NCBI GenBank assembly: GCA_026990385.1
Contig: JALXDL010000039.1
Span: 4,466-68,465, forward strand
Length of the DNA: 64,000 nt
Reading direction: 5' to 3'
DNA from: Desulfobulbaceae bacterium
Lineage (GTDB): Bacteria; Desulfobacterota; Desulfobulbia; Desulfobulbales; Desulfobulbaceae
In this document: positions 1 to 64,000 of the stretch, piece after piece
Numbering within the stretch: position 1 is the stretch's first letter
Layout of the letters: the number at the start of each line of letters is the position of its first letter
Notes under the pieces: model-generated
Told to the model about the DNA's origin: nothing
The model's input: only the letters and a program-made list of their open reading frames with translations
Database searches by the model: none
Program-made: the position numbers and the translations under genes

Positions 1-75
1 ATCCTGGCGGAGAACGAGAAACAGCCCGAAATATTAAAATCATTAAAAGGAGTAATCGAGTAAAAGGAGAGAGGA

Positions 76-1512
76 ATGGCAACAGAAAACAACAGCAACG
101 AAAATCAGCAGCACCCCCGGAAGGACAGGAGCGCTTGGGGGCACATCATCCGGGGGATCTGGCGTACGCCGCTGGGGGTTTTCGCCATCGTCATGACCAC
201 GGTGAGCATCACCCTGATGCTCATCGGTATGGCTGCCGAGGTTTTGGGATTCTTCAAGAATCCCTACGTGGGCATCTTTGTCTACATGATCCTGCCTGGC
301 TGCATGGTGGTCGGCCTGCTGCTCATCCCGGTGGCCGCCTACCTGCGCCGGCGTGAATGGCGCCGCACCGGCGTTCAGAAGGACCACCTGCAGCTCAACC
401 TCAGTCATCCGAAACACCGGATGTTCCTGATCGGGTTCGTTGTTCTGACGGTCATCAACATGGTTATCCTCGGCGTGGTCGGATACGAGGGCTATCACTT
501 CACGGACTCACCCTACTTCTGCGGTATGGTCTGCCACGGCGTCATGGCGCCCGAGTATACCGCCTACAAGCGTTCGCCGCACGGCAAGGTCGCCTGCGTG
601 GAGTGCCACATCGGCCCGGGCGCCGAGTGGTTCGTGCGCGCCAAGCTCTCTGGTCTGCGGCAGGTGTACGCCGTGATCACCAACAGTTATTCCCGGCCCA
701 TTCCCACGCCGGTGGAGGCGTTACGTCCTGCCCGGGATACCTGCGAGGAGTGTCACTGGCCTGAGAAGTTTTACGGCAAGAAGGTCAAGACCTTTATCCG
801 CTTCAGCAACGAGGACCAGGAGAATCCGGAGCGTACCGACATCGCGCTGCATATCGGCGGCCACAATCCGGTCACCGGCAGCTTTGAGGGTATCCACTGG
901 CACGTCAGCAAGGATGTCGAGGTCAAGTACCTGGCTGCCAATGAAAAGCGGACCAGTATCGCCCGGGTCAAGGTCAGGCGGCCCGACGGCTCTGAGGATG
1001 AATTTGTCAAGTCCGACGTGGAGGTGGAAGAGGGCTATGAGCCCAAGTGGCGGGTCATGGACTGTATCGACTGTCACAACCGGCCCACCCATATCCTGGA
1101 CATGCCCGAGGACGTGGTCGACTTCGGCCTGTTGAGCAGGAAGATGAACCCTGAGATCAAGGGGATCCGGGAAGATGGCCTCACGGTCATCACCATGGAG
1201 TACGAGTCCCAGGATGACGCCAGGAAGAAGCTGGTCAACAACCTCCTGGAGCTGCAGAAGAAGAGAGATCCGGCGCAGTTCGCCAAGTACGAGGAGGACA
1301 TCAGGAAGGCAGGCGAATACCTGCTGGACAAGTTCCTGGGCAACGTCTGGCCCCGGCAGAAGGTCCTCTGGGGCACCTACAAGGTACACCTGGGACACCA
1401 GTTCGCCGACGAGGGATATGGCTGCTGGCGTTGCCATGACGACGAACACGAGAACAGCAAGGGCGAGACCATCAGCCAGGACTGTTCCCTCTGTCATGAC
1501 GAGCCCGAGTAA
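76..1512 (+). CDS. NapC/NirT/NrfH-family membrane-anchored multiheme cytochrome c (6 heme motifs)
   Basis: Three N-terminal hydrophobic helices; FCGMVCHGVM (CX3CH followed by Met) plus CVECH, CEECH, CIDCH, CWRCH and CSLCH; purine-rich RBS upstream. Confidence 0.9.
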   Translation: MATENNSNENQQHPRKDRSAWGHIIRGIWRTPLGVFAIVMTTVSITLMLIGMAAEVLGFFKNPYVGIFVYMILPGCMVVGLLLIPVAAYLRRREWRRTGVQKDHLQLNLSHPKHRMFLIGFVVLTVINMVILGVVGYEGYHFTDSPYFCGMVCHGVMAPEYTAYKRSPHGKVACVECHIGPGAEWFVRAKLSGLRQVYAVITNSYSRPIPTPVEALRPARDTCEECHWPEKFYGKKVKTFIRFSNEDQENPERTDIALHIGGHNPVTGSFEGIHWHVSKDVEVKYLAANEKRTSIARVKVRRPDGSEDEFVKSDVEVEEGYEPKWRVMDCIDCHNRPTHILDMPEDVVDFGLLSRKMNPEIKGIREDGLTVITMEYESQDDARKKLVNNLLELQKKRDPAQFAKYEEDIRKAGEYLLDKFLGNVWPRQKVLWGTYKVHLGHQFADEGYGCWRCHDDEHENSKGETISQDCSLCHDEPE

Positions 1513-1592
1513 ACCGGCGACCCGGTCCGGGGCATCCTGACAAAATCATGGCCGACCCCGGTTTCCGGACCCGGGTCGGTGTCATCATGGAG

Positions 1593-1629
1593 ACGGAAAA
1601 AGGCGGGGATATTCCCCGCCTTTTTCCGT
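1593..1629. terminator. Bidirectional intrinsic terminator
   Basis: Perfect 17-bp inverted repeat ACGGAAAAAGGCGGGGA-TAT-TCCCCGCCTTTTTCCGT with A5/T5 tracts, lying between convergent genes. Confidence 0.85.
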
Positions 1630-1696
1630 TCATGGCCCCGCACTGCACCGCAGGCCGTGTTCAGGCCTGCCGGTTCGCCGGCAGGGTCGAAGGGGG

Positions 1697-2518
1697 TTAT
1701 TCTTCCTCGCTCTCTTCGGCCAGGCCCCGGACGGCGATGGCGCCGGCCAGGCCGAGCAGGCCGGCTGTCTTGACTTGGCGCACGGCCGGCTGCATCATGG
1801 AGGCCAGCATCCTGCGCCGGCTGGCCGCCTCGGGCATCTCCTGCGGCGTGCTGGTTCTGGCAAGCAGCTCCAGGTCCCGGGGCTTGCCAAAGTAGTAGAC
1901 ATTGGGCCCGATCTTGACGTTGGCCGACTCCAGGCGCCTGGCGCCTTTCCTGACATAGGCCGCCACCTCGGACTTGGGATCGTCCAGGACACCGAAGATA
2001 CGGGCGTCGGTGATGCAGGTCTGCACGCAGGCGGGAGCAAGGCCCTTTTCCACCCGGGGCATGCAGAAGGTACACTTGTCGGCGATACCCTCGCCGCCGA
2101 TATCCTCGTTGGCCACCTCGGTGTTGACGTAGCGGGCACCGTAGGGACAGGCGTCCCGGCAGGCACCGCAGCCCAGGCAGCGGCTCTGGTCGATCTGCAC
2201 CGTGCCGTTGAAAGGATCCTTCCAGGTGGCGGCCACCTCCATGGTCTTGGTCTTGCCGGTTGCCGCATCCTTGAAGGTCACCTCGACCGGGTCGGCCGGA
2301 CAGACCGGCACGCAGGCCGGAGAGTCACAGTGGTTGCAGAGTCCGGGATAGAAGGTGAACGCCATCCCGTGGGAGGTGTTGGCCGGCCCCAGGCGGTGTA
2401 CCCAGTTTCGCCGGTATCCCTCCCGGGTCGGCACCTGCCACTCGGCCCGGCAGGCAACGGCGCAGGCATGACAGCCGACGCAGCGGTCAAGATTGATGAT
2501 CATGGCATATTGCTTCAT
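1697..2518 (-). CDS. PsrB/PhsB/DmsB-like 4x[4Fe-4S] electron-transfer subunit
   Basis: CVGCHACAVAC, CNHCDSPAC..C, CLGCGACRDACP and CTFC..CVQTC motifs; directly downstream of the Mo subunit. Confidence 0.92.
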   Translation of the reverse strand: MKQYAMIINLDRCVGCHACAVACRAEWQVPTREGYRRNWVHRLGPANTSHGMAFTFYPGLCNHCDSPACVPVCPADPVEVTFKDAATGKTKTMEVAATWKDPFNGTVQIDQSRCLGCGACRDACPYGARYVNTEVANEDIGGEGIADKCTFCMPRVEKGLAPACVQTCITDARIFGVLDDPKSEVAAYVRKGARRLESANVKIGPNVYYFGKPRDLELLARTSTPQEMPEAASRRRMLASMMQPAVRQVKTAGLLGLAGAIAVRGLAEESEEE

Positions 2519-2532
2519 TGTTGCTCTCCTCT

Positions 2533-4839
2533 CTATGCGCTCTTGATGGTGTAGCGGGGAATCTCATCGGGAACCGGACAGAGATCCGGCATGGCGAGCG
2601 GCTTGCCGCCGCGGATGATGCGGACAAAGTTGGTCCGTTTGCTGGTGGCGCCCATGAAAGGATCTTCCACGTTCTTCGTCATCATGAAGCCGTCGGCCGC
2701 GCCCTTGCCGTGGGCCCGGCTGAGCAGCGGCGATTTGCTGCCAAAGCCGTGCGCCATGTAGACGGTGTCGGGCCTGATTCCCGGGGTGACCAGGACCTTG
2801 ACCGGGTTAGAGCGTTTGCCGTCCTGGTTTTCCAGTACCACCTCTTCATTGTCCCTGATACCGAGCATCTTGGCCACCTTGTCGTTGAGCCAGAGCTTGT
2901 TCTCCGGGATCTCGTTGTGCAGCCAGAGATTGTTCATGGTCCGGCTGAAGGTGTGCACGGGCGAGCGGCCGTAGATGAGGCGGGTGTAGCCCTTGGGTGG
3001 CGCCGGGGTGGCCTCGTATTTCGGGATCGGGTCCAGGTCCTCGTCATCAAAGGCCTCGACCCACAGGTTGACCTTGCCGGACTCGGTGTCCAGCTTGAGC
3101 TCGCCCGGTTTGCGGTAGGGATTTGCGGGCAGGGTTATGAGCCCGCCTTCCTTGTTCAGCGTTTTGAGCGAATAGCCGACCCCTTCCAGCTCCTTTTCAA
3201 TGAAGGCCTGTTCGTTGGGGCAGGTGAAACCTGGAATGTCCAGCCGTTTGGCCAGGTTCTTGGCGATCCAGTAGGGAGACCTGGCCTCGAACAGGGGGTC
3301 CACCACCGGTTGGCGCACCGTGACATAGGGGGTCAGGCCGTCGTAGGCATAGACACCGTCGTAGCGCTCCAGGTAGACCGCGTCGGGCAGGATGATGTCG
3401 GACCAGATCGCGGTTTCGCCGGCCATGATCTCCTCGCAGAAGATGAAGTCGAGCTTCTTGAGCGCCTTCATGGTCTCGTAGGGATCGGGAATCGTCTGGA
3501 TCACGTTGACGCCGTTGATTCCCAGCAACCGGATGGGATAGGGCTTGCCGGTGATGATGGCCTTTATGATATCAGCGGTCACCGTGCCGAAGTTGCTTGA
3601 AAACGGATAGGCCGAGTCTTCCTTCAGCGAGACCTCGGGCTCGATGGGCGCCACGTGCTCGGACTTTTCCGCCACGCACTCGACGTGTCCCAGCGGGACA
3701 GGGCTGGGGAAATAGATGCCGCCCGGCACTCCCACGGCGCCGAACAGGGCGGTGAGGATGGCGTAGGACTGGTGCCGCCCCACATCACCCTTGCCGTACC
3801 AGGTGGAGTGTCGGCCCGGATGGATGTTGACCTGGGGGCTGGCCTTGGCGAGCAGCTCGATGGCCGCCTTCATGTCCTCGATCCTGAGATCGCAGATTTT
3901 TGCGGCCCATTCCATGGAATAGCCGCTGACCTCTTTCCTGAGGGCATCGAACCCCTCGCAGTGGTTGGCGACAAATTTTTTGTCATAGAGGTTGTTGCTG
4001 ATCACGTAGTTGATCCAGGCGAGCATCAGGGCCGTGTCCGTGCCCGGCCTGATGGCGAGGTGGATGTCGGCCTTGCCGGCGGCCGTGGAAAAGCGCGGAT
4101 CCACCACCACCAGCCTGGCGCCGCTCTGCAGGCCGGCGATGAACTCGCGCACGTGGGAGACGTGAACGTTTTCACCGATGTGGGACCCTACCAGCAACAT
4201 GGCCTTGGCATGGGCCATGTCGTTGTACTGGCGGGTGCCGGTGGTGATGTAGCCCACGGTTTCCAGGTAGGCCAGGGCGGCCGGACCGACGCACTGGAAA
4301 AAGGCGGGTTCACTGGTGTAGTTTTCCGTGCCCATGTTGATGAAGATCTTACGCAGGTGCTCGGCCGAGGCACCGTGATCGAAGAAGGCCAGGGCATGGG
4401 GGCCATACTCCTTCTTGACCTTGTCCATGTTGTGGGCGATCTCGTCCAGGGCCTCGTCCCAGGTGATCCTGGCCCATTTGCCTTCACCCCGGGCGCCGAC
4501 CCGTTTCATGGGATACTTGATCCGGTCCGGATCGTAGAGGAGCTGGACCCCGGAGTTGCCCCGGGCGCAGACCCGGCGGCCGTTGACCGGACTCTTGCTG
4601 TTGCCCTCGATCTTGATCAGCTTGCCGTCCCTGACCTTGCCGATGATGGGGCAGCGCCAGAAGCACATTTCGCAGACCGACGTGGTCTCGCTGGCCCCCA
4701 TGCTTCCGCTCGGAGCAATGGGCAGGGTTCCGGCCCTGGCTGCCCGGAAGAGGCCCTTTCCTCCCGGCAGACCGGCCGTGGATGCTGCCATTGCCACGGC
4801 CGTGGCTGTTGACATCTTGAGAAAATGTCGTCTGTTCAT
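2533..4839 (-). CDS. Tat-exported molybdopterin (bis-MGD) oxidoreductase, polysulfide/thiosulfate reductase (PsrA/PhsA)-like catalytic subunit
   Basis: Start at 4839 behind AGGAGG; Tat motif MNRRHFLK; [4Fe-4S] motif CEMCFWRC...CARG; Cys in the Mo-ligand region (FFQCVGP); RPGTDTAL and GRH segments; C-terminal molydop-binding domain. Substrate cannot be determined from sequence alone. Confidence 0.85.
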   Translation of the reverse strand: MNRRHFLKMSTATAVAMAASTAGLPGGKGLFRAARAGTLPIAPSGSMGASETTSVCEMCFWRCPIIGKVRDGKLIKIEGNSKSPVNGRRVCARGNSGVQLLYDPDRIKYPMKRVGARGEGKWARITWDEALDEIAHNMDKVKKEYGPHALAFFDHGASAEHLRKIFINMGTENYTSEPAFFQCVGPAALAYLETVGYITTGTRQYNDMAHAKAMLLVGSHIGENVHVSHVREFIAGLQSGARLVVVDPRFSTAAGKADIHLAIRPGTDTALMLAWINYVISNNLYDKKFVANHCEGFDALRKEVSGYSMEWAAKICDLRIEDMKAAIELLAKASPQVNIHPGRHSTWYGKGDVGRHQSYAILTALFGAVGVPGGIYFPSPVPLGHVECVAEKSEHVAPIEPEVSLKEDSAYPFSSNFGTVTADIIKAIITGKPYPIRLLGINGVNVIQTIPDPYETMKALKKLDFIFCEEIMAGETAIWSDIILPDAVYLERYDGVYAYDGLTPYVTVRQPVVDPLFEARSPYWIAKNLAKRLDIPGFTCPNEQAFIEKELEGVGYSLKTLNKEGGLITLPANPYRKPGELKLDTESGKVNLWVEAFDDEDLDPIPKYEATPAPPKGYTRLIYGRSPVHTFSRTMNNLWLHNEIPENKLWLNDKVAKMLGIRDNEEVVLENQDGKRSNPVKVLVTPGIRPDTVYMAHGFGSKSPLLSRAHGKGAADGFMMTKNVEDPFMGATSKRTNFVRIIRGGKPLAMPDLCPVPDEIPRYTIKSA

Positions 4840-5384
4840 GAAGTTACCTCCTTCTCGGTATGGTGAAGGCACAGGTGGGTGACCTGGCCAAGTAGACGGT
4901 AGAACGGACAGGGATCGGCCTCCTGCAGCCGCTGGTGGAAGAGCGGATACCAGCGCAGCAGGTGATCGGCCAGGAAACGGCCGAGCAGGGCAGGGCGCTT
5001 CTCGTCGAGCAGGATACCCACAAAGGCGAGCTCCTGGACCAGGTGATCAGCGTATTCGCTCGCGCCTGCGGGTTCGATCCCGGCCTGACGGTAGAAGGCC
5101 AGGGCCTGGTCGTGGCCCTCCTGCATGAGGACGTTGGAGCCGCCCAGGTAAACGGATGCCCAGGGCGGGGCGGGAACCCCACCGGGAGCATTGTCGAAGA
5201 GGCGGACGTATTCGGCCTCCAGGTCGGTGAGAGAGGGCGGTGCAAGGGCGGAGGCCGGCGGTGCATTCAGGTCCAGGTCCGTTGCCAGGGCGGCGAGCGC
5301 TGTCACGGCGGACAGCAGGCTGTCCCCGAACCGGGGATAGGAAAATGCAGCGGAGAGAAAGTGAAAGGGGTGGTCCTGGCTCAT
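4836..5384 (-). CDS. TorD/DmsD-family redox enzyme maturation chaperone
   Basis: EYVRLF, PPWASVY and DHLVQEL motifs; ATG at 5384 with GGAG RBS; stop overlaps the start of the Mo subunit (ATGA). Confidence 0.85.
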   Translation of the reverse strand: MSQDHPFHFLSAAFSYPRFGDSLLSAVTALAALATDLDLNAPPASALAPPSLTDLEAEYVRLFDNAPGGVPAPPWASVYLGGSNVLMQEGHDQALAFYRQAGIEPAGASEYADHLVQELAFVGILLDEKRPALLGRFLADHLLRWYPLFHQRLQEADPCPFYRLLGQVTHLCLHHTEKEVTS

Positions 5385-5546
5385 GGGAACTCCGTACTCT
5401 GCAGGGGAAACAGGGGGATAGGTTCTTCCCGGCCCATGCCGGGCCGGGAGTGTTCGGCTGCGGCAACGGCTTCCGGCCGCTGAATGGGCATTCATTTTTT
5501 TTGCAGTATCCTACAGTGCTGTTCGTTCGCTGTCAAACCGTAAGTG

Positions 5547-5693
5547 GTCACAGGCACCCCATCTGCACGCGCTCAAACCTCCCGATATAGGGGGTGTATC
5601 ATTGCGGAGTCCGATCAGCAGCAGCTGTGCCACCCGGCAACCATTTGCAAGTTTTGTATTAATTCCGAGGAGTTGGATATCCCATGACCGGTT
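5547..5693 (-). repeat. Dispersed ~150-bp intergenic element (modules A + middle + C)
   Basis: Reverse complement aligns with 48117-48254; a 65-nt ungapped block (5553-5617 vs 48184-48248) is 55/65 identical. Confidence 0.85.
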
Positions 5694-5781
5694 ATGTCAG
5701 AGCGGAGGGGACATCGCGCATCCCGCCGTCCGCTGTTCTGCAGGCTTGCCAACTGCCGGACCGGGATGGTATGTTGCTGCC

Positions 5782-5982
5782 ATGAAACTTCTTGTCACCC
5801 TGATCGGACTTGTCTTCATCCTCGAGGGATTACCCTACGTGGCCTCGCCCGAGGCCATGCAGCGCTGGCTCCGGAAACTCTCCGGGATGCCGCCGGCACA
5901 GTTACGCTTCATGGGTGTCATTGCCATGGTCACCGGCTTCCTGCTCTGCTATCTTGGCCAGAGAAGCGGCCTTTTCGGCTGA
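5782..5982 (+). CDS. DUF2065 (YjeT-like) small membrane protein
   Basis: 66 aa; GLVFILEGLPY...P...LRFMG signature. Confidence 0.8.
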   Translation: MKLLVTLIGLVFILEGLPYVASPEAMQRWLRKLSGMPPAQLRFMGVIAMVTGFLLCYLGQRSGLFG

Positions 5983-6070
5983 AGAAAGCTCCCTCGTTTC
6001 CTTCCTGCCGGTCTGCCCCGGCCCCCTTGTCGGCGCCTACAGGTTATTGATGGGGATCCTGTTTTACTGT

Positions 6071-6100
6071 TTGACTTTTGATTGTCTTTTTCGGTATCAT
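6071..6100 (+). promoter_or_regulatory. Putative sigma70 promoter of mgtE
   Basis: TTGACT-18 nt-TATCAT about 70 nt upstream of the ATG. Confidence 0.5.
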
Positions 6101-6170
6101 TCAAAATTTTTCCTTACAAACCGCAATCCCGCACAATCTGACGGTCCTCTGCGTTTCAAAAGGAAGTCTC

Positions 6171-7553
6171 ATGGAAAAAACACCAAAACGCGAGATGATA
6201 GGGCTCGAGGGCAAGGTGCTGCTCGATACCCTGCGTCGTCTCCACCGCAGAGGTGCTGTCGAGAATATCAGGAAACTGATCCGCAAGACGCATCCCGCTG
6301 ATCTCGCCTGGGTCTTCCGGTCCCTGTCTCCCGGGGAGCGGAAAGACATCTTTCAGGTCATCGCCCAGACCGACCTGGTCGCTCCCTTCCTGAGCGAGCT
6401 TGACGAGTCCATCATGGTCGAGCTGGTGGAAGGGCTGTCGGCCAGGTTCCTGGCCAGGGTCGTCACCAACATGGCCTCCGACGACGCAGCCGACCTGCTC
6501 GAGGCCCTGCCGCAGGATATCGCCTCCGAGATCCGGTCCCACATGGAGGTCGAGGACCGGCACGAGGTCGAGGAACTCCTCAAGTACGACCCGGAGACGG
6601 CCGGTGGCATCATGTCGCCGGATTTCATGTACCTGGACGAGAACCTGACCGTGGAAGAGGCGATCAGGAAGGTCCAGAAGCGCAGCGAAGAGAAAGAGAT
6701 GGTCTTCTATCTCTACATCACCCACGGTGACGGCCAGCTCGCCGGTGTGCTCTCCCTGCGGGAGCTGCTCCTGCATCCCATGCACCGCAAGCTCAAGAAC
6801 ATCATGAACACCAACGTCATCTCCGTGACCACGGACACGGACCAGGAGGAGGTGGCGCACGTGGTGTCCCAGTACAATCTGCTGGCCGTGCCGGTTGTGG
6901 ATGCCACCTTCAAGATCGTCGGTATCGTCACCGTGGATGATGTCATTGATGTCATCCGCGAGGAGGCCACCGAGGACTTCCTGCAGATGGCGGGCGCGGG
7001 CAAGGACCAGGAGATCCTGCTCAAGCCGCTCCATCAGAAAATCCTGCTCCGGGCGCCATGGCTCTTCGCCTCCTGGCTGGGCGGCGTGGCGGCCATGTAC
7101 ATCATCACCTCGTTCCAGGGCGAGCTGCAGAAGGTGCTGGCACTGGCCTCGTTCATTCCCATCATCTCGGGCATGGGCGGCAATATCGCCACCCAGTCCT
7201 CCAGCATCACGGTCCGCGGCCTGGCCACGGGCCGCGTCAACATGCAGCACTTTTTTTCCCTGGTGGGCAAGGAGATGGTCCTGGGTGTCATGCTCGGTAC
7301 CCTGTTCGGTGTCCTGCTCGGGCTACTGGCCCACTTCAGCTATGCCTCGCCTGCCTACCTGGGGTTCGTGGTCGGTATTTCGGTGTTCATGGTCATGACC
7401 ATGTCCGCCACCGTGGGCACCCTGGTCCCCATGCTGCTCAAGCGGTTCCGTATTGATCCGGCCGTGGCCACGGGGCCGTTCATCTCGACCTCCATTGATA
7501 TCCTTGGTGTCACATTGTTCTTCAGCGTGGCAAAGATACTGCTCAAACTGTAG
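6171..7553 (+). CDS. mgtE: Magnesium transporter MgtE
   Basis: MgtE N-domain, CBS pair (ETAGGIMS..., AVPVVD), GMGGNIATQ and DPAVATGPFI..SIDILG transmembrane motifs. Confidence 0.95.
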   Translation: MEKTPKREMIGLEGKVLLDTLRRLHRRGAVENIRKLIRKTHPADLAWVFRSLSPGERKDIFQVIAQTDLVAPFLSELDESIMVELVEGLSARFLARVVTNMASDDAADLLEALPQDIASEIRSHMEVEDRHEVEELLKYDPETAGGIMSPDFMYLDENLTVEEAIRKVQKRSEEKEMVFYLYITHGDGQLAGVLSLRELLLHPMHRKLKNIMNTNVISVTTDTDQEEVAHVVSQYNLLAVPVVDATFKIVGIVTVDDVIDVIREEATEDFLQMAGAGKDQEILLKPLHQKILLRAPWLFASWLGGVAAMYIITSFQGELQKVLALASFIPIISGMGGNIATQSSSITVRGLATGRVNMQHFFSLVGKEMVLGVMLGTLFGVLLGLLAHFSYASPAYLGFVVGISVFMVMTMSATVGTLVPMLLKRFRIDPAVATGPFISTSIDILGVTLFFSVAKILLKL

Positions 7554-7562
7554 GGTTCTTCA

Positions 7563-8684
7563 TTGCATCGCACACCTCTTCGTCCACGATCCGGCCGTGC
7601 CAACGGACTGATCCTGCTGGCACTGCTGGCGCTTGTCCTCTGGCTCGCCTACCAGAGCTTTCAGCCGTCCCTCCTGCAGCCTGATGCCAAACCCAGGCCG
7701 GTCACCGCCCGCGGCGACCTGGCCGCGGACGAGAAAAACACCATCGAGGTGTTTCGCAGCGCAGCGCCGTCCGTGGTCTTCATCACCAGCATCGCCGTCC
7801 GCCGCAACATGTTTAATCTCAATGTCTACGAGATACCCAAGGGCACGGGATCCGGGTTCATCTGGGACAGGGACGGCCGGGTGGTCACCAACTACCACGT
7901 GATCTCCGATGCCAACCGGATCGAGGTCACCTTGGCCGATCACACCACCTGGAAGGGTGTGCTGGTGGGTGCGGCGCCGGACCGGGATCTGGCGGTCCTG
8001 CAGATCTCGGCCCCGGCAGACAGGCTGCAGCCGATCATGATCGGGGAGTCAGGAAACCTGCTGGTGGGACAGAAGGTCTTTGCCATCGGCAATCCCTTCG
8101 GTCTGGACCAGACCCTGACCACCGGTGTGGTCAGCGCCCTGGGCCGGGAGATCACCTCGGTGACCGGACGTACGATCCACGACGTGATCCAGACCGATGC
8201 AGCCATCAACCCGGGGAATTCGGGCGGACCGCTCCTTGACAGCGCCGGCCGGCTGATCGGTGTCAATACGGCCATTTACAGTCCGTCCGGTGCCAGCTCG
8301 GGCATCGGGTTCGCCGTGCCGGTGGACGAGGTGAACAGGGTGGTGCCGCAGGTGATCCGGCACGGGAAGGTGATCCGGCCGGGCCTGGGAGTGGTGTTGG
8401 CCAACCAGAGGCTGATCCGCGATCTCGATCTGCCCGGGGTGCTGGTTCTGAAGGTCCAGCCCGGCAGTACCGCGGCCCGGGCCGGCATCCGGGGGACCCG
8501 CCAGGTGCCTGGCGGACTGGTGCTGGGAGATATCATCCTTGCCGTCAACGGTGAGCCGGTCACGGATTACAACAGCCTGCGTGACCAGATTGAACGGTAC
8601 AAGGTGGGCGAGACCGTCACTCTGACCATTCTGCGGGACGGTAAAAAGATCAAGGTGCCGCTGTCCCTGGAGGCCATGGAGTAG
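7563..8684 (+). CDS. HtrA/DegP-family (S1C) serine protease with PDZ domain
   Basis: GSGFIW..VTNYHV, DLAVL and IQTDAAINPGNSGGPL catalytic motifs; N-terminal TM helix; TTG start. Confidence 0.93.
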   Translation: MHRTPLRPRSGRANGLILLALLALVLWLAYQSFQPSLLQPDAKPRPVTARGDLAADEKNTIEVFRSAAPSVVFITSIAVRRNMFNLNVYEIPKGTGSGFIWDRDGRVVTNYHVISDANRIEVTLADHTTWKGVLVGAAPDRDLAVLQISAPADRLQPIMIGESGNLLVGQKVFAIGNPFGLDQTLTTGVVSALGREITSVTGRTIHDVIQTDAAINPGNSGGPLLDSAGRLIGVNTAIYSPSGASSGIGFAVPVDEVNRVVPQVIRHGKVIRPGLGVVLANQRLIRDLDLPGVLVLKVQPGSTAARAGIRGTRQVPGGLVLGDIILAVNGEPVTDYNSLRDQIERYKVGETVTLTILRDGKKIKVPLSLEAME

Positions 8685-8706
8685 GAGGGCGCGGCGGGTC
8701 TTACCG

Positions 8707-9393
8707 CTACAGGAGGGAAGACCGTCTCTTTCTGGAGCGGCTGCTGATCAGGCCGATGAGCCAGCCCAGCAGAAGGACACCGCTTCCGGAAAGGAACCAC
8801 ATCAGGCGGCTGTTCTTTTTCAGGGTTCTGTTTTCGGCCTGCACCGTCGACAGCCTGGATTCCAGGCTCTTGACCTGCTGCAGGGCATCGGCCAGCCTTT
8901 TCTTGGTCCGGACCACATCGGCGGTATCCTTGCGGAGGGCCTGGTAGTCGGCCCTGGTCCTGTCCCGTTCGATCATGCAGGCGGTGAGTTCCTTTTCGGT
9001 CTGGGCGTTGGCGTCGGTGAGTTCCTGGAGCTGCCGCTGCGTCTTCTCGCACCGCTGGACCAGGGCCTCTTTTTCCCGGCGGAGTGCGGCGAGCTGCTCC
9101 TGCAGCGGTGGTTCACCGCTGAGGTACCGTTTCAGGATCCAGCCCTCCCTGCCGCTTTCCAGGCGGACCCTGGCCCAGGGATCATCTGTCTTGAGCAGCT
9201 CCACCGGCGTCCCGTCCTGGAGCACGGCAACGATCTTGTAGTCCTTGCCTTGACCTCTTCTGAGCGGCACCTCGGCGCTCGGCTTCACAAACAAGGTTTT
9301 CGCGACCGCCCCCCCGGTCGCAAGCAGGAAAAAGAGGACGGTGGCCAGGAACAGGCGGCTCCCGGCGGCAGGCGGCAATATGGATCTCTTCAT
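8707..9393 (-). CDS. SH3-domain protein (TIGR04211/YgiM-like): signal peptide, SH3b, coiled coil, C-terminal TM
   Basis: LRRGQG..YKIVAVL..G, WARVR...REGWI; coiled coil; WFLSGSGVLLLGWLIG tail. Confidence 0.85.
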   Translation of the reverse strand: MKRSILPPAAGSRLFLATVLFFLLATGGAVAKTLFVKPSAEVPLRRGQGKDYKIVAVLQDGTPVELLKTDDPWARVRLESGREGWILKRYLSGEPPLQEQLAALRREKEALVQRCEKTQRQLQELTDANAQTEKELTACMIERDRTRADYQALRKDTADVVRTKKRLADALQQVKSLESRLSTVQAENRTLKKNSRLMWFLSGSGVLLLGWLIGLISSRSRKRRSSLL

Positions 9394-9502
9394 GGAACTC
9401 TACCCGGTGTTCCTCACGGTTGTGGTTATTCTCCTGTCTTGAATCGCGTAAAACCCGAACCAGGTCAACCTACCATCTTTAGCCGCTCTTTGCCACGATC
9501 AG

Positions 9503-10558
9503 TTACGGGCCGTCTTTTTTCTCTTCCGCTCTCCGCATGGTTTTCCTCCGGATTCTCGCCAGTTCACGCATGTCACGGGTGGTGTCGGACTCGTCAACGA
9601 TCTCCCTGCCCATGATCTCCTCGATGATATCTTCCATGCTGATGACCCCGGTGACACTGCCATATTCATCAACAGCCACGAACAGATGCTGCCTGCGCTC
9701 GAAGAAATCGATGAAGACCCGGTTGAGAGGCGCGGTCTCGGGCACGAAGTGGACCGGGGCCATGATATCGCAGAGCCTGGTGTCGTATCGGTTTTCCGCC
9801 GCGGCCATGAACATCTCCCGGCTCAGGACCATCCCCACCACGTTGTCCTTGTCTCCGTCATAGACCGGGACCCTGCTGTGCATCCGCCACTTGTCCGCCA
9901 GGGCAATGGCCTCGCGGATGGTCAGGTTCATATCCAGAGAAAAGGTGACCGTCCGTGGTGTCATGACGTCACGGACCGATTTGTGGTTGAGCTGCAGGAT
10001 ATTGGTGATCACCTGTTCCTGCTCGGCGCCGATCTCCCCGGAGCGCCGGGAGAGCATGGCAATGGTCTGCAGCTCCTCGGCAGAGACCTGGTTGGCGTCG
10101 TCGCTGTCGGGGACCAGGCGCGTGACGGCCTGGCAGAGCCAGATAACCGGGGCAAGGATCCTCACCATCCAGTCCAGGGGCAGGGTGACCAGGGGGGCGA
10201 GCTGCCGGCTGTAGATCACGCCGATCTTCTTGGGCAGGATCTCGGAGAACATGAGGATGGCCAGGGTGAAGAGCAGGGAAAACCAGGCCAGGCTCGACTG
10301 GCCGAAAACGGCCACGGCCGAGGCACCGGCCACCGCGGCGCCGATGGTGTTGGCAATGGTGTTGAGGGTGAGGATGGCGGTGATGGGCCGGTCGATATTT
10401 TCCTTGAGCCGCTTCATGATCGCGGCCCGGGCGGGATATCGCTTTGCCATCAGTTCCACGTTGCTTATTGGCAGCGAGTAGAGTACGGCCTCGAAAACAC
10501 TGCACATGGCGGAGATGACAATGGCGCACCCCACGGCCAGGATGAGTTGAATAACCAA
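9503..10558 (-). CDS. CNNM/HlyC-CorC family protein (DUF21 + CBS pair)
   Basis: SAMCSVFEAVL, ILTLNTIAN, FSEILPK, VMTPR, HSRVPVY and VDEYGSVTGVISMEDIIEEIMG; TTG start at 10558 behind AGGAG. Confidence 0.9.
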   Translation of the reverse strand: MVIQLILAVGCAIVISAMCSVFEAVLYSLPISNVELMAKRYPARAAIMKRLKENIDRPITAILTLNTIANTIGAAVAGASAVAVFGQSSLAWFSLLFTLAILMFSEILPKKIGVIYSRQLAPLVTLPLDWMVRILAPVIWLCQAVTRLVPDSDDANQVSAEELQTIAMLSRRSGEIGAEQEQVITNILQLNHKSVRDVMTPRTVTFSLDMNLTIREAIALADKWRMHSRVPVYDGDKDNVVGMVLSREMFMAAAENRYDTRLCDIMAPVHFVPETAPLNRVFIDFFERRQHLFVAVDEYGSVTGVISMEDIIEEIMGREIVDESDTTRDMRELARIRRKTMRRAEEKKDGP

Positions 10559-10794
10559 GATTCTGCTCCTTGGGTGAGAGATGGCCTCCCTGCACGGGCA
10601 GGCCGCAACGGATTGCTGGCAGGTCACGTTCCGGAACAGGATAGCCCAGCCGGCCCGTGAGGTCAAACAGAGTGCTTCGGCCAGGCAGGAAAAAATCTTG
10701 CTTTGCCGATTGAGCAATCGCGCGCAATGGGGTATGCAATAGCGATCCGGACCGGCTGAGGCCCCGGTCTGCCTGCCTTGAAGAAGGCGGCCGC

Positions 10795-10843
10795 TTACAC
10801 GTCCTGTATTGATTCGGGATAGTTGCATCTCCCGTGATCGGTT
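10795..10843 (-). repeat. Repeat module A copy
   Basis: Reverse complement AACCGATCACGGGAGATGCAACTATCCCGAATCAATACAGGACGTGTAA is 39/49 identical to 47838-47886. Confidence 0.85.
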
Positions 10844-10900
10844 ACGGCGACCGGGACCGGAACGGCCTGGAACTTGAACGGACTGGAACCTGAATTGAGT

Positions 10901-10959
10901 CCTGAATTGAGCGTTTCGGCCACCTGCAAATGAAAATCGCTCAATTCAGGAAAAACGCA
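10901..10959 (+). repeat. Repeat module B, hairpin form
   Basis: 13-bp perfect inverted repeat CCTGAATTGAGCG (10901-10913) / CGCTCAATTCAGG (10938-10950); left arm matches 47593-47622; 10928-10959 is 28/32 identical to 47775-47806. Confidence 0.85.
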
Positions 10960-10973
10960 AGGAGCCAAGTGGT

Positions 10974-12500
10974 ATGATCGAACTGACAGACAGGAAGCCG
11001 CGGGAATTCAAGGGGGACCTTCTGGTCTACTTTGCCGGAGAACGGGAGAAGAAGATGGCTGACTGCCCGGCCGGTCCGGTGCGCAAGGCCGTGCGCACGG
11101 CCTGGAAGGCCGGGGATTTCTCTGGCAGGAAGGGAGAGACGTTCCTGTTCTATCCTGCCATGTCCGGGCCGGGGGGGGCCGGTGAGCTGCGGGCGAGAAG
11201 GGTTCTCGTTGTGGGACTGGGCAAGCCCGGTGACGATATCCCTGCTCTCCGGGAGCAGGTGCGGATCGCGGCCGGCACGGCGGCGGCGCGGGCCGGGTCC
11301 CTCAAGGCGGACAAGGTTCTGGTTGTGCTGCCGGCCGGGGTGGAACTTCCGCCCGAGGATATTGCAGAGTGCACGGCCGAGGGGCTGCTGCTGGCCAACT
11401 ACCGCTTCGACAGGTACAGGAAGGCGGATCCGGAAAAGGAGGAGAGGGTTCCGGTCGGCAGGTTCCTGCTCCATGACGGCGGCCTGGCAACGGGCTCGGT
11501 GCGCCGGGGCATGGAACTCGGCGCCCGGGCCGCCCGGGCCGCCTGCTCGGCCCGGGACATGGCCAATGAACCGGGCAATGGCTGGACGCCTTCCAGTTTT
11601 GCCGACCACGCCAGAAAGCTGGCCCGCCGGACCGACATGAAGTGCCGGGTCCTGGATCGCGGCGCCATGAAGAAGCTGGGTATGGGGGGGATCCTGGGCG
11701 TGAGCCAGGGCTCGGCCCAGCCGCCCAGGCTGGTCATCCTCGAGTATCGTTCTGCAAAGAAGAATCCCACCCTGCTCCTGGTGGGCAAGGGGCTGACCTT
11801 TGATGCCGGCGGCATCAGCATCAAGCCGGCCGCGGGCATGGAGGAGATGAAGTATGACATGTGCGGCGGCGCCGCGGTCCTCGCGGCCATGGAGGTGGTC
11901 GGCCGGGAAAAGCCCTCCGGAATTAACGTGGTGGCCCTGGTTCCGGCCACGGAGAACCTGCCGGGTGGCGCGGCGCTCAAGCCGGGCGACATCATCACCC
12001 ATTACGGCGGCACCACCTCGGAGATCATCAATACCGATGCCGAGGGCAGGCTGATCCTGGCTGACGCCCTGGCCTACGGCATCGAGACCTACAGGCCGAA
12101 GGCTGTCATCGACCTGGCCACGCTGACCGGGGCGGTGATCATCGGCCTGGGCCACCACCGTACCGGCCTGCTCGCCAATGACGACACCCTGGCGGATGGC
12201 CTGCTCGAGGCCGGTGACCTGGCCGGCGAACCCCTGTGGCGGCTGCCGCTGGGACCCGAGTACCGGAAGCAGCTCGATTCCGAGGTGGCGGACATCAAGA
12301 ATACCGGTGGCAGGCCGGCCGGAACCATCACCGCGGCGGCCTACCTGCAGGAGTTCGTCGGCGAGGTGCCCTGGGCCCACCTCGATATCGCCGGCACGGC
12401 CTGGAATTTCACCGAGAAATCCTATGTTCCCAAGAAGGCGCCGTCGGGCATCGGGGTCCGGATCCTGCTCAACTTTATCCGGAGACATTCTTTAACATGA
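10974..12500 (+). CDS. pepA: Leucyl aminopeptidase (M17)
   Basis: VGKGLTFDAGG, MKYDMCGGA, NTDAEGRLILAD and WAHLDIAG motifs. Confidence 0.96.
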   Translation: MIELTDRKPREFKGDLLVYFAGEREKKMADCPAGPVRKAVRTAWKAGDFSGRKGETFLFYPAMSGPGGAGELRARRVLVVGLGKPGDDIPALREQVRIAAGTAAARAGSLKADKVLVVLPAGVELPPEDIAECTAEGLLLANYRFDRYRKADPEKEERVPVGRFLLHDGGLATGSVRRGMELGARAARAACSARDMANEPGNGWTPSSFADHARKLARRTDMKCRVLDRGAMKKLGMGGILGVSQGSAQPPRLVILEYRSAKKNPTLLLVGKGLTFDAGGISIKPAAGMEEMKYDMCGGAAVLAAMEVVGREKPSGINVVALVPATENLPGGAALKPGDIITHYGGTTSEIINTDAEGRLILADALAYGIETYRPKAVIDLATLTGAVIIGLGHHRTGLLANDDTLADGLLEAGDLAGEPLWRLPLGPEYRKQLDSEVADIKNTGGRPAGTITAAAYLQEFVGEVPWAHLDIAGTAWNFTEKSYVPKKAPSGIGVRILLNFIRRHSLT

Positions 12501-12602
12501 TGCATAGCCGTTACTTTCCCTGTTCTCGCAGGTGAAATCCGGCACCGGGCGGCATGGCTCGCCGGCACTGCCGGCCGGCGCCCGGCTGGACGCTGCAATA
12601 CA

Positions 12603-12631
12603 TTGACAGTTGTGCCGGCTCCCAATATGCT
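12603..12631 (+). promoter_or_regulatory. Putative sigma70 promoter of the fbp-TRAP cluster
   Basis: TTGACA-17 nt-TATGCT, 100 nt upstream of the fbp ATG. Confidence 0.6.
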
Positions 12632-12730
12632 TGGAGACCGGTAGACAGACGTTCACATCACCTGGAACCGGCCGGGGTGGGGCGTATTCGCCCCTGCGGC
12701 CGGAAGCAGGGCCAAAGGAGGGAAGCAAAC

Positions 12731-13750
12731 ATGGCAAAACGAAAGGGGATCACGGTCAGCAGGCAGATCATGGACAGCCAGTTGCTCCATCCCGGCGCGA
12801 CCGGCGAGTTGACCGGTCTGCTCAACGAGCTGATCGTCGCGGCCAAGATCATCAGCGCCGAGGTCAACATGGCCGGGCTCGCCGATATCCTCGGCCAGTC
12901 GGGCAAGGTGAATATCCAGGGCGAGGATGTCCAGAAGCTCGACGAGTTCGCCAACCAGACCATCAAGCGTCGCATGGAGCAGTGCGGCTACATCTGCGTC
13001 ATGGCCTCGGAGGAGGAAGAAGGGATCATCCCGGTACTCGAAGGCTACGAGGGCAAGTACAGCCTGGCATTCGATCCCCTGGACGGCTCCTCAAACATCG
13101 ATGTCAACGTCTCCATCGGCACCATCTTCTCCATCCATCGCCGGGTCAGCTCCGGCAAGCAGGGGAGTGCGGAAGATCTTCTCCAGAAGGGAAGCAGGCA
13201 GGTGGCCGCAGGCTATATCATCTACGGCTCCAGCACCGTGCTGGTCTACACCACCGGCGACGGCGTGCACGGGTTCACCCTGGATCCCAGCGTGGGCGAG
13301 TTCTTTCTTTCCCATCCCGACATCCGGATCCCGGAGCAGGCCAAGTATTACAGCGTCAATGAGTCCTATACCAACTACTGGTATGAGCCGACCCGGAAAT
13401 TCATAAACTATCTCAAGGAGGTCGATCCGGATTCCGGCCGCCCCTACAGCCTGCGCTACATCGGCTCCCTGGTCGCTGATTTCCACCGCAACCTGATCAA
13501 GGGCGGCATCTTCCTTTATGCCCGCGACAGGAAGAGCACTGACAAGCCCGAGGGCAAGCTGCGGCTGCTGTACGAGGCCGCACCCCTGGCCATGGTGGTG
13601 GAACAGGCCGGCGGCCGGGCCATCACCGATGACGGCCGCAGGATTCTCGACATCGAACCCCGCGAGCTGCACCAGCGCGTGCCCCTGATCATCGGCTCGA
13701 AAAAGGAGGTCGACCTGGCCGAGCAGTTCTTCACTGCCTCCGCGAAGTAG
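12731..13750 (+). CDS. fbp: Fructose-1,6-bisphosphatase class I
   Basis: GEDVQKLD, FDPLDGSSNID, RYIGSLVADFHR and GKLRLLYEAAP motifs. Confidence 0.96.
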   Translation: MAKRKGITVSRQIMDSQLLHPGATGELTGLLNELIVAAKIISAEVNMAGLADILGQSGKVNIQGEDVQKLDEFANQTIKRRMEQCGYICVMASEEEEGIIPVLEGYEGKYSLAFDPLDGSSNIDVNVSIGTIFSIHRRVSSGKQGSAEDLLQKGSRQVAAGYIIYGSSTVLVYTTGDGVHGFTLDPSVGEFFLSHPDIRIPEQAKYYSVNESYTNYWYEPTRKFINYLKEVDPDSGRPYSLRYIGSLVADFHRNLIKGGIFLYARDRKSTDKPEGKLRLLYEAAPLAMVVEQAGGRAITDDGRRILDIEPRELHQRVPLIIGSKKEVDLAEQFFTASAK

Positions 13751-13804
13751 GACCCATGCGGCTGCCGCTTCCTCCACGATCTCTTGCCGCGACAGGGTGT
13801 TGAG

Positions 13805-14323
13805 ATGCTGGACTTCCTCGAGCTGATCAGCCGGGCCATCGACCGGCTCAACCTCGTGGTCGGCCGGCTGGTCTCCTGGGTGACCCTGCTGGTGGTCCTG
13901 GTGGTCTTCACCGACGTGGTGATGCGCTACGCCTTCAATACCAGCTTTGTCTTCACCCAGGAGCTGGAGTGGCATCTCTTTGCCTTCATCTTTCTCATGG
14001 GCGCTGGCTATACCCTGCTGCGCGAGGGGCATGTCCGGGTGGACATCATCTACCAGCGGCTGGATCGCAGGGGCCGGGCCTGGGTGGACCTGGCGGGGGT
14101 GGTGGTTTTCCTCCTGCCCGGCTGCTACCTGGTCATCGCCACGGCCATCCCCTTCGTGGTCTCCTCCTACCTGACCGGCGAGGGATCACCCGATCCCGGC
14201 GGCATTCCCCATCGCTGGCTGCTCAAGGCCTGTGTCCCGGCCGGTTTCCTGCTCCTCGGGCTGCAGGGGATCTCCATGGCCATCAAGGCGATCCGCGTGC
14301 TGGCCGGCAGGGAGACGGACTGA
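13805..14323 (+). CDS. dctQ: TRAP transporter small permease
   Basis: Four TM helices; QELEWHL and GHVRVDI motifs. Confidence 0.9.
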   Translation: MLDFLELISRAIDRLNLVVGRLVSWVTLLVVLVVFTDVVMRYAFNTSFVFTQELEWHLFAFIFLMGAGYTLLREGHVRVDIIYQRLDRRGRAWVDLAGVVVFLLPGCYLVIATAIPFVVSSYLTGEGSPDPGGIPHRWLLKACVPAGFLLLGLQGISMAIKAIRVLAGRETD

Positions 14324-15654
14324 TGTTCATGGACTATCTTCCGGCCTGGATGTTCCTGGCCCTGACCATCCTGCTCATGGCCGGCTTCCCGGTCACCTTT
14401 ACCCTCCTTGGCACCTCGCTCGTTTTCGGGCTGATCGGCTTCGGCTGGGACTTTTTCAATCTCCTGCCCCTGCGTATCTGGGGCATCATGACCAATGTCA
14501 CCCTGCTGGCCGTGCCGCTCTTTGTCTTCATGGGAGTCATGCTGGAACGATCCGGCCTGGCCGAGGACCTGCTCGACACCATGGGGCTGCTTTTCGGCCG
14601 CATCCGCGGCGGACTTGCCGTCTCCACCGTGGTGGTCGGCGCCCTGCTCGGCGCTTCCACCGGCATCGTCGGTGCCACCGTGGTCACCATGGGGTTGCTG
14701 GCCGTGCCCACCATGCTCAGGCGCGGCTACCAGAAGGAGCTGGCCACGGGTACGGTTTCGGCCTCCGGCACCCTGGGCCAGATCATTCCGCCCTCCATCG
14801 TCCTGGTCCTGATCGGTGACATCGTCGGTGTGCCCGTGGGCGACCTGTTCATGGGCGCGGTCCTGCCCGGGCTGGTCCTGGTGGGACTCTACATCGCCTA
14901 CATCCTGGTCGTGGCCACCCTCAGGCCGGAGATCGCGCCGCCGTTCCGGATGGACAGCGAGGGCGGCCTGCACGGTATCGACCTGATGCTGCGGGTGCTC
15001 AGGTCGCTGGTGCCGCCGCTTTTCCTGATGGTGGCAGTGCTCGGTTCCATCTTCGCCGGCATTGCCTCGCCCACCGAGGCGGCCGCGGTGGGCGCGGTGG
15101 GGGCCACCCTGCTCACCGCGCTCAACCGGCGTTTCAGTCTGAAGATCCTGCAGCAGGTCATGGATTCCACCCTGCAGCTCACCTGCATGGTATTCATCAT
15201 CCTGGTGGGTGCGGCCGCCTTCGGCCTGGTCTTCCGCGGCACCGGCGGCGACGACCTGGTGCGCAGCTTTCTTGCAGGTATTGCCGCTGTCCATGGCCGC
15301 TGGTTCGTGCTGTTCGTGGTCATGGCACTCATCTTCGTGATCGGTTTTTTTCTCGATTTCATCGAGATCACCTTTATCCACGTGCCGGTGCTGGCACCGA
15401 TCATGATCGAGTTCGGCTTTGACCCGGTCTGGCTCTGTATCCTGATCGCGGTCAACCTGCAGACCTCGTTCATGACCCCGCCTTTCGGCTTTTCGCTGTT
15501 CTATCTCAAGGCTGTCTGCCCGCCGGAGGTGCGGACGGGGCACATCTACAGGGGCATCATCCCCTTTGTCGTCTGCCAGCTTGCCGGCCTGCTCATCGTT
15601 ATCCTCTTTCCCGGCCTCATCACCTGGCTGCCCCGGGTGGTTTTCAGCCAGTGA
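14323..15654 (+). CDS. dctM: TRAP transporter large permease
   Basis: LAVPLFVFMG, ASTGIVGA, GTLGQIIPPS, SPTEAAAVG and SFMTPPFG motifs; TGATG coupling to dctQ. Confidence 0.93.
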   Translation: MFMDYLPAWMFLALTILLMAGFPVTFTLLGTSLVFGLIGFGWDFFNLLPLRIWGIMTNVTLLAVPLFVFMGVMLERSGLAEDLLDTMGLLFGRIRGGLAVSTVVVGALLGASTGIVGATVVTMGLLAVPTMLRRGYQKELATGTVSASGTLGQIIPPSIVLVLIGDIVGVPVGDLFMGAVLPGLVLVGLYIAYILVVATLRPEIAPPFRMDSEGGLHGIDLMLRVLRSLVPPLFLMVAVLGSIFAGIASPTEAAAVGAVGATLLTALNRRFSLKILQQVMDSTLQLTCMVFIILVGAAAFGLVFRGTGGDDLVRSFLAGIAAVHGRWFVLFVVMALIFVIGFFLDFIEITFIHVPVLAPIMIEFGFDPVWLCILIAVNLQTSFMTPPFGFSLFYLKAVCPPEVRTGHIYRGIIPFVVCQLAGLLIVILFPGLITWLPRVVFSQ

Positions 15655-15680
15655 CCGCGCGATTTCCGTACAAGGAGTTC

Positions 15681-17177
15681 ATGATGGCACCCCGCACTGT
15701 CTCCCGGAACATACTGGTCAAGGGGCTCTGCTGCCTCCTTCCCCTCCTCGTTCTCTGGCCCGCCACCGGCGGCCTGTCCGCTACGGGCAGTGAGATCACC
15801 GCGGCCGTGCAAAGGCGGTGGACCGGTGATTTCGACCAGATGGTCAAGCTCCACCGTATCCGGGTGCTGGTCCCTTTCAGCAAGACCTTCTACTTCCTCG
15901 ACGGTGGCCGGCAGCTCGGTTTTACCTACGAGATGGTCCGGCGTTTCGAGGAGTTTGTGAACAAGCGGCTGAACAAGGGGCATGTCAAGGTCAAGGTGGT
16001 GATCATCCCCACGCAGCGGAACCGGTTGCTGCCCGACCTGGTGGCCGGCCGTGGTGACATCGCGGCCGGCAACCTGACAATAACCACCGGGCGGCTCCGG
16101 AGCGTGGATTTCAGCGACCCCTTTTTCACCGATGTCAGCGAGATCATCGTTACCGGGCCCGGCGGACCGCCGCTGCACACTATTTTTGATCTTGCCGGCC
16201 GGGAGATCTATGTCAGGAAGTCGAGCAGCTACTACGACAGCCTGCGCCGCCTGAACGAGGGGTTGCAGGCGATGGGAAAGAAACCGGCAGTCATCCGGCT
16301 GGCGGATGAGTACCTGGAGGACGAGGACCTCCTGGAGATGGTCAATGCCAGCCTGATTCCCATGATCGTCATTGATTCCCACAAGGGAACCTTCTGGCGG
16401 CAGATCTTCAGGTCCATTACCCTGCACCCGGAGATCAGGCTCCGCAGCGGCGGCCGGATCGGCTGGGCGATCCGCAAGAACAGTCCCCGCCTCCTGGCCG
16501 AGATCAATGAGTTCGTCCGCAGAAACAAGAAGGGAACACTCCATTTCAACATCCTCTTCAACCGCTATCTCAAGGATACCAGGTATGTCAAAAACGCCCT
16601 GTCAGAAAAGGAGATCAGAAAGTTTGAACAGACCCTGGACCTGTTTCGCAAGTATGGTGCGAAGTATGATTTCAACTGGATCATGCTGGCGGCCCTGGCC
16701 TACCAGGAGTCGGGGCTGGACCAGAACAGGCGGAGCAGGGCCGGCGCCATCGGCGTGATGCAGATCCTGCCCTCCACGGCTGCGGACCCCAACGTCGGGA
16801 TCAGCAATATCGAGAGGATAGAGAATAATGTTCATGCCGGCACCAAGTATCTCCGTTTTATGGTTGACCGCTATTTCAACGACTCCGGCATGGACAGGCT
16901 CAACCGGGGGTTGTTCGCCTTTGCCGCCTACAACGCCGGACCGGCCAGGATTGCAAAGCTGCGGCGGGAGGCGGCCGGGGAGGGATTGGATCCCAATGTC
17001 TGGTTCAACAACGTGGAGCTGGTGGCCGCTCGCCGGATCGGCCGGGAAACCGTGCAGTACGTGGACAATATCTACAAGTACTATGTGGCCTACCGGATGA
17101 TCGTCCGCAGAAACAACCGGGCCCTGGTGGGCAAGTCCCTGCTGAAAGAGCAGCTCAGGAAAGAGGACGGCCGGTAG
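15681..17177 (+). CDS. MltF-like protein: family-3 solute-binding domain fused to a lytic transglycosylase SLT domain
   Basis: GRGDIAAGNLTIT SBP segment; AYQESG, GAIGVMQI and FAAYNAG SLT motifs; AAGGAG RBS before the ATG at 15681. Confidence 0.88.
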   Translation: MMAPRTVSRNILVKGLCCLLPLLVLWPATGGLSATGSEITAAVQRRWTGDFDQMVKLHRIRVLVPFSKTFYFLDGGRQLGFTYEMVRRFEEFVNKRLNKGHVKVKVVIIPTQRNRLLPDLVAGRGDIAAGNLTITTGRLRSVDFSDPFFTDVSEIIVTGPGGPPLHTIFDLAGREIYVRKSSSYYDSLRRLNEGLQAMGKKPAVIRLADEYLEDEDLLEMVNASLIPMIVIDSHKGTFWRQIFRSITLHPEIRLRSGGRIGWAIRKNSPRLLAEINEFVRRNKKGTLHFNILFNRYLKDTRYVKNALSEKEIRKFEQTLDLFRKYGAKYDFNWIMLAALAYQESGLDQNRRSRAGAIGVMQILPSTAADPNVGISNIERIENNVHAGTKYLRFMVDRYFNDSGMDRLNRGLFAFAAYNAGPARIAKLRREAAGEGLDPNVWFNNVELVAARRIGRETVQYVDNIYKYYVAYRMIVRRNNRALVGKSLLKEQLRKEDGR

Positions 17178-17260
17178 CCGGACCGCCGGACACGGTGTAG
17201 CCGCGACAACAGGGGCACGCTGATGGCCCCGCATCAAGCATTCAGAACAGGAGGTGTACC

Positions 17261-18367
17261 ATGGAACGCCGTGAATTTCTCAAGACCGTAACAACCGCAG
17301 CCGTCTCCGCAACTGCCGCGTCCGCCCTTGCGGCACCTGCCGTCCTGGCCGGGGAGAAGACCTATCGCTGGAAGATGGTCACCACCTGGCCGCCCAACCT
17401 GCCCGTGCTCCAGGATGGGGCCAAGCTCTTTGCCAGGCGGGTGGAGGAACTCTCCGGTGGCCGGCTCAGGATCAAGGTCTTTGCCGCCGGCGAGCTGGTG
17501 CCTGCCCTGGGTGTTTTTGACGCGGTCTCGGCCGGTACCGTACAGTGCGGTTCCGGCGCCGCCTATTACTGGGCCGGCAAGGTTCCGGCCGCGCAGTGGT
17601 TCGCCACGGTCCCCTTTGGCCTCAATGCCCAGGGCCTCAATGCCTGGTTCTACGGCGGTGACGGCCTGAAGCTGTGGGAGGAGGTCTATGCGCCGTTCAA
17701 TGTCGTGCCCCGGCCCCAGGGCAATACGGGGGTGCAGATGGGCGGGTGGTTCCGCAAGGAGATCAACTCGCTGGCCGATTTCAAGGGACTGAAAATGCGT
17801 ATCCCCGGCCTGGGCGGCAAGGTGATCGCCAAGGCGGGCGGCACCGTGGTTCTGCTGGCGGGCGGTGAGATCTTCACCTCCCTGGAACGTGGCGTGCTCG
17901 ACGCCACCGAGTGGGTGGGCCCCATGCACGACCTGCGCATGGGGTTCTACAAGGCCGCGCCCTACTACTATTATCCGGGCTGGCATGAGCCGGGCACCTG
18001 CCTGGAGGTCATCTTCAACAGGAAGGACTATGAGGGCCTGCCCAGGGAGCTGCAGCAGATCATCGACCTGGTGGCCATGGAGATCAACCTCTGGTCCCTG
18101 TGCCAGTTCGAGGCCGGCAACGGCGCTGCACTGCAGGAACTGATCACCCGGCACCACGTCAAGCTGCGTCGTTTCCCGGACAAGGTCCTGGCCGATCTGC
18201 ACAAACTGGCCCGCGAGGTGGTGGAGGAGGAGGCAGCCAAGGATCCCATGTCGACCAAGGTCAACGAGGCCTACAAGAAGTTCAAGGCCCAGGTCGGGAT
18301 CTGGGGATCGGTCTCGGAAAAGGCCTACTATGATCTCATTGCGGACACCTATGCCCTGAATCAGTAG
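17261..18367 (+). CDS. dctP: TRAP solute-binding protein, Tat-exported, TakP/keto-acid-binding type
   Basis: MERREFLK Tat motif; WKMVTTWP, GNTGVQMGGWF, KMRIPGLGG and LERGVLDATEWVGP. Confidence 0.92.
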   Translation: MERREFLKTVTTAAVSATAASALAAPAVLAGEKTYRWKMVTTWPPNLPVLQDGAKLFARRVEELSGGRLRIKVFAAGELVPALGVFDAVSAGTVQCGSGAAYYWAGKVPAAQWFATVPFGLNAQGLNAWFYGGDGLKLWEEVYAPFNVVPRPQGNTGVQMGGWFRKEINSLADFKGLKMRIPGLGGKVIAKAGGTVVLLAGGEIFTSLERGVLDATEWVGPMHDLRMGFYKAAPYYYYPGWHEPGTCLEVIFNRKDYEGLPRELQQIIDLVAMEINLWSLCQFEAGNGAALQELITRHHVKLRRFPDKVLADLHKLAREVVEEEAAKDPMSTKVNEAYKKFKAQVGIWGSVSEKAYYDLIADTYALNQ

Positions 18368-18437
18368 TCCTGTGTCCTGGTCCGCCTCCTGGCCCTCTTT
18401 CCGGGTCCGGGCGGACCAGGTGACCCGGAATCCTCCT

Positions 18438-19634
18438 GTGAATGATCGCGACCGGCACATACTGTCCGTGACCTGTTACGGACATTTTCTGAGCCATTTC
18501 AACATGCTGGTCTTTCCGGCCATCCTGTTGCCCCTTTCGGACGGCCTGAAAATGACCATGGCCGATACCCTGGACCTGGCCTTCTGGATGTACCTCCTGT
18601 TCGGGGTCACGGCCCTGCCGTGGGGAATGCTGGCCGACAGGATCGGGCCGCGGCCGCTGCTGGCCCTCTTCTACCTCGGGGCCGGCTGCTCCGGCCTGGC
18701 TGCGGCCATGGCCATGGATTCGCCCTTTGCCCTGAAACTGGCCCTGGCCGGGGTGGGCCTCTTTTCGGGGATCTACCATCCGGCCGGCCTGGGCTGGATC
18801 GCCTGCTGCGTAAGCCGGACCTCGGCCGGCATGGCGGTGAACGGCATGTTCGGCAACCTGGGGCTGGCCACGGGCCCCCTGCTGGCCGGCCTGGCCAACT
18901 GGCTCTGGGGCACGTCCGCCGTCTACCTGGGCCTGGCCATGATGAACCTGGCCGGCCTGGTCCTGCTGCTGCGTTCCGGCCCCGGGACATGCCCTGCCTC
19001 CGCCCATGACGACAAGAAAGCAGCGGCCGCCTCCTGGAAACGATTTGCCGTGCTCCTGGTGGTGATGATGCTCGGCGGCGTGGTCTATCGCGGCTCCACC
19101 GTCATCCTGCCCTCCCTCTTCGAGCTGCGGGGAACTCACCTCTACCGGCAGGTCACCGACCTGCTGTCCGGTCATGTTTCGGGAAACCTGACCGCCACCG
19201 TGCTTGTCTCGTGTCTCTACCTGGCCGGCATGCTCGGCCAGTATGCCGGCGGCAGGGTAGGGGAGCGGTTCGACCTGCGGTGGGGATATCTCCTCTTTCA
19301 CCTGCTGACCATTCCGGCGGCCTTTGCCATGGCACTTGTCGCCGACCTGCCCCTGGTGCTGCTGGCCACGGTCCACTCCTTTTTTCTGCTTGGCATGCAG
19401 CCCATTGAAAATACGCTGGTTGCCCGGCTGACTCCGCCGTCCATGCACTCCATGGCCTTTGGCATGAAGTTTGTCCTTACCTTCGGGGTGGGCGCCCTGG
19501 CCGTGAAGCTGGTCCGGTCTGTCGAGGCGGGTTATGGTATCGATGCGGTCTTTCCGGCCCTGGGCATGGTCTCGATCCTGCTCGTCTGCTGTATCCTGCT
19601 CCTGGTCCGGGTCACGCCGCCGCTTCGTTCCTGA
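18438..19634 (+). CDS. MFS transporter
   Basis: About 12 TM helices; WGMLADRIGPR motif A and GIYHPAG; GTG start chosen at 18438 (ORF open from 18372). Confidence 0.88.
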   Translation: MNDRDRHILSVTCYGHFLSHFNMLVFPAILLPLSDGLKMTMADTLDLAFWMYLLFGVTALPWGMLADRIGPRPLLALFYLGAGCSGLAAAMAMDSPFALKLALAGVGLFSGIYHPAGLGWIACCVSRTSAGMAVNGMFGNLGLATGPLLAGLANWLWGTSAVYLGLAMMNLAGLVLLLRSGPGTCPASAHDDKKAAAASWKRFAVLLVVMMLGGVVYRGSTVILPSLFELRGTHLYRQVTDLLSGHVSGNLTATVLVSCLYLAGMLGQYAGGRVGERFDLRWGYLLFHLLTIPAAFAMALVADLPLVLLATVHSFFLLGMQPIENTLVARLTPPSMHSMAFGMKFVLTFGVGALAVKLVRSVEAGYGIDAVFPALGMVSILLVCCILLLVRVTPPLRS

Positions 19635-19700
19635 AAACAACAAAAATTCCGGCGGGCCCCCTTCCGGGCCGGTGGTTGAGAACCGTACCCGGCCTTTTCC

Positions 19701-19742
19701 CTGTACGTTGTCACAGGCACCCCGTCTCTGCACGGTCGCGCC
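19701..19742 (-). repeat. Repeat module C copy
   Basis: 19710-19742 reverse complement is 32/33 identical to 38668-38700. Confidence 0.88.
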
Positions 19743-19883
19743 GGGCCGGCCGCTGCCAGTGTCCCTTCCCCGAAATGTCGGCATGGCATAAAAAAGGGTT
19801 GCAATACCTCTCAATTTTAAGTAATTGGTTAATTAATTAAATTATTAAGCATAAGCCAGCTCATCTGGCAAGGAGGGAGTGCC

Positions 19884-20531
19884 ATGCAGTCGATCAACCA
19901 GAGGATCTCCACCATCACCGTTCTGCTCGCAACCTGTCTGCTGTTTACGGTCGCTGTACCGGCCAGGGCCGCCCTGGACGGCGACGAGTTCACCGCCCAA
20001 CTCAATGCCCTTGTCCTGCAGGGCAATGACCTGCTGGCCCAGGCATCGGCCATCACCCTCACTCCCCTGACCATGAGTTCCCGCATCGACCAGCTCGAGG
20101 CGGCGGTCACCGACTATCGTTCCAATGTCATTGCCGCCTACAACGACGTGGTTGCCGCGTCAGGGAGCAGCCTCAGCCTGAATTCCGACATGCTGGTGGC
20201 CCTGCAGACCCTGAGTACGATCAGCGTATCCCTGGCCGATACCTGCAAGGATCTCACCCTCCAGATCGCCAACCTGGCCGCATCCACCTTTCTCAGCACC
20301 CTGGACAGCTCCCTTTCCGCCATGCTCCGGCTGTCCGACGATATCGGCCTGATGGCGGACCGGATCCTGGAGATGGCGGACAAGATCCTGGTCATGGCCG
20401 ACAACATCGGTGAGATGGCGGACCGGATCATCGCCACCCAGCTCATCCAGAGCAACAACCTGAAGCTGGTCATGGATACGATCCTGGCGACCCAGAACAA
20501 CATCATCAGGCTCATCAGCCTCTTTCTGTAA
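19884..20531 (+). CDS. Secreted hypothetical protein with MAD-containing heptad repeats
   Basis: GGAG RBS, Sec-type signal peptide ending VPARA; DIGLMAD-RILEMAD-KILVMAD-NIGEMAD-RII; high-GC codon usage. Confidence 0.8.
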   Translation: MQSINQRISTITVLLATCLLFTVAVPARAALDGDEFTAQLNALVLQGNDLLAQASAITLTPLTMSSRIDQLEAAVTDYRSNVIAAYNDVVAASGSSLSLNSDMLVALQTLSTISVSLADTCKDLTLQIANLAASTFLSTLDSSLSAMLRLSDDIGLMADRILEMADKILVMADNIGEMADRIIATQLIQSNNLKLVMDTILATQNNIIRLISLFL

Positions 20532-20913
20532 CCCCAGGGCGGCACGCATCCGGGGACTGCTGCCTGACCGGCATCCCGGAACGGGCATGCCTTTCTCCCG
20601 CACGGACGGCAGCCATGGATCGTCCGCCAGTTACCTCCTCACCTCCTTCCGGGCGTGACGCGATGTTTCGTGTTGCGCCCGCCTCTGTCATTCGCCGTGA
20701 TTGTACCGTGAAGGGGCTGGAACGGCCCGAGCCGGTCTGACCAGCCAGATGCATCCCGGCGTGGCACCGCAGCGGGTCTCACCAGGGTCGATGTCATGAC
20801 GGGACGGCTGTATCTTCCTGGCTCCCGGCCGGTTTCTTTCCGGAGAAACCGGCATGCCGTGCCGCTGGGGGTACGGCAGGGGCAACAGGATCCGGGTTTG
20901 GGGCTGGTGCAGG

Positions 20914-21600
20914 TTATCGGTCCAGGACCAACCCGACATGATGGTAGAGGTTGTAGCAGCCCAGGCCGATCACCAGCAGGCCGGCCCAGCGGAGCATCTC
21001 CTTCCTGGTCGCGGCGGTGAGCCAGTGGACCGTGGTGCCGAAGAGAAAGAGGGAGGGCAGGGTGCCGAGGCCGAAGGAGAACATGATCAGGCCCCCCTGG
21101 ACCGGGTCGCCGCGGCCGGCGGCGGCAAGGGCGATGGCATAGAGAAAGCCGCAGGGCAGAAAGCCCATGACCATGCCCACCGGCAGGGCGGCAGGGCCGG
21201 GCGGCAACCGCCGGAGCCGGGTCACGGTGCGGGTGAGGACGCCCATGGCGCCGGGAAACTCGAGCCGGATGATGCCTCGGCCGGAAAAGAGGCCGGTGGT
21301 GGCCAGTCCCATGGCGATGATGACCAGGTCGGCGAGAATGAGGATCCCGTGCGAGGCCAGGGAAAAGACCGGCGTCCTGTTAAGAAGGGCACCCACCCAG
21401 CCGGCCACGGCACCGATGAAGGTGTAGGTGGCGATGCGGCCGAGGTTGTAGAAGAGATGGAAAACAATACCCTGGCGCAGGCCGCGGCCGCGCAGGGACA
21501 GGGCCGCCACCACCGGGCCGCACATGCCGATGCAGTGGCCCGATCCGAGAAAGGCGGTGCTGAGCGCAATGCTGTAGACCGGATCAATCATCCCCGTCAT
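20914..21600 (-). CDS. DsbD_2/TauE-like membrane protein of the cbb3 assembly cluster
   Basis: GHCIGMCGP, YNLGRIATY, GFLPCGFLY and FGLGTLP motifs; last gene of the cco cluster. Confidence 0.88.
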   Translation of the reverse strand: MTGMIDPVYSIALSTAFLGSGHCIGMCGPVVAALSLRGRGLRQGIVFHLFYNLGRIATYTFIGAVAGWVGALLNRTPVFSLASHGILILADLVIIAMGLATTGLFSGRGIIRLEFPGAMGVLTRTVTRLRRLPPGPAALPVGMVMGFLPCGFLYAIALAAAGRGDPVQGGLIMFSFGLGTLPSLFLFGTTVHWLTAATRKEMLRWAGLLVIGLGCYNLYHHVGLVLDR

Positions 21601-21733
21601 CCTCGAGCATCCGGTACTTGGGCCGTTCGATGTCGTCGAACTCGCCCTTTTTCGCCGCCCACAGGAAGACCAGCCAGGCGCCGATTCCCAGGAAGAGCGA
21701 GAGCAGCAGAAGGATGATAATGGACTTGAACAT
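21584..21733 (-). CDS. ccoS: cbb3 oxidase assembly protein CcoS (49 aa, not in ORF track)
   Basis: Translated by hand: MFKSIIILLLLSLFLGIGAWLVFLWAAKKGEFDDIERPKYRMLEDDGDD; W...G.FDD CcoS signature. Confidence 0.9.
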   Translation of the reverse strand: MFKSIIILLLLSLFLGIGAWLVFLWAAKKGEFDDIERPKYRMLEDDGDD

Positions 21734-21736
21734 GGT

Positions 21737-24139
21737 TCAGTCTCCTTTGAATCGCCGCAGGCGCAGCGAGTTGGCCACCACCAGCACCGAGCTGGCCGCC
21801 ATGGCCGTGGCGGCCCAGACCGGGGCCAGCCGGCCGCTGGCGGCCAGGGGCAGGGCCACCAGGTTGTAGGTAAAGGCCCAGAACAGGTTCAGGCGGATGA
21901 TGCGCAGGGTGCGGCGCGCCAGCAGCAGGGCCGGCGGCAGTTGCTCCATGTGGTCATGGACCAGGACCAGGTCCGAGGTGGCCAGGGCCATGTCGGTGCC
22001 GCTGCCCATGGCGCATCCTACGGCGGCCTCGGACAGGGCCGGAGCATCGTTGACCCCGTCGCCCACCATCAATACTCTCTCCCCTTCTTCCTGCATGGTC
22101 CGGATCCGGGCCGCCTTGTCTTCCGGGGCCATGTCGGCCGCATACTCGAGTATCCCGGTTTCCTGGGCGATTCCTGCCGCGGCCCTGGCATGGTCGCCGG
22201 TGAGGAGCAGGGTGCGCAGCCCCATCCGGTCCAGCCGTTGAATCACTGCCGGCGCTTCGGGGCGGGGCCGGGTGTCCAGGAGCAGGCATCCCATGTAGGT
22301 TCCGGCCAGGGCCACGTGCACCTCGGTGAAACGCGTCTTCTCATTTTGCGGCAGCCGGACGCGGTGCATGGTCATCAGTTCCCGGCTGCCGGCCAGGAGC
22401 GGGCCCCCGTCCGTCTCCAGGCGCACGCCCCGGCCCGGGATGTAGGTGGAGCCGTCTGCCCGGCAGCGGATCCCCTCCTGCCGGGCCCGGGCCAGGATAC
22501 CGCGGGCAATGGGGTGGGAAGAGCCTGCCTCGGCCTTGGCCGCCAGGGCCAGCAGCCGCCGGCTGCTGACCTGGAAGGGCACGATCCGCACCACCTGCGG
22601 ATCCCCCACGGTGAGGGTCCCGGTCTTGTCAAAGGCCGCCACCGTAAGCCGGGCCGTGGCCTCCAGGGTGTCGCCGCCCCGGAACAGGATGCCCCGGCCG
22701 GCCCCCACGCCGGTGGCGACCAGGATGGCGGTGGGGGTGGCCAGGCCGAGGGCGCAGGGACAGGCGACCACCAGCACCGAGACCGCGTGCAGCAGCGGCC
22801 GGACCGGTTCGTGGAGTACCGAGAACCAGTAGATGCCGGTGCCGGCGGCGATGAGGATGACCACGGGCACGAACAGCGAGGCCACCCGGTCGGCCAATCC
22901 CTGCACCGGCGCCTTCCTGTTCTGCGCCTCCTGCGCCATGCGGGCGATGCGGGCCATGAACGAGCGCGTCGCCGGCCGCACGACCCTGGCCCGGACAGCG
23001 GTGGCGATGTTCAGCGCCCCGGAGAGAACGGTATCGCCCCGGTTTTTCCGCACCGGTGCGGACTCGCCGGTGAGGACCGATTCGTCGACCTCGGTGCCGT
23101 GATCGAGCAGGAGTGCGTCCACGGGAAACCGTTCCCCGGGCCGCACCTGGATAACATCGTCCCGGCGCAGGGCGCTGCTCTCCACCGGCACCTGTTCGTC
23201 GCCCCGCACCAGCCGGGCGGTGTCGGGCGCAAGGCGGAGCAGTGAATCTATGCCGGCCATGGCCCGGCGACGGGCGCCGTTCTCCAGCAGCCGGCCGAGC
23301 AGGATCAGGGTGATGACCATGGCCGAGGTCTCGAAGTAGACCTCGCCACCGGCAACCAGGGCGCCGAGGCTGTAGAGGTAGGCGGTGAGCACGCCCAGGG
23401 CGATGAGCAGGTCCATGTTCGGGGCCAGGTTGCGCACGCTGCGCCAGGCGCCACGGAGAAAGGGGGCACCGGAGAAGAAGACCACCGGCGTGGCCACCAG
23501 GCCGGCAAAACCCTGCATCACCTGCCGGGTCGCCGGGTCCATGCCCCGGAAATAGCCGCCATAGAGGGCTATGGAGTAGCCCATGATCTGCAGGGAGAGA
23601 AAGGCGGCGGTGACAAAGCGGATGAGCAGGGCCTTCCACTCCTGTTCCTGCATGGCCCGGACGGCGTTCTCGCTGTAGGGCCTGGGCGCATAGCCAAGGG
23701 TGGCAATGGCGGCAAAGATCTGGCCCGGTGTAACCAGGTCCGGGTCAAAGCGCACCTGGCCGCGATGGGTGGAATAGTTGATGGTGGCGGAGCTGATGCC
23801 CGGGGTCCGGGCAAGCAGGGTCTCGATGAGCCAGATGCAGGCGGCGCAGCGGATACCGGAGACCAGCAGGGTGATCTCCCGTTCTCCGTCCCGCTCCCTG
23901 GTCAGGGAGTCGAGGTATTCGTCGCTGTAGGCAGTGGAAAAGGCGCCGTCCGGTGTTCCGGGCTCATCCCAGCGCCGTTTGTCGTAAAAGGCGGCAAGAC
24001 CGGCGCCCCTGATCACGGCGTGGGCCCCCCGGCATCCCTGGCAGCAGAAGTGGAGTTCCCTGCCGTCCACCCGCTCGACGATCCGCTCCCCGTCCCCGAT
24101 GGGCAGATTGCAGTGGCTGCAGGTGGCGGGACGGTCCAT
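21737..24139 (-). CDS. ccoI: CcoI/FixI P1B-type copper ATPase
   Basis: N-terminal CSHC..FCCQGC, CAAC HMA domain, TGES, ACPCALGLATP, DKTGT and GDGVNDAP. Confidence 0.93.
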   Translation of the reverse strand: MDRPATCSHCNLPIGDGERIVERVDGRELHFCCQGCRGAHAVIRGAGLAAFYDKRRWDEPGTPDGAFSTAYSDEYLDSLTRERDGEREITLLVSGIRCAACIWLIETLLARTPGISSATINYSTHRGQVRFDPDLVTPGQIFAAIATLGYAPRPYSENAVRAMQEQEWKALLIRFVTAAFLSLQIMGYSIALYGGYFRGMDPATRQVMQGFAGLVATPVVFFSGAPFLRGAWRSVRNLAPNMDLLIALGVLTAYLYSLGALVAGGEVYFETSAMVITLILLGRLLENGARRRAMAGIDSLLRLAPDTARLVRGDEQVPVESSALRRDDVIQVRPGERFPVDALLLDHGTEVDESVLTGESAPVRKNRGDTVLSGALNIATAVRARVVRPATRSFMARIARMAQEAQNRKAPVQGLADRVASLFVPVVILIAAGTGIYWFSVLHEPVRPLLHAVSVLVVACPCALGLATPTAILVATGVGAGRGILFRGGDTLEATARLTVAAFDKTGTLTVGDPQVVRIVPFQVSSRRLLALAAKAEAGSSHPIARGILARARQEGIRCRADGSTYIPGRGVRLETDGGPLLAGSRELMTMHRVRLPQNEKTRFTEVHVALAGTYMGCLLLDTRPRPEAPAVIQRLDRMGLRTLLLTGDHARAAAGIAQETGILEYAADMAPEDKAARIRTMQEEGERVLMVGDGVNDAPALSEAAVGCAMGSGTDMALATSDLVLVHDHMEQLPPALLLARRTLRIIRLNLFWAFTYNLVALPLAASGRLAPVWAATAMAASSVLVVANSLRLRRFKGD

Positions 24140-24157
24140 GGCCGGATGGGTTCTGGT

Positions 24158-24604
24158 TCAGGGATTGAGGAGCAGGTGCCGGTTGAGGCGGGCGCCGTTG
24201 CGCTCCACTTCCAGCCGGGCCTGGATGGCACCGCTGATCCCTTGCTCCAGGGTGACCAGGTAGTGGCCGGGTTCGGTCTCTGCCAGCGGCAGGTAGACAT
24301 TTTCGGCCCTTCCCGGAATGGCCAGGTAGAGGGAGCCGCGGGCGCCGGTAATGGCGCGGCCATCGTGGTCGCTGAGGCGGAAGACGAGCCTGCGGCCGTC
24401 CAGGGTGGTGTCCAGGTTCCAGCCCAGGACCTCGGCGGCCCTGCGCTCCACCTCGGTGGAGGTGTACCTGAGTCCCTTGCTGTAGTAGTCGGCATCGGTC
24501 ACCTGGCTGCCGAGGCCGGCGGCCCGGTGGGCGGCCCAGCCGGAAAAGACCAGGAATGCCCCGATCAGGAGCAGGATCATGGGGGGATAGATATTGGTTT
24601 TCAT
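24158..24604 (-). CDS. ccoH: CcoH/FixH-family protein
   Basis: MKTNIYPP..., one TM helix, V..DYYSKGL.Y motif and Ig-like domain; located between ccoG and ccoI. Confidence 0.8.
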   Translation of the reverse strand: MKTNIYPPMILLLIGAFLVFSGWAAHRAAGLGSQVTDADYYSKGLRYTSTEVERRAAEVLGWNLDTTLDGRRLVFRLSDHDGRAITGARGSLYLAIPGRAENVYLPLAETEPGHYLVTLEQGISGAIQARLEVERNGARLNRHLLLNP

Positions 24605-24695
24605 GATGTTCACACCCCTGTTGCAGTGAGAGGATCCCGGCCGGAGCAGGGAGTACGGGCCGGATGGCCGACCATACCATGTTCCGTGCCAGGCG

Positions 24696-25964
24696 TCATG
24701 GGATGGTTCGGGTCGGCGGTGACAGCCGGATCCTGGCCGCGGCCACCTGCCGGCCGGTGTTGTCCATGAGGGAGAAGCGGACGGCATCGTTGCCATGGGG
24801 CGGCACAATGAGCACAAAGTCCAACCGCCGATTCTCGCCGGCGGCCAGCCTGGCCCGGACCTGGCCCTTGAGCTGCAGGGTGGCGCCGGTGGCGGCGTCG
24901 CTGGCATGGATGGTATAGACCGCCTGCCGCCTGGAGCGGTTGTTGACCCAGGCGTTGAAAAAGACACCGGCCCGGCCGTCGGCCAGCGGCCGCCGGGATA
25001 CGGTATGCGAGACCGCGATCTTGAGGGAGGCCACGGGCCGGTTGTGCAGCAGGTTCACCAGGAGCAGCAGCAGGCCGAGCAGGGCTGCGGCCGGCAGCAG
25101 GACGCGCACGTCCAGCAGGACCCGGACTCCCCTGTCCCGGAGGCCGAAGGTGTAGCGGATGAGCCCGGCCCTGTTCCGGGGCGCCATGATCCGGCGGCAG
25201 GCGTCCAGGCAGCGGGCGCAGCTGATGCATTCCACCTGCAGTCCCTGGCGGATGTCGATCTCCATGGGACAGGCGCGGACACAGGCACCGCAATCGATGC
25301 ATTCCTGCCGGACAGCGGGCGGCAGCTGCAGGGTCAGGGTCACCGGGCTGACCAGGGCGGTCTGGATGCGGCCGTAGGGACAGAATTCCCGGCACAGCAG
25401 CCGCCGGACCAGGGCCAGGTCGAGATAGACCAGGAGCGTGACCAGGAGCAGGGTGCCCCATGCCGCGCCGGGAAGATCCAGGGCTGCGAGGCGGGAGAAA
25501 AACTCCCGGGGCGCGATGAAATAGCAGAGCAGGCCCGATGCCGTGGCCATGGCGATGGCCAGGAAGACCGGCTGCAGCAGGAATGTCCGGGCCAGGGGCC
25601 CGTGCAGCCGGTTGCTGCGTACCCTGAGACCGAGGCGCCCGGCCAGCCATTCGGCCAGGTCGGACAGGATTGTCTGCGGGCAGAACCAGCCGCACCAGGC
25701 CCTGCCCAGGATCACGGTCACCAGGAGAAAGGTGAGGACAAAGAGCAGGATTCCGAGCAGAACCAGGTAGAGTTCCTCGATCCGCAGGACCTGGCCGAAC
25801 AGGTAGAGCCGCAGGCCCGGAATGTCGATGCGAACCAGGCTCCCGCCGGCCACCTCCAGCCAGGGCAGGAGCAGGAAGACCAGGCCGAGGAGCCACTGCA
25901 GTCCTGTTCGCCAGGGGCCTATCAGTCGCAAGGTTTTTTGGCCCCGGAAAGAGCCGTCTGCCAC
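24696..25964 (-). CDS. ccoG: CcoG/FixG 4Fe-4S membrane protein
   Basis: GRAWCGWFCPQ, CREFCPYG, CIDCGACVRACP and CISCARCLDAC motifs. Confidence 0.93.
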   Translation of the reverse strand: MADGSFRGQKTLRLIGPWRTGLQWLLGLVFLLLPWLEVAGGSLVRIDIPGLRLYLFGQVLRIEELYLVLLGILLFVLTFLLVTVILGRAWCGWFCPQTILSDLAEWLAGRLGLRVRSNRLHGPLARTFLLQPVFLAIAMATASGLLCYFIAPREFFSRLAALDLPGAAWGTLLLVTLLVYLDLALVRRLLCREFCPYGRIQTALVSPVTLTLQLPPAVRQECIDCGACVRACPMEIDIRQGLQVECISCARCLDACRRIMAPRNRAGLIRYTFGLRDRGVRVLLDVRVLLPAAALLGLLLLLVNLLHNRPVASLKIAVSHTVSRRPLADGRAGVFFNAWVNNRSRRQAVYTIHASDAATGATLQLKGQVRARLAAGENRRLDFVLIVPPHGNDAVRFSLMDNTGRQVAAARIRLSPPTRTIP

Positions 25965-25975
25965 GGTGTGGATGG

Positions 25976-26221
25976 CTATTGTTGCGGGCCCCGGGCCATG
26001 GCCGCTGCCGCCCGCTCCTGGTGGGCCTTCATCTTGGCCTGGAACTCGTCGTGCGAGCTCCAGCCGCTGAGCAGGTAGTAGGCCATGAACAGGACCGCCC
26101 AGACGATGAGGCCGTAATAGAGAATGTTGAAATAGACCGGCGGCCTGTTCTCCCTGTTTTCCCGGATTCCGTCAAAGGGTTTGTCCTGGATCTCGCCGTG
26201 GGTATTTTCTTGCGTTGTCAT
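25976..26221 (-). CDS. ccoP: CcoP N-terminal (FixP_N) domain only, no heme domain
   Basis: FDGIRENRENRPPVYF..LYYGLIVWAVLFMAYY; 81 aa; no CXXCH motif. Confidence 0.75.
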   Translation of the reverse strand: MTTQENTHGEIQDKPFDGIRENRENRPPVYFNILYYGLIVWAVLFMAYYLLSGWSSHDEFQAKMKAHQERAAAAMARGPQQ

Positions 26222-26240
26222 GGAAGTCTCTCCCTTGCAG

Positions 26241-26384
26241 TTAATCGTCGTCTTCAAGCATCCGGTACTTGGCGATCTCGCCTTCCTTTCTGCGCTTTTT
26301 GCTGTAGGTGCGCAGAACGATCAGGGCAAAGACCACAAAGAGGCCGAAGGTGACGCCGAGATAGAGTATCGATGCCAGGTCCAT
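26241..26384 (-). CDS. ccoQ: cbb3 oxidase subunit CcoQ (47 aa, not in ORF track)
   Basis: Translated by hand: MDLASILYLGVTFGLFVVFALIVLRTYSKKRRKEGEIAKYRMLEDDD; lies between ccoO and ccoP. Confidence 0.85.
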   Translation of the reverse strand: MDLASILYLGVTFGLFVVFALIVLRTYSKKRRKEGEIAKYRMLEDDD

Positions 26385-27260
26385 TTAGTGATCTTCTCCC
26401 TGTGCATGGTACTTGATGAAGTTGACCAGTTTCCAGTCCTTGTCCGCGCCGAGGCTGGAAAAGGCGGGCATGCCGTTGTCGGGAATACCCTTGTAGATGA
26501 TCTCGAAGAGCTCGTTTTCTTCATAGGCGCTGCCATCCAGCTCCGGCCCGATGTCCCCTTCCATGTTCTTGCCGTGGCAGGCGGCGCAGTTGTCCTCGTA
26601 GAGCCGCTTCCAATGTTCCACGGTTGCACGTTCGGCACCGGCGTAGGGGTTCTTCAGCTCGCCGACAATGGTGGTGGTACTTGCCTTTTGCCACGGAATC
26701 CCGGTGCCGAGCTTCTGCATATAGGCGACGATGGCGTCCATCTCGGTCTTGCCGGCCAGCCCCTGGATCTCTTCCTCGGTATAGGGGAATCCGAGCACAT
26801 CCATCTTGTGGCGGATCTCCTGCGGATCGAGCTTGTTGTCCGCCAGCCAGGCGTAGGCGGGCATGTTGGTGCGCGGCACCATGGAGCGCGGCGAGGCCAT
26901 GTGCTTGTAGTGCCACTCGTCTGGGTACTTGCCGCCGATGCGGGCAAGGTCGGGTCCGGTTCGCTTGGAGCCCCAGAGAAAGGGCCGGTCGTAGACGAAC
27001 TCGCCGCTCTTGGAGTAGTCGCCGTAGCGCAGGACCTCGGCCACCAGGGGACGCACGGTCTGGGTATGGCAGTTGTTGCATCCCTCGCGGATATAGATGT
27101 CACGTCCCTCCTGCTGCAGGGCAGTGTAGGGGCTGACCGTCTCGATCCGGTCCGCCTCGGTATTGACCCAGGCAAAGGGCAGCACCATGGTGATCAGGGT
27201 GCCGACAAGGATGGCGCCGGTGGCCATAAGCATGAACAGAATCGGTTTCTTTTCCCACAT
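26385..27260 (-). CDS. ccoO: cbb3 oxidase subunit CcoO fused to a second cytochrome c domain
   Basis: GRDIYIREGCNNCHTQ, WGSKRTGPDL and MPAY; extra domain with NCAACHG..GDIGP..GMPAF. Confidence 0.92.
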   Translation of the reverse strand: MWEKKPILFMLMATGAILVGTLITMVLPFAWVNTEADRIETVSPYTALQQEGRDIYIREGCNNCHTQTVRPLVAEVLRYGDYSKSGEFVYDRPFLWGSKRTGPDLARIGGKYPDEWHYKHMASPRSMVPRTNMPAYAWLADNKLDPQEIRHKMDVLGFPYTEEEIQGLAGKTEMDAIVAYMQKLGTGIPWQKASTTTIVGELKNPYAGAERATVEHWKRLYEDNCAACHGKNMEGDIGPELDGSAYEENELFEIIYKGIPDNGMPAFSSLGADKDWKLVNFIKYHAQGEDH

Positions 27261-27262
27261 GA

Positions 27263-28678
27263 TCAGGCCCTCCCCTCGGCTGCAACGGTTGCGACGGCCG
27301 CGTTCTCACCCCTGCGCACCGTCATGACGATGTTGTAGATGAAGACGATGATTCCGGCCAGGTAGACCAGGCCGCCCGCGGCCCGGATCCACCAGTAGGG
27401 ATACATCTCGACCATGGTCTCCATGAAGGTGTAGGTCAGGCTGCCGTCCGGGTTCATGGCGGTCCACATCCCGGCCTGCAGGACCCCGGCGATCCAGAGC
27501 GAGATCGACCACATGAGCTGGCCCACCAGGATCAGCCAGAACTGGAGGTTGGCCAGGGGAATGGAGTAGAGTTCCCGGCCGTAGATGCGCGGCACCAGGT
27601 AGTAGATGGAGGCAAAGGCGATCATGGAGACCCAGCCCATGGTGCCCATGTGGATATGGGCCGGGATCCAGTCGGTGTAGTGGATGAAGGCGGAGAAGGT
27701 CCGGATCGCCTGCATGGGGCCCTGCAGGGTCTGCAGACCGTAGAAGGTGATGCCGACGATCAGGAACTTGACCAGGTAGTTGTCCCGCATCTGGTGCCAC
27801 TGGCCGTTCATGGAGAGGTAGCCGTTGAAGACCGAGCCCCAGGAAGGCGCGATCAGCATGACGGAAAAGGCCATGGCCAGGGTCTGGATCCAGTCCGGGA
27901 CCGGGGTCCAGAGCAGGTGATGGGCGCCGGTCCAGAGGTACATGAAGATCAGGCTCCAGAAGGAGATGATGGAAAGCCGGTGGCTGTAGATCGGCACCCG
28001 GGTCGTCTTGGGCAGAAAGTAGTAGAACATGGCCAGGGGCGGGGCGGTGAGCGCCATGGCCACGGCGTTGTGGCCGAACCACCATTCGACGTTGGCGTCA
28101 TTGGTGCCGGCATAGGCCGAGTAGGACTTGAACAGCGAGACCGGAACCTCGGCGCCGTTGACGATGTAGAGGATGGCCACGCCGATGATCGAGGCCATCA
28201 TGTACCAGAGGGAGATGTACATCCGTTCCTCTTTGCGCTTGATGATGGTCATGATCACGTTGATGGCAAAGGCCACCCAGAGGATGACCACCATGACGTC
28301 GATGGGCCACTCCATCTCGTGGTATTCCTTGCTGGTGGTGTAGCCCAGGAGCAGGGTCACGGCCGAGGCAAGGATGGTGGCGTTGAAGAACCAGAGCTGG
28401 AACCGGGCCAGTGTCGGACTCCAGAGGGGAGTGCGGCACAGCCGTTGCACGATGTAGAGGAAGGTGGCGAAGATGACCCCGACCCCCCAGCCGTAGATGC
28501 CGGCATTGGTGTGGATGGGACGCAGGCGGCCGAAGGTGAAGTAGGGTGGAAAGTTGAGTGACGGGTTGACCATCTGGAAGGAGACAACTACCCCCACCAG
28601 GACGGCGACCAGCCCCCAGACAATGCTCCAGTTGACAAAGCTTCGGACGATGTCGGTGTCATACCGGGTCTGTTGCAT
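27263..28678 (-). CDS. ccoN: cbb3-type cytochrome c oxidase subunit I
   Basis: GRLRPIHTN, KEYHEMEW, WWFGHNAV, WTGAHH and AHIHMGTMGW heme/CuB ligand motifs. Confidence 0.96.
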   Translation of the reverse strand: MQQTRYDTDIVRSFVNWSIVWGLVAVLVGVVVSFQMVNPSLNFPPYFTFGRLRPIHTNAGIYGWGVGVIFATFLYIVQRLCRTPLWSPTLARFQLWFFNATILASAVTLLLGYTTSKEYHEMEWPIDVMVVILWVAFAINVIMTIIKRKEERMYISLWYMMASIIGVAILYIVNGAEVPVSLFKSYSAYAGTNDANVEWWFGHNAVAMALTAPPLAMFYYFLPKTTRVPIYSHRLSIISFWSLIFMYLWTGAHHLLWTPVPDWIQTLAMAFSVMLIAPSWGSVFNGYLSMNGQWHQMRDNYLVKFLIVGITFYGLQTLQGPMQAIRTFSAFIHYTDWIPAHIHMGTMGWVSMIAFASIYYLVPRIYGRELYSIPLANLQFWLILVGQLMWSISLWIAGVLQAGMWTAMNPDGSLTYTFMETMVEMYPYWWIRAAGGLVYLAGIIVFIYNIVMTVRRGENAAVATVAAEGRA

Positions 28679-29255
28679 TCTTTTCCTCCTTTTGGATAAC
28701 AGTGCACGCTGTCAAGCCTTTCATACCGGTAGTGTACTACAATGTTCCTGATTATTTAATGGAATTTATTATCAGACGGGACTGGAAAGTCAATAGTTAT
28801 TATTGCCGTCTGACAGGTTTTTTTCACCTGACGGCTGTCAGCCAGGAGTTTCCAGGAGTGAGCCATGAAGGAAGGGGGTGGAGCAGGGACGGCGGGAAAA
28901 GAGTGACCAGCGCCATTTCGGTCATGCCGCCTCTCGACGGATTTCGGAACCATGATATAATGCAGTAACACAAGCCGGAACCGGGCTGATCCGGAGGCAG
29001 GGGACGGGCGTCGGAGCAGCCCTGTGCCGGCGGCGGTATCGGTCGGACTTGCTGCCGCCGTCATCCGTTCCATTCCCTTCCCCTGCCACCGCCCTGCAGT
29101 GTCAGGGTGGGATGTTTTCTGTTTTCATCGTTGGTTGTGCCTGCTGCTGCGGGCATGCCGGTTTATCCGGAAATGGCCGCCCGCGGTGTGGCACTGGCGG
29201 CGCCATTTTCATGGTTGGTCGAGGCTCGGGCCGCAACAGAACACCGGGAGACAGC

Positions 29256-30437
29256 ATGTCCAGAATCATTACCATCGCAAGCCAGAAGGGCGGGGTAGGG
29301 AAAACTACCACTGCTCTCAACCTGGGATATGGCCTGAGCAGGGTCGGGAAAAGGACCCTGGTCATCGACGGTGATCCCCAGGGGGGCCTGACCGCTGCCT
29401 GTAACCTGAAAAAGAAGACAGCAAGGGGACTGCTCCATGTTCTGGAGGAGGAGATCGACGCAGCCGGCCATCCCGCCGGATTCCTGTTCCATGAAAACCT
29501 GGCCATCCTGGGCTCAGGCGCCATTGACGCCAATGACATCTCCCGCCTGGAAGAGGCGGCAGAGCAGGGGCAACTGGTCCCTGCCATCCAGCGGCTTGCG
29601 GCCGGTTTTGAATACGTGCTTCTCGATGCGCCCGTGGGAGTGGGCCGGATAGCCAGGGCGCTTCTCTCTGCCAGCGATTTCTACCTGATTGTCATCAACT
29701 GCAAGGCCGGAACCATGAAGACCCTGCCCCGGATGATGCGGACAGCCGAGTGGGTCAGGGCAGAGGTCAAACCGGACCTGCGTTTCCTCGGTGTCCTGGT
29801 CAACATGTACGATGGTGACAGTTCCCCGGAGAAAAAGATCTATGCCTATTTTAAGGCCAGCCTGTCCCGGAATTTCTTTTTTGACACGGTCATCCCCCTT
29901 GACGACCGATTTGAACGGGCAAGTTTTCATTCCGTTCCCGTGGCCATGCTACGGCAGGGAGAAAATCCGTTCTTCCCCCATGCGTCGCTGGCCGGGGAAC
30001 TTCTTGCGAGAACCGCCGATACGGCGGCGCCCGGTGGTCCGGCGCCGGCCGGTGAAGGCGGGCCGCGCCGGGACGAGGACGATTTCTTCATGGACCGGCT
30101 GCAGGAACTGTGCGAGAAAAACGGCTACAGCAGCGCCCTGCTGGCCGACGAGATGGGGCTCTCCCTGACGTCCTGCAACTGTACCATCGACACCGATGCC
30201 CTTGCGGCCTTCACCTCGGTCCTTGCTGATTCCCTGGAAAAGGCGGAAAGCGTCCTTGACCAGGAGGACCCAAACAACATCACCCTGGAGGTCAACGAGT
30301 CCGACAGGATTATCCTCCATCGTTTCAAGGCCCTGAATTCCACCTACTTCCTGCTGCTCACCGGTCCCCGGGCCGCTGTTTTTCCCGGAACCATCGAGGA
30401 GACGGTTGCGGCGATTCGCGCCCGGCTGACCGGGTAG
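29256..30437 (+). CDS. ParA/MinD-family ATPase fused to a C-terminal roadblock/LC7-like domain
   Basis: KGGVGKTT deviant Walker A, IDGDPQG, LLDAP; GP-rich linker; then ALLADEMGLSL...AAFTSVL...ITLEV roadblock-like pattern. Confidence 0.8.
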   Translation: MSRIITIASQKGGVGKTTTALNLGYGLSRVGKRTLVIDGDPQGGLTAACNLKKKTARGLLHVLEEEIDAAGHPAGFLFHENLAILGSGAIDANDISRLEEAAEQGQLVPAIQRLAAGFEYVLLDAPVGVGRIARALLSASDFYLIVINCKAGTMKTLPRMMRTAEWVRAEVKPDLRFLGVLVNMYDGDSSPEKKIYAYFKASLSRNFFFDTVIPLDDRFERASFHSVPVAMLRQGENPFFPHASLAGELLARTADTAAPGGPAPAGEGGPRRDEDDFFMDRLQELCEKNGYSSALLADEMGLSLTSCNCTIDTDALAAFTSVLADSLEKAESVLDQEDPNNITLEVNESDRIILHRFKALNSTYFLLLTGPRAAVFPGTIEETVAAIRARLTG

Positions 30438-30463
30438 GGGCGGGTGCAACCGATTGCATGATC

Positions 30464-30599
30464 AATGACTCGTTGTTTTCACATCCTTAAGGCCGTGAAT
30501 GTGGCGCAGGCGCCCCGTACCCGTGCAGGGCCTGCCGGTTCCCGGCAGGCCCCCTGGGCGGGCCGATACGACCGTGCAGAGAAGGGGGTGTCTGCGACA
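30464..30599 (+). repeat. D + inverted C' + spacer + C element
   Basis: D (30464-30490) is 24/27 identical to 59814-59840; C copy CGACCGTGCAGAGAAGGGGGTGTCTGCGACA at 30569-30599; same architecture as 38584-38709. Confidence 0.75.
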
Positions 30600-30616
30600 G
30601 ACGAACGTGGGCGGCG

Positions 30617-31246
30617 CTACCCCTCAATGGACAGGAAATAGCAGCACATGTGGCTGTCAAGCACCTTGTCCACCACCTCCCTGTCCACGCCGCTCTCCTT
30701 GATCCATTTGTCGGCAAATCCCTTGTGGCCTGAACCGGATTTGCATCCGAGCTGGTATATCCTGATCTTTTTGCCGCCAATGGTGATTTTGTCGGCAACC
30801 GCGCTGCGCATGGGCTGATGAACGGCGCAGAAAGGACTGACCCCGGCTCCTTCACCGATGCGGTACATGTCGGTCACGCGGCTTGGCTTGTTAAACTCGC
30901 TGGTGAAATCATCATAGCCGTCAGGCAGTTTTTTGAAGACAGCGGTATAGTTGTTTATGGAGGGCCCAAAGGGGCATTTGGCAAGTCCGAAGACATGATC
31001 ACCCATGTGCCTGGATTTTCCCTCGACCATGGCCACGGGGTTTGTTGTATTCTCCATCGCCTCGAGGTACTCTTCAAAGCTCTCATAGTCGACTTCCCGC
31101 ATCCTCGCGGCGGCACCCAGGGCATTCCTGATCAGGGTCCCCTTGGCATTGGCCGCTCCACCCATGGTGATCATCACCTTGATCATGTCCAGAAAGCTGA
31201 CATGGGCGATGTCGAGGATATTGTCCTTTTTCGTGTCCTTTTTCAT
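30617..31246 (-). CDS. Hypothetical protein with spaced Cys/His motifs (V4R/MetOD1-like, tentative)
   Basis: 209 aa; KCPFG, PFCAVH, LGCKSG and HMCCY; co-oriented 9 nt downstream of the receiver-roadblock gene. Confidence 0.75.
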   Translation of the reverse strand: MKKDTKKDNILDIAHVSFLDMIKVMITMGGAANAKGTLIRNALGAAARMREVDYESFEEYLEAMENTTNPVAMVEGKSRHMGDHVFGLAKCPFGPSINNYTAVFKKLPDGYDDFTSEFNKPSRVTDMYRIGEGAGVSPFCAVHQPMRSAVADKITIGGKKIRIYQLGCKSGSGHKGFADKWIKESGVDREVVDKVLDSHMCCYFLSIEG

Positions 31247-31255
31247 CTTGTCTTT

Positions 31256-32416
31256 TTAAACTCCTGCTTTTTCTTCGATTTCCCGGACGTGCTTTTTTAT
31301 CTTCAGCCTGATCATGCCCAGGTTGGCGTCCTTGTCGGCAATGATGACCAGGAAGGCCTCGCTGCCGACCGGTGACAGCATCACGGGACCGTTTTCATAC
31401 TCGACCATGGTCATGGACATCCCGCCCTTCTGGAGCTGGTTACCCATGGCTTCGGAGGCACCGAAACCGCTTGAAGCGATGGCCCCGATCATCTCGGTAT
31501 CGACACCGGAGAGGGCAATACTTTCCAGTAAAAAGCCGTCTCGACCCACCAGGCAGGCGGTGTTGACACCGCTGATACCGGTAAACTCTGTCAGTAGTTG
31601 TTTCAGTTCGTCCATACCGTACTCCTTTGCAAAAAAATCCATGGCGGCCGGACCACCGGCCACCCCTGGCGGTCCGCCGCCGGTACCGTCCGCCGTGCCG
31701 CCATCTGCCTGGTGGCGGTCCGCCTGTTCCTGTTCATCGGCCATCATTGTCCCCTTCAGCAGGAGGACATCGACCGGGGTGTCGATTGTTGTCTCTGGCA
31801 AGGTCGGCGGGAAAAAGGCCTCGATCTGGCCGCCCTTGAAATTGATTATCCTGTAAAAAGCCTCTTCTCCTTCCAGGTCACCGCAGGTGGCATGAACGAT
31901 GCTGCCCTCGGAGAAATAGAGTGTTCCCTCTGCGCCGTCGGCCCGGATCCGCAAGGCGGTGGATGCCTGGGAGAGCCTGTTGACCTGGATGATATCGGTG
32001 AGCTGAAGTCCGCTTACCTTCCCCTCGAAAGAGGAGCCCTGGTGGAGAGCCTGGCGGATCGTGCACCTCATCTGGTTGATATCAAAAGGCTTCTCGATAA
32101 AGCACAAGCCACCGTTTTCCATGACCTCGTTCTTGCTTTCCGCAGAGGGATACGCTGTCATGACAATGACCGCGATGCCGGGGCATGCTTTCCTGGCCGC
32201 GATCAGCAGGTCGATGCCGCTGATGCCCGGCATCTTTATGTCGGTGATGATCAGGTCAACTTCTGTCTTTTGCAGGATTGCGAGCGCCTCGTTGCCGGAC
32301 GAGGCCGTGAGGATCGCGACCTGCAGGTTGTCGTTGGGCAGGTTTTTCTGGAGAGACCAGATCATGTCCTCTTCATCGTCAACAATCAGTACCTTTTTCC
32401 TGTCTGCTGTTTCCAT
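31256..32416 (-). CDS. Response regulator: REC + DUF4388/PATAN + MglB-like roadblock/LC7 domain
   Basis: VLIVDDE, IITDIKMPG, MTAY, FIEKPF (REC); LTDIIQ...GTLYFSEGSIVHA..GEEAFY..G (DUF4388); ACLVGRDGFLLE..MVEYENG..ANLGMIRL (MglB-like). Confidence 0.88.
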   Translation of the reverse strand: METADRKKVLIVDDEEDMIWSLQKNLPNDNLQVAILTASSGNEALAILQKTEVDLIITDIKMPGISGIDLLIAARKACPGIAVIVMTAYPSAESKNEVMENGGLCFIEKPFDINQMRCTIRQALHQGSSFEGKVSGLQLTDIIQVNRLSQASTALRIRADGAEGTLYFSEGSIVHATCGDLEGEEAFYRIINFKGGQIEAFFPPTLPETTIDTPVDVLLLKGTMMADEQEQADRHQADGGTADGTGGGPPGVAGGPAAMDFFAKEYGMDELKQLLTEFTGISGVNTACLVGRDGFLLESIALSGVDTEMIGAIASSGFGASEAMGNQLQKGGMSMTMVEYENGPVMLSPVGSEAFLVIIADKDANLGMIRLKIKKHVREIEEKAGV

Positions 32417-32504
32417 GGCACATTCCAGCTCAAGTCTTTTTTCCGCCCGGTCTCCCGCTTCCCCTGCCGCGCCCAGGTTCCCCTGAAGGCAGCCGGAGGT
32501 TCCT

Positions 32505-34157
32505 TCAGGCGGCGCTCTCAAACAACATGACAAAAGCAGTTCCTGCCGCCGCCCGGGTTTCAAGCGCGATGAAGGCATTGTTCTCATGCAGTATCCGCTG
32601 GACGATGGCGAGGCCGAGCCCGGTGCCGTGATGCCTGGTGGTAAAAAACGGTTCAAATGCCCGCTTTGCCACCTCCGGCGTCATGCCGCAGCCATTGTCC
32701 CGAAACGATACCGCCACGTAGCCTGTTTCCCGGGCCGGGCCCGGCATCGGCCACGCATACTGCTCTTGCAATTTCCGGCCGGCCCGGCGAGCGCTGATGT
32801 GAATCCTGCCATTGCTGCCAACCGCATCGATGGCGTTGAGCATGAGGTTCAACAGCACCTGGTGCAGCTGGCCCGGATCAACGAGGATCTCCGGCAGCCC
32901 CTGCTCGTACTCTTCGGTCAGGGCAATCCGTTGACGTTCGATCTTTCCCCTCACCAGCAGCCGCATCTCTTCCACGGCCCGCCGGAGGCATATTGTCTCC
33001 CTTTCCGCCTTTCCGGGTGTTGCATAGGTGAAGAACTCATTGAGCAGGTCGTTGAGCCGGTCGACCTGCCTGATGATTCTGCGGATATATTCCCTGTTCT
33101 CATCGTCTTTGTCGCAGTTTTCCTCAATGGCCTGCGACATCGTCTTGATCCCGGCCAGCGGATTGCGTATCTCATGGGCCACGGCCGAGGCAATCTCGGC
33201 CACTGTGCTGAGCTTGTTCATCTTTTTCATTTCCTGTCCGATCCGGACCATCTCGGTGACATCGTCAAACTGGAGGATGCGGCCGATCTGTTCACCCGAG
33301 GAGTTTTCCAGGGCCACCGTGGTGTAGCGCAGGGTACGCTCCATGCCGGCACGGTCATGGCAGCGGATCTCTTCCGGACCGGAGGCGGTCTGCCCGTTGT
33401 GACGGAGCATGGAGCGAACCAGTGGGTGGTCGGCGAAGACGGTGTTATCGGGGGGAACCGGGTTTTCTCTGTCCAGGAAACGGCCCAGGATCATCCGGCC
33501 GGAGGAGTTGAGCTTGAGTATCTTCGAATTGTGGCCACAGACCATGAGCCCACCCCTGATGGAGCGGATGATGGATTCGGTCATCTTCTGCTCGTCTGAA
33601 ATCCTGGTAATCATCAGCTCCTGTTTCCTGACCAGGCGCTGGAGGGCTGTTTCGGTCTTTTTCCTCTTGACCACGCTGGCGAGAATATTGCTGATCGCCC
33701 ACAGCATCTCTTTCTCGTCACGGCTCCGGGCATGCCCGTGGCGCAGGTACAGGGTCAGGACACCGAGCATCTCCTCGCCTGCGCAGATGGGAACGCAGTA
33801 GTGGCCGTGGGGAACCATCCTGCCGGCCCGGATGTCATGGCGGTGGTCCACGGAACCGGCATACTGCATGGTGCCGGTAAGGGCCGCCCGGCCGCAGTGG
33901 CAGGTGCCGAGGGGAATCCTGCGACAGGCCGCCGCCTGTCTGCGGTCGAATCCCCGGTGGACACAGAGGATGAGATGGTCGGAATCTTCGGCCATGAGGA
34001 GGATGGCCCCCTTGTTGACGAGGTTGAAACGGTTGTACAGCAGGACGCTGTCCAGGGCGTGCAGCAGGATCTCGTTCAACGAGACATCTTCCATGGCGAC
34101 CCTGAGGATGGAAGAGACGATCTGCTGATACATGGCTGAAAGTTCAGGTGGCCGCAT
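32505..34157 (-). CDS. Cytoplasmic GAF-PAS histidine kinase (NtrB-like)
   Basis: AHEIRNPL H-box, QVLLNLMLNA, RDNGCG and EPFFTTRHHGTGLGL; start uncertain (ORF open to 34328). Confidence 0.9.
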   Translation of the reverse strand: MRPPELSAMYQQIVSSILRVAMEDVSLNEILLHALDSVLLYNRFNLVNKGAILLMAEDSDHLILCVHRGFDRRQAAACRRIPLGTCHCGRAALTGTMQYAGSVDHRHDIRAGRMVPHGHYCVPICAGEEMLGVLTLYLRHGHARSRDEKEMLWAISNILASVVKRKKTETALQRLVRKQELMITRISDEQKMTESIIRSIRGGLMVCGHNSKILKLNSSGRMILGRFLDRENPVPPDNTVFADHPLVRSMLRHNGQTASGPEEIRCHDRAGMERTLRYTTVALENSSGEQIGRILQFDDVTEMVRIGQEMKKMNKLSTVAEIASAVAHEIRNPLAGIKTMSQAIEENCDKDDENREYIRRIIRQVDRLNDLLNEFFTYATPGKAERETICLRRAVEEMRLLVRGKIERQRIALTEEYEQGLPEILVDPGQLHQVLLNLMLNAIDAVGSNGRIHISARRAGRKLQEQYAWPMPGPARETGYVAVSFRDNGCGMTPEVAKRAFEPFFTTRHHGTGLGLAIVQRILHENNAFIALETRAAAGTAFVMLFESAA

Positions 34158-34742
34158 GTCGTGCCCATCCGTTCCGCCCGTTCTCCCGGTCCCGGCATGG
34201 TCCACCCCGGTCCGCCGTCCGTCGGCTTCACCGAAAGAATAGATGTCGCTGCGGTGTGCAGCCATCTGGCCGTAACTCGTCACGCGATGATCTCCCATCG
34301 TTTGCCCATGCTCCCGCCTCTCCTCCACGCCCTGTGGTGTGGTGGCATGACCGCGAGGTTTTCACAGGTATATTGTATCATGCAATCATGATGCGTCCAG
34401 GGCATAAATTGGTAGAATTCCGAAATTAATCAAGAGTGATTATTATTCGTTTTTCAGGTGCGATGTCGCCACAATGTGGGAGGGACGCCTTTGATGGTGC
34501 GCAGGGCCGGAAAAACAGGCGGGAAAGGCAGGTGTGTCTGCGGACGGCCGCCACTGAGCGCCGCCACTGAGCAGGGCGGGGACAGACGCAGTGAAAACGC
34601 GGGGTGGAGAGGGTCCGGCGAGAGGGGTGCGGCCGCAGGAGGCAGGGGGTGAAGGCGGGCTGCGGAGCCCCGTCCCCGGGACAGGAGGGCCCCCGGCCAG
34701 GGGTCCCGCAATACCGGCGGTCCCGGTATTGCGGGACCGGCA

Positions 34743-36440
<1,698 letters not shown>

Positions 36441-36494
36441 TGCAGTATCCCGTGATGAAAGCGGTTGTTCTTCCGGCCGCGTGCAGAATAATAA

Positions 36495-37979
36495 TTACCG
36501 CGCCTGGTAGAGGTGGTCGATGTCGCGCAGCCGGCTGATCACCCGGTCGCGGCCCAGGGCCATGAGAATATCGAACATGCCCGGCCCGGCAAGCTGCCCC
36601 GTGAGCACGGTGCGCATGCCGTTGATCAGGATGCCGGGCTTGATGTCCAGCTCGGCGGCCAGTTCCCGGGTGACCCGTTCGGTCTCCTCCTTGCTGAAGT
36701 CATCCAGCCGGGCAAAGAGATCGGCCAGCCTGGGCAGCCACTGCTTCAGCTCCGGGTGCTTGAGAATGTTCTTCTTCAGCGGCTTCTCCTCCACCGTGTA
36801 GTCGTCGGCAAAGTAGGCGCGTCCCAGGGTGGCGAAGTCCTTGATGGTGTGGAACCGGTCCCGGATCAGGTCCAGGGTCGCGAGGTACCAGTCATGCTCT
36901 TCCCCGTCCCAGGCCGGGTTCCAGATCCCCTGCTCCAGCAGGTCCTTTTTCACCAGCTCGCCCAGCTCCCCGATGTCCATGGTCCGCAGGTAGTGGGCGT
37001 TCATGGAGATCAGCTTGGGATCGGTGAAGAACTTGGGGTCGCCCTTGCGGTAGTTGAACACCGAGTTGACCTTGCTGATCCGCTCCAGGGTAAAGGCCTC
37101 GATCATCTCCTGGCGGGAGAAGATCTCCTGGTCCGTGCCGGGATTCCAGCCAAGCAGGGCCAGGAAGTTGCACAGGGCCCAGGGCAGGAATCCCCGTTCC
37201 CGGTAGAACTGGACCGACACGATCTCGCCGTGGCTGCGCTTGGAGATTTTTCGTTTTTGCAGGTCCAGGGTCAGGGGCATGTGGGCGAATACCGGCGTTT
37301 CGGCCCCCAGGGCCTCGTAGAGCAGGACCTGGCGCGTGGTGTTGGACATGTGGTCCTGGCCGCGGATGATGTGGGTGATCCGGTCACGGATGTCATCGAC
37401 CACGTTGCAGAGCAGGTAGAGGGGGCGGCCGTTGGAACGGACAATCACAAAATCCTCGATATCGTCGTAGCGCCGCTCGATCCGTCCCAGCACCTTGTCT
37501 TCATAGGCCACCACCCCGTCCCTTTCCGGCACCCGGAAGCGGATGACAGAGGGCAGTCCCTGCTCCTCCCTGGCCCGGATCTCGCTGGCCGACAGGTTGC
37601 GGCAGGTGCCGTCATAGCGGACATCCCTTTTTTCGGCCAGGGCCTGCTTGCGCTTTTGTTCCAGCTCCTTCCTGGTGCAGAAACACCGGTAGGCGTGGCC
37701 TTCGGCCAGCAGCCGCTCGGCTGCCGCCACATGCTCGTGGGCAAACTCGGTCTGGAAGTAGGGGCCCTCGTCCCAGTCCAGCCCCAGCCAGGTCAGTCCG
37801 TCGATGATCCCCTCGATGGATTCGCGGGTGGACCGCTCGGCGTCGGTGTCCTCGATGCGCAGGATCAGCTTGCCGTTGTTCTTCCGCGCCCACAGCCAGT
37901 TGAGGAGAGCGGTGCGGGCCCCGCCGATATGGAGGTAGCCGGTGGGGCTGGGAGGGAAACGGACACGGACTTCGGACAT
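36495..37979 (-). CDS. gltX: Glutamate--tRNA ligase
   Basis: RFPPSPTGYLHIGGART, RIEDTD and KISKR motifs. Confidence 0.96.
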   Translation of the reverse strand: MSEVRVRFPPSPTGYLHIGGARTALLNWLWARKNNGKLILRIEDTDAERSTRESIEGIIDGLTWLGLDWDEGPYFQTEFAHEHVAAAERLLAEGHAYRCFCTRKELEQKRKQALAEKRDVRYDGTCRNLSASEIRAREEQGLPSVIRFRVPERDGVVAYEDKVLGRIERRYDDIEDFVIVRSNGRPLYLLCNVVDDIRDRITHIIRGQDHMSNTTRQVLLYEALGAETPVFAHMPLTLDLQKRKISKRSHGEIVSVQFYRERGFLPWALCNFLALLGWNPGTDQEIFSRQEMIEAFTLERISKVNSVFNYRKGDPKFFTDPKLISMNAHYLRTMDIGELGELVKKDLLEQGIWNPAWDGEEHDWYLATLDLIRDRFHTIKDFATLGRAYFADDYTVEEKPLKKNILKHPELKQWLPRLADLFARLDDFSKEETERVTRELAAELDIKPGILINGMRTVLTGQLAGPGMFDILMALGRDRVISRLRDIDHLYQAR

Positions 37980-38583
37980 TGTGTGGCTCCTTGTAACAGG
38001 CGGCGGAAAGCGGATGCCTGGTCAGAGATTATTGATGCAGCAGTTTCAAGCGGCTGGCCACTTTTGAAGGCGGAACAGCGGCGGTCGGCGTCCCGGTCGC
38101 GGCGCAGGCCGACGGCATGACCGGCGGGATCGGGTCCGGCCTGTAAAACGAAAATTTTCAGTATATCCCCAAAGAGTTTTCCCTTCAAGGGAAGAAATCG
38201 GGCTGACAGTGTTGGGCGGTAATCACCCCGGCCGGCACGCCTGCTCCGGTCTGCGGACATGCAGTGCATGGAGGCCCTGCCAGCCACGGCTGCAGCACAG
38301 GGTCGCCCCCGGGGCGCGGTTCGGTCCCGTGATACAGGGGCCTGCCTGACCGGGCCTTTCATCGGCAACTGTTCCCTCCTGCGGTATTGAACCCGGGATG
38401 GCGGCGGGTTTCACGGTTTGCCGCGGCTGATGGCGGAATCCGGCCCGGCAGGGATTTTCCCGGTTTTGCGGAGAATACGTACTTTCCTGTTGTCTGGAAA
38501 CCAGAATGAAGTTATACTTTATTTTTTTTCCGAGAAAAGGAGTTTCTGTCCGGCCAGTCGTAACTGATCACAGGGGTACTATA

Positions 38584-38709
38584 ACTCGTTGTTGTCACAG
38601 CCTCGAAACTGTACGTTGGCACAGATGCCCGAATCTGTGCAGGCGCGCCGATCCCGGTATGCGGAGCGGCGCGACCGTGCAGAGGCGGGGTGCCTGTGAC
38701 GGCTTACGG
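38584..38709 (+). repeat. D + inverted C' + spacer + C element
   Basis: 38584-38614 is 25/31 identical to 59818-59848; 38610-38648 resembles 19701-19742; 38668-38700 matches the reverse complement of 19710-19742 at 32/33. Confidence 0.8.
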
Positions 38710-38890
38710 CCAGTTAGTGGACTGTTTTCGGCTGTCCCTGTGCACCGTGACACCATGTGATCCGGCGCCCGGGGACGCGCTTCCCTCCTTCAGGTTGCCG
38801 ACCGGCGGACTCCTGGCGCGATCAGAAAATCCAGTTACCTAAACTCAGTTACCTATACTTATTGAACCGGTGTGAAAAAAGGGGAGAGAG

Positions 38891-40489
38891 ATGAAGGTCC
38901 TTATCAGCGACAACCTGGCGCCGATCGGCGAGAAGATACTCAGGGATGCAGGCCTGGAGGTGGATGTCAACACGGGGCTGCCGCCGGAGGAGCTCAAGGC
39001 CATTATCCCGGAATATGACGGCCTGGTGATCCGCAGCGCCACCAAGGTGCGTGCCGATATAATCGAGGCCGCCACCAGGCTCAAGGTGGTCGGCCGGGCC
39101 GGTATCGGGCTCGACAATGTCGATATTCCGGCCGCCAGCCAGAAGGGCATAGTGGTCATGAACGCGCCGGACGGCAATGCGACCACGGCCGCCGAGCATG
39201 CCATCGCCATGATGATGTCGCTTGCCCGCAACATCCCCCAGGCCACTGCCTCCATGAAGGCCGGCAAGTGGGAGAAGAAGTCGTTCATGGGGCGCGAGGT
39301 CTCGGGCAAGGTGCTGGGCATTGTCGGCATCGGCCGCATCGGCTCCATTGTCGCCAACCGGGCCCAGGGGCTGCACATGAAGGTCATTGCCTATGATCCC
39401 TTCATGCCGCTGGACCTGGTGGAGAAGCTCGGCGTCGAGCTGGTGGAACTGGACGAGCTGGCCAGGCGGGCCGATTTCATCTCCGTGCATACGCCCCTGA
39501 CCAAGGGAACCCGCCACCTGCTGTCCACCGAGTTTTTCGCCAACATGAAGGAAGACGCCATGTTCATCGACTGCGCCCGCGGCGGTGTCGTGGACGAGGA
39601 TGCCCTGTACGAGGCGCTGAAGGAGGGGCGGATCGCCGGCGCGGCCCTGGACGTCTTTGAAAAGGAACCCACCAGCCTGGAGACCACGCCGCTGCTTTCG
39701 CTCAACAACTTCATCTGTACGCCGCATCTCGGCGCCTCCACCAGCGAGGCCCAGGAGAACGTGGCCTCGGCCATTGCCGAACAGGTGGCCGATTACCTGC
39801 TCAAGGGCGCGGTTCGCAACGCGGTCAACGTCCCCTCGGTCAGTGATGACGTGCTGGCCAAGGTCGGTCCCTATATCACCCTGGGCGAGATGCTGGGTTC
39901 CCTGCACATGCAGATCGCCCGTGGCGGGGTGGAGGAGATCAACCTGGAATTCAGCGGTGACCTGGCCGAGCAGGATACCGGGCCGGTGACGGTCGCCTTT
40001 CTCAAGGGATTGTTCACTCCCATCCTCCAGGACGCGGTCAATTTCGTCAATGCGCCCCTCATCGCCAAGGAGCGCGGCATCCGGGTGGTTGAATCCAAGA
40101 CCAAGCAGGCTGCGGATTTCACCAACCTCCTGCGGATCACCGTCCGGACCAATGAAGGAGAGAACCTGCTGGCCGGCACCGTGTTCGGCAAGAAGGAGCC
40201 CCGGCTGGTCCGGTTCAACTCGTTCAGGCTCGAGGCCCTGCCCGCCGGCCACATGCTCCTGGTCTACAACCAGGACAAGCCCGGCGTGATCGGCGCCCTG
40301 GGCACCACCCTGGGAGCGGACGGCACCAATATCTCCAGCATGACCGTTGGCCGCGAGGAGAGCAGCAACCAGAATATCATCCTGCTCAACACCGATACCC
40401 TGGTCTCCCGCGAGCTGCTGGAAAAGGTCCGCAACCTGCCCGACATTGATGACGCCATGGTCCTGGAGCTGCCCCCCTACAACGGCTGA
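38891..40489 (+). CDS. serA: D-3-phosphoglycerate dehydrogenase (with ASB and ACT domains)
   Basis: GRAGIGLDNVD, GIVGIGRIG, AALDVFEKEP, TPHLGAST and NQDKPGVIG. Confidence 0.95.
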   Translation: MKVLISDNLAPIGEKILRDAGLEVDVNTGLPPEELKAIIPEYDGLVIRSATKVRADIIEAATRLKVVGRAGIGLDNVDIPAASQKGIVVMNAPDGNATTAAEHAIAMMMSLARNIPQATASMKAGKWEKKSFMGREVSGKVLGIVGIGRIGSIVANRAQGLHMKVIAYDPFMPLDLVEKLGVELVELDELARRADFISVHTPLTKGTRHLLSTEFFANMKEDAMFIDCARGGVVDEDALYEALKEGRIAGAALDVFEKEPTSLETTPLLSLNNFICTPHLGASTSEAQENVASAIAEQVADYLLKGAVRNAVNVPSVSDDVLAKVGPYITLGEMLGSLHMQIARGGVEEINLEFSGDLAEQDTGPVTVAFLKGLFTPILQDAVNFVNAPLIAKERGIRVVESKTKQAADFTNLLRITVRTNEGENLLAGTVFGKKEPRLVRFNSFRLEALPAGHMLLVYNQDKPGVIGALGTTLGADGTNISSMTVGREESSNQNIILLNTDTLVSRELLEKVRNLPDIDDAMVLELPPYNG

Positions 40490-40602
40490 TCCGTATCTGC
40501 CGACATCCGGTCTGCATCGTTCCGGCGCCACGGCGGTGTTCCTGTGGCGCCGGCCGGTTCCTGAACCAATTCAGGCCAACCTCTACAGGAGACAGTGCAA
40601 CC

Positions 40603-40926
40603 ATGAGTGAGTCATCGAACAACTGCGGTGAGTGTCCCGAGGGCAGGGTCCGCAACAAGGAGGGCAAGTGTGTCATGCCCGAGGTTTCCTTTGCCTCGTT
40701 CATCTTGTCGCTGAACACCTCGGCCCTCTTCCATCTCGGTGAACTGCCCCACCCGGAAACAGGGGAAAAGGTCCGGGACATCGAGCTTGCCCGCCATACC
40801 ATCGATACCCTGACCATGCTTGCCGAAAAGACCAGGGGCAACCTGGACGCCCAGGAAAATGAACTGCTGACCAGGATGCTCTACGAGCTGAAGATGCGGT
40901 TTGTCAAGTCCGCCCAGAAAACCTGA
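40603..40926 (+). CDS. DUF1844 family protein
   Basis: FASFILSL..ALFHLG, LARHTIDTL.ML.EKTRGNL..E..LL..LYELKMRF. Confidence 0.85.
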   Translation: MSESSNNCGECPEGRVRNKEGKCVMPEVSFASFILSLNTSALFHLGELPHPETGEKVRDIELARHTIDTLTMLAEKTRGNLDAQENELLTRMLYELKMRFVKSAQKT

Positions 40927-40937
40927 CCGGACCCGGC

Positions 40938-41858
40938 ATGCCGCCTGATTCACTGACTCTTCGTGCTCCGGCAAAGATCAACCTCTCGCTCAGGGTAACC
41001 GGCCGCCGGCCCGACGGGTACCACACGCTGGACACCCTGATGCAGAAGGTGGCCCTGTACGACAGGCTGGTCCTGCGGCCGAAGAAGCGGGGCATACGGC
41101 TGTCCTGTCCTGACAGCGACCTGCCCGAAGACGACAGCAACCTGGTCCACCGGGCGGCGGCCCATTTTTTTTCCAGCATGGGACACCGTCTCTCCGGGAC
41201 AGCACAGGGCGTGGAGCTGGTTCTTTTCAAGACCATTCCCGTTGCCGCCGGACTTGGCGGCGGTTCCAGCGATGCCGCAGCCACCCTGCTGGGTATGAAC
41301 CGGATCTTCCAGGCCGGATGCAGCAGGCGGGAACTTGCCGAAATGGGGCTTGCCCTGGGCGCGGATGTGCCATTTTTCGTGTCCGATCTTGCCGCGGCAA
41401 GGGCCACGGGTATCGGCGAGGTGCTGGTACCGGCGCCGTCACTCGAAGGATACCTGGTCCTGCTGGCCAATCCCGGGTTTTCCGTGTCAACGAGGTGGGT
41501 ATATGAGACTTTCGCGTTGACATCCGAAACAAAAAAAATTAACCTGTATAATTCCCTGGATGACGAGAGACGGTCGAAGCAGGGGGGACCGTCCAGCGGC
41601 CGGTGCGATTATCATTTTGAAATGACGAATGATCTCGAACGGGTAACCATATCCCGTCACCCCGGGATCAGTGAAATCAAACAGGCCCTGCTTGCAGGCG
41701 GGGCCGAGGCGGCCATGATGTCAGGGTCCGGGCCGACCGTATTCGCCCTTTTCCCTCTCCAGCAGTTGGAAAGGGCCAGGAAGTGCCAGCATACGCTGCG
41801 TGCGAGCTGTCCCCACGTCTTTCTGGTCGAGCCGCTGCGGTCGGAACGAGGGGGGTGA
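40938..41858 (+). CDS. ispE: 4-diphosphocytidyl-2-C-methyl-D-erythritol kinase
   Basis: APAKINL, KTIPVAAGLGGGSSDAA, LGADVPFF and MSGSGPTVF. Confidence 0.96.
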   Translation: MPPDSLTLRAPAKINLSLRVTGRRPDGYHTLDTLMQKVALYDRLVLRPKKRGIRLSCPDSDLPEDDSNLVHRAAAHFFSSMGHRLSGTAQGVELVLFKTIPVAAGLGGGSSDAAATLLGMNRIFQAGCSRRELAEMGLALGADVPFFVSDLAAARATGIGEVLVPAPSLEGYLVLLANPGFSVSTRWVYETFALTSETKKINLYNSLDDERRSKQGGPSSGRCDYHFEMTNDLERVTISRHPGISEIKQALLAGGAEAAMMSGSGPTVFALFPLQQLERARKCQHTLRASCPHVFLVEPLRSERGG

Positions 41859-41925
41859 GCGTTATTGACCATGGAATCTTTTGTGGAATAGGTGGAAAAG
41901 CGGATCTGGTTCGCAATTGACCGAT

Positions 41926-42000
41926 TGGGGCGTCGTCAAGCGGTAAGACACAAGGTTTTGATCCTTGCATTCGGGGGTTCGAATCCCTCCGCCCCAGCCA
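41926..42000 (+). tRNA. tRNA-Gln(TTG)
   Basis: Acceptor stem TGGGGCG/CGCCCCA + G + encoded CCA; anticodon arm CAAGG-TTTTGAT-CCTTG; T-loop GGTTCGAATCC; canonical ispE-tRNA-Gln-prs position. Confidence 0.97.
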
Positions 42001-42018
42001 AATTCTGAGGCTCCCATC

Positions 42019-42957
42019 ATGCCGAACATAATGAAGGTGTTTACCGGCAATGCCAACCCGGCCATTGCCGAGGAGATTTGCAATTACCTGGACATCCCCC
42101 TGGCCGCCGCCGAGGTGAAGCAGTTCTCTGACGGGGAGATATCGGTGGAGATCGGCGAAAACGTCCGCGGTACCGATGTCTTTGTCATTCAGCCCACCTG
42201 CACGCCGGTCAACGACCATCTCATGGAACTGATCATCATGGTTGACGCGCTGCGCAGGGCGTCGGCCCGACGGATTACCGCCGTTATGCCCTATTACGGA
42301 TATGCCCGCCAGGACCGCAAGGTCCGGCCGCGGGTGCCCATCACGGCCAAGGCCGTGGCCGAGATGCTGATGGCGGTGGGCACCCGCCGGGTTCTCTGCA
42401 TGGACCTGCACGCCGGGCAGATCCAGGGGTTTTTCAATATCCCGGTGGATCACCTCTATGCCGCGCCCATCATCCTCAAGTACATCAGGGAGACCTTTGA
42501 CAATGTCATCATGGTCTCGCCGGATGCCGGCGGCGTGGAACGGACCAGGGCCTTTGCCAAGCGCCTCAACACCGGCCTGGCCATCATCGACAAGCGGCGC
42601 GAGCGGGCCAACGAGTGCGAGGCCATGCACGTGATCGGCGACGTGACCGGCAAGACGGCCATTCTCCTGGACGACATGGTCGATACCGCCGGCACCCTGT
42701 GCGGGGCCGCGGAGAAGCTCAAGGAGCAGGGCGCAAAAGAGGTCCATGCCTGCTGCTCGCATGCGGTCCTATCCGGGCCTGCCATCGGGCGGCTGGAGGC
42801 CTCCTGCATCAAGTCGCTGGTGGTGACCAACTCCATCCCCCTGCGGGATGAAGGAAAGAAATGCAAGAAGATCACCGTGCTCTCTGTGGGTGAACTGCTC
42901 GGCGAGGCGATCCGGAGGATCCATGCCGAGGACTCGGTGAGCTATCTCTTTGTCTGA
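42019..42957 (+). CDS. prs: Ribose-phosphate pyrophosphokinase
   Basis: [35 protein letters not shown] and DDMVDTAGT. Confidence 0.97.
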
Positions 42958-43026
42958 GAATCTTTCGATTCTGCCAATCAATCGGTATCACACGATTTAC
43001 TCCTGTTAAAAGGAAGGAGGAACAAC

Positions 43027-43584
43027 ATGTTGCAGGTAGATATGCCGTCAGCGGTCCGCACGGTCTTCGGAAAGGGTGCCATGCGGCGTCTGCGGAAGAA
43101 CAACCTGATTCCTGGTGTCTGTTACAGCGGTGGTGAAAAGCCCATCCCCCTGCAGTTCGATTCCGTCGACCTGCAGAAGAACCTGCTCCACATCCATGGC
43201 CGCAATGCCGTGATCACCCTGGAGGTCGAGGGCGACAGCGAACGGCAGCACCACGTCCTGGTCCAGGAAATTCAGCAGGATCCGGTTACGGACCGGGTCA
43301 TCCACGTCGATCTGCTCAAGATCGACCTGGACACCCCCCGGGACTTCGAGGTTCCCCTCGAGTTCACCGGGACCGCCAAGGGGGTGGATATGGGGGGTGA
43401 GTTGCATGTGTTCAGGCATGTTGTTCACCTGCGCGGCCGGGCCCTGGATATCCCGGATTCCATTGTCACCGACATCACCCCCCTGGAGCGGGGAGGTGCC
43501 GGCCTGACCTTCGGCGACCTGAAGCTGCCGGAGAACGTGGAGATGCTCGATGATCCCGAAGTCGTCTGCGTGACGGTCTACTGA
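43027..43584 (+). CDS. rplY: 50S ribosomal protein L25/Ctc
   Basis: GKGAMRRLR..IPGVCY, IQQDPV..HVDL and KGVDMGG; AGGAGG RBS. Confidence 0.93.
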   Translation: MLQVDMPSAVRTVFGKGAMRRLRKNNLIPGVCYSGGEKPIPLQFDSVDLQKNLLHIHGRNAVITLEVEGDSERQHHVLVQEIQQDPVTDRVIHVDLLKIDLDTPRDFEVPLEFTGTAKGVDMGGELHVFRHVVHLRGRALDIPDSIVTDITPLERGGAGLTFGDLKLPENVEMLDDPEVVCVTVY

Positions 43585-43929
43585 TCTCCTTGCTGTACTG
43601 CGGGCGCCGGAAACCGGGCCGCGACACAGTGACCACGGCGGCAGGGCGATTGCAGTCAGAAGGCGTCGCTGCCTGGACCGGCTGTGGCCACCGGTCAGGG
43701 CGGGACGCGCCTGCAGACTTGCAGCAGGTCGCCGTGCAATGCCGGGATCTGTGCTCCCGGCCCTGGCGCTGCCTTCTATACGGGTGGTCGCCGCGATAGG
43801 CAATGTCCTGGCCGGGAAAATTCTTTTCGCCGGCCTTGTTTCCTGTGCCGTTCCCAGGCCTGTGGCACGCAACAGGCGAGAAGAGCATTCCCGTGACCCG
43901 ATATCCCACCTCCTCTCTTTCCTCCCCGC

Positions 43930-44520
43930 ATGGCTGACACGGTTTTTCTGATCGTCGGGCTGGGCAACCCCGGTTCCCGGTACGCCCTGACCAGGCATAA
44001 TGCCGGATTCCTGGCCATTGACCACTTCGCCGACACTGTTGGCTGCGGTCTCACCTCCACCAAGTGGCAGGGTGAGTACTGCCGCCTGCGCCTGGCCGGG
44101 AGTTCAGTGATTCTTCTCAAGCCCCAGACCTATATGAATCGCTCCGGTGAATGCGTGGCCAGGTTTGTCGACTATTTCAGGATCAGCCGCGAGCGGATAC
44201 TTGTCCTCCACGATGACCTCGACCTCCCCGCCGGCCGGATCAAGGTCGTGGCCCGGGGTGGAGCCGGCGGCCACAACGGTATCCGCTCCATCATCAGGTA
44301 CCTGGGTGGTTCGGATTTTGCGCGGATCAAGATCGGCATCGGCCGGCCGCCGGCAGGAGATGGCGCAACCGCCATGCCGGTGGAACGCTGGGTTCTGGCC
44401 AGGTTTTCCGAACAGGAACTGGCGGTCTTCGAGGAAAACCTTGAAAAAACAGACAGGGCCATCCGGTTGTACATCGAGCAGGGAATTGACGCCTGTATGA
44501 ATGAAATAAACAGGAGATGA
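43930..44520 (+). CDS. pth: Peptidyl-tRNA hydrolase
   Basis: GLGNPG..TRHNAGF, KPQTYMNRSG, HDDLD and GGHNGIRS. Confidence 0.97.
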   Translation: MADTVFLIVGLGNPGSRYALTRHNAGFLAIDHFADTVGCGLTSTKWQGEYCRLRLAGSSVILLKPQTYMNRSGECVARFVDYFRISRERILVLHDDLDLPAGRIKVVARGGAGGHNGIRSIIRYLGGSDFARIKIGIGRPPAGDGATAMPVERWVLARFSEQELAVFEENLEKTDRAIRLYIEQGIDACMNEINRR

Positions 44521-44700
44521 CACACAAGCGACCGGAAGAGTGGCAGGTTCCCTGACCTCCCCTTGAAAGCCGCCCGGCGACAGCGGTCCGCACCGGAAGC
44601 ATTCCAGGCACGACCACCCCGGATCCATGTTCCCTGCCAGGGTACCCCTCCCGGCTGATCAGCTGCACGAGGCTGCCTCCATACAGAAGGACACTCTTTT

Positions 44701-44729
44701 TTGCCAATCCCGGAAAAATATGGTATATT
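44701..44729 (+). promoter_or_regulatory. Putative sigma70 promoter of carD with extended -10
   Basis: TTGCCA-17 nt-TATATT preceded by TGn. Confidence 0.6.
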
Positions 44730-44807
44730 ATAAAATTGTACGGGCTTTCCGTGCGGTTTTCCGGCTGATTGCCGGTAAAATTTTATGATATTTTTCAGGA
44801 GGAGCTT

Positions 44808-45287
44808 GTGTTTTCAGCAGGTGATATGGCTGTGTATCCGGCCCATGGTGTTGGACTCATCGAGGCCATAGAAACACAAAACGTTGGTGGTGTCGATCAA
44901 TCCTTCTACGTGATGAAGATCCTTGATAACGACATGACCATCATGATTCCGACTGCCACCAGTGACAATGTCGGCCTCAGGGCGATCATCTCCAAGGAGG
45001 AGGTGAAAAAGGTCATCGATATCCTCAAGGACAGGGATGTCAAGATCAGTTCCCAGACATGGAATCGCCGCTACCGGGATTACATGGAGAAGATCAAGAC
45101 AGGTTCGGTCTTCGAGGTGGCCGTTGTCCTGCGTGACCTGTTCATCCTCAAGGAAGACAAAGATCTTTCCTACGGTGAGCGAAAGATGATGGACACGGCA
45201 AAGAACCTGCTTGTCAAGGAACTCTCCCTGGCCAAGAATACGGACGAGAAAAAGATAGAAAAGCAGATCGAGAAGCTTTTCAGCTGA
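44808..45287 (+). CDS. carD: CarD/CdnL RNA polymerase-binding regulator
   Basis: GDMAVYPAHGVG, WNRRYR..EKIKTG and LSYGER; GTG start behind AGGAGG. Confidence 0.92.
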   Translation: MFSAGDMAVYPAHGVGLIEAIETQNVGGVDQSFYVMKILDNDMTIMIPTATSDNVGLRAIISKEEVKKVIDILKDRDVKISSQTWNRRYRDYMEKIKTGSVFEVAVVLRDLFILKEDKDLSYGERKMMDTAKNLLVKELSLAKNTDEKKIEKQIEKLFS

Positions 45288-45697
45288 TCGTTCTTGCCGG
45301 TCCATGGAAAATCCGGACCGGACAGGGCCCGGGGTATCTCCCGGTTCAGCGGCATTCGCGACTGCCGGCGCCGTTTCCGGCAAGGAGGGGAAGATTCGGC
45401 TCGGCGACAGGATACGGCTCCACCTGCAGCCGGTATCCGGGGCCGCCGATGGGCCGGACAGCGATGGGACGTGGTCATCCCCTGGTCGTGCGACAACCGG
45501 ATCGGCTGCCTTCCGGTGGCCGGTTTCCGTGATCAGCCTACTGCGGCCCCTGGCAGTGAGGAGCTGGCCGCAGTGGCAGGAACCCTCTGCATGGGCATAG
45601 TCCCCTGATCTGAAAATCCGGCTGTGCCGGTCTTTCCCCCGGGTGGACCGTTTCACCCCCCTGCAACACTGAAAATATAAGCATATCGCTTTTTCCA

Positions 45698-45726
45698 TTT
45701 GCAGATGGGTGAAACGTTTCATCCGG
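45698..45726 (-). repeat. Repeat module B copy
   Basis: 19-nt core CGTTTCACCCATCTGCAAA (reverse complement of 45698-45716) is identical to the core of 47593-47622. Confidence 0.75.
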
Positions 45727-45755
45727 GTTTCCGTTGTATTTTCTGAATCTCCCTG

Positions 45756-46739
45756 ATGATCGAACCCGCAGCCGACAGCAGCGGTTGTCGCTGTGCCGAC
45801 CAACCGCCGGGGCAATCGTCGCAGGTTTTTACCGTCACGGCCGCCGATGCGGGCATGCGCCTGGACCACTACCTGGTGCGGCGGCTTGCCCGATTCTCCC
45901 GTTCCGCCTTGGCGCGCCTGATTCTTTCCGGTCACGTCCGGGTCGGGGGCGACAGGGTCAAGGCCGGCTGCCGGCTGCGAGCCGGTGACCAGGTGACGGT
46001 CTGTTTGCCCGAGCCCGAACCTGCAGGGCTCATTCCGGAGCCGGTTTCGTTCGAGATCCTGCACGAGGACAATGCCCTGCTGGTGATCGTCAAACCGGCC
46101 GGCGTGGTCGTCCATCCCGGTGCCGGCCACAGTGGCGGCACCCTTGTCCACGGACTGCTGCACCATTGTGACCATCTTCCCGGTTCCGATCCCGTGCGGC
46201 CGGGGATCGTGCATCGCCTGGACAAGGAGACCTCCGGCATCATGGTCATCGCCAAGACCGAGGCCGCGCTGCGGACCCTGGCGGCGCAGTTCAAGAACAG
46301 GGGAGTCCGCAAACGCTACCATGCCATCCTCCTGCGCTGTCCTGACCGGGAATCCGGCCGGTTGGCAGCGCCCATTTCCCGTCATCCGGTGCACAGGAGG
46401 AAAATGGCGGTTGCTGCACGGGGTGGACGCCACGCCGCTACCACCTGGAAGGTGGTGGAGCGGTTTGCCGGCGGTCCCTGCCTGGTCGAGGTCGGCATTG
46501 AGACCGGCAGAACCCACCAGATCCGTGTCCACATGGCTTTCCTGGGCACACCGGTCATGGGCGATCCCCTCTATGGAGGTCATCCGGAGCGGTATGGCGA
46601 ACTCGGCGTCCGGAGGCAGATGCTGCATGCCTCTTCCCTTGCCTTCACCCACCCGGAGAGCGGCGCGCCCCTGCACTTCACCGCCCCGCTCCCGCCGGAC
46701 ATGCTGCAGGTGCTCGCCACTCTGCGTGCAGGCACGTGA
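45756..46739 (+). CDS. rluD: RluA-family pseudouridine synthase with S4 domain (RluD-like)
   Basis: RLDHYL S4 domain, KPAGVVVHP, GIVHRLDKETSG and TGRTHQIRVH. Confidence 0.88.
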   Translation: MIEPAADSSGCRCADQPPGQSSQVFTVTAADAGMRLDHYLVRRLARFSRSALARLILSGHVRVGGDRVKAGCRLRAGDQVTVCLPEPEPAGLIPEPVSFEILHEDNALLVIVKPAGVVVHPGAGHSGGTLVHGLLHHCDHLPGSDPVRPGIVHRLDKETSGIMVIAKTEAALRTLAAQFKNRGVRKRYHAILLRCPDRESGRLAAPISRHPVHRRKMAVAARGGRHAATTWKVVERFAGGPCLVEVGIETGRTHQIRVHMAFLGTPVMGDPLYGGHPERYGELGVRRQMLHASSLAFTHPESGAPLHFTAPLPPDMLQVLATLRAGT

Positions 46740-47362
46740 TGGGAAGGATGGTCATCGGTATCTCCGGGGGAATCGGTTCGGGCAAGAGCCGTGTCTGCCG
46801 GTTCTGGTCTGCCCGTTTTTCACTGCCTCTCATCGACCTGGATGCCATCTGCCGTTCCCTTCTCCGGCCCGGCGGGGAGGGGTGGCGCGCCCTGCAGGCG
46901 GGGTTCGGCAATCGGTTTTTTTCCGAAAACGGCTCCCTGGACCGGGCGGCCCTGCGCAGGGCCATCTTTGCCGATCACGGCCTGCGCCGGCAACTGGACC
47001 GCCTGCTCCATCCCCTTGCCCGCAGGGCCATGCAGGACGCCTTGGCCGCGCAGGCCTCGGAAACTCCGGTCCTGGTCGAGATTCCCCTGCTCATAGAGGC
47101 GGGCTGGCGCAGCGACGTGGACAGGGTGGTCGTTGTCTATGCCGGTCTCTGCGAGCGGTGCCGGAGGATAGTGAAGCGTGACCATGTCGACTGCAGTGAG
47201 GCCCTGCGGGCCATCCGTTCCCAGATGAGCCTGGCTGACAAAGCGCTTGTCGCGGATCATGTGATCGACAACTCCGGGGCCTGGGCAGACACCTGCCTCC
47301 AGGTGATCCACCTGGGACGCCTCCTGCAGGACGGTGACCTGGCCGATTCCCCTTGCCGCTGA
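46739..47362 (+). CDS. coaE: Dephospho-CoA kinase
   Basis: IGISGGIGSGKS P-loop, LDRAALR..IF, LLHP, VEIPLL and SQM. Confidence 0.93.
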   Translation: MGRMVIGISGGIGSGKSRVCRFWSARFSLPLIDLDAICRSLLRPGGEGWRALQAGFGNRFFSENGSLDRAALRRAIFADHGLRRQLDRLLHPLARRAMQDALAAQASETPVLVEIPLLIEAGWRSDVDRVVVVYAGLCERCRRIVKRDHVDCSEALRAIRSQMSLADKALVADHVIDNSGAWADTCLQVIHLGRLLQDGDLADSPCR

Positions 47363-47592
47363 ACCGATGTGGGACTTTTGTCAGAAATTTCTTGACAGAA
47401 ATGATGGAAACCAATATTTAGGATTTATAAGACGTTTGAATGCCTCGAATCCGCCTGACTGACGACCTCTCGTTCCAATATTTCACAGCATATAATGTTT
47501 TGAATAACGTTGCACAGCACGAGAGAGGTGTGCAACGGTACCTGAACCGCATACCGCATTCCGGGACGTATCCTGCCACATTTTTTATTCAG

Positions 47593-48254
47593 CCTGAAAT
47601 GAGCGTTTCACCCATCTGCAAATTGAAAGAGCTATCTGGTCATAAATAATTTCTCCCGTGTCGCAGATGAGTGCCGCCCTCCGGGATTTCCATTTTGTCC
47701 CAATCTGCTTCGCCTTGTGGTGTTTCATGCAGGCAGACTGCAACGAAACATCACAAGACTCGCATTCCGGGGCAAAATGAAAATCTCTTAATTCAGGTAC
47801 AACGCAGATTTTTCGCAGCGCATCACTGGATAAAGGTAACCGATCACGGAATATCCACTTACCCCGAACCAATACAGGGCTTGCAACCGGTTGCACGTCC
47901 TTCAAGGGCTATAGGTGATCAGGGGTGCCGCATATCCGTGCAGGCGCGGTCGTGCGCAGGTCCACGAAAAGACCGGTAGCCCTTTCCGCAGGCGATCGTG
48001 ATCGTACAACGGGGTGAGCCGGTACAGCGAGACCCTGTACGGTGCCCCTGGTCGCTTGCGGGTTTCTGATCGCAAGAGATAGAAGGTGCGCAACGGCGCA
48101 TCGGATGATTCTACGGAACCGATCACGGAATTACCCCGGATCAATACAGGACGTGTAGGCGGTTGCAGGGTGCCGGCTGTGCGTGATCGGACTTCACAAG
48201 GTTACACCCCGTATATTGTGAGATTCGAGCGCGTGCATATGGGGTGCCCTGTGA
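47593..48254 (+). repeat. Cluster of repeat modules upstream of rho (B, B right arm, A, A + middle + C)
   Basis: B at 47593-47622; B right arm at 47775-47806; A at 47838-47886; A-middle-C at 48117-48254. Confidence 0.85.
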
Positions 48255-48501
48255 GCGTTTCCATTCATATTTTTCGACATATCCCGTTGCCGTCTGCCCC
48301 GCCAACGCCCCATCCGGGGCCGGTCCGGCAAACGGATAACGGGAATGCTGACTGTGACCGTCAGCGTTGCTGGCCTGGATACCCGGGCACAGTTTCAGGA
48401 CCGGGAGGGCCGGTCTGCAGCGGCAATGTGGTGGCTTCCGCGCAGAACAGCTCCTTGCGTGTTCATTTTCATTACGATTCCTGAGGAGGAATGATTGCTC
48501 G

Positions 48502-49749
48502 ATGAATCCGACTGAATTGAAAAACAAAAAGATCAACGAATTGATAGCCATCGCCTCGGCGCTGAACATTGAGGGATACAGCACCATGCGCAAGCAGGAG
48601 CTGATTTTTGCCATCCTGAAGGCCAAGGCCTACGATGACGGCAAGTTGCGCGGCAGCGGTGTGCTTGAGGTACTGCAGGATGGATTCGGGTTCTTGCGGG
48701 CGCCGGATTACAACTATCTGCCCGGCCCTGACGACATCTATGTGTCCCCCTCCCAGATCAGGCGGCTCAACCTGCGCACCGGCGACACGGTGGAGGGAGA
48801 GGTTCGGGCGCCCAAGGACAACGAGCGCTACTTTGCCCTCCTCAAGGTGGACAGCATCAATTTCCAGCCGCCCGAGGCGGCCCGGAACAAGACCGCCTTC
48901 GTCAACCTGACCCCCCTCTATCCCGAGGAAAAGATCGACCTGGAGGTTGAACCGGACAACTTCTCCATGCGGGTGATGAATATCGTCGCACCGCTGGGCA
49001 AGGGACAGCGCGGCCTGATAGTGGCCCCGCCGCGGACCGGCAAGACGGTGCTCATGCAGAAGATCGCCAACTCCATAGTCCGAAACCACAAGGAGATCAT
49101 TCTCATCGTGCTCCTCATCGATGAGCGGCCGGAAGAGGTCACCGACATGCGGCGCAACGTGGATGCCGAGGTCGTCAGCTCCACCTTTGACGAACCGCCC
49201 CAGCGCCATATCCAGGTGGCGGAGATGGTCATCGAGAAGGCCAAACGCCTCGTGGAACATAAGAACGATGTCGTGATCCTGCTCGATTCCATCACCCGGC
49301 TGGCCAGGGCCTACAACACCGTGACCCCGGCCTCGGGCAAGATCCTGTCCGGTGGCGTGGAGGCCAATGCCCTGCACCGGCCCAAGCGGTTCTTCGGCGC
49401 GGCCCGCAATGTCGAGGAAGGGGGCAGCCTGACCATCCTGGCCACTGCCCTGGTCGACACCGGCAGCCGCATGGACGAGGTCATCTTCGAGGAGTTCAAG
49501 GGTACCGGCAACATGGAGATCGTGCTTGACCGCAAGATGGCCAACAGGCGTATCTATCCGGCCTTTGACATCCAGAAGTCCGGCACCCGCAAGGAAGACC
49601 TGCTGCTCGATCCCGAGGAGCTGAACCGGATCTGGATCCTGCGCAAGATTCTCTCCTCCATGAATCCCGCCGATGCCATGGAATTTCTCCTCGACAAGAT
49701 GCGCCAGACCAAGTCCAACGAGGAGTTTTTCGCATCCATGAACAGGTAG
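48502..49749 (+). CDS. rho: Transcription termination factor Rho
   Basis: [39 protein letters not shown] and [10 protein letters not shown]. Confidence 0.97.
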
Positions 49750-50143
49750 ACTGCGGAAATCCAGTCAGACCGGACAGGTGTTCCCAGGAGGACAGGTGTT
49801 TCCCGCAGCGCGGCCATGTCGGCCCCGGAGATACGGAGCAGCGACCGGGCCGCAATATTTTTTTCGGCTGCATCCGGGGCAGGAACCGTTTTTTCTTTAA
49901 AATATTATCGGATCGGGTAATATTACCTGTTCAGGATTTTGCAGGTGGCCGGTTTTCCGGCCCCGGGTCCGGGATGGGCAGGCCTGTTCCCGCATTTCCC
50001 GCCGGCCACTGCCGGGACGGGCTCTCCCGGTCACCCGCAACCATGCACCACAACGTTTTGGCCTGAACTGCTGCGGTTCATACCGGGCACAGAGTCGTTG
50101 CGTGGACCGTTCAACGAACAATATTTGGAGGCATCAGACGACA

Positions 50144-50368
50144 ATGAAACCGGATATCCATCCAGAATATCACAAGATCAAAGCCACTTGCGCCTGCGGA
50201 AACGAGGTTGAACTCGGGTCCGTGCTCACCGAGATGCATGTGGAGATCTGTTCCGCCTGCCACCCGTTTTTCACCGGCAAGCAGAAACTCATCGATACCG
50301 CGGGCCGGATCGAAAAGTTCAAGAAAAAGTATGCCAAGCACCTGGCCGGGAAAAAGAAGGACAGGTAA
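50144..50368 (+). CDS. rpmE: 50S ribosomal protein L31 (Zn-binding type)
   Basis: [25 protein letters not shown] and GRIEKF. Confidence 0.96.
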
Positions 50369-50430
50369 TCCTGCCCGGTCCGGAGACGACTGTCACCGGC
50401 CGTGTTCCCTGTCCGGCCGCTGCCTGAACC

Positions 50431-51501
50431 ATGTTTGAAAACCTTGCCGACATCGACGAGAGGCTCCTCTCCCTGGAGCATCAGCTTTCCGATCCCGCCC
50501 TGGTCAATGATCGGAAGCGGTACCGGGAGGTGGTGCGCGAGCATGCCCATGTCACCAGGCTGACGGAACTCTACAGCCGGTACCTCAAGGTCAGCCGGGA
50601 ACTGGAGGAGAACAGGGAGCTGATCCGCGACGAGGCCGAGGATCCGGAGCTGGCCGAGCTGGCACGTGCCGAGCAGGAGGACCTGACCGCGGAGCAGCAG
50701 AAGCTGGAAGAGCAGATCCGGCTCCTGCTCCTGCCCAGGGACCCCAACGATGACAAGAACATCTTCCTCGAGATCCGCGCCGGAACCGGTGGTGACGAGG
50801 CAGCCCTCTTTGTCGCCGACCTGTTCAGGATGTACAGCCGCTACGCCGAGAGCCAGGGCTGGAAGGTGGAGGTCATGAGTTCCAGCCCCATCGGTATCGG
50901 GGGGTTCAAGGAACTGATCGCCCTGATCAGCGGTGACCAGGTCTACTCACGGCTCAAGTACGAGGCCGGCGTGCACCGTGTGCAGCGGGTTCCCGAGACC
51001 GAGACCCAGGGCCGGATCCATACCTCGGCCGTGACCGTTGCCGTTATCCCCGAGGCCGAGGAGGTGGATCTGAAGATCGAGCCCAACGAGCTCAAGATCG
51101 ATGTCTTCCGTTCCTCCGGTCCCGGCGGCCAGTCGGTCAACACCACCGACTCGGCGGTCCGTATCACCCATCTGCCCACAGGCATGGTGGTCACCTGCCA
51201 GGATGAAAAATCACAGCACAAGAACAAGGCCAAGGCACTGCAGGTCCTGCGGGCCCGACTGCTCGACCGGATGGAGCAGGAACGGCACGACCGCATCTCC
51301 GAGGACCGCAAGAGCCAGGTCGGATCAGGAGACCGCAGCGAGCGGATCCGCACCTACAACTTCCCCCAGGGCAGGGTGACTGATCACCGGATTGGCCTGA
51401 CCCTCTACAAGCTGGAGCAGGTGCTCGCCGGCGGCCTGGACGAGGTCATCCTGCCGCTCGTCACCCACTACCAGACAGAGGCCCTGAAAAACGCCAACTG
51501 A
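50431..51501 (+). CDS. prfA: Peptide chain release factor 1
   Basis: [16 protein letters not shown] anticodon loop (PxT), GPGGQSVN and ERIRTYN. Confidence 0.97.
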
Positions 51502-51752
51502 ACCCGTCCCGGCCGTGACACCAGCCCCCCGGCCGGTGTGGCCCGGCACGACAGCGGCTGCCTGCGGACGTCGCTGTGGCGTGGCGGTCTTTTCTTCAGA
51601 GAATGGAACCTGGATCGGGCGGTTGTCATTGTGCCCCGGGATGCACGTCCCGGGGTGTTTCATTGGAGTATGAGTATGCCTGCATGGTGCACCGGGAGGC
51701 GAAGCGGATCGGTGAAACGCTCGGTTTGGGTGGAAAAGATCTCCGTGGCCAG

Positions 51753-52625
51753 GTGCGTATAGAAACCCTTCTGGCCGGGGCCGAAGAGCGGCTGCGCCGG
51801 GCCGGTCTCGATGACAGCAGGATGGAGGCGGAGCGTCTCCTCGGGGAGTTCCTGGGCATGAGCCGAAGCGAACTCTTCCTGCATGCCGGTGACAGGGTGA
51901 CCGCGGCGGACCTGGTCCGTTTTCGCCGGGTGCTCGAGCGGCGGTGCCGGCGGGAGCCGCTGCAGTACATCTTCGGCAGCCTGGAATTCTGGTCCCTGGA
52001 GTTTGTTGTCTCGCCCGCTGTGCTCGTGCCCAGGCCGGAGACCGAGTTTCTCCTGGAACACGCGCTCGCCACGGTCCGGGGAGAACCAGGCCCGCCGCCG
52101 CGGCTGGCCCTTGACCTGTGCACGGGCAGCGGTGTCATCGCGGTCGTCCTGGCCCTGGAGCTGGGCTGTCCCGTCCTGGCCGTCGACTGTTCCGCCGCCG
52201 CCCTGGCCGTTGCCCGGCGCAACGTGGTGCGCCACCGGGTCGCGGACAGGGTCATGCCGTTGTGCGCGGATCTCCTGTCCGCGGTTTCCTCCCGCCCCTA
52301 TTTCGATCTCCTGATCAGCAATCCGCCCTATGTGGCCGAACATGAGCTGGAGAGGCTGGAGCCGGAGGTGCGGCAGTGGGAGCCCAGGCTCGCCCTGGCC
52401 GGCGGCGCGGACGGACTTGATGTCATCCGGCGCATTGCCGCGGGCAGCGCCCGCTGCCTTCGGCCCGGCGGCTGGCTGTTTATGGAGATCGGCTGTGATC
52501 AGCGCGGGCCGGTGCTCTCCCTGTTTTCCAGGCAGGAGTACGGGTTTGCCGATGTGGCGGTGTTTCCCGATCTTGCCGGCCGGCCGCGGGTCCTGCAGGC
52601 GCGAAAGAGGTGCGGCGCCGTGTAA
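51753..52625 (+). CDS. prmC: Release factor glutamine methyltransferase
   Basis: REPLQYI, VLVPRPETE, LDLCTGSG and SNPPY; start uncertain (GTG 51753 chosen, ORF open from 51576). Confidence 0.92.
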   Translation: MRIETLLAGAEERLRRAGLDDSRMEAERLLGEFLGMSRSELFLHAGDRVTAADLVRFRRVLERRCRREPLQYIFGSLEFWSLEFVVSPAVLVPRPETEFLLEHALATVRGEPGPPPRLALDLCTGSGVIAVVLALELGCPVLAVDCSAAALAVARRNVVRHRVADRVMPLCADLLSAVSSRPYFDLLISNPPYVAEHELERLEPEVRQWEPRLALAGGADGLDVIRRIAAGSARCLRPGGWLFMEIGCDQRGPVLSLFSRQEYGFADVAVFPDLAGRPRVLQARKRCGAV

Positions 52626-52688
52626 CGGATACGGCCGGCCGCGCACGCGGAGGGAACGCTGTGGCCGGTCGCAATACCAGGTTGAATC

Positions 52689-53972
52689 ATGGACAAGATC
52701 ATCATACACGGCGGCAGGCCGCTCACCGGAACCGTGGAGGTCAGCGGCGCCAAGAACGCGGCCCTGCCGCTCATGGCCGCCACCCTGCTCACCCCCGGCT
52801 GGCACACCCTGCACAACGTTCCTGACCTGCGCGATACCAGGACCATGCTCCGGGTCCTCGAGACCCTGGGCGCGGTCTGGCAGCGGCAGGGGGGCACGGT
52901 CCGCATCGATACCTCCGGCCTGACCGGGGCCGAGGCCCCCTATGAGCTGGTCAAGACCATGCGGGCCTCGGTCCTGGTCCTGGGACCGCTGCTCGGGCGG
53001 TGCGGGTATGCCCGGGTTTCGCTGCCCGGAGGCTGCGCCATCGGCGCCCGGCCCATCAACTATCACCTGCGCGGGTTCGGGAGCCTGGGGGTGACCACCA
53101 CCCTGGCCCGGGGCTACGTCGAGGCAAGGGCGGGCTCCAGGTTGCGGGGCGCGACCATCTATTTTGACAAGCCATCGGTGACAGGAACCGAAAATGTTCT
53201 CATGGCCGCGGTCACGGCCGAAGGCACCACGGTGATCAAGAATGCCGCCCGCGAGCCCGAGGTGGGCAATCTGGTGGACATGCTGATCGGGATGGGCGCC
53301 GAGATCGAGGGCAGGGACAGCGACCGGCTCGTGGTCCACGGGGTCGACACCCTGGTTCCCGCCGAGGCGACCATCATCCCGGACCGGATCGAGACCGGCA
53401 CCTACCTGATCGCGGTGGGCGCCACGGGCGGCAGGGTGACCATAACCGGCTGTATGCCGTCCCACCTGCCGTCCCTCACCGAAAAGTTGCACGCGGCCGG
53501 CGTCACCGTCGAGCAGGAGGACAACGCCTTCACCGTCTCCTGTCCGCAGCGGTCCGGCAGGAGCGAGTGTCCCCTGGTGAGCGTTGATATCACCACCCTG
53601 CCGTATCCCGGCTTTCCCACCGATCTCCAGGCCCAGTTCATGGCCCTGATGGTCCTGGGTAACGGTGTCTCCATCATCCACGAGACGATCTTCGAGAACC
53701 GGTTCATGCACGTGGCCGAACTGCAGCGCATGGGCGCCGATATCACCATCGACGGCGCCAGCGCCATTGTCAGGGGGGTCTCCAGGGACCGGCTTTGCGG
53801 GGCACCGGTCATGGCCACCGACCTGCGGGCCTCGGCATCCCTGGTCATCGCCGGCCTGGCCGCCTCCGGAGAGACCGAGATCTCCAGGATCTATCACCTG
53901 GAGCGGGGCTATGAAAAGATGGTGGAGAAGCTGCGCCGGCTCGGCGCCGACATCCGGCGGGTGCGGGAATAG
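52689..53972 (+). CDS. murA: UDP-N-acetylglucosamine 1-carboxyvinyltransferase
   Basis: [36 protein letters not shown] and HLERGY. Confidence 0.97.
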
Positions 53973-54051
53973 GGGGGTGCAGCAGGCCCGGCCATTCCAC
54001 CATGGCGCAGCCGGGGGGACGTTGCCGTTGAATGCCGGCAGTTCCCCTCTT

Positions 54052-55755
54052 TCACGCTGCCGGCAGGGGCTGGGGCAGGAGAATGGAGATGGTACAGCCC
54101 CTGCCGGGTGCGGTGTCGACCTGGATGGTACCGCCATGGTGTTCGACGATTTGGCGGACAATGGCGAGCCCCAGACCGGTTCCGGACTCCCGGGTGGTGA
54201 AAAAGGGCTCGAACATCCGCTTCCTGGTCTCCGGCTCCAGGCCCGGTCCCTGGTCAATGACATCGATACGGCTGACATTGCGGCCCTGCCACCGGTCTTC
54301 ATCCGCCCGGACGCTCACCCCTCCTTCCCTGTCCTCCACTGCCTGGCAACTGTTTGTCAGCAGGTGCATGATCACGGTCTGTATCTGCTGACGGTCTCCC
54401 CAGCAGTCCATGGTCTCGTTGATCTCCACCTCGATATCACAGCCGGCCAGTCCCTCCATGCGCAGGGAATCAATGGCCTCCCGGACCAGCCGCCGCAGGT
54501 TGAACCATTCGTTCTGAACCGGCGCCGGCCTGGCGAACTGGAGGAAGTTGTTGATGATCTTGGCCATGCGGTCCGACTCGCGCAGGATGATCTCGGTGAG
54601 GGTCTGCCGGGTTGCGGCTGATTCGGCGGGACCCTCCGTATCCAGGGCCAGGACCTGGGCCGAGCCGGAGATGGCAGCCAGGGGGTTGCGGAAATCGTGG
54701 GCAATGGAGGCGGAGAGTTCACCGATGGCGGCCATCTTTTCACGCTCGCGCAGCTTCTGTTCCATCTTTTCGATCTTGCTGATATCCTGCAGGGTGATCA
54801 CTTTGCAGTTGGAACAGGGGGCCGGATCATCGGGATCCTCTGCCGGCATGTTGAGCCGGGCAAAGGAATAGCCCACCCGGATCATCTTGCCCTCCTTTTT
54901 TTCCAGGTCGATCACCTGCCGGTGTCGTTTCTCCTCGAGAATGATCTCCGGGAAACAGGTTCCCAGCTTCCGGCCGACCACCTCCCCGGCCGGATAGCCG
55001 GTGATCCGTGCCGCAGCCCGGTTGAAGGAGGTGATCATGTTTCGTTCGTCAATGGTAATGATACCGGTGGTGATATCGTCGAAGATCTGTTTGTAGAGCA
55101 GGGACAGGCGATCAAATTCCAGGGTGGTCCGGTGCAGTGCCTCCTCGGTCGTCCGCAACCGCTGGGCCAGCATGCCGCTGATCAGTGCGATGATAAAGAA
55201 GGTCAGGCCGTACACGGCGAACAGGTTGGTCGTCCGCAGGGGATTGGCGGTCTGCACGTAGGCGGTATGGTGAAAAAAAGAAGGGACCAGGCCAAAGTAC
55301 TCGGCCAGCAGCACCAGGGCGTAGAGAATGGTGGCTGCTGCGGCCGGGATCAGGCCGCCGATCCGGTACAGGATCAGGCCGCCGGCCACGATGGGGAAGA
55401 TGAACACCGGCGTGAAGATGGACTGGCTGCAGCCGGTGCCATAGACCAGCAGCGCCGTGAAGACCGTGTCGGAGAGGAGCTGGATCAGGCCGAAGCGGCG
55501 CAGGTGGGCGTGTTTTTTCTGCAGGATCGCGGCCGAGCCCACGGAATAGATATAGATCACCGAGAGCATGGCCAGGATGATGACCGGCGGCGGCAGGATC
55601 ACCGACAACCCCATGGACTGGAGGAGGGCGGTGATGCCGATGAGCAGGGTGAAGAGGATGACCCGGATCAGGAGCAGCCAGAGGATGTGGCGGCGGAGCT
55701 GACCGGCCGAGTCGTCCGCCGGCGAGAGGGAATGGAACAATCTGCACATTGTCAT
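54052..55755 (-). CDS. pilS: PilS-like membrane sensor histidine kinase (TM-PAS-HisKA-HATPase)
   Basis: About 6 TM helices with SDTVFTALLVYGTG...FTPVF; AHDFRNPL; EPFFTTRESGTGLGL; paired with a sigma54 response regulator. Confidence 0.75.
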   Translation of the reverse strand: MTMCRLFHSLSPADDSAGQLRRHILWLLLIRVILFTLLIGITALLQSMGLSVILPPPVIILAMLSVIYIYSVGSAAILQKKHAHLRRFGLIQLLSDTVFTALLVYGTGCSQSIFTPVFIFPIVAGGLILYRIGGLIPAAAATILYALVLLAEYFGLVPSFFHHTAYVQTANPLRTTNLFAVYGLTFFIIALISGMLAQRLRTTEEALHRTTLEFDRLSLLYKQIFDDITTGIITIDERNMITSFNRAAARITGYPAGEVVGRKLGTCFPEIILEEKRHRQVIDLEKKEGKMIRVGYSFARLNMPAEDPDDPAPCSNCKVITLQDISKIEKMEQKLREREKMAAIGELSASIAHDFRNPLAAISGSAQVLALDTEGPAESAATRQTLTEIILRESDRMAKIINNFLQFARPAPVQNEWFNLRRLVREAIDSLRMEGLAGCDIEVEINETMDCWGDRQQIQTVIMHLLTNSCQAVEDREGGVSVRADEDRWQGRNVSRIDVIDQGPGLEPETRKRMFEPFFTTRESGTGLGLAIVRQIVEHHGGTIQVDTAPGRGCTISILLPQPLPAA

Positions 55756-55805
55756 GATTCTGTCCGAAAAAAGGACGGCCCTGAACCGGCGCTCCCGGAT
55801 GGAGA

Positions 55806-57182
55806 TCAGGCGATGCCGTATTTCTTGGTCTTGTAGCGAAGGGAACGGAAGCTGATCTTGAGCAGGTCCGCGGCCCGCATCTTGGAGTTGTCGGCCCGCT
55901 TGAGGGCATGGCGGATCATCTTTTTTTCCAGCTCGACCAGGATCTCCTCCATGCCGCGTTCGAAGAGTTCATTCTCGTTCTCGGCCGCGACAAACATGGC
56001 CCCGGGGGCTGGTTCCGGGGCAGATTCTCTTTCCTGGCGGTGGAGGGAGAGGATGAGACTCTCGGGCAGGATGATGTTGGACGATTCCAGGGCAACGCCC
56101 CGTTCGATGATGTTTTCCAGTTCCCGCACGTTGCCCGGAAAGTCGTACTGCATCAGGACTTCCATGCCGTAGGAGGAGATGGTCTGCACCTCCTTGCCCA
56201 GGATCCGCGAGTATTTCCTGAGAAAATGCTCCACCAGTTTCGGAACGTCACCCTTGCGTTCCCTGAGTGGCGGCACCCGGATGGGAACCACGGCCAGGCG
56301 GTAGTAGAGATCCTCCCGGAAACGGCCGGCCATGATCTCCTCTTCCAGGATGCGGTTGGTTGCCGCTATGATGCGCACGTTGACCCGCCGGGTCCGGGTC
56401 GAGCCCACGGGCATGAACTCCCGCTCCTGCAGGACCCGCAGCAGTTTGGTCTGGATGATGGGGGTCAGCTCGCCGATCTCGTCGAGAAAGGCGGTACCGC
56501 CATCAGCCTGCTGGAAGAGCCCGGCCTTGTCGGCAATGGCGCCGGTAAAGGAGCCCTTGACGTGGCCGAAAAGTTCCGATTCCAGGAGGCTTTCCGGGAT
56601 GGCGCTGCAGGTGATGGGTACAAAGGGTTTGTCCGCGACCCGGGAATGGTTGTGGATCGCCTTGGCCACCAGCTCCTTGCCGGTCCCGGATTCGCCGTAG
56701 ATGAGGACATTGGCCGGGGTAGGGGCGATGCGCTTGATGAGATCGAAGATCTTGAGCATCTCCGGGCTCTGGCCGATGATCTCGGGAAATTCGTCCTCGA
56801 CCGGTGTGGAGATCCCTGCGTTTTTCCGGGCCGTGGCCGACTTGATGACCCCCTTGATCTCTGCAACATTGAACGGCTTGGTGATGTAATCAAAGGCCCC
56901 GTTTTTCATGGCTGTCACCGCATCTTCCGGCGAGGCAAAGGCGGTGATCATGATGACCGGCAGCTCGGGACATTCGGCCTTCAGTTCGGCCAAAAGCTCC
57001 AGGCCGTTCATGCCGGGCATGCGGATATCGGAGATGACCAGATCGAATTCTCTCTGCCGGGCCAGTTCGAGCGCGCCGGGTCCGTCCGCGGCCAGGGCGA
57101 TCTCGTAGCCTTCTTTCTCAAGCAGGATCTTGAGAAACTGGCGCATGCTCAGTTCATCGTCGACAACAAGGATTGCGGCCAT
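55806..57182 (-). CDS. pilR: PilR-like sigma54-dependent response regulator
   Basis: REC domain; GESGTGKE, ESELFGHVKGSFTGA (GAFTGA variant), FREDLYYRL; Fis-type HTH. Confidence 0.78.
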   Translation of the reverse strand: MAAILVVDDELSMRQFLKILLEKEGYEIALAADGPGALELARQREFDLVISDIRMPGMNGLELLAELKAECPELPVIMITAFASPEDAVTAMKNGAFDYITKPFNVAEIKGVIKSATARKNAGISTPVEDEFPEIIGQSPEMLKIFDLIKRIAPTPANVLIYGESGTGKELVAKAIHNHSRVADKPFVPITCSAIPESLLESELFGHVKGSFTGAIADKAGLFQQADGGTAFLDEIGELTPIIQTKLLRVLQEREFMPVGSTRTRRVNVRIIAATNRILEEEIMAGRFREDLYYRLAVVPIRVPPLRERKGDVPKLVEHFLRKYSRILGKEVQTISSYGMEVLMQYDFPGNVRELENIIERGVALESSNIILPESLILSLHRQERESAPEPAPGAMFVAAENENELFERGMEEILVELEKKMIRHALKRADNSKMRAADLLKISFRSLRYKTKKYGIA

Positions 57183-57508
57183 GGAAGAAGGATTGCTGCC
57201 TTGGGGATTGAAAGTGGTTTCTTGCATCAGTTTAGCGTCAACGGACAAGTGAAGTCAATCACTATTCGTTACAGCGTGTTGCGTCCGGACGTGCCGCAGG
57301 GCGGCCGGGTCTGCCGATCCGCGGCCGTGTTTTTCCGGGCATGGACCGGCCCGATCCTGCCTTGCCGCTGACAGGGGGAAGGCCGGGTCATCATGGTTTA
57401 CATTCCAGGCGAAATTGGGTATCATGACCGGCGAATCAGCGTCCGCGGGCCGGGCCGGGCCGCGGCGGCTCGTGCCCTTACCTCTGAACCGACTGCTGCG
57501 GAGGAGAT

Positions 57509-58302
57509 GTGACCACCAGCCAGGACCAGCTTGACAAGCAGACATTGACCGAACACCTGGCAGAACTGCGTTCCTGCCTCATCATCTCCCTGGGCGCGGT
57601 GGCCGTCGGTTTTGCAGTGGCCTACAGCTTCATCCGTCCCATTGCCGACTGGTTTTTCCGGCCCCTGGTCCGGGTGCTGCCGCCTGGCAGGACGCTCATC
57701 TTCATCTCGTACCAGGAAGGGTTTTTTTTTATCTGAAGTTGGCCCTGGTCTGCGGTATACTGCTGGCCAGCCCGGTCATCTTTCTCCAGATCTGGCGTTT
57801 TGTCGCCCCCGGACTCTACCAGCATGAAAAACGGGTCCTTCTTCCCTTTGCCGCTGTCTCCACGTTCTGTTTTCTCGGCGGCGCAGCCTTTGGTTATTTT
57901 ATCGTCTTTCCGCCGGCCTTCCGCTTTCTCATCGGCTATTCCAGCGAGATCCTGGATCCCATGCCGGCGGTCAGCGAGTACTTCTCGCTCTCGCTCCGGC
58001 TGCTGCTTGCCTTCGGGGTTGTTTTTGAACTGCCTGTCTTCATGGTCTTTCTGGCCAAGATCGGCCTTGTCGACACATCGTTTCTCAGGAGAAACCGCAA
58101 GTATGCCCTGCTGGTCGCCTTCATCGTTGCCGCCGTGCTCACCCCGACACCGGACGTGGTGAACCAGCTCTTCATGGCCGTACCGCTCATCGTGCTGTAT
58201 GAAGTCAGTATCGCTGCGGTGGCCCTATTCGCGCCCAGGCCGTTTTCCGGGTTTGCCAGGCAGGAGGACGGCGATCCGGGCGGGCAGCAACCGTCCGCCT
58301 GA
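57509..58302 (+). pseudogene. tatC: tatC, frameshifted at a T9 tract (57722-57730)
   Basis: 5' part 57509-57736 (HLAELR..., YQEGFFF) and 3' part (LKLALVCG..QIWRFVAPGL..EK, FELP, RKY, TPTPD, LYE) are in different frames; one extra T restores GFFFYLKLA. Could be an assembly error or a slippage site rather than a true pseudogene. Confidence 0.85.
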
Positions 58303-58410
58303 CCGGTATCCGGCCCTGCATCGCCGTTGGCCCGGATGCAGGATGGGAGGGCGACCGGCAGCCGGGAACATCACCAGTCCAGACAACACTATTACCGCAG
58401 GAGGTGTATC

Positions 58411-59691
58411 ATGTCCTATGCCCAGGATTTCGAAAAGGCACTGGAAATCGGTCGTCCACCCAATATCAGCGCCCTGTTTCCCAATTCCAAGGCTCTTCTC
58501 GTCAGCGGCAAGGTCATCGACCGGGCCATGCTCGCCAAGGGCAAGGCCATGACCATGGCGGCCAACGGGCGCAGTCACATCGTAATCCGCGGCGCCCTGC
58601 GCGCCGCCCAGAAGGCGCGGGCCGCGATCATCATCGAGATCGCCCGCTCCGAGGGCGGGGCATCGGCCTACTGCGCGACCAACTACTGGAACATCGCCCG
58701 CCAGGTGAACGCCATCTGCAACGAGCTGGCCATCACCGTGCCGGTGGCCATCCACGCCGATCACTACGGGATCAAGAAAAAGGATGATCTCCCCTATGCC
58801 CGCACCGAGATTCCCTCCATCTTCGATGCCGGCATCACTTCCATCGCCATCGACGCCTCGCACATGCCCGATGACGAGAACCTGCTCGCCAACATCGAGC
58901 TGGCAAGGTTCGTCCCCACCTGGGCCGGCTACGAGACCGAGGTCGGCGAGATCAAGGGCAAGCTCGGCCTGTCCACACCAGAGGAGGCCCTGTTCATCAT
59001 CCAGGGGCTCAATGCCCACAACATCTTTCCCGACTGGATCGCGCTCAACAACGGCACCACCCACGGTATCGAGGCCTCGGCCCAGGGCATCAACGTGGAG
59101 CTCACCGCCGAGATCCACGACGCCCTGGCCGGCTACGGCATCTCCGGCGCCCAACACGGCACCTCGGGCAACAATTCAGACCGGTTGAGGGCCATTGCCG
59201 CCAGGACCCGGACCACCAAGGCCAATGTCGCCACGGCCCTGCAGATGATCTCCTGGGGCCTGGAGGTCAATGACTACGGCAACGCCATCCAGGATGAGAA
59301 CGGCGAGTTCATCAAGGTCAAGGGTGAGGGAGTCACCGAGGATCTCTGGCAGGAGATGCGGGAGTATGCCGCCCGGCAGGGCTGGAAGGGCGGCAATTAC
59401 AAAAAACTGAATATTGTCTTTGAAAACAAGATAATGGGACAGCCTGCCCATGTCAGGGAACGGATGACGAGACGGGTGGAGGACTTTGTCTACACCATGC
59501 TCGTCGAGGTCTTCAATGCCGGTGACTCCGCCCGGCACGGTGTCGAGGCCATCCTGGAGGCCGGGTCCTTTGACCTGGGCCCCAAGACCGGCCGCATCGA
59601 TCCGCCCGAGGAGTGGACCGAAGAGAAGATCCGCGAACGGGCCGCTGCCCTGGACACCGACAAGGGGCCCCGGGGAGATTTTGATGACTGA
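58411..59691 (+). CDS. fba: Class II fructose-bisphosphate aldolase (long deltaproteobacterial type)
   Basis: IHADHY, IDASH, ETEVGEI, NNGTTHG, AQHGTSG and KANVAT; AGGAGG RBS. Confidence 0.85.
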   Translation: MSYAQDFEKALEIGRPPNISALFPNSKALLVSGKVIDRAMLAKGKAMTMAANGRSHIVIRGALRAAQKARAAIIIEIARSEGGASAYCATNYWNIARQVNAICNELAITVPVAIHADHYGIKKKDDLPYARTEIPSIFDAGITSIAIDASHMPDDENLLANIELARFVPTWAGYETEVGEIKGKLGLSTPEEALFIIQGLNAHNIFPDWIALNNGTTHGIEASAQGINVELTAEIHDALAGYGISGAQHGTSGNNSDRLRAIAARTRTTKANVATALQMISWGLEVNDYGNAIQDENGEFIKVKGEGVTEDLWQEMREYAARQGWKGGNYKKLNIVFENKIMGQPAHVRERMTRRVEDFVYTMLVEVFNAGDSARHGVEAILEAGSFDLGPKTGRIDPPEEWTEEKIRERAAALDTDKGPRGDFDD

Positions 59692-59813
59692 GGCCCTGGC
59701 CGGGTATCGCCTCCGGACCGCCGGCGAACCGCGAACCAGGGAATACCGCCGGACCGCGCTTCCCGCGGCCGGCGGGATAATCCTGCCGAACCTGCTTCGC
59801 CCTCGACTTTCTG

Positions 59814-59848
59814 AATGACTCGTTGTTGTCATACCCTTAACCCTGTAC
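59814..59848 (+). repeat. Repeat module D copy
   Basis: AATGACTCGTTGTTGTCATACCCTTAACCCTGTAC; matches 30464-30490 (24/27) and 38584-38614 (25/31). Confidence 0.8.
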
Positions 59849-59887
59849 ATACCCCGGAAGGTGTCGGCATAACCGCAGAAGAACATC

Positions 59888-60772
59888 ATGACAGAACCAT
59901 ATGCAGGGCGCCGTGCGGGACGGCTGCCCCGTGTTGTCAGAGCCTGGCCGGGAGCCGTCCTCCTCCTGGCCGTCCTATCGACACAGGTCCTCGCCGTCCC
60001 GGTACAGGACGATCTGAAGCTTGGCGTCGTGCCCTACAAGAGTCCGCGTTCCATTGTCCGCCTCTATTCCTCCCTGGCGGCGCACCTCTCGCGCGCCCTG
60101 GGCAGGAACGTCCGGGTGGTGACCACCAACAGCTTCAACGAATACCTGCAGCGGATCTACAGGCGGCAGTACGATATCATCGTGCTCGGCTCCACCTTCT
60201 ATTTCAAGGCCCATGACCGGGCAGGCTACCAGGCCGTGGCCAGGGGCTATCCCTCGTTTCGCTGCGGCATCATCGTCAGGCGGGACAGCGGCATCACCGA
60301 GGTCGGCCAGTTGCGGGGACGGCGGATGGCGGCTGTCGACATCATGGACCGGGGCGGCTACAAGCTGCAGGTCAGGGCGCTCAAGGCCAGCGGCATCGAC
60401 CCGGACAGCGATATCATCTTCCATTTCCGGGGCCGGCACGACTCGGTGATCTACTCCGTGCTCAGCGGCCAGGATGATGCCGGTGCCATCCGGCTCGATG
60501 CCCTGCAGAGAAAAGAATTCGACAATGTGCTCGACAAGCTGCGGATCATCTATGTCTCACCGGAAAACCCGCAGTTTCCCTTTGCTGTCCGGCCGGACAT
60601 GGCTCCGGAGCTGAAGGAAAAGATCGGCGCCGCCCTGGCCGCCATCACCATGGCCGGGCCGGAAACGGCGGCCATTCTCAAGAAGTTGCATCTGCAGGGA
60701 ATCGAGCGGATCTCTGATACGGAGATGGAGGAGCTGCGCAGGCGCAGACAGGCGGAGGAGGCCGGGAGGTGA
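59888..60772 (+). CDS. PhnD/SsuA-fold periplasmic solute-binding protein
   Basis: Signal peptide; LGVVPYKSP, G..HDSVIYSVLSGQDDAG and SPENPQFPFAVR; GTGA overlap with the kinase gene. Confidence 0.85.
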   Translation: MTEPYAGRRAGRLPRVVRAWPGAVLLLAVLSTQVLAVPVQDDLKLGVVPYKSPRSIVRLYSSLAAHLSRALGRNVRVVTTNSFNEYLQRIYRRQYDIIVLGSTFYFKAHDRAGYQAVARGYPSFRCGIIVRRDSGITEVGQLRGRRMAAVDIMDRGGYKLQVRALKASGIDPDSDIIFHFRGRHDSVIYSVLSGQDDAGAIRLDALQRKEFDNVLDKLRIIYVSPENPQFPFAVRPDMAPELKEKIGAALAAITMAGPETAAILKKLHLQGIERISDTEMEELRRRRQAEEAGR

Positions 60773-62574
60773 ACAGGGTTCGGTTTGCCATTCCCGCGTT
60801 GCGGACCGTCCTTGTCCTGGCGGTTTCCCTGATCACCCTGATCATCATTGTCACCTTTATCTCCTTCAATACCAGGCAGTTCAGGCAGGAGGCCCTGACG
60901 CATCTGCATCATTACGCAGCCACCGTGACCCGGGATATCGCCTCTGCTGTCTCCGACTATATCATCACCGAGAACTACGCCTCCCTCCAGGACACGATTT
61001 TTTCCTTTCGCAGGCGGGCCCACATCCTGGCGATCACTGTTGCCGGTCCCGACGGCATCGTGATCGCCGACACCAGGCCCGAACGGCTGGGCGGTCACCT
61101 GGACCGGATCGACCGTCTCCGCACGGGGAACGAACCACAGATCCTGGGGATCGATTTTAACAGGTGGCAGGTGGATAACGTGCAGCCCATCCGAATCGGC
61201 GATGCGGTCATCGGCTACTGCCGGGTCGTTCTCGACATCTCCTATATTCATGACGGTATCGATACCATCCAGCAGAAGTCGCTTGCCTTCGGCGTCCTGG
61301 TCCTCCTTGTGCTCTGGGCCCTGGTCATTGGCTTTTCCCTGTTCATCACCCGGCCCATCGAGGAGATGATCAAGGTGGCGGCCCGGGTGGGAAGAGGCGA
61401 TTTCGAGCAGCAGGTGGAGGTCAAGGGGGTACGGGAGATCCGCTTGCTGGCCGAGACATTCAACCTGATGACCGGGGCCATCCGGGAGCGCGAGGCGCGG
61501 CTGCGCAATATCCTCGACTCCATACCCGATGCCGTTTTCCATGCCGACCGCAACAAGCGGGTTCTGTGGGCCAACAAGACCGTGCGGAACCGGCACGGGG
61601 TATCCCTGGGCGAGCCCTGCTACAAGGTACTCTGGGGGCGGAAGACGGAATGCGAGTCCTGCTGTTGTCAGGATGCCCTGACCAGCAAGCAACGGGTCCT
61701 GACTACCTGCCAGATCTCCTGCGGCCCCGAGGGCTCGGATCTCTACCTGGATATCGCCGCTGTGCCCCTGTCCGATTCCCTGGGCAGGAGCGGTGGCTTT
61801 GTCGTCATTGCCCGCGATATCACCGAGATGGTCAAGGCGGACCGTGAACGGGCCGAGCTGGAGGCCCAGCTCCGGCATGCCCAGAAGATGGAGGCCATGG
61901 GCGAGCTCTCCGCATCCATTGCCCACGAGTTCGGCAATCCCCTGCTCGGGGTCAGGTTCCTTCTCCGGCACCTGCAGGACAATGCCGACCTTGCCGGGGA
62001 GGACCAGAGCCTCCTGGCCGTGGGCCTGGACGAGGTCGAGAGGATGCAGGCCCTGATCCGTGATCTGAAGTCCTTCTACCAGCCCTCGTCCGGTCAGAGG
62101 ATTCCCACCGATATCCATCACCGCATTGACAATATCCTCCTCTTCCACCAGAATTATTTCAAGATCCACCGGGTGACGGTGGAAAAGCGCTATGCCGACT
62201 CCCTGCCCGAGGTCATGGTGGTGCAGGACCAGATCACCCAGGTCTTCATCAACCTGCTGGTCAACGCGGTGGAGGCAGTGCCCCAGGAGGGAGGCACCGT
62301 GACCATCACCACCGCCTGCCACGGCGACACGGTCTCCATCGCCTTTCACGACACCGGGGTCGGTATCAGCGCCAAGGACCAGAAGAAGATCTTCAAACCC
62401 TTTTTCTCCACCAAGCCGGACGTGGAGGGCACCGGCCTCGGACTGTCGGTTTCCTACGGAATCGTCCGCAGCCATGGCGGCGATCTGCGGGTATCCTCCT
62501 CGCCGGGTGAGGGAACAACCTTCACCGTTATCCTTCCCCTGGGTGACGACACTGATCCATCCTCACCTGCCTGA
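60769..62574 (+). CDS. Membrane sensor histidine kinase (periplasmic domain-HAMP-PAS-HisKA-HATPase)
   Basis: Two TM helices; ITRPI..HAMP; ILDSIPD PAS; AHEFGNPL; FSTKPDVEGTGLGL. Confidence 0.92.
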   Translation: MNRVRFAIPALRTVLVLAVSLITLIIIVTFISFNTRQFRQEALTHLHHYAATVTRDIASAVSDYIITENYASLQDTIFSFRRRAHILAITVAGPDGIVIADTRPERLGGHLDRIDRLRTGNEPQILGIDFNRWQVDNVQPIRIGDAVIGYCRVVLDISYIHDGIDTIQQKSLAFGVLVLLVLWALVIGFSLFITRPIEEMIKVAARVGRGDFEQQVEVKGVREIRLLAETFNLMTGAIREREARLRNILDSIPDAVFHADRNKRVLWANKTVRNRHGVSLGEPCYKVLWGRKTECESCCCQDALTSKQRVLTTCQISCGPEGSDLYLDIAAVPLSDSLGRSGGFVVIARDITEMVKADRERAELEAQLRHAQKMEAMGELSASIAHEFGNPLLGVRFLLRHLQDNADLAGEDQSLLAVGLDEVERMQALIRDLKSFYQPSSGQRIPTDIHHRIDNILLFHQNYFKIHRVTVEKRYADSLPEVMVVQDQITQVFINLLVNAVEAVPQEGGTVTITTACHGDTVSIAFHDTGVGISAKDQKKIFKPFFSTKPDVEGTGLGLSVSYGIVRSHGGDLRVSSSPGEGTTFTVILPLGDDTDPSSPA

Positions 62575-62592
62575 ACAGCTCCTGTCCGAACC

Positions 62593-62843
62593 GGATATCC
62601 CGTGATCGGTTGCGTTCCTGCCGGCAGGGCCTGCGGCAGGGGACACCGTCCTTTCGATGATCCCACGTGATGGCCGGAGGGCGGCCAGAACCGATAAATT
62701 TTTTTTCTCCTTCAATTGCAGGGAAAAACACGATTTAATGAGATTGAGACCTGAATTGCGCGTTGCGCCCGTCTGCAGCACCTTGCCGTGCTGCTTATGG
62801 AATTTTTTTATCGTTTGCAGATGGTTGAAACGCTCCATTCAGG
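62593..62843. repeat. Partial module A followed by an inverted pair of B modules
   Basis: A on minus strand at 62593-62611 (AACCGATCACGGGATATCC); B on plus strand at 62750-62779; B on minus strand at 62814-62843. Confidence 0.8.
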
Positions 62844-62921
62844 TGAGAGATATTTGCCGCAGCCGTCCCGGCCGGGAGACGGTTGCCGGCGTGATGTGAC
62901 TGTGTTGCGGAGGAAAAATGC

Positions 62922-64000
62922 ATGCCCATGTCAGGTGAGAGTTCCATATTGATCGCTATCGTGGCCGCCCTGTTTGCCGTGGTGGTCATCGTGGTACTGT
63001 TCAGGCTGCTGCGCGGGGGCAGGAGCCGGGTGGAAGAGGGGAGTGAACCGGTCGGCGGCGAGACCGCGGAGCCGGTCGGCACCGCGGCCGGAGAAGCGGC
63101 ACCGGCGGAGAGCGGGGATGCCGGGCAGGATGAGGAAGCAGTGCCGGGGCCGGCCGCGGAAGAGCAGCCTGCTGCCGGGCCGGAGCCGGCTGGCGAAGCG
63201 GAGCCGGCCGGGGAGACCGGGCCGGTCGTTGAGTCCGGGCAGGCTGCTGAATCCGAACCGGTTGCCGGGCCGGAACCTGGTGCGGTGCCGGAGGCCGCGG
63301 CCCGGGCGGGTGCCGGCGGAGAACCCGGGCCAGGAGAGACGGTATCTCCGCCGACAGAGCCGGCTCCGCAGGCCTGGCAGAGCAGTGACTACCTGGCGGC
63401 TCTGCAGCGGCGCAAGGATGGCTTGCGGGCCGAGCTGGCCGAGGTCCTGGCCCGCCGGGACAACGAGGGCCGGTCGCTCATGGAGATCGAGTTGCGGGCC
63501 GTCACCGGCAGGCTGGTCCGGGGTGAACAGGGATTTGCCGAGTTCAGCGCCTGGTGCGCCACCGCGGCCGACAGCCTGGAGGCGGCGGCCGCGGATAGGG
63601 AGCTCCCCGGTCAGGCCCGGGCCGTGGCCCTGCTTCGTGCCGCAGACCTGGAGGGGGCCGAGCAGGCCCTGCTCGACCTGGCCAAAGATTCTCCCCTGGC
63701 CGCGACAGCCGGCCATTACGCCGGCCGCCTGGCCGAGGAACGGGCCGATTTCGATGCAGCCCTGGCCCGGTATCAGCAGGCCATTGAACTGGAGGGCGAA
63801 AATCCGGTCTTTCTCCAGGCCGCGGCCGGCCTGGCCCGGGAGCTGGGCCGGTTCGACGAGGCCCGTGACTGGCTTGAGCGGTTCTTCGAGCTGCCCGAGG
63901 ACGTCGGGACTTCGGAGCTCCGCGCCCTGGCCCGGCACGACCTGGGCGTGGTCTATGCCCGCGATGGCCAGTACGGCGAGGCAGTGGAACTGTACCGCGA
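62922..64000 (+). CDS. Membrane-anchored TPR protein with an acidic P/A/E/G linker (3' truncated by the window edge)
   Basis: Not in the ORF track; read by hand from the ATG at 62922 (GGAGG RBS): MPMSGESSILIAIVAALFAVVVIVVLF..., EPAGE-rich linker, then AALARYQQAIELEGENP and LGVVYARDGQYGEAVELY TPR-like repeats; no stop seen before 64000. Confidence 0.85.
   Translation, partial: MPMSGESSILIAIVAALFAVVVIVVLFRLLRGGRSRVEEGSEPVGGETAEPVGTAAGEAAPAESGDAGQDEEAVPGPAAEEQPAAGPEPAGEAEPAGETGPVVESGQAAESEPVAGPEPGAVPEAAARAGAGGEPGPGETVSPPTEPAPQAWQSSDYLAALQRRKDGLRAELAEVLARRDNEGRSLMEIELRAVTGRLVRGEQGFAEFSAWCATAADSLEAAAADRELPGQARAVALLRAADLEGAEQALLDLAKDSPLAATAGHYAGRLAEERADFDAALARYQQAIELEGENPVFLQAAAGLARELGRFDEARDWLERFFELPEDVGTSELRALARHDLGVVYARDGQYGEAVELYR

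Follow-up and report, generated by a model that had tools for sequence, protein, structure and literature searches.

The locus bears on the question of how an exported molybdenum enzyme gains or disposes of electrons when no quinone-linked subunit is encoded with it, which is the central gap in what is known of its family. The window analysed here, a 64,000 nucleotide stretch of a Desulfobulbaceae genome, was screened for open reading frames and protein profiles. This recovered a three-gene operon in the order chaperone-A-B, all on the minus strand and with boundaries as first called (Table 1; the genes carry the names of the MOLY cluster, discussed below). The stop codon of molyC and the ATG of molyA overlap as ATGA, this ATG, downstream of a GGAGG site, being the true start of molyA, and molyB starts 14 nt past the end of molyA. 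MolyA carries the twin-arginine motif NRRHFLK and the FS0 cysteines C56/C59/C63/C91, whilst MolyB has 16 invariant cysteines in four cluster motifs and no signal peptide. Matches of MolyC to the DmsD and TorD models of NCBIfam are weak, every one falling under its cut-off. Genes, domains, motifs and cysteines all bear out the first-pass annotation, which had described a TorD-A-B operon with a Tat-exported A subunit and a B subunit carrying four [4Fe-4S] clusters, and confirm three genuine genes for a molybdenum enzyme of polysulfide/thiosulfate-reductase-like type that is exported and has no membrane subunit.

Table 1. Features of the operon and its flank, in window coordinates unless residues are given.
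Feature	Position	Strand	Basis or remark
Membrane NapC/NirT-family multihaem cytochrome, 478 aa	76..1512	+	PF03264; neighbour, membership in system putative
Intrinsic terminator hairpin, bidirectional, between convergent molyB and cytochrome genes	~1595..1627	.	Fold energy
molyB, four-[4Fe-4S] electron-transfer subunit, 273 aa	1697..2518	-	PF13247
molyB insertion	residues 77-96 (20 residues)	-	Absent from Thermus PsrB
molyB C-terminal helical tail	~residues 229-269	-	Absent from Thermus PsrB
molyA, Tat-exported Mo/W-bisPGD catalytic subunit, PsrA/PhsA-like, 768 aa	2533..4839	-	PF04879, PF00384, PF01568
molyC, torD-like redox-enzyme maturation chaperone, 182 aa	4836..5384	-	PF02613, E 8e-24
Sigma-70-like promoter match TTGACA-17-TAGGAT, upstream of chaperone gene	5508..5536	-	10/12 hexamer positions, consensus match only

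The operon is closed by a perfect hairpin, GGAAAAAGGCGGGG-AAU-AUCCCCGCCUUUUUCC, whose G+C stem is bordered by an A-run and a T-run. Its fold energy is -35 kcal/mol (z = -6.4) and 0/200 shuffles were as stable, in agreement with the strong terminator noted directly after B at first pass; a consensus terminator scan did not detect the hairpin at this position. It serves the convergent cytochrome gene too. The product of that gene has transmembrane helices at its N-terminus, together with five CxxCH motifs and one CxxxCH motif, and matches NrfH/TorC-like NCBIfam models below cut-off. The gene comes second in a tandem pair downstream of an FtsH paralogue, the other cytochrome and the FtsH gene lying just upstream of the window.

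Between molyB and the terminator there is no gene for a polytopic membrane protein, as had also been reported at first pass. A profile search of the genome gave seven hits for NrfD (PF03916) and, above the PF01292 cut-off, three clear ones for cytochrome b; the contig of the operon has none of these genes. The search for an orphan nrfD that the first-pass annotation had suggested returned one stand-alone gene (G000:C30:15193-16380), with no adjoining Fe-S subunit gene. The other six sit beside or near Fe-S subunit genes of their own, in DsrMKJOP, a TtrBCA-like cluster and cytochrome c-FeS-NrfD clusters. The absence of an anchor gene is conserved. Among 80 related loci, pre-selected by two peptide patterns, the chaperone-A-B order is kept, with the chaperone gene found before A in 68, and an adjacent NrfD gene occurs in 0/75 of the loci retaining B; the NrfD HMM does find PsrC in four control loci. 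In 55 loci the sequence ran on for 900 bp or more past B, and B is followed by neither an NrfD nor a cytochrome b gene in any locus of two Thermodesulfobacteriota clades.

This architecture is not new and is already in print. The MOLY cluster, MolyC-MolyA-MolyB, has been described from sulfur-disproportionating Desulfobacterota (Allioux 2022, PMC9676032; Novak 2026, PMC12998232), and the missing PsrC of Desulfobulbaceae Phs/PsrAB has been remarked upon (PMC13047784). On sequence comparison the locus is an orthologue of that cluster. Its A subunit is 67% identical over the full length to Dissulfuribacter thermophilus A0A1B9F4R4 (UniRef100_A0A1B9F4R4, P0033), the protein named MolyA (PMC13490349), and, again over the full length, 63% and 65% identical to the copies of Thermosulfurimonas dismutans and D. 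thermomarina; identity to the strain M19 copy is 77%. MOLY is reported to be carried by the T. dismutans and strain M19 genomes. The query and T. dismutans share a well-supported (starred) 35-row clade, and the D. thermophilus and strain M19 copies group with them in one starred clade. The locus holds the trio of TorD/DmsD-like chaperone, molybdopterin subunit A and Fe-S subunit B, its MolyA belongs to the orthologous group of D. thermophilus, T. dismutans and D. thermomarina, and no transmembrane anchor gene is associated with the cluster. There is no essential difference from MOLY as published, with the same three genes and the same missing anchor gene. However, the copy here is of a mesophile-type Desulfobulbaceae, and its molyB keeps a Gly/Ala-rich hydrophobic tail that is absent from the thermophilic founders of MOLY. 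Because the clade that holds the protein is anchor-less and has been published with precisely this architecture (PMC9676032; PMC12998232), the novelty claimed at first pass does not hold; the relevance to sulfur reduction or disproportionation that was proposed alongside it agrees with literature proposals for the cluster. MOLY is found in 90% of S0 disproportionators, and MolyA and MolyB are predicted by DeepTMHMM to be extracytoplasmic (PMC12998232), and in D. thermophilus MolyA protein was detected under sulfite/H2 but not under thiosulfate disproportionation (PMC13490349). The genome studied here carries dsrAB, DsrMKJOP and YedE-type genes.

Family placement used scores against NCBIfam and PDB together with trees labelled by architecture. 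MolyA gives a full-length alignment with Thermus PsrA (2VPW_A, 529 bits), in which Cys173, His145 and Arg332 of 2VPW_A correspond to C183, H155 and R343. All three are invariant in 16 homologues, and the Mo-ligand Cys and the conserved Arg and His of the PsrA active site are thus present. The best NCBIfam match is PhsA, whose score of 467 bits falls below the NF012032 equivalog cut-off of 694; T. dismutans MolyA and clade II score 471 and 466 against the same model. Selenocysteine was also considered for the clade-II enzymes and rejected, the in-frame TGA being, as a check on L116 showed, the natural stop codon with the translation carried one residue beyond it.

The deeper relatives suggest which subunit has gone missing. 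A PF01292 cytochrome b gene directly follows B in 11 loci, from WOR-3, Calditrichota, Ignavibacteriota, Acidobacteriota, Myxococcota and Nitrospirota, plus one labelled Chlamydiota. Rhodanese or YeeE-type sulfur-transport genes accompany most of these, and are in some loci fused to the cytochrome b. In quick trees, supported by SH-aLRT only and rooted on cytoplasmic paralogues, they branch as the basal grade of a clade (SH-aLRT 99) that leaves out the NrfD-linked PsrABC of the same order. The true A-B-NrfD clusters of the order constitute a separate clade at 38-41% identity, with short and tail-less B subunits. Because the deeper relatives are arranged A-B-cytochrome b and have a transmembrane helix at the end of B, what the lineage lost was probably a cytochrome b of PhsC/FdnI type and not PsrC, and the emphasis of the first-pass annotation on a missing NrfD/PsrC was probably misplaced. 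Moreover, the tail of MolyB aligns with that transmembrane helix. Its hydrophobic run spans ~13 residues, includes an Arg and stays under the Kyte-Doolittle threshold of 1.4, and the segment is wholly absent from the thermophilic MOLY subclade that includes T. dismutans. In an AlphaFold2 model of MolyB (mean pLDDT 71.5, tail ~50) the insertion is a beta-hairpin and the tail a long low-confidence helix. Judged by this alignment, the tail is a degenerate remnant of the anchor helix; it might still span or bind the membrane.

We favour, at a probability of about 0.6, a reading in which this MOLY orthologue acts in the periplasm as a reductase of sulfur compounds, exchanging electrons with the network of c-type cytochromes. 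MolyC would keep hold of the MolyA Tat signal until MolyA has received its Mo/W-bisPGD cofactor and FS0 cluster, and MolyA and the signal-less MolyB would be co-exported via Tat to the periplasm. There MolyAB would most likely reduce a sulfane-type sulfur compound (polysulfide/S0 or thiosulfate) at the PsrA-like active site, with sulfite-linked chemistry as a further option; alternatively, it may run in reverse during disproportionation. Both substrate and direction are guesses from homology, and the electron partner is inferred. Because the lineage appears to have lost its cytochrome b, keeping the helix remnant on B, and has no dedicated quinol-oxidising subunit, electrons are probably exchanged between MolyB and the c-type cytochromes of periplasm and membrane at large. 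The first-pass annotation had offered two options, a soluble periplasmic enzyme or one wired to the quinone pool by way of a multihaem cytochrome, and either may hold. Candidate partners would be the neighbouring NapC/NirT-like cytochromes, the cytochrome c-FeS-NrfD modules and a pair consisting of a 7-haem cytochrome c and a PF01292 cytochrome b (G000:C54:143.8-145.8 kb).

Co-occurrence was scored in 121 genomes of the order, 9 of which have clade-I MOLY, and in this sample none of three membrane candidates tracks clade-I MOLY specifically. It is rather unlikely that the tandem NapC/NirT-like cytochromes serve this enzyme as its specific quinol dehydrogenase, forming one functional unit with it in a pairing like that of CymA and ArrAB. 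The cytochrome genes are convergent with the operon and have the terminator in common with it, both here and in sister genome G080. The cytochrome adjoins the operon in this genus only, but a looser linkage exists in three further genera, in which a module of FtsH paralogue, NapC-like cytochrome and MerR-like gene lies 6-11 kb from chaperone-A-B, and this module adjoins both clade-I and clade-II enzymes. A member of the family is present in 8/9 clade-I genomes of the order, and also in T. dismutans and strain M19. However, such a gene was found in only 2/80 related loci (flanks up to 10 kb), and the cytochrome is far commoner than MOLY, occurring in 86/121 genomes, with orthologues of 56-68% identity in many that have no clade I. 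None turned up in genus g2 or Desulfogranum japonicum, both with clade-II enzymes, and the cytochrome is separately transcribed. On the count of 2/80 it was rejected as a conserved neighbour and kept as a weak lead, synteny and co-occurrence giving a faint hint that the adjacent pair may be the partner.

A split PhsABC, in which the MolyB helix inserts in the membrane and docks on a cytochrome b encoded elsewhere to give a quinol-linked complex, is unlikely. The homology of the tail to a genuine transmembrane helix would fit this arrangement, for which the 7-haem/cytochrome b pair offers an example partner: its cytochrome b is distantly like the PhsC-like gene of a Nitrospirota relative (25% identity, E 7e-9), and an orthologous pair (45% and 63% identity) lies ~5 kb upstream of chaperone-A-B in G083. 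Yet the pair was found in just 3/9 of the clade-I genomes searched, and the short Arg-containing hydrophobic run, its absence from the thermophilic MOLY subclade and the published extracytoplasmic prediction for MolyB all speak against insertion. We consider it very unlikely that the stand-alone NrfD binds MolyAB as a dispersed PsrABC. This NrfD does lack an Fe-S partner of its own, an orphan NrfD of D. thermophilus is strongly induced in the same condition as that in which MolyA was detected (PMC13490349), and T. dismutans has a cytochrome c-FeS-NrfD-cytochrome c module ~4 kb from MOLY. Against this, orthologues of the orphan (at least 66% identity) occur in ~46/121 genomes, yet in 4/9 with clade-I MOLY, the remaining six NrfD genes belong to recognisable modules, and the NrfD-linked PsrA of the order is phylogenetically separate. 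Most improbable of all is a non-sulfur substrate, be it arsenate, selenate, nitrate or an S- or N-oxide. Sequence cannot reveal the substrate in this molybdoenzyme family and anchor-less ArrAB provides an architectural precedent, but ArrA, TtrA, NapA, DmsA and YnfE/F models score 70-230 bits against cut-offs of 778-1750 (for the ArrA equivalog NF041714, 146 against 1600), far from the PhsA score. Thermus PsrA is by far the best solved match, ArrA (6CZ7_A) reaching 132 bits, and the PsrA active-site residues are kept. Moreover, relatives cluster with rhodanese and YeeE sulfur-transport genes, and the distribution of MOLY follows sulfur disproportionators (PMC12998232).

For the elemental-sulfur disproportionation pathway, genomic evidence at present offers two best candidates, and MOLY is one of them (PMC12998232). 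The locus opens no new question about it; rather, the comparative results narrow the existing one. With a lost partner that was probably a cytochrome b, an apparent anchor remnant on B and no obvious membrane candidate that tracks the cluster, experiments are pointed towards the periplasmic cytochrome c pool. A wider and distinctly unlikely joint reading is that MOLY descends from a cytochrome-b-anchored, tail-anchored thiosulfate/polysulfide reductase of PhsABC/FdnGHI type that was freed from the quinone pool in Thermodesulfobacteriota, the uncoupling letting one periplasmic enzyme serve both branches of disproportionation via the cytochrome c pool. If true, the vestigial MolyB tail and the recurrent FtsH-paralogue/NapC-like cytochrome module would constitute a previously unrecognised docking and electron-entry system.

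Lastly, the operon can be set against known systems. The catalytic subunit of Thermus thermophilus PsrABC (PDB 2VPW-2VPZ) aligns end to end with MolyA and PsrB likewise has four clusters; however, no NrfD-type PsrC is encoded with A and B here, a TorD-like chaperone gene is present, and MolyB has a 20-residue insertion and a ~55-residue tail, neither of which is found in Thermus PsrB. Salmonella-type PhsABC has a PF01292 cytochrome b after B, as do the deeper relatives, whereas the window has none, and gammaproteobacterial PhsA was placed in a different orthogroup from MolyA (Novak et al., PMC12998232). The cytochrome-b-linked relatives resemble FdnGHI, in that their B has one transmembrane helix at its end and a four-helix cytochrome b after it. 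In E. coli formate dehydrogenase-N these parts are the single transmembrane helix of FdnH and the four-helix cytochrome b FdnI; in the window the cytochrome b is gone, the helix is degenerate and the catalytic subunit is no formate dehydrogenase. Shewanella ArrAB with CymA and Desulfovibrio periplasmic FdhAB with cytochrome c3 are two-subunit, Tat-exported molybdoenzymes that have no dedicated membrane subunit and use a common cytochrome c system. Although the catalytic clade differs and the partner here is only putative, it is these two systems that the favoured scheme would resemble, and their architecture is like that of the MOLY operon.

The operon comprises three co-directional genes on the minus strand of the window, encoding a chaperone, a molybdopterin catalytic subunit (A) and a four-cluster Fe-S subunit (B). 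The A gene starts at an ATG 3′ of a GGAGG site; this start codon and the stop codon of the chaperone gene share bases in the sequence ATGA. Its product begins with the twin-arginine motif MNRRHFLK and carries the N-terminal cluster motif CX2CX3CX27C. B contains 16 invariant cysteines forming its [4Fe-4S] motifs and has no signal peptide. Approximately 70 nt past the B stop codon comes a perfect hairpin with an A-run on one side and a T-run on the other (−35 kcal/mol, z = −6.4 on folding), which also terminates the convergent cytochrome gene. No polytopic membrane gene is present at the operon. Gene calls, Pfam matches and the hairpin fold therefore confirm the first-pass annotation in its observation of a chaperone, A and B without a membrane subunit, followed by a terminator.

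Coordinates of the operon (window positions) and of other loci discussed (G000, source genome; C, its contigs; L, fetched loci)
Feature	Location	Strand	Details
TorD/DmsD-like chaperone gene	5384-4836	minus	182 aa; PF02613, E 8e-24
Molybdopterin catalytic subunit gene (A)	4839-2533	minus	768 aa; PF04879, PF00384, PF01568
Ferredoxin-like subunit gene (B)	2518-1697	minus	273 aa; four [4Fe-4S] motifs
Promoter-like site of operon	5508-5536		
NapC/NirT-family membrane cytochrome	76-1512	plus	478 aa; convergent with operon
FtsH paralogue and tandem cytochromes	G000:C39:1108-5977 (L021)		
NrfD in DsrMKJOP	C99		
NrfD in TtrBCA-like cluster with two-component system	C47		A subunit 480 bits on TtrA
NrfD in three cytochrome c-FeS-NrfD modules	C42, C88, C116		no catalytic subunit
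Four-gene module on C42	G000:C42:63087-67408 (L128:4088-8409)		
NrfD in FeS/hexahaem/NrfD cluster	C10		
NrfD without Fe-S neighbour	C30		
Cytochrome b adjoining formate dehydrogenase	C60		
Cytochrome b adjoining 7-haem cytochrome c	C54		
Cytochrome b	C24		
Cytoplasmic PhsAB-like pair	G000:C96:34302-40838 (L022:3803-10339)		A 759 aa, B 171 aa
Second cytoplasmic PhsAB-like pair	G000:C65:17113-21880 (L023:2114-6881)		A 705 aa, B 150 aa
PsrA-like subunits, other genomes of the order	L120:4153-7609; L125:3661-7143		

The proteins closest to A form a tight family (58-96% identity), including those of strain M19 (77%), Dissulfuribacter thermophilus (67%), Dissulfurirhabdus thermomarina (65%), Thermosulfuriphilus (64%) and Thermosulfurimonas dismutans (63%). 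Protein P0033, 67% identical to A of the window, is exactly UniProt A0A1B9F4R4, which is MolyA. The MOLY cluster was found by comparison of six vent sulfur disproportionators, with locus tags given (Allioux et al. 2022, PMC9676032), and its genes were named MolyA, MolyB and MolyC by Novak et al. (2026, PMC12998232). The latter report the full cluster from Desulfobacterota only and in 90% of S0 disproportionators, set apart from other family members by its chaperone and the missing usual transmembrane anchor. Phs/PsrAB without PsrC has also been described in related Desulfobulbaceae (2026 cable-bacteria study, PMC13047784), and MolyA (A0A1B9F4R4) was detected in the D. thermophilus proteome under sulfite/H2 (2026, PMC13490349). 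The operon is therefore a further member of the described MOLY kind. The earlier interpretation, though a reasonable one, is not new: the anchor-less architecture had already been published (PMC9676032, PMC12998232).

A aligns over its entire length with Thermus PsrA (529 bits; ArrA gives 132 bits), and the PsrA Mo-ligand Cys173, together with His145 and Arg332, corresponds to C183, H155 and R343, all three invariant among homologues. The top NCBIfam match is PhsA (467 bits, under the cut-off of 694), with much lower scores for the ArrA, TtrA, Nap and Dms models. Given the active-site match and the PhsA score, sulfane sulfur or thiosulfate would be our best guess for the substrate, and it is only a guess from sequence.

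The genome also encodes two cytoplasmic PhsAB-like pairs. The Tat-less pair on C96, whose A subunit is 33% identical to MolyA, lies directly 5′ of nuoA, nuoB/C, nuoD and nuoH in a single gene string and may feed electrons into a complex I or take them from it. The sister genome G080 has the order A-B-nuoA-nuoBC-nuoD-nuoH as well, and so does G094, from another genus of the family (A 50%, B 68% identical). Homologous PhsAB-like proteins of D. thermophilus showed the strongest induction under thiosulfate disproportionation (PMC13490349). The second pair, on C65, is found 3′ of a gene whose 636-aa product has a TauE/SafE sulfite-exporter domain; other genera of the order keep the pair at 79-88% identity.

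Membrane subunits encoded elsewhere were sought across the assembly (3.75 Mb, 99.6% complete), which contains seven NrfD genes, three clear PF01292 cytochrome b genes and a fourth PF01292 match under the cut-off; none was found on the operon's contig. Among them is one orphan nrfD, on C30, a kind of gene that the first-pass annotation had proposed looking for; a second FtsH paralogue and 8-haem cytochrome pair adjoins it. The C42 module encodes a 4-haem cytochrome c, a Tat-signal Fe-S protein, NrfD and an 8-haem cytochrome c, matching the make-up of T. dismutans TDIS_0609-0606, which are neighbours of the MOLY cluster and of nap genes in that organism.

Three candidate electron partners were compared across the order. 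The NapC/NirT-like cytochrome convergent with the operon is the second of a tandem pair 3′ of an FtsH paralogue; the two cytochromes are 34% identical to each other and carry five CxxCH and one CxxxCH. This family is very common (86/121 genomes), its orthologues (56-68% identity) occur in many genomes without clade-I MOLY (clade I being the Thermodesulfobacteriota chaperone-A-B clade holding the query), and it directly adjoins the operon only in the query's genus. Three other genera have a module of FtsH, cytochrome and MerR-like genes at a distance of 6-11 kb from chaperone-A-B, separated from it by a histidine kinase and a response regulator, a linkage that is recurrent but loose. Across other genera such FtsH-cytochrome-MerR/HspR-like modules recur close to the molybdoenzyme cluster, to a 7-haem/cytochrome b pair and to NrfD paralogues. 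Of the nine clade-I genomes in the order, four have the C30-type NrfD and three have the 7-haem/cytochrome b pair, which in one case lies approximately 5 kb upstream of the cluster. By co-occurrence none of the three tracks as a dedicated partner, which fits best with MOLY exchanging electrons through a shared cytochrome c network.

In all, 80 related loci were fetched and their ORFs classed by BLAST and, for NrfD, by an HMM made from the seven NrfD sequences of this genome. A was present in all 80, B directly followed it in 75, a chaperone gene was found before A in 68, and an NrfD gene followed B in none. The two NrfD matches (L046 and L051) lie several kb off, in FeS-NrfD modules of their own. 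That the HMM is sensitive enough follows from its detection of PsrC in four clusters of this order with the classical A-B-NrfD arrangement; their B is short and tail-less and their A only 38-41% identical to the query.

A four-helix PF01292 cytochrome b directly follows B in 11 loci, from WOR-3, Calditrichota, Ignavibacteriota, Acidobacteriota, Myxococcota, Nitrospirota and one labelled Chlamydiota. Rhodanese or YeeE/Sulf_transp genes accompany it in most of these loci, some of which encode the cytochrome b as a fusion with the sulfur-transport domain. In quick architecture-labelled trees, rooted on the genome's own cytoplasmic paralogues and drawn from loci pre-selected via two peptide patterns, these lineages are the basal grade within a clade (SH-aLRT 99) that takes in both large chaperone-A-B clades of Thermodesulfobacteriota: clade I, to which the query and T. 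dismutans belong, and clade II, with Desulfocapsaceae, Desulfurivibrio and others. It also holds a group with Rieske and cytochrome b-like genes downstream, or no recognised partner gene; NrfD-linked enzymes fall outside it. The most economical reading is that the query lineage lost a PhsC/FdnI-type cytochrome b, not PsrC. The earlier claim of a missing NrfD/PsrC stands in that no such gene lies at the operon, but the missing subunit is more probably a cytochrome b. L120 and L125 show a third architecture inside the SH-aLRT 99 clade: downstream of their Tat-signal PsrA-like subunits (37-41% identical to MolyA), the place of a four-cluster B is taken by a 136-aa protein, possibly Rieske-like, with an RR-motif and transmembrane start, and next comes a 5-6-helix membrane protein.

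B differs from Thermus PsrB in a 20-residue insertion (residues 77-96) and a C-terminal extension, both absent from the latter. The insertion, modelled by AlphaFold2 as a beta-hairpin, is common to clades I and II and missing in the cytochrome-b-linked relatives. In the alignment the extension corresponds to the transmembrane helix of those relatives; in the query it consists of a basic amphipathic stretch, then only ~13 hydrophobic residues rich in Gly/Ala, and an acidic end, modelled as a single long helix (pLDDT ~50), and in the thermophilic subclade B ends ahead of the hydrophobic part. We read this tail as a remnant anchor, which might make a weak membrane or partner contact. In the cytochrome-b-linked relatives the terminal helix of B is clearly hydrophobic (Kyte-Doolittle 1.5-1.76) and, together with the cytochrome b, gives the same arrangement as in FdnH/FdnI.

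Follow-up and report, generated by a model that had tools for sequence, protein, structure and literature searches.

Most bacterial genomes contain MITEs, of which only a small share match catalogued families (PMC11602168). Those with a known parent IS, such as MITECca01 of Cardinium (parent of the IS982 family), the MITEEc1/ERIC-like elements with IS630 and the Correia/NEMIS elements of Neisseria, are short, non-coding elements of high copy number that are mostly intergenic, are bounded by terminal inverted repeats (TIRs) and flanked by target-site duplications (TSDs), and rely on a transposase in trans (PMC9769881, PMC11602168). The repeat family described here resembles these elements in the features just named, but differs from MITECca01, MITEEc1 and Correia in being tied to IS66 and in having an 8-bp TSD. 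The inverted repeats of IS66 elements start with GTAAGCG (PMC12888890), and the trap-captured IS66 elements ISPpa5a and ISPpa7 have direct repeats of 8 bp (PMC3281130, Table 2).

The repeat was noticed in a 64-kb window, by which we mean the whole stretch of DNA analysed (C39:4466-68465), from a genome of 3.75 Mb in 117 contigs with 62% G+C (G000). The original prediction of a non-autonomous mobile element (MITE) is borne out by TIRs, 8-bp TSDs and a copy number of ~190, together with a subfamily that amplified recently and a congener in which one of the sites is empty. From these sequence features it is very likely that the repeat is a MITE family with IS66-family ends and an 8-bp footprint.

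Limits, layout and copies of the element

Aligning the reverse complement of 5547-5693 with 48117-48254 reproduced the colinearity that had been reported for these two intervals, with 81% column identity. The 7-nt deletion noted in the A module appears in the pairwise alignment as a 7-column gap in the copy at 48117-48254, and the best ungapped 65-nt block is identical at exactly 55/65 positions, as first measured. A single-sequence nhmmer search of the genome returned 75 matches, and the iterated profile (four iterations) identified 192 distinct loci, 97 of them near full length, with a family total of 25,067 bp (0.67% of the genome). The two copies first noticed are therefore a small part of the family; their similarity goes far beyond chance, as the same sequence recurs at these 75 places and 192 loci.

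When 43 good copies were aligned with their flanks, column conservation, ~90% within the unit, fell to the background level precisely at GTAACCGATCACGGG... on one side and ...CCCTGTGACCGCTTAC on the other, giving boundaries that are sharp across copies, with a GTAACC... start and a ...GCTTAC end. This drop at both boundaries identifies the unit as a discrete 157-bp element. The consensus, GTAACCGATCACGGGATATCCAATTACCCCGAATCAATACAGGACTT-GTAAGCGGTTGCAGGGTGCCACAGCTGTGCGTGATCGAACTTCACAATTATACACCCCGTATATCGGGAGGTTCGAGCGCGTGCAGATGGGGTGCCCTGTGACCGCTTAC, is non-coding and represents a multi-copy element with a length of ~157 bp. Its two outer ends form inverted repeats (GTAACCGATCAC-GGG at the left, GTAAGCGGTCACAGGG at the right), and the terminus recurs a third time at position 47; the TIRs (GTAACCGATCAC-GGG... 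/ ...CCCTGTGACCGCTTAC) reach the length of at least 10-15 bp that marks a MITE. The consensus thus comprises an IRL-like terminus, a linker of ~31 nt and a near-palindrome of ~111 bp (positions 47-157), in which two IRR-like termini stand face to face (GTAAGCGGTCACAGGG...loop...CCCTGTGACCGCTTAC). Since positions 47-157 are near-palindromic, the profile also matches the reverse strand. The modules A and C, which had been seen separately as well as joined, are the left part (IRL-like terminus and linker) and the right-arm part of this one element. Their separate occurrence was confirmed at 46 loci with the 5' part only and 47 with the 3' part only; the separate modules are truncated copies and members of sister subfamilies.

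Full two-module copies are present in relatives from the same family (G015, G024), and 111-bp palindrome-only forms in other families of the order (G031, G032, G025). No convincing TSDs were found for a palindrome-only form moving independently in this genome. A blastn search of a plasmid collection with the consensus gave no match, and among species-representative genomes the 18-mer ACCGRTCACGGGATATCC gave 28 single matches in unrelated taxa, about the chance expectation, none of which was scored by the element profile.

The window contains nine members or fragments of the family. The true limits of copies 1 and 2 are slightly wider than first reported, and both are full-length members of the main subfamily. 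Copy 1 spans 156 bp at 5540-5695 on the minus strand (nhmmer profile 129 bits, E 1e-37). Read on that strand, its left (IRL-like) TIR ATAACCGGTCATGGGA at 5695-5680 is followed by the linker, by a degenerate inner TIR at about 5648-5633 between linker and loop, and by the right (IRR-like) TIR at 5555-5540, whose plus-strand sequence is GTAAGTGGTCACAGGC. Copy 2 spans 148 bp at 48115-48262 on the plus strand (nhmmer 127 bits, E 5e-37), with its left TIR GGAACCGATCACGGAA at 48115-48130, its inner TIR GTAGGCGGTTGCAGGG at 48155-48170 and its right TIR CCCTGTGAGCGTTTCC at 48247-48262; its ends and TSD are decayed, and the 7-nt deletion lies in its left module. It is located upstream of rho, as first noted, within the 1.1-kb coaE-rho spacer. 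The same spacer contains a third main-subfamily copy, 155 bp upstream of copy 2, with its left TIR GTAACCGATCACGGAA at 47836 and the 5' two-thirds only (47836..47959, plus strand, model 3-146, nhmmer E 7e-14).

Two further full-length members belong to a sister subfamily (sub0). The one at 38560..38707 (plus strand, sub0 profile 154 bits, E 6e-47) retains the two-module architecture, with TIRs GTAACTGATCACAGGG / GCCTGTGACGGCTTAC and TSD GGCCAGTC / GGCCAGTT, and the one at 30445..30599 (plus strand, sub0 profile E 2.4e-16) is degenerate. The remaining pieces are a truncated, solo A module that extends from the left TIR across the linker to ~12 nt into the inner TIR (10787..10845, minus strand, nhmmer E 2e-12, model 11-72), a solo C module, that is, a right-arm/TIR fragment (19701..19743, minus strand, nhmmer E 1e-7 to 5e-6 with three profiles), a solo left-TIR fragment GCAACCGATCACGGGATATCCG (62589..62622, minus strand) and a weak, short piece of linker from the sister subfamily (59815..59850, plus strand, sub0 profile E 4e-4).

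Target-site duplications and insertion history

To look at the insertion footprint, we compared the 8 nt directly outside each end in the 74 copies with both ends located. The two flanks were identical at 8/8 positions in 21/74 copies, at 7/8 in 12 and at 6/8 in 13, so that 46/74 matched at 6/8 or better; controls shifted by 1, 2, 8 or 12 nt reached this level in 0-2 copies. In the per-position flank profile the matching block has exactly 8 positions. The duplicated 8-mers are diverse, which shows that they arose by duplication and do not reflect a conserved target motif.

A congener, G002, has an empty site for copy 1 with a single GTCAAACG. It reads ...TGTCAAACG-GCAGACGACAT..., while the window reads ...TGTCAAACC(element)GTCAGAGC-GGAGGGGACAT.... 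The first copy of the duplication in the window, GTCAAACC at 5532..5539, matches the second, GTCAGAGC at 5696..5703, at 6/8 positions, the latter being decayed at 2/8. In the comparison with congeners, the coaE-rho spacer measures ~830 bp here and ~435 bp in G001 and G002; G002 has no element in it, and G001 only a 14-bit trace.

Members of the main subfamily are identical to their own consensus at a median of 86% (range 70-94%), and copies 1 and 2 are old, decayed insertions. The sister subfamily has the same architecture and includes at least 7 copies that are 97-100% identical to their consensus and lie in unrelated flanks (in G000, young copies are at C47:47300-47454, C47:55661-55818 and C109:88422-88578). 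The four complete sister-subfamily copies listed all have perfect TSDs (GTTGCTCT, GTTGTGAT, CTGTTTCC and GTTTATCT); three are at least 97% identical to the consensus, and the CTGTTTCC copy 89%. Such near-identical young copies with perfect TSDs indicate that the superfamily was recently active in this lineage, and evidence of insertion comes from both the empty site in G002 and the young copies in unrelated flanks. Five contig ends (C72_R, C37_L, C112_R, C62_R and C13_L) break inside the young sister subfamily. Separately, the contig ends C39_R, C40_L, C4_R, C93_R and C94_L have another ~150-nt sequence in common (...AAATTTTTTCTTTAGCCTAAATCCTGCAATTGGCAATTTTGCC...), which probably borders a multi-copy unit collapsed in the assembly, e.g. 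an rRNA operon or another IS; C39_R lies ~3.7 kb past the right edge of the window.

The element tips are GTAAGCGG... at the right and inner TIRs and GTAACCGA... at the left TIR, and show the GTAA(G)CG of IS66; the 8-bp TSD is likewise that of the IS66 family. Tips of the form GTAA(G/C)CG together with an 8-bp duplication constitute the IS66-family signature, on which we assign the element to IS66 at family level with high confidence. The original prediction had listed a match to the ends of a known IS or to an Rfam family as counting against it. The first of these proved to be the case in the form of IS66-family ends, which lowers the novelty of the repeat while confirming its reading as a MITE; an Rfam match was not found.

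The footprint and tips also bear on the suggestion that the repeat is REPIN-like, i.e. a REP hairpin doublet spread by a RAYT (IS200/IS605-like Y1) transposase. REPINs do not have the combination of TIRs and TSDs, and go with a Y1 transposase that has REPs on either side. The element does share with REPIN/RAYT systems the look of a palindromic doublet, its 3' two-thirds being a long imperfect palindrome, and a dispersed intergenic spread, and the genome has two weak PF01797 (Y1_Tnp) genes. However, it has exact 8-bp TSDs, where REPINs and Y1 transposases make none, and its tips are the GTAA(G/C)CG of IS66. Neither Y1-like gene (C62:23-343 and C74:56210-56530) is flanked by the element, the sole copy on C62 lying at the opposite contig end, and the element adjoins no RAYT gene. 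These points make a REPIN origin extremely improbable. The two Y1 (PF01797) matches themselves score ~35 bits and are unrelated to the MITE.

Candidate transposases

Two kinds of IS66 element were compared with the MITE. The congener G001 and the genome G015 contain intact classic IS66 elements with PF03050, which are 2,446-2,450 bp long and begin with GTAAGCG; 5/6 of the copies checked in these two genomes have perfect 8-bp TSDs. The classic IS66/IS679 type (e.g. ISPpa5a, ISPpa7, ISPsk01) shares with the MITE the GTAAGCG start of the TIR and the 8-bp TSD, whereas the MITE is 157 bp long, has no ORF, differs in the TIR past the tip and has a third, internal TIR copy. At L077 92-116 in G001, a classic IS66 copy directly adjoins a MITE-like terminus (GTAAGCGCTCACAGACTTCTGATGT followed by GTAAGCGCC...), a junction suggesting that the IS inserted within or next to the end of an older element.

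G001 also contains a second IS type, in four copies that are at least 99.96% identical, 2,336 bp long, with the TIR GTAACCCCTCACAGGG and perfect 8-bp TSDs (L091 1332-3667 in G001; the subgroup is also seen on L097, L099 and L102). This type-2 IS encodes a DruA/DUF4338-like protein of 291 aa (PF14236, E 2e-40) and a 509-aa transposase with PF03050 and DUF6444. Against NCBIfam NF033517 transpos_IS66, the type-2 transposase scores 236.6 bits with a cut-off of 180 bits. The DruA/DUF4338-like ORF (~300 aa, PF14236 E 1e-36 to 1e-40) lies upstream, in place of tnpA/tnpB, and accompanies the type-2 transposase in 4/4 genomes checked (G001, G090, G140, G151). We found no earlier description of this pairing of DruA-like/DUF4338 and IS66 transposase in the searchable literature. 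Homologues of the type-2 transposase are present in 10/151 genomes sampled from the order, and the nearest named relative, on plasmid pDCAR1 of Solidesulfovibrio carbinolicus, is annotated as 'IS66 family transposase'. The motif GTAAGCGGAGCCAGGG in the G001 type-2 transposase ORF was considered as a terminus and discarded, as it lies inside the coding region; comparison of the four copies gave the true ends.

Type-2 elements are ~2.3 kb long and have the ends GTAAC(C/T)GATCAC(A)GGG / GTAAGC.ATCACAGGG. The ends read GTAACCGATCACAGGG in G151, G140 and G014, GTAACTGATCACGGGG and GTAAGCTATCACAGGG in G145 (TSD GAACCGTC), and GTAACCTCTCACAGGG and GTAAGCCCTCACAGGG in G074. They agree at 15-16/16 nt with the left terminus of the MITE (GTAACCGATCAC-GGG; GTAACTGATCACGGGG in the young subfamily) and with its right and inner termini (GTAAGCGGTCACAGGG). 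The transposase in G145 and G074 is preceded by the GTAAC-type end and followed by the GTAAGC-type end, and from this IRL/IRR asymmetry the MITE can be read as one IRL-like end, one IRR-like end and an extra inverted IRR-like copy. G001 has at least 40 full-length MITE copies, and its own 157-bp MITE at L095 2526-2682 (TSD GGCTTGCC) has a left TIR, GTAACCCCTCACGGGG, that matches the resident IS of G001. The type-2 subgroup therefore has the same termini, asymmetry and 8-bp TSDs as the MITE, but it is autonomous and protein-coding, and only the ~16-20 nt tips are common to both. As the similarity is confined to these termini, simple deletion of the IS does not account for the MITE. In G140, TIR-bounded pieces of 192 bp and 534 bp (L099 972-1163 and 972-1505, GTAAGCGATCACAGGG / GTAACCGATCACAGGG) lie beside a truncated type-2 IS; these nested pieces are probably local MITE derivatives.

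Autonomous IS66 elements with MITE-like TIRs are found in the relatives G001, G145, G151, G140 and G074 and not in this assembly. A tblastn search here returned nothing below E 0.5 for the type-2 transposase, and a genome search gave 0 matches. Nor does any contig end run from the TIR into shared non-MITE sequence, as a collapsed type-2 IS would; only MITE copies were seen there. The assemblies of 11 other MITE-bearing relatives likewise gave 0/11 for the type-2 transposase. Given these absences, the pairing of MITE and IS rests on TIR identity and one co-occurrence, in G001. On balance, the shared termini favour the type-2 IS66 subgroup as the specific partner.

Alternatively, the MITE may have been mobilised not by a type-2 enzyme but by the resident classic three-gene IS66, or by a transient plasmid or phage transposase. 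This assembly contains no IS66-type transposase other than the classic one (tnpC fragments on C64, C106 and C77), and the classic type is multi-copy here, C64 and C106 being 97.9% identical; fragments lie at the contig ends C64, C106, C77 and C112, with a protein 67-79% identical to the classic TnpC of G001. The young MITE subfamily also moved recently with no type-2 transposase in the assembly, and the other MITE-bearing relatives that were searched fit the same picture. Against this, the classic IS end matches the MITE ends over the first 4-7 nt only, compared with 15-16/16 nt and the same IRL/IRR asymmetry for the type-2 ends, and several MITE-bearing relatives also have no classic IS66. 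We therefore regard this alternative as unlikely. The resident classic IS66 was also rejected as the parent, since its end (GTAAGCGCCCTGTTAACC / GTAAGCGCCACATCAACC) has only the GTAAGCG tip in common with the MITE.

With a type-2 enzyme as the favoured partner, transposition would proceed as follows. A DDE transposase supplied in trans would bind the outer termini and cut at the GTAA tips, the element would be inserted into a staggered 8-bp cut, and repair would leave the 8-bp duplication. The likeliest enzyme would be that of the relatives' ~2.3-kb IS with its DruA/DUF4338-like ORF and its DUF6444 + DDE_Tnp_IS66 transposase. Two parts of this explanation are inferred: the identity of the mobilising transposase, and the choice between conservative and replicative movement. 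The spread of the young subfamily without a cognate transposase would imply either cross-mobilisation by a distantly related IS66 enzyme or a transient source on a plasmid or phage that is missing from the assembly. The three-terminus architecture (an IRL-like end and an inverted IRR-like pair, the 111-bp palindrome) is kept across subfamilies and genera that have drifted to ~70% identity. It might be required for transposition by the IS66 subgroup, although we consider this rather doubtful when taken jointly with the above reading of how the young subfamily was supplied. Such an architecture could act as a cruciform or offer two binding sites, and the DruA/DUF4338-like accessory protein might be what recognises it.

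Palindrome, genomic context and significance

The palindrome also raised the possibility of a repeated structured ncRNA, or of a hairpin that regulates at the RNA level, as a terminator or stabiliser, and whose fold is under selection. The consensus RNA hairpin reaches -65.8 kcal/mol (RNA parameters), and the copies are intergenic and lie beside genes. Yet Rfam returned no match, either at the gathering threshold for the whole window (only a tRNA elsewhere) or at E<=1 for copy 1. The arms of one copy are no more complementary to each other (30.63/36) than to those of unrelated copies (30.61; permutation 951/2000), and single changes that break pairs outnumber compensated ones by 171 to 9, so that no sign of compensatory substitution is seen. 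There is no strand bias relative to genes either: among co-directional flanking genes the orientation is the same in 23 cases and opposite in 20, and overall 49 copies are on the plus and 48 on the minus strand. No T-tract terminator is found at the element. A selected RNA fold is thus very improbable, and the hairpin-forming palindrome is inherited element architecture.

Genes were called with our own codon-usage ORF caller, which gave 2,688 genes and 83.5% coding sequence, both approximate. Against a genome coding fraction of 0.835, the mean coding overlap of family members is 0.13, and 73/97 full copies overlap coding sequence by less than 10%. Divergent, tandem and convergent spacers hold 27/43/12 copies, near the length-based expectation, with no significant bias.

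Copy 1 lies between divergent genes, as originally described. On the torD side is a gene for a TorD/NarJ-family chaperone (PF02613) that starts at 5495 on the minus strand; on the other side, an 88-aa ORF starting at 5784 is followed by mgtE. The DUF2065 label given to this ORF was not recovered by Pfam at E<=1e-5. A sigma-70-like promoter match for the torD-like gene, TTGACA-17-TAGGAT at 5508-5536 (minus strand), abuts the insertion site of the MITE. Its -35-like TTGACA overlaps the TSD at 5532..5539, and the hexamer is kept in the congener G002. A second promoter-like site, at 5746-5775 on the other side of copy 1, is outside the element. Both promoters are consensus matches only, and the arrangement is consistent with copy 1 being a tolerated insertion between two divergent promoters.

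The family is a common type of genome parasite and does not amount to a novel sort of system, although it seems to be undescribed itself; no description of an IS66-linked MITE family was found in the searchable literature. One MITE superfamily accounts for most of the scattered 'mosaic repeat modules' of the window and the genome, as well as for five contig breaks in the assembly. It also points to an IS66 subgroup in which a DruA/DUF4338-like gene replaces tnpA/tnpB. The family represents a clean case of a MITE family tied to IS66, whose transposition chemistry remains poorly understood, and its 157 bp with defined ends provide a compact substrate for assaying IS66 transposition in vitro or in vivo.

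Follow-up and report, generated by a model that had tools for sequence, protein, structure and literature searches.

The 64-kb window, by which we mean the whole stretch of DNA analysed, carries four neighbouring genes that constitute a real and conserved, putative signalling module of a sulfate-reducer-type genome (Table 1). A sequence-only reading of the same DNA had proposed these four genes, and all of them were found at the positions that it gave. The genes for the kinase, the regulator and the Cys/His protein form one minus-strand operon, and no transmembrane segment is predicted in any of the four module proteins. Housekeeping genes, glnS and those of a cbb3 oxidase, flank the module. 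The region where the two units converge contains a strong local stem near 30527-30551, is unexceptional as a whole by RNA folding (z -1.54) and has no called T-tract terminator; it probably holds the transcript ends of both units.

Table 1. Coordinates of the module and its parts in the window.
Feature	Position	Strand	Basis or remark
Four-gene signalling module	29256-34157		three-gene minus-strand operon converging on plus-strand ParA fusion
ParA-roadblock fusion protein	29256-30437	+	ParA domain, linker, roadblock-like domain
ParA/Soj-like ATPase domain, residues 1-255	29256..30020	+	Pfam AAA_31, CbiA, CBP_BcsQ
Low-complexity Pro/Gly/Ala linker	30021..30080	+	pLDDT <50 at residues 257-274
Divergent roadblock-like domain, residues 276-393	30081..30437	+	AlphaFold2 fold, profile matches
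Convergent intergenic region, 179 nt	30438..30616	.	G+C-rich hairpin
Cys3His protein, 209 aa, new small family	30617..31246	-	start 9 nt after regulator stop
Response regulator REC-PATAN(DUF4388)-Roadblock/LC7	31256..32416	-	Pfam
MglB-type roadblock domain of regulator	31259-31615	-	Robl_LC7 (PF03259) 1.9e-16
PATAN domain of regulator	about 31730-32026	-	DUF4388 1.2e-12
REC domain of regulator	about 32042-32416	-	Response_reg 7.8e-24
Soluble sensor histidine kinase, GAF / PAS-like linker / HisKA / HATPase_c	32505..34157	-	Pfam, NCBIfam
GAF domain of kinase	about 33669-34082	-	GAF_2

The kinase matches GAF_2 (9.5e-09), HisKA (9.1e-16) and HATPase_c (9e-19) in Pfam, and an NCBIfam AtoS-like model covers its residues 182-547, which implies a PAS-like linker. 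The protein had been described as a cytoplasmic GAF-PAS kinase and its partner as a REC-DUF4388-roadblock protein; both descriptions agree with the domains matched. An alternative upstream start at 34265, favoured by the gene callers, would give a kinase of 586 aa. All catalytic and phospho-acceptor residues are retained in the kinase and in the REC domain: the former has the H-box His328 together with its N, G1 and G2 boxes, and the latter keeps D13, D14, D59, T87 and K109.

The Cys/His protein had no match in Pfam, NCBIfam or PADLOC. A search for its family returned 439 proteins, with 80 representatives among 1.84 billion proteins. Across 38 homologues C91, C140 and C201 never vary and H143 and R147 hardly do; the protein is a member of a new small family marked by an invariant Cys3 (+His) site. 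Of the Foldseek PDB matches of its AlphaFold2 model (pLDDT 95.3), the top 33 are all BcsD/AxCeSD, V4R sensor domains of PoxR/MopR/DmpR, or Bet3/TRAPP proteins; these matches are weak (E 0.03-1.3; TM 0.26-0.39 by query length and at most 0.51 by target length) and point to a putative, remote V4R/Bet3/BcsD-type fold. The gene always follows directly after the regulator roadblock domain, in Thermodesulfobacteriota as in Nitrospirota. Identity of the Cys/His protein between phyla is 63-80%, that of the regulator roadblock domain across the same two phyla is 56-93%, and that of the kinase between phyla is 22-29%. The regulator roadblock domain and the Cys3His protein are encoded close together without exception in the two phyla, and this pair is far better conserved than the other parts of the module.

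The ParA fusion has a deviant Walker A motif, SQKGGVGKT; its K11 and K16, like D38, D40 and D124, show little or no variation among 27 homologues. The closest PDB structure to its ATPase domain is T. thermophilus Soj (E 6.7e-29; Foldseek TM 0.9). The C-terminal domain, which takes up the last 120 residues, adopts an alpha-beta-beta-alpha-beta-beta-beta-alpha fold at residues 276-392 of the AlphaFold2 model; the best-scoring PDB entries for its family profile are without exception roadblock/LC7 chains of dynein (E 0.05-0.08), and PF03259 is matched by 10 of 21 family members and LAMTOR5 by 9 of 21. Model and profiles both bear out the earlier proposal that this ParA has a roadblock-like domain of its own. 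The resemblance between this domain family and that of the regulator roadblock is no more than remote (hhalign E 0.0095, probability 4%).

In Geomonas, Thermodesulfovibrionales and two metagenome contigs (L015, L016, L020, L021) we observed split modules, in which ParA and the roadblock-like protein are encoded by separate, overlapping genes; the fusion is therefore a Rosetta-stone link. The stand-alone proteins (175-199 aa), whose genes overlap the ParA stop, are homologous to the roadblock-like domain of the fusion, and are preceded by a conserved N-terminal peptide (consensus DSSEIxEAARL) and a P/A-rich spacer, to which the linker of the fusion, differing in length among homologues, corresponds. 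A conserved N-terminal peptide, a linker and a globular domain are the layout of many ParA-partner proteins. ParA and the divergent roadblock-like domain are partners, joined in one protein here and specified by two overlapping genes in the split modules, and the domain is the dedicated partner of this ParA clade. The split modules run in the order Roadblock, ODP sensor, (HD, kinase,) REC-PATAN, ParA, roadblock-like, with ParA and the roadblock-like gene flanked by REC-PATAN genes and sharing their operon with an MglB-type roadblock gene. Both pairs, regulator roadblock with Cys protein and ParA with roadblock-like domain, are found repeatedly in each other's company, along with REC-PATAN and a kinase.

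Comparison of neighbourhoods, which the earlier reading had asked for, shows that the four genes recur as a unit. The ParA fusion adjoins the regulator/Cys pair in eight contexts, of which seven include 8 kb or more of flanking sequence; the units are convergent in the window, L001, L003/L023, L014 and L017 and run in one direction as a single operon in L013, L019 and L026, and adjacency is kept in both orientations down to 33% ParA identity. Nine further pairs of a ParA fusion and a Cys protein lie on contigs of equal size, several of merely 2-12 kb. On the other side, no regulator/Cys pair lies within 8-10 kb of four ParA fusions (L022, L024, L025, L027), and in the Nitrospirota loci no ParA adjoins the kinase-regulator-Cys unit. 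The coupling of ParA to the pair is not obligatory. The 439 Cys-family proteins face about 45 full-length ParA fusions among the matches listed, so ParA is at most a lineage-specific partner.

These exceptions, and the fact that the two units are convergent and not co-transcribed in the window, are what one would expect if they were independent and merely neighbours, the operon acting via PATAN or via an MglA from another locus, with the regulator roadblock as GAP or platform, and the ParA-roadblock protein belonging to a separate system. The locus had been called GTPase-less, which holds for the locus only: tblastn revealed no MglA-like ORF in the 64-kb window and no mglA was found in the 24 of 27 related loci that were searched, but related Desulfobulbales, namely Desulfobulbus propionicus and Desulfotalea psychrophila, have coupled mglA-mglB pairs in published tables, which leaves room for cross-talk between the regulator roadblock and MglA. 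Links of PATAN-MglB to MglA are also documented in the literature. However, the published MglA genes of these relatives already sit beside MglB genes of their own, and the co-directional operons, the adjacency at low ParA identity and the gene order of the split modules all argue against mere proximity, so that we regard it as unlikely.

We give about an even chance to the reading that the module is a roadblock-based cytoplasmic signalling switch, in which a Soj-like ParA ATPase stands in the place that an MglA-type GTPase has in MglA/MglB modules. The kinase would phosphorylate the REC domain and, in most relatives, probably also an NtrC-type sigma-54 regulator, which is encoded there between the kinase and the REC regulator. 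The Cys3His V4R/Bet3-like protein would bind a metal, perhaps also a small ligand or a redox signal, and may dock on the regulator's roadblock domain, a pairing like that of Roadblock and ODP in the split modules. The regulator roadblock would then engage the ParA-roadblock protein, whether by forming a heterodimer or in a dimer-on-dimer platform, and thereby set the ATP-dependent dimer state of ParA. ParA-ATP and the PATAN domain could relay the signal to a target, most likely an envelope machine whose placement or activity would be controlled. Since both the DNA-binding arginines of Soj and a MinD-type membrane helix are missing, ParA is probably a nucleotide switch rather than a surface-riding positioning motor.

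ParA might instead position cargo in the classical manner, ParA-ATP riding the nucleoid, the roadblock-like domain serving as the adaptor or ATPase activator that links it to a cargo (a respiratory complex, pili or chemoreceptor arrays, for instance), and the two-component branch only tuning the system. The nearest structures, Soj/ParA and McdA, the partner-like layout of the stand-alone proteins, the chemotaxis genes upstream in L023 and the terminal oxidase operons that neighbour the fusion in the window and in L022 and L025 are consistent with this. The two arginines that Soj requires to bind DNA non-specifically, R189 and R218 of the B. subtilis protein, nevertheless align with variable positions in the ParA family, the fusion is devoid of a MinD-type membrane helix, and no cargo gene is conserved across the loci compared; this explanation is distinctly improbable. 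The earlier term positioning ATPase is doubtful in its classic sense because the Soj arginines are not conserved. An anti-phage or conflict system with ParA as switch or effector is highly improbable: the available text of an October 2026 preprint (10.64898/2026.10.19.760177) does report ParA, V4R and profilin/longin-like domains in predicted immune systems, some ParA-based, but it places MglB-linked ParA among core cellular systems, the only PADLOC matches reflect generic similarity of P-loop and REC domains, every component is highly conserved and none fast-evolving, the flanks are housekeeping genes and the module has no effector domain.

The ParA switch proposed here resembles the MglA/MglB(/MglC, RomR-RomX) systems of Myxococcus xanthus and Thermus thermophilus in its MglB-type roadblock and receiver-domain input, in the PATAN association already noted in the literature for MglA/MglB neighbourhoods, and in that each module has two different roadblock paralogues, like MglB and MglC. 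It differs in that the window and the related loci searched lack an MglA-type GTPase, that the sole NTPase is a ParA ATPase of the SIMIBI class that itself bears a roadblock domain, and that there is an obligate neighbour, the Cys3His V4R/Bet3-like protein. The same concept appears in the preprint, as far as its available text goes: ParA can displace MglA in MglB-centred systems (Fig. 2B panel 16), being encoded with MglB-like proteins and read as a switch. The earlier suggestion that ParA may replace MglA is thus independently stated, and the label undescribed system is weakened, the general idea being already known from that one sentence, which includes no ParA-roadblock fusion, split/fused relation, Cys3His family, ODP or V4R-like sensors or two-component input.

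Cyanobacterial PatA-type response regulators also combine REC and PATAN, and in Synechocystis PATAN is the output domain, with the pilus motor proteins PilB1 and PilC as its binding partners; unlike them, the regulator here has the order REC-PATAN-Roadblock, not PATAN-REC, and no linked pilus genes. The Streptomyces conservon comprises a CvnA kinase-like protein, CvnB roadblock, CvnC and CvnD GTPase, whereas here the kinase is soluble, the roadblock is fused to REC-PATAN, the Cys/His protein is not DUF742 and the NTPase is ParA, not an MglA-family GTPase. Eukaryotic Rag GTPases with Ragulator and Asgard Rag-like GTPase-roadblock fusions share the arrangement in which a C-terminal roadblock comes after a P-loop NTPase and additional roadblock proteins take part; the weak LAMTOR5 matches of the ParA C-terminal domain fit this likeness, which is architectural, the NTPase here being a ParA/Soj ATPase and not a TRAFAC GTPase. 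Asgard GTPase-roadblock fusions and Zn-binding TRAPPC3/V4R proteins have both been described (PMC10933270).

Four module genes lie between glnS and the cbb3 oxidase operon. The genes of the kinase, the response regulator and the Cys/His protein form one minus-strand operon, on which the gene of a ParA-roadblock fusion converges. In the kinase, the H-box histidine and the N, G1 and G2 boxes are all present, and an NCBIfam AtoS-like model covers residues 182-547, which implies a PAS-like linker. The regulator combines an intact receiver (D13, D14, D59, T87 and K109), a PATAN domain (PF14332, E = 1.2e-12) and, in residues 272-360, an MglB-type Roadblock/LC7 domain (PF03259, E = 1.9e-16, scoring 60 bits where the cut-off is 23). 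Hydrophobic segments long enough to span the membrane are absent from all four proteins. The sequence-only reading had thus described the four genes correctly. Sigma-70-like matches to the consensus, and no more than that, were found 5' of the ParA gene (28934-28961, plus strand; TCGACG-16-TATAAT with an extended TG) and 5' of the kinase gene (34372-34469, minus strand); the module region contains 8 such consensus matches against 2.1 expected. A scan for sigma-54 sites (TGGCAC-N5-TTGC, at most two mismatches) stayed at chance level, with 75 matches where 74 were expected.

Genes of the module and its flanks, in window positions
Feature	Position	Strand	Remarks
glnS	34743-36440	-	module flank
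kinase	32505-34157	-	GAF, HisKA, HATPase_c
response regulator	31256-32416	-	Response_reg 7.8e-24, DUF4388/PATAN 1.2e-12, Robl_LC7 1.9e-16
Cys/His protein	30617-31246	-	209 aa; start 9 nt past regulator stop
ParA fusion	29256-30437	+	393 aa; convergent on operon, gap 179 nt
ccoN (cbb3 oxidase operon)	27263-28678	-	module flank

The ParA fusion begins with an ATPase of the Soj-like deviant Walker A type (residues 1-255). Its Walker A motif, SQKGGVGKT, agrees with KGGxGK[ST] and has the signature lysine; among 27 full-length homologues, K16 and the Walker A' and Walker B aspartates (D38, D40 and D124) never vary, and K11 seldom does. In the PDB, the sequence matches Thermus Soj best (E = 6.7e-29), and the model compares with Soj at a Foldseek TM of 0.9. 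When the whole model was submitted to Foldseek, the top 50 matches were all of the ParA/MinD type and so uninformative on the C-terminal domain, which a disordered Pro/Gly linker joins to the ATPase. In the AlphaFold2 model (mean pLDDT 82.7), residues 276-392 are predicted to adopt the alpha-beta-beta-alpha-beta-beta-beta-alpha topology of roadblock/LC7 domains (helices 276-289, 313-334 and 380-392; strands 293-298, 303-307, 341-345, 350-359 and 362-371), with a block pLDDT of 76-92 for these elements. We compared a profile of 21 such C-terminal domains with the PDB and observed that the top entries were only dynein roadblock/LC7 proteins, aligned end to end with E = 0.05-0.08. Of the 21 domains, ten match PF03259, with E down to 6.6e-05, and LAMTOR5 is matched by nine; the window's own domain scores 15.5 bits with PF03259, under the cut-off of 23. 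In addition, some stand-alone relatives carry the JGI name 'Roadblock/LC7/MglB family' or PF03259. Based on the predicted fold and on this weak but consistent sequence evidence, we accept the C-terminal part as a divergent roadblock domain. The two roadblock families of the module are related only remotely: hhalign places them in register on a DG[FL] motif, at no better than E = 0.0095 and a probability of 4%. Two cysteines are conserved in the roadblock-like domain, C286 without exception and the one within 'VCPQ' to 90% or more; the window's ParA has Gly instead of the latter at residue 370 (30363-30365, 'LLTGPR').

The nearest stand-alone ParA proteins, of about 269 aa, are 44-47% identical to the fusion over the ATPase. 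We inspected the loci of two of them, one on a Thermodesulfovibrionales contig (L015) and one in Geomonas (L016). Both have an operon with the order Roadblock (121 aa), ODP/metallo-beta-lactamase protein (249 aa; ODP, oxygen-binding diiron protein), (HD), PAS kinase, REC-PATAN, ParA, a protein of 175-199 aa and a second REC-PATAN-like protein. The gene of the 175-199-aa protein overlaps the ParA stop by 26 nt, and its product is homologous to the C-terminal domain of the window's ParA (33-36% identity, E = 1e-16 to 5e-19). Two metagenome contigs (L020 and L021) have a compact five-gene form, Roadblock, ODP, REC-PATAN, ParA and roadblock-like, in which the last two genes overlap too, and 9 more stand-alone ParA/roadblock-like pairs were found on equally sized contigs in both match lists. 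Because the two genes overlap where they stand alone, recur as pairs on the same contig and are joined in the window, this ParA clade has a dedicated roadblock-like partner, and the two genes were fused in the window's lineage. At the N-terminus of the stand-alone partners stands a conserved peptide with the consensus DSSEIxEAARL, in which S8 and E9 hardly vary; a Pro/Ala-rich spacer and the roadblock domain come next. By analogy, this succession of peptide, linker and globular domain resembles the layout of many ParA partner proteins.

The Cys/His protein gave no significant match in Pfam, NCBIfam and PADLOC searches. Its family is small: 1.84 billion cluster representatives include 80 members at E <=0.001, and the 90% clusters contain 439 proteins. 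C91, C140 and C201 do not vary in the family, and H143 and R147 hardly do. AlphaFold2 modelled the protein with very high confidence (pLDDT 95.3, pTM 0.90). We observed that the top 33 Foldseek matches of the model in the PDB are all BcsD/AxCeSD, V4R sensor domains of PoxR/MopR/DmpR or Bet3/TRAPP, with weak scores (E = 0.03-1.3; TM 0.26-0.39 by query length and at most 0.51 by target length). A V4R-type Pfam model had no significant match in 38 family members, one of which gave a MetOD1 match at E = 0.042, and a profile search of the PDB with the family returned nothing relevant. In the model, C91, C140, C201 and H143 are located at the ends of strands and helices, a placement that resembles the Cys-based Zn sites, tying sheet to helix, of V4R proteins and archaeal TRAPPC3 (PMC10933270). 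We tentatively regard the protein as a remote V4R/Bet3-type fold with a putative Cys3His metal site.

For the neighbourhoods, each part of the module was mapped with its own HMM on a set of the related loci (numbered L001-L027), and the statistics rest on about 25 loci; a metagenome scan with the roadblock-like profile returned 5 loci and a genome scan with the Cys protein 9. In the mapped loci of both Thermodesulfobacteriota and Nitrospirota, the Cys protein is without exception encoded next to the regulator-type roadblock domain, and this pair is the core of the module. Between the two phyla, the Cys protein (63-80% identity) and the roadblock domain (56-69%) are much better conserved than the whole regulator (36-41%) and the kinase (22-29%). 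Such a difference between Cys protein and kinase across phylum-labelled contigs would mean either a very strong constraint or a transfer of the roadblock/Cys pair between phyla. In most relatives (L003, L013, L014, L019, L023, L026 and L004), an NtrC-type sigma-54 regulator gene stands between those of the kinase and the REC-PATAN-Roadblock protein; it is absent from L001 and from the window, where 32417-32504 is the gap between the two genes, so that the transcriptional branch was lost or moved in this lineage.

As the sequence-only reading had expected, the ParA fusion occurs together with the operon in other genomes. It adjoins the regulator/Cys pair convergently in the window, L001, L003/L023, L014 and L017, and it is co-directional, in the same operon, in L013, L019 and L026. 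This adjacency of the fusion to the pair is kept at ParA identities down to 33%, and 9 further fusion/Cys pairs were found on contigs of equal size, several of just 2-12 kb. Four loci (L022, L024, L025 and L027) have the fusion without a regulator/Cys pair within 8-10 kb, and in the Nitrospirota loci the Cys gene is the last one, with no ParA nearby. The coupling of ParA to the operon is frequent and not obligatory. One of the four, L022, encodes a 799-aa REC-PATAN-DegV fusion (L022:14534-16933) 5 kb from its ParA-roadblock fusion. A Nitrospirota variant (L008:6990-11801) is without ParA and without REC-PATAN; it encodes, in this order, an AAA_22/STAND-like ATPase of 485 aa, a stand-alone roadblock protein of 120 aa, the Cys protein, an unknown protein of 431 aa and a protein of 268 aa that ends in a second roadblock domain of the regulator type. 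Another P-loop ATPase may serve the roadblock/Cys pair there.

A tblastn search of the window and 24 loci with M. xanthus MglA gave nothing better than E = 2.5, which agrees with the earlier claim that no MglA-type GTPase is encoded in the window. An mglA gene elsewhere in this genome is likely, since Desulfobulbus propionicus and Desulfotalea psychrophila have coupled mglA-mglB pairs (Wuichet and Sogaard-Andersen, supplement). Such a gene would bring its own mglB and therefore would not explain a roadblock domain fused to ParA; its product could, for its part, talk to the roadblock domain of the regulator.

The sequence-only reading had also taken the ParA protein for a positioning ATPase, which is now less likely. 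The chromosomal Soj/ParA subfamily is characterized by a ParB partner and DNA-binding arginines, and the fusion has neither: no parB gene is adjacent to it, and the family columns aligned to 'DGR' and 'PRNVR' of TtSoj are variable (D/R/G/E/K/N/T and R/Q/S/L). The arginines that Soj uses for non-specific DNA binding we take to be R189 and R218 of the B. subtilis protein. A MinD-type C-terminal amphipathic membrane helix is absent as well, the C-terminus being roadblock-like with a maximal 19-residue hydropathy of 1.35. Because the Soj-arginine positions are variable and no MinD-type helix is found, the protein looks more like a nucleotide switch than like a gradient-forming positioning motor. 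A reading of the locus as a defence system was rejected by the PADLOC search.

To our knowledge, roadblock-fold proteins have so far been known to regulate Ras-like (TRAFAC) GTPases or to serve them as platforms. In the best-supported reading, the module would join two pairs, one of a sensor protein and an MglB-type roadblock, the other of ParA and its roadblock-like partner, linked to each other by the REC-PATAN regulator and the kinase. Phosphorylation of the receiver and the state of the Cys3His protein, the role of which the ODP protein would take in the split modules, would be the inputs that govern how the regulator's roadblock engages the ParA-roadblock protein. This engagement would set the ATP-dependent dimer state of ParA, and ParA-ATP and PATAN would then act on a target; in Synechocystis, PATAN is an output domain that binds pilus motor proteins. 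In a further-reaching reading, the roadblock proteins would be the dedicated platform of a SIMIBI ParA ATPase, onto which a metal-binding sensor of the Bet3/V4R fold is docked, so that a phosphorelay and a redox or ligand signal are passed to a nucleotide switch. This would mirror the logic of Rag-Ragulator/TRAPP, where an NTPase with a C-terminal roadblock domain is found with more roadblock subunits and a Bet3-like subunit, and the interchangeable sensors, with ODP in the split modules, would make it a general sensor-roadblock-ParA principle in anaerobes. We propose this further-reaching scheme as a possible one and, taken in its entirety, hold it to be rather unlikely.

Among known systems, the MglA/MglB module shares the MglB-type Roadblock with the locus; its Ras-like MglA was not found in the window and the 24 loci. 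PatA-type regulators have PATAN and an intact receiver in common with the regulator, in a different domain order. The Streptomyces conservon includes CvnC (DUF742) and CvnD, an MglA-family GTPase, whereas the locus has no DUF742 match and no GTPase. A preprint (10.64898/2026.10.19.760177) notes in one sentence that ParA displaces MglA in MglB-centred systems, and the window's ParA has MglB-like neighbours. According to the same preprint, ParA proteins of the PriB1 clade have Asn at the start of Walker A and Gln two residues past DxD, and Ser at the start of Walker A marks PriB2. By this motif comparison, the window's ParA has the PriB1 Gln (DGDPQ), yet its Walker A starts with Ser, the PriB2 mark.

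The description of the module as an undescribed system holds only in part. Its central idea, ParA in the place of MglA, is already on record as that one-line comparative observation, and links between PATAN and MglB genes were known. In those portions of the literature that the text search covered, we found neither the fusion of ParA with a roadblock domain nor its split relatives, the Cys3His family, the pairing of sensor and roadblock or the two-component wiring. No paper linking roadblock with DUF4388, or roadblock with ODP, was retrieved in our literature searches, and a roadblock partner of a ParA ATPase is not described in the best-ranked literature on the roadblock domain, ParA and MinD. 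On the whole, what the sequence-only reading observed is confirmed, and its interpretation is partly supported.

Wuichet and Sogaard-Andersen counted 328 orphans without a nearby MglA among 749 MglB-family proteins, and by 2014 no orphan MglB had been studied experimentally. For a part of these orphans, the locus and its split relatives give a concrete answer, an NTPase partner that is a ParA ATPase, with the fusion as gene-level proof of the partnership. If the regulation is real, roadblock domains would act beyond GTPases, on SIMIBI ATPases too, and a new class of ParA partner protein would be added. The locus also offers four soluble proteins as a defined set for reconstitution, contributes a Cys3His family that is new, highly conserved and confidently modelled, and makes it possible to test for a connection of two-component signalling and redox or small-molecule sensing with a ParA-type switch.

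Some neighbouring genes hint at further inputs. In three of the more distant modules a cNMP-binding and PilZ protein directly adjoins the ParA fusion (L014:8874-10004, where the gene overlaps the ParA start, L019:8408-9523 and L013:11970-13016), so that c-di-GMP or a cyclic nucleotide may be an input; the window's module has no gene of this kind beside it. An oxygen/redox theme is hinted at by the oxidase neighbours, the ODP of the split modules and a pair of hemerythrin genes in L013. Oxidase adjacency was rejected as a general link, since the cbb3 operon, divergent from the window's ParA gene, has this position only in this genome and near-identical contigs, and a cytochrome bd operon lies 3' of the ParA fusion only in the L022/L025 clade (L022:9236-11903 and L025:13855-16522).
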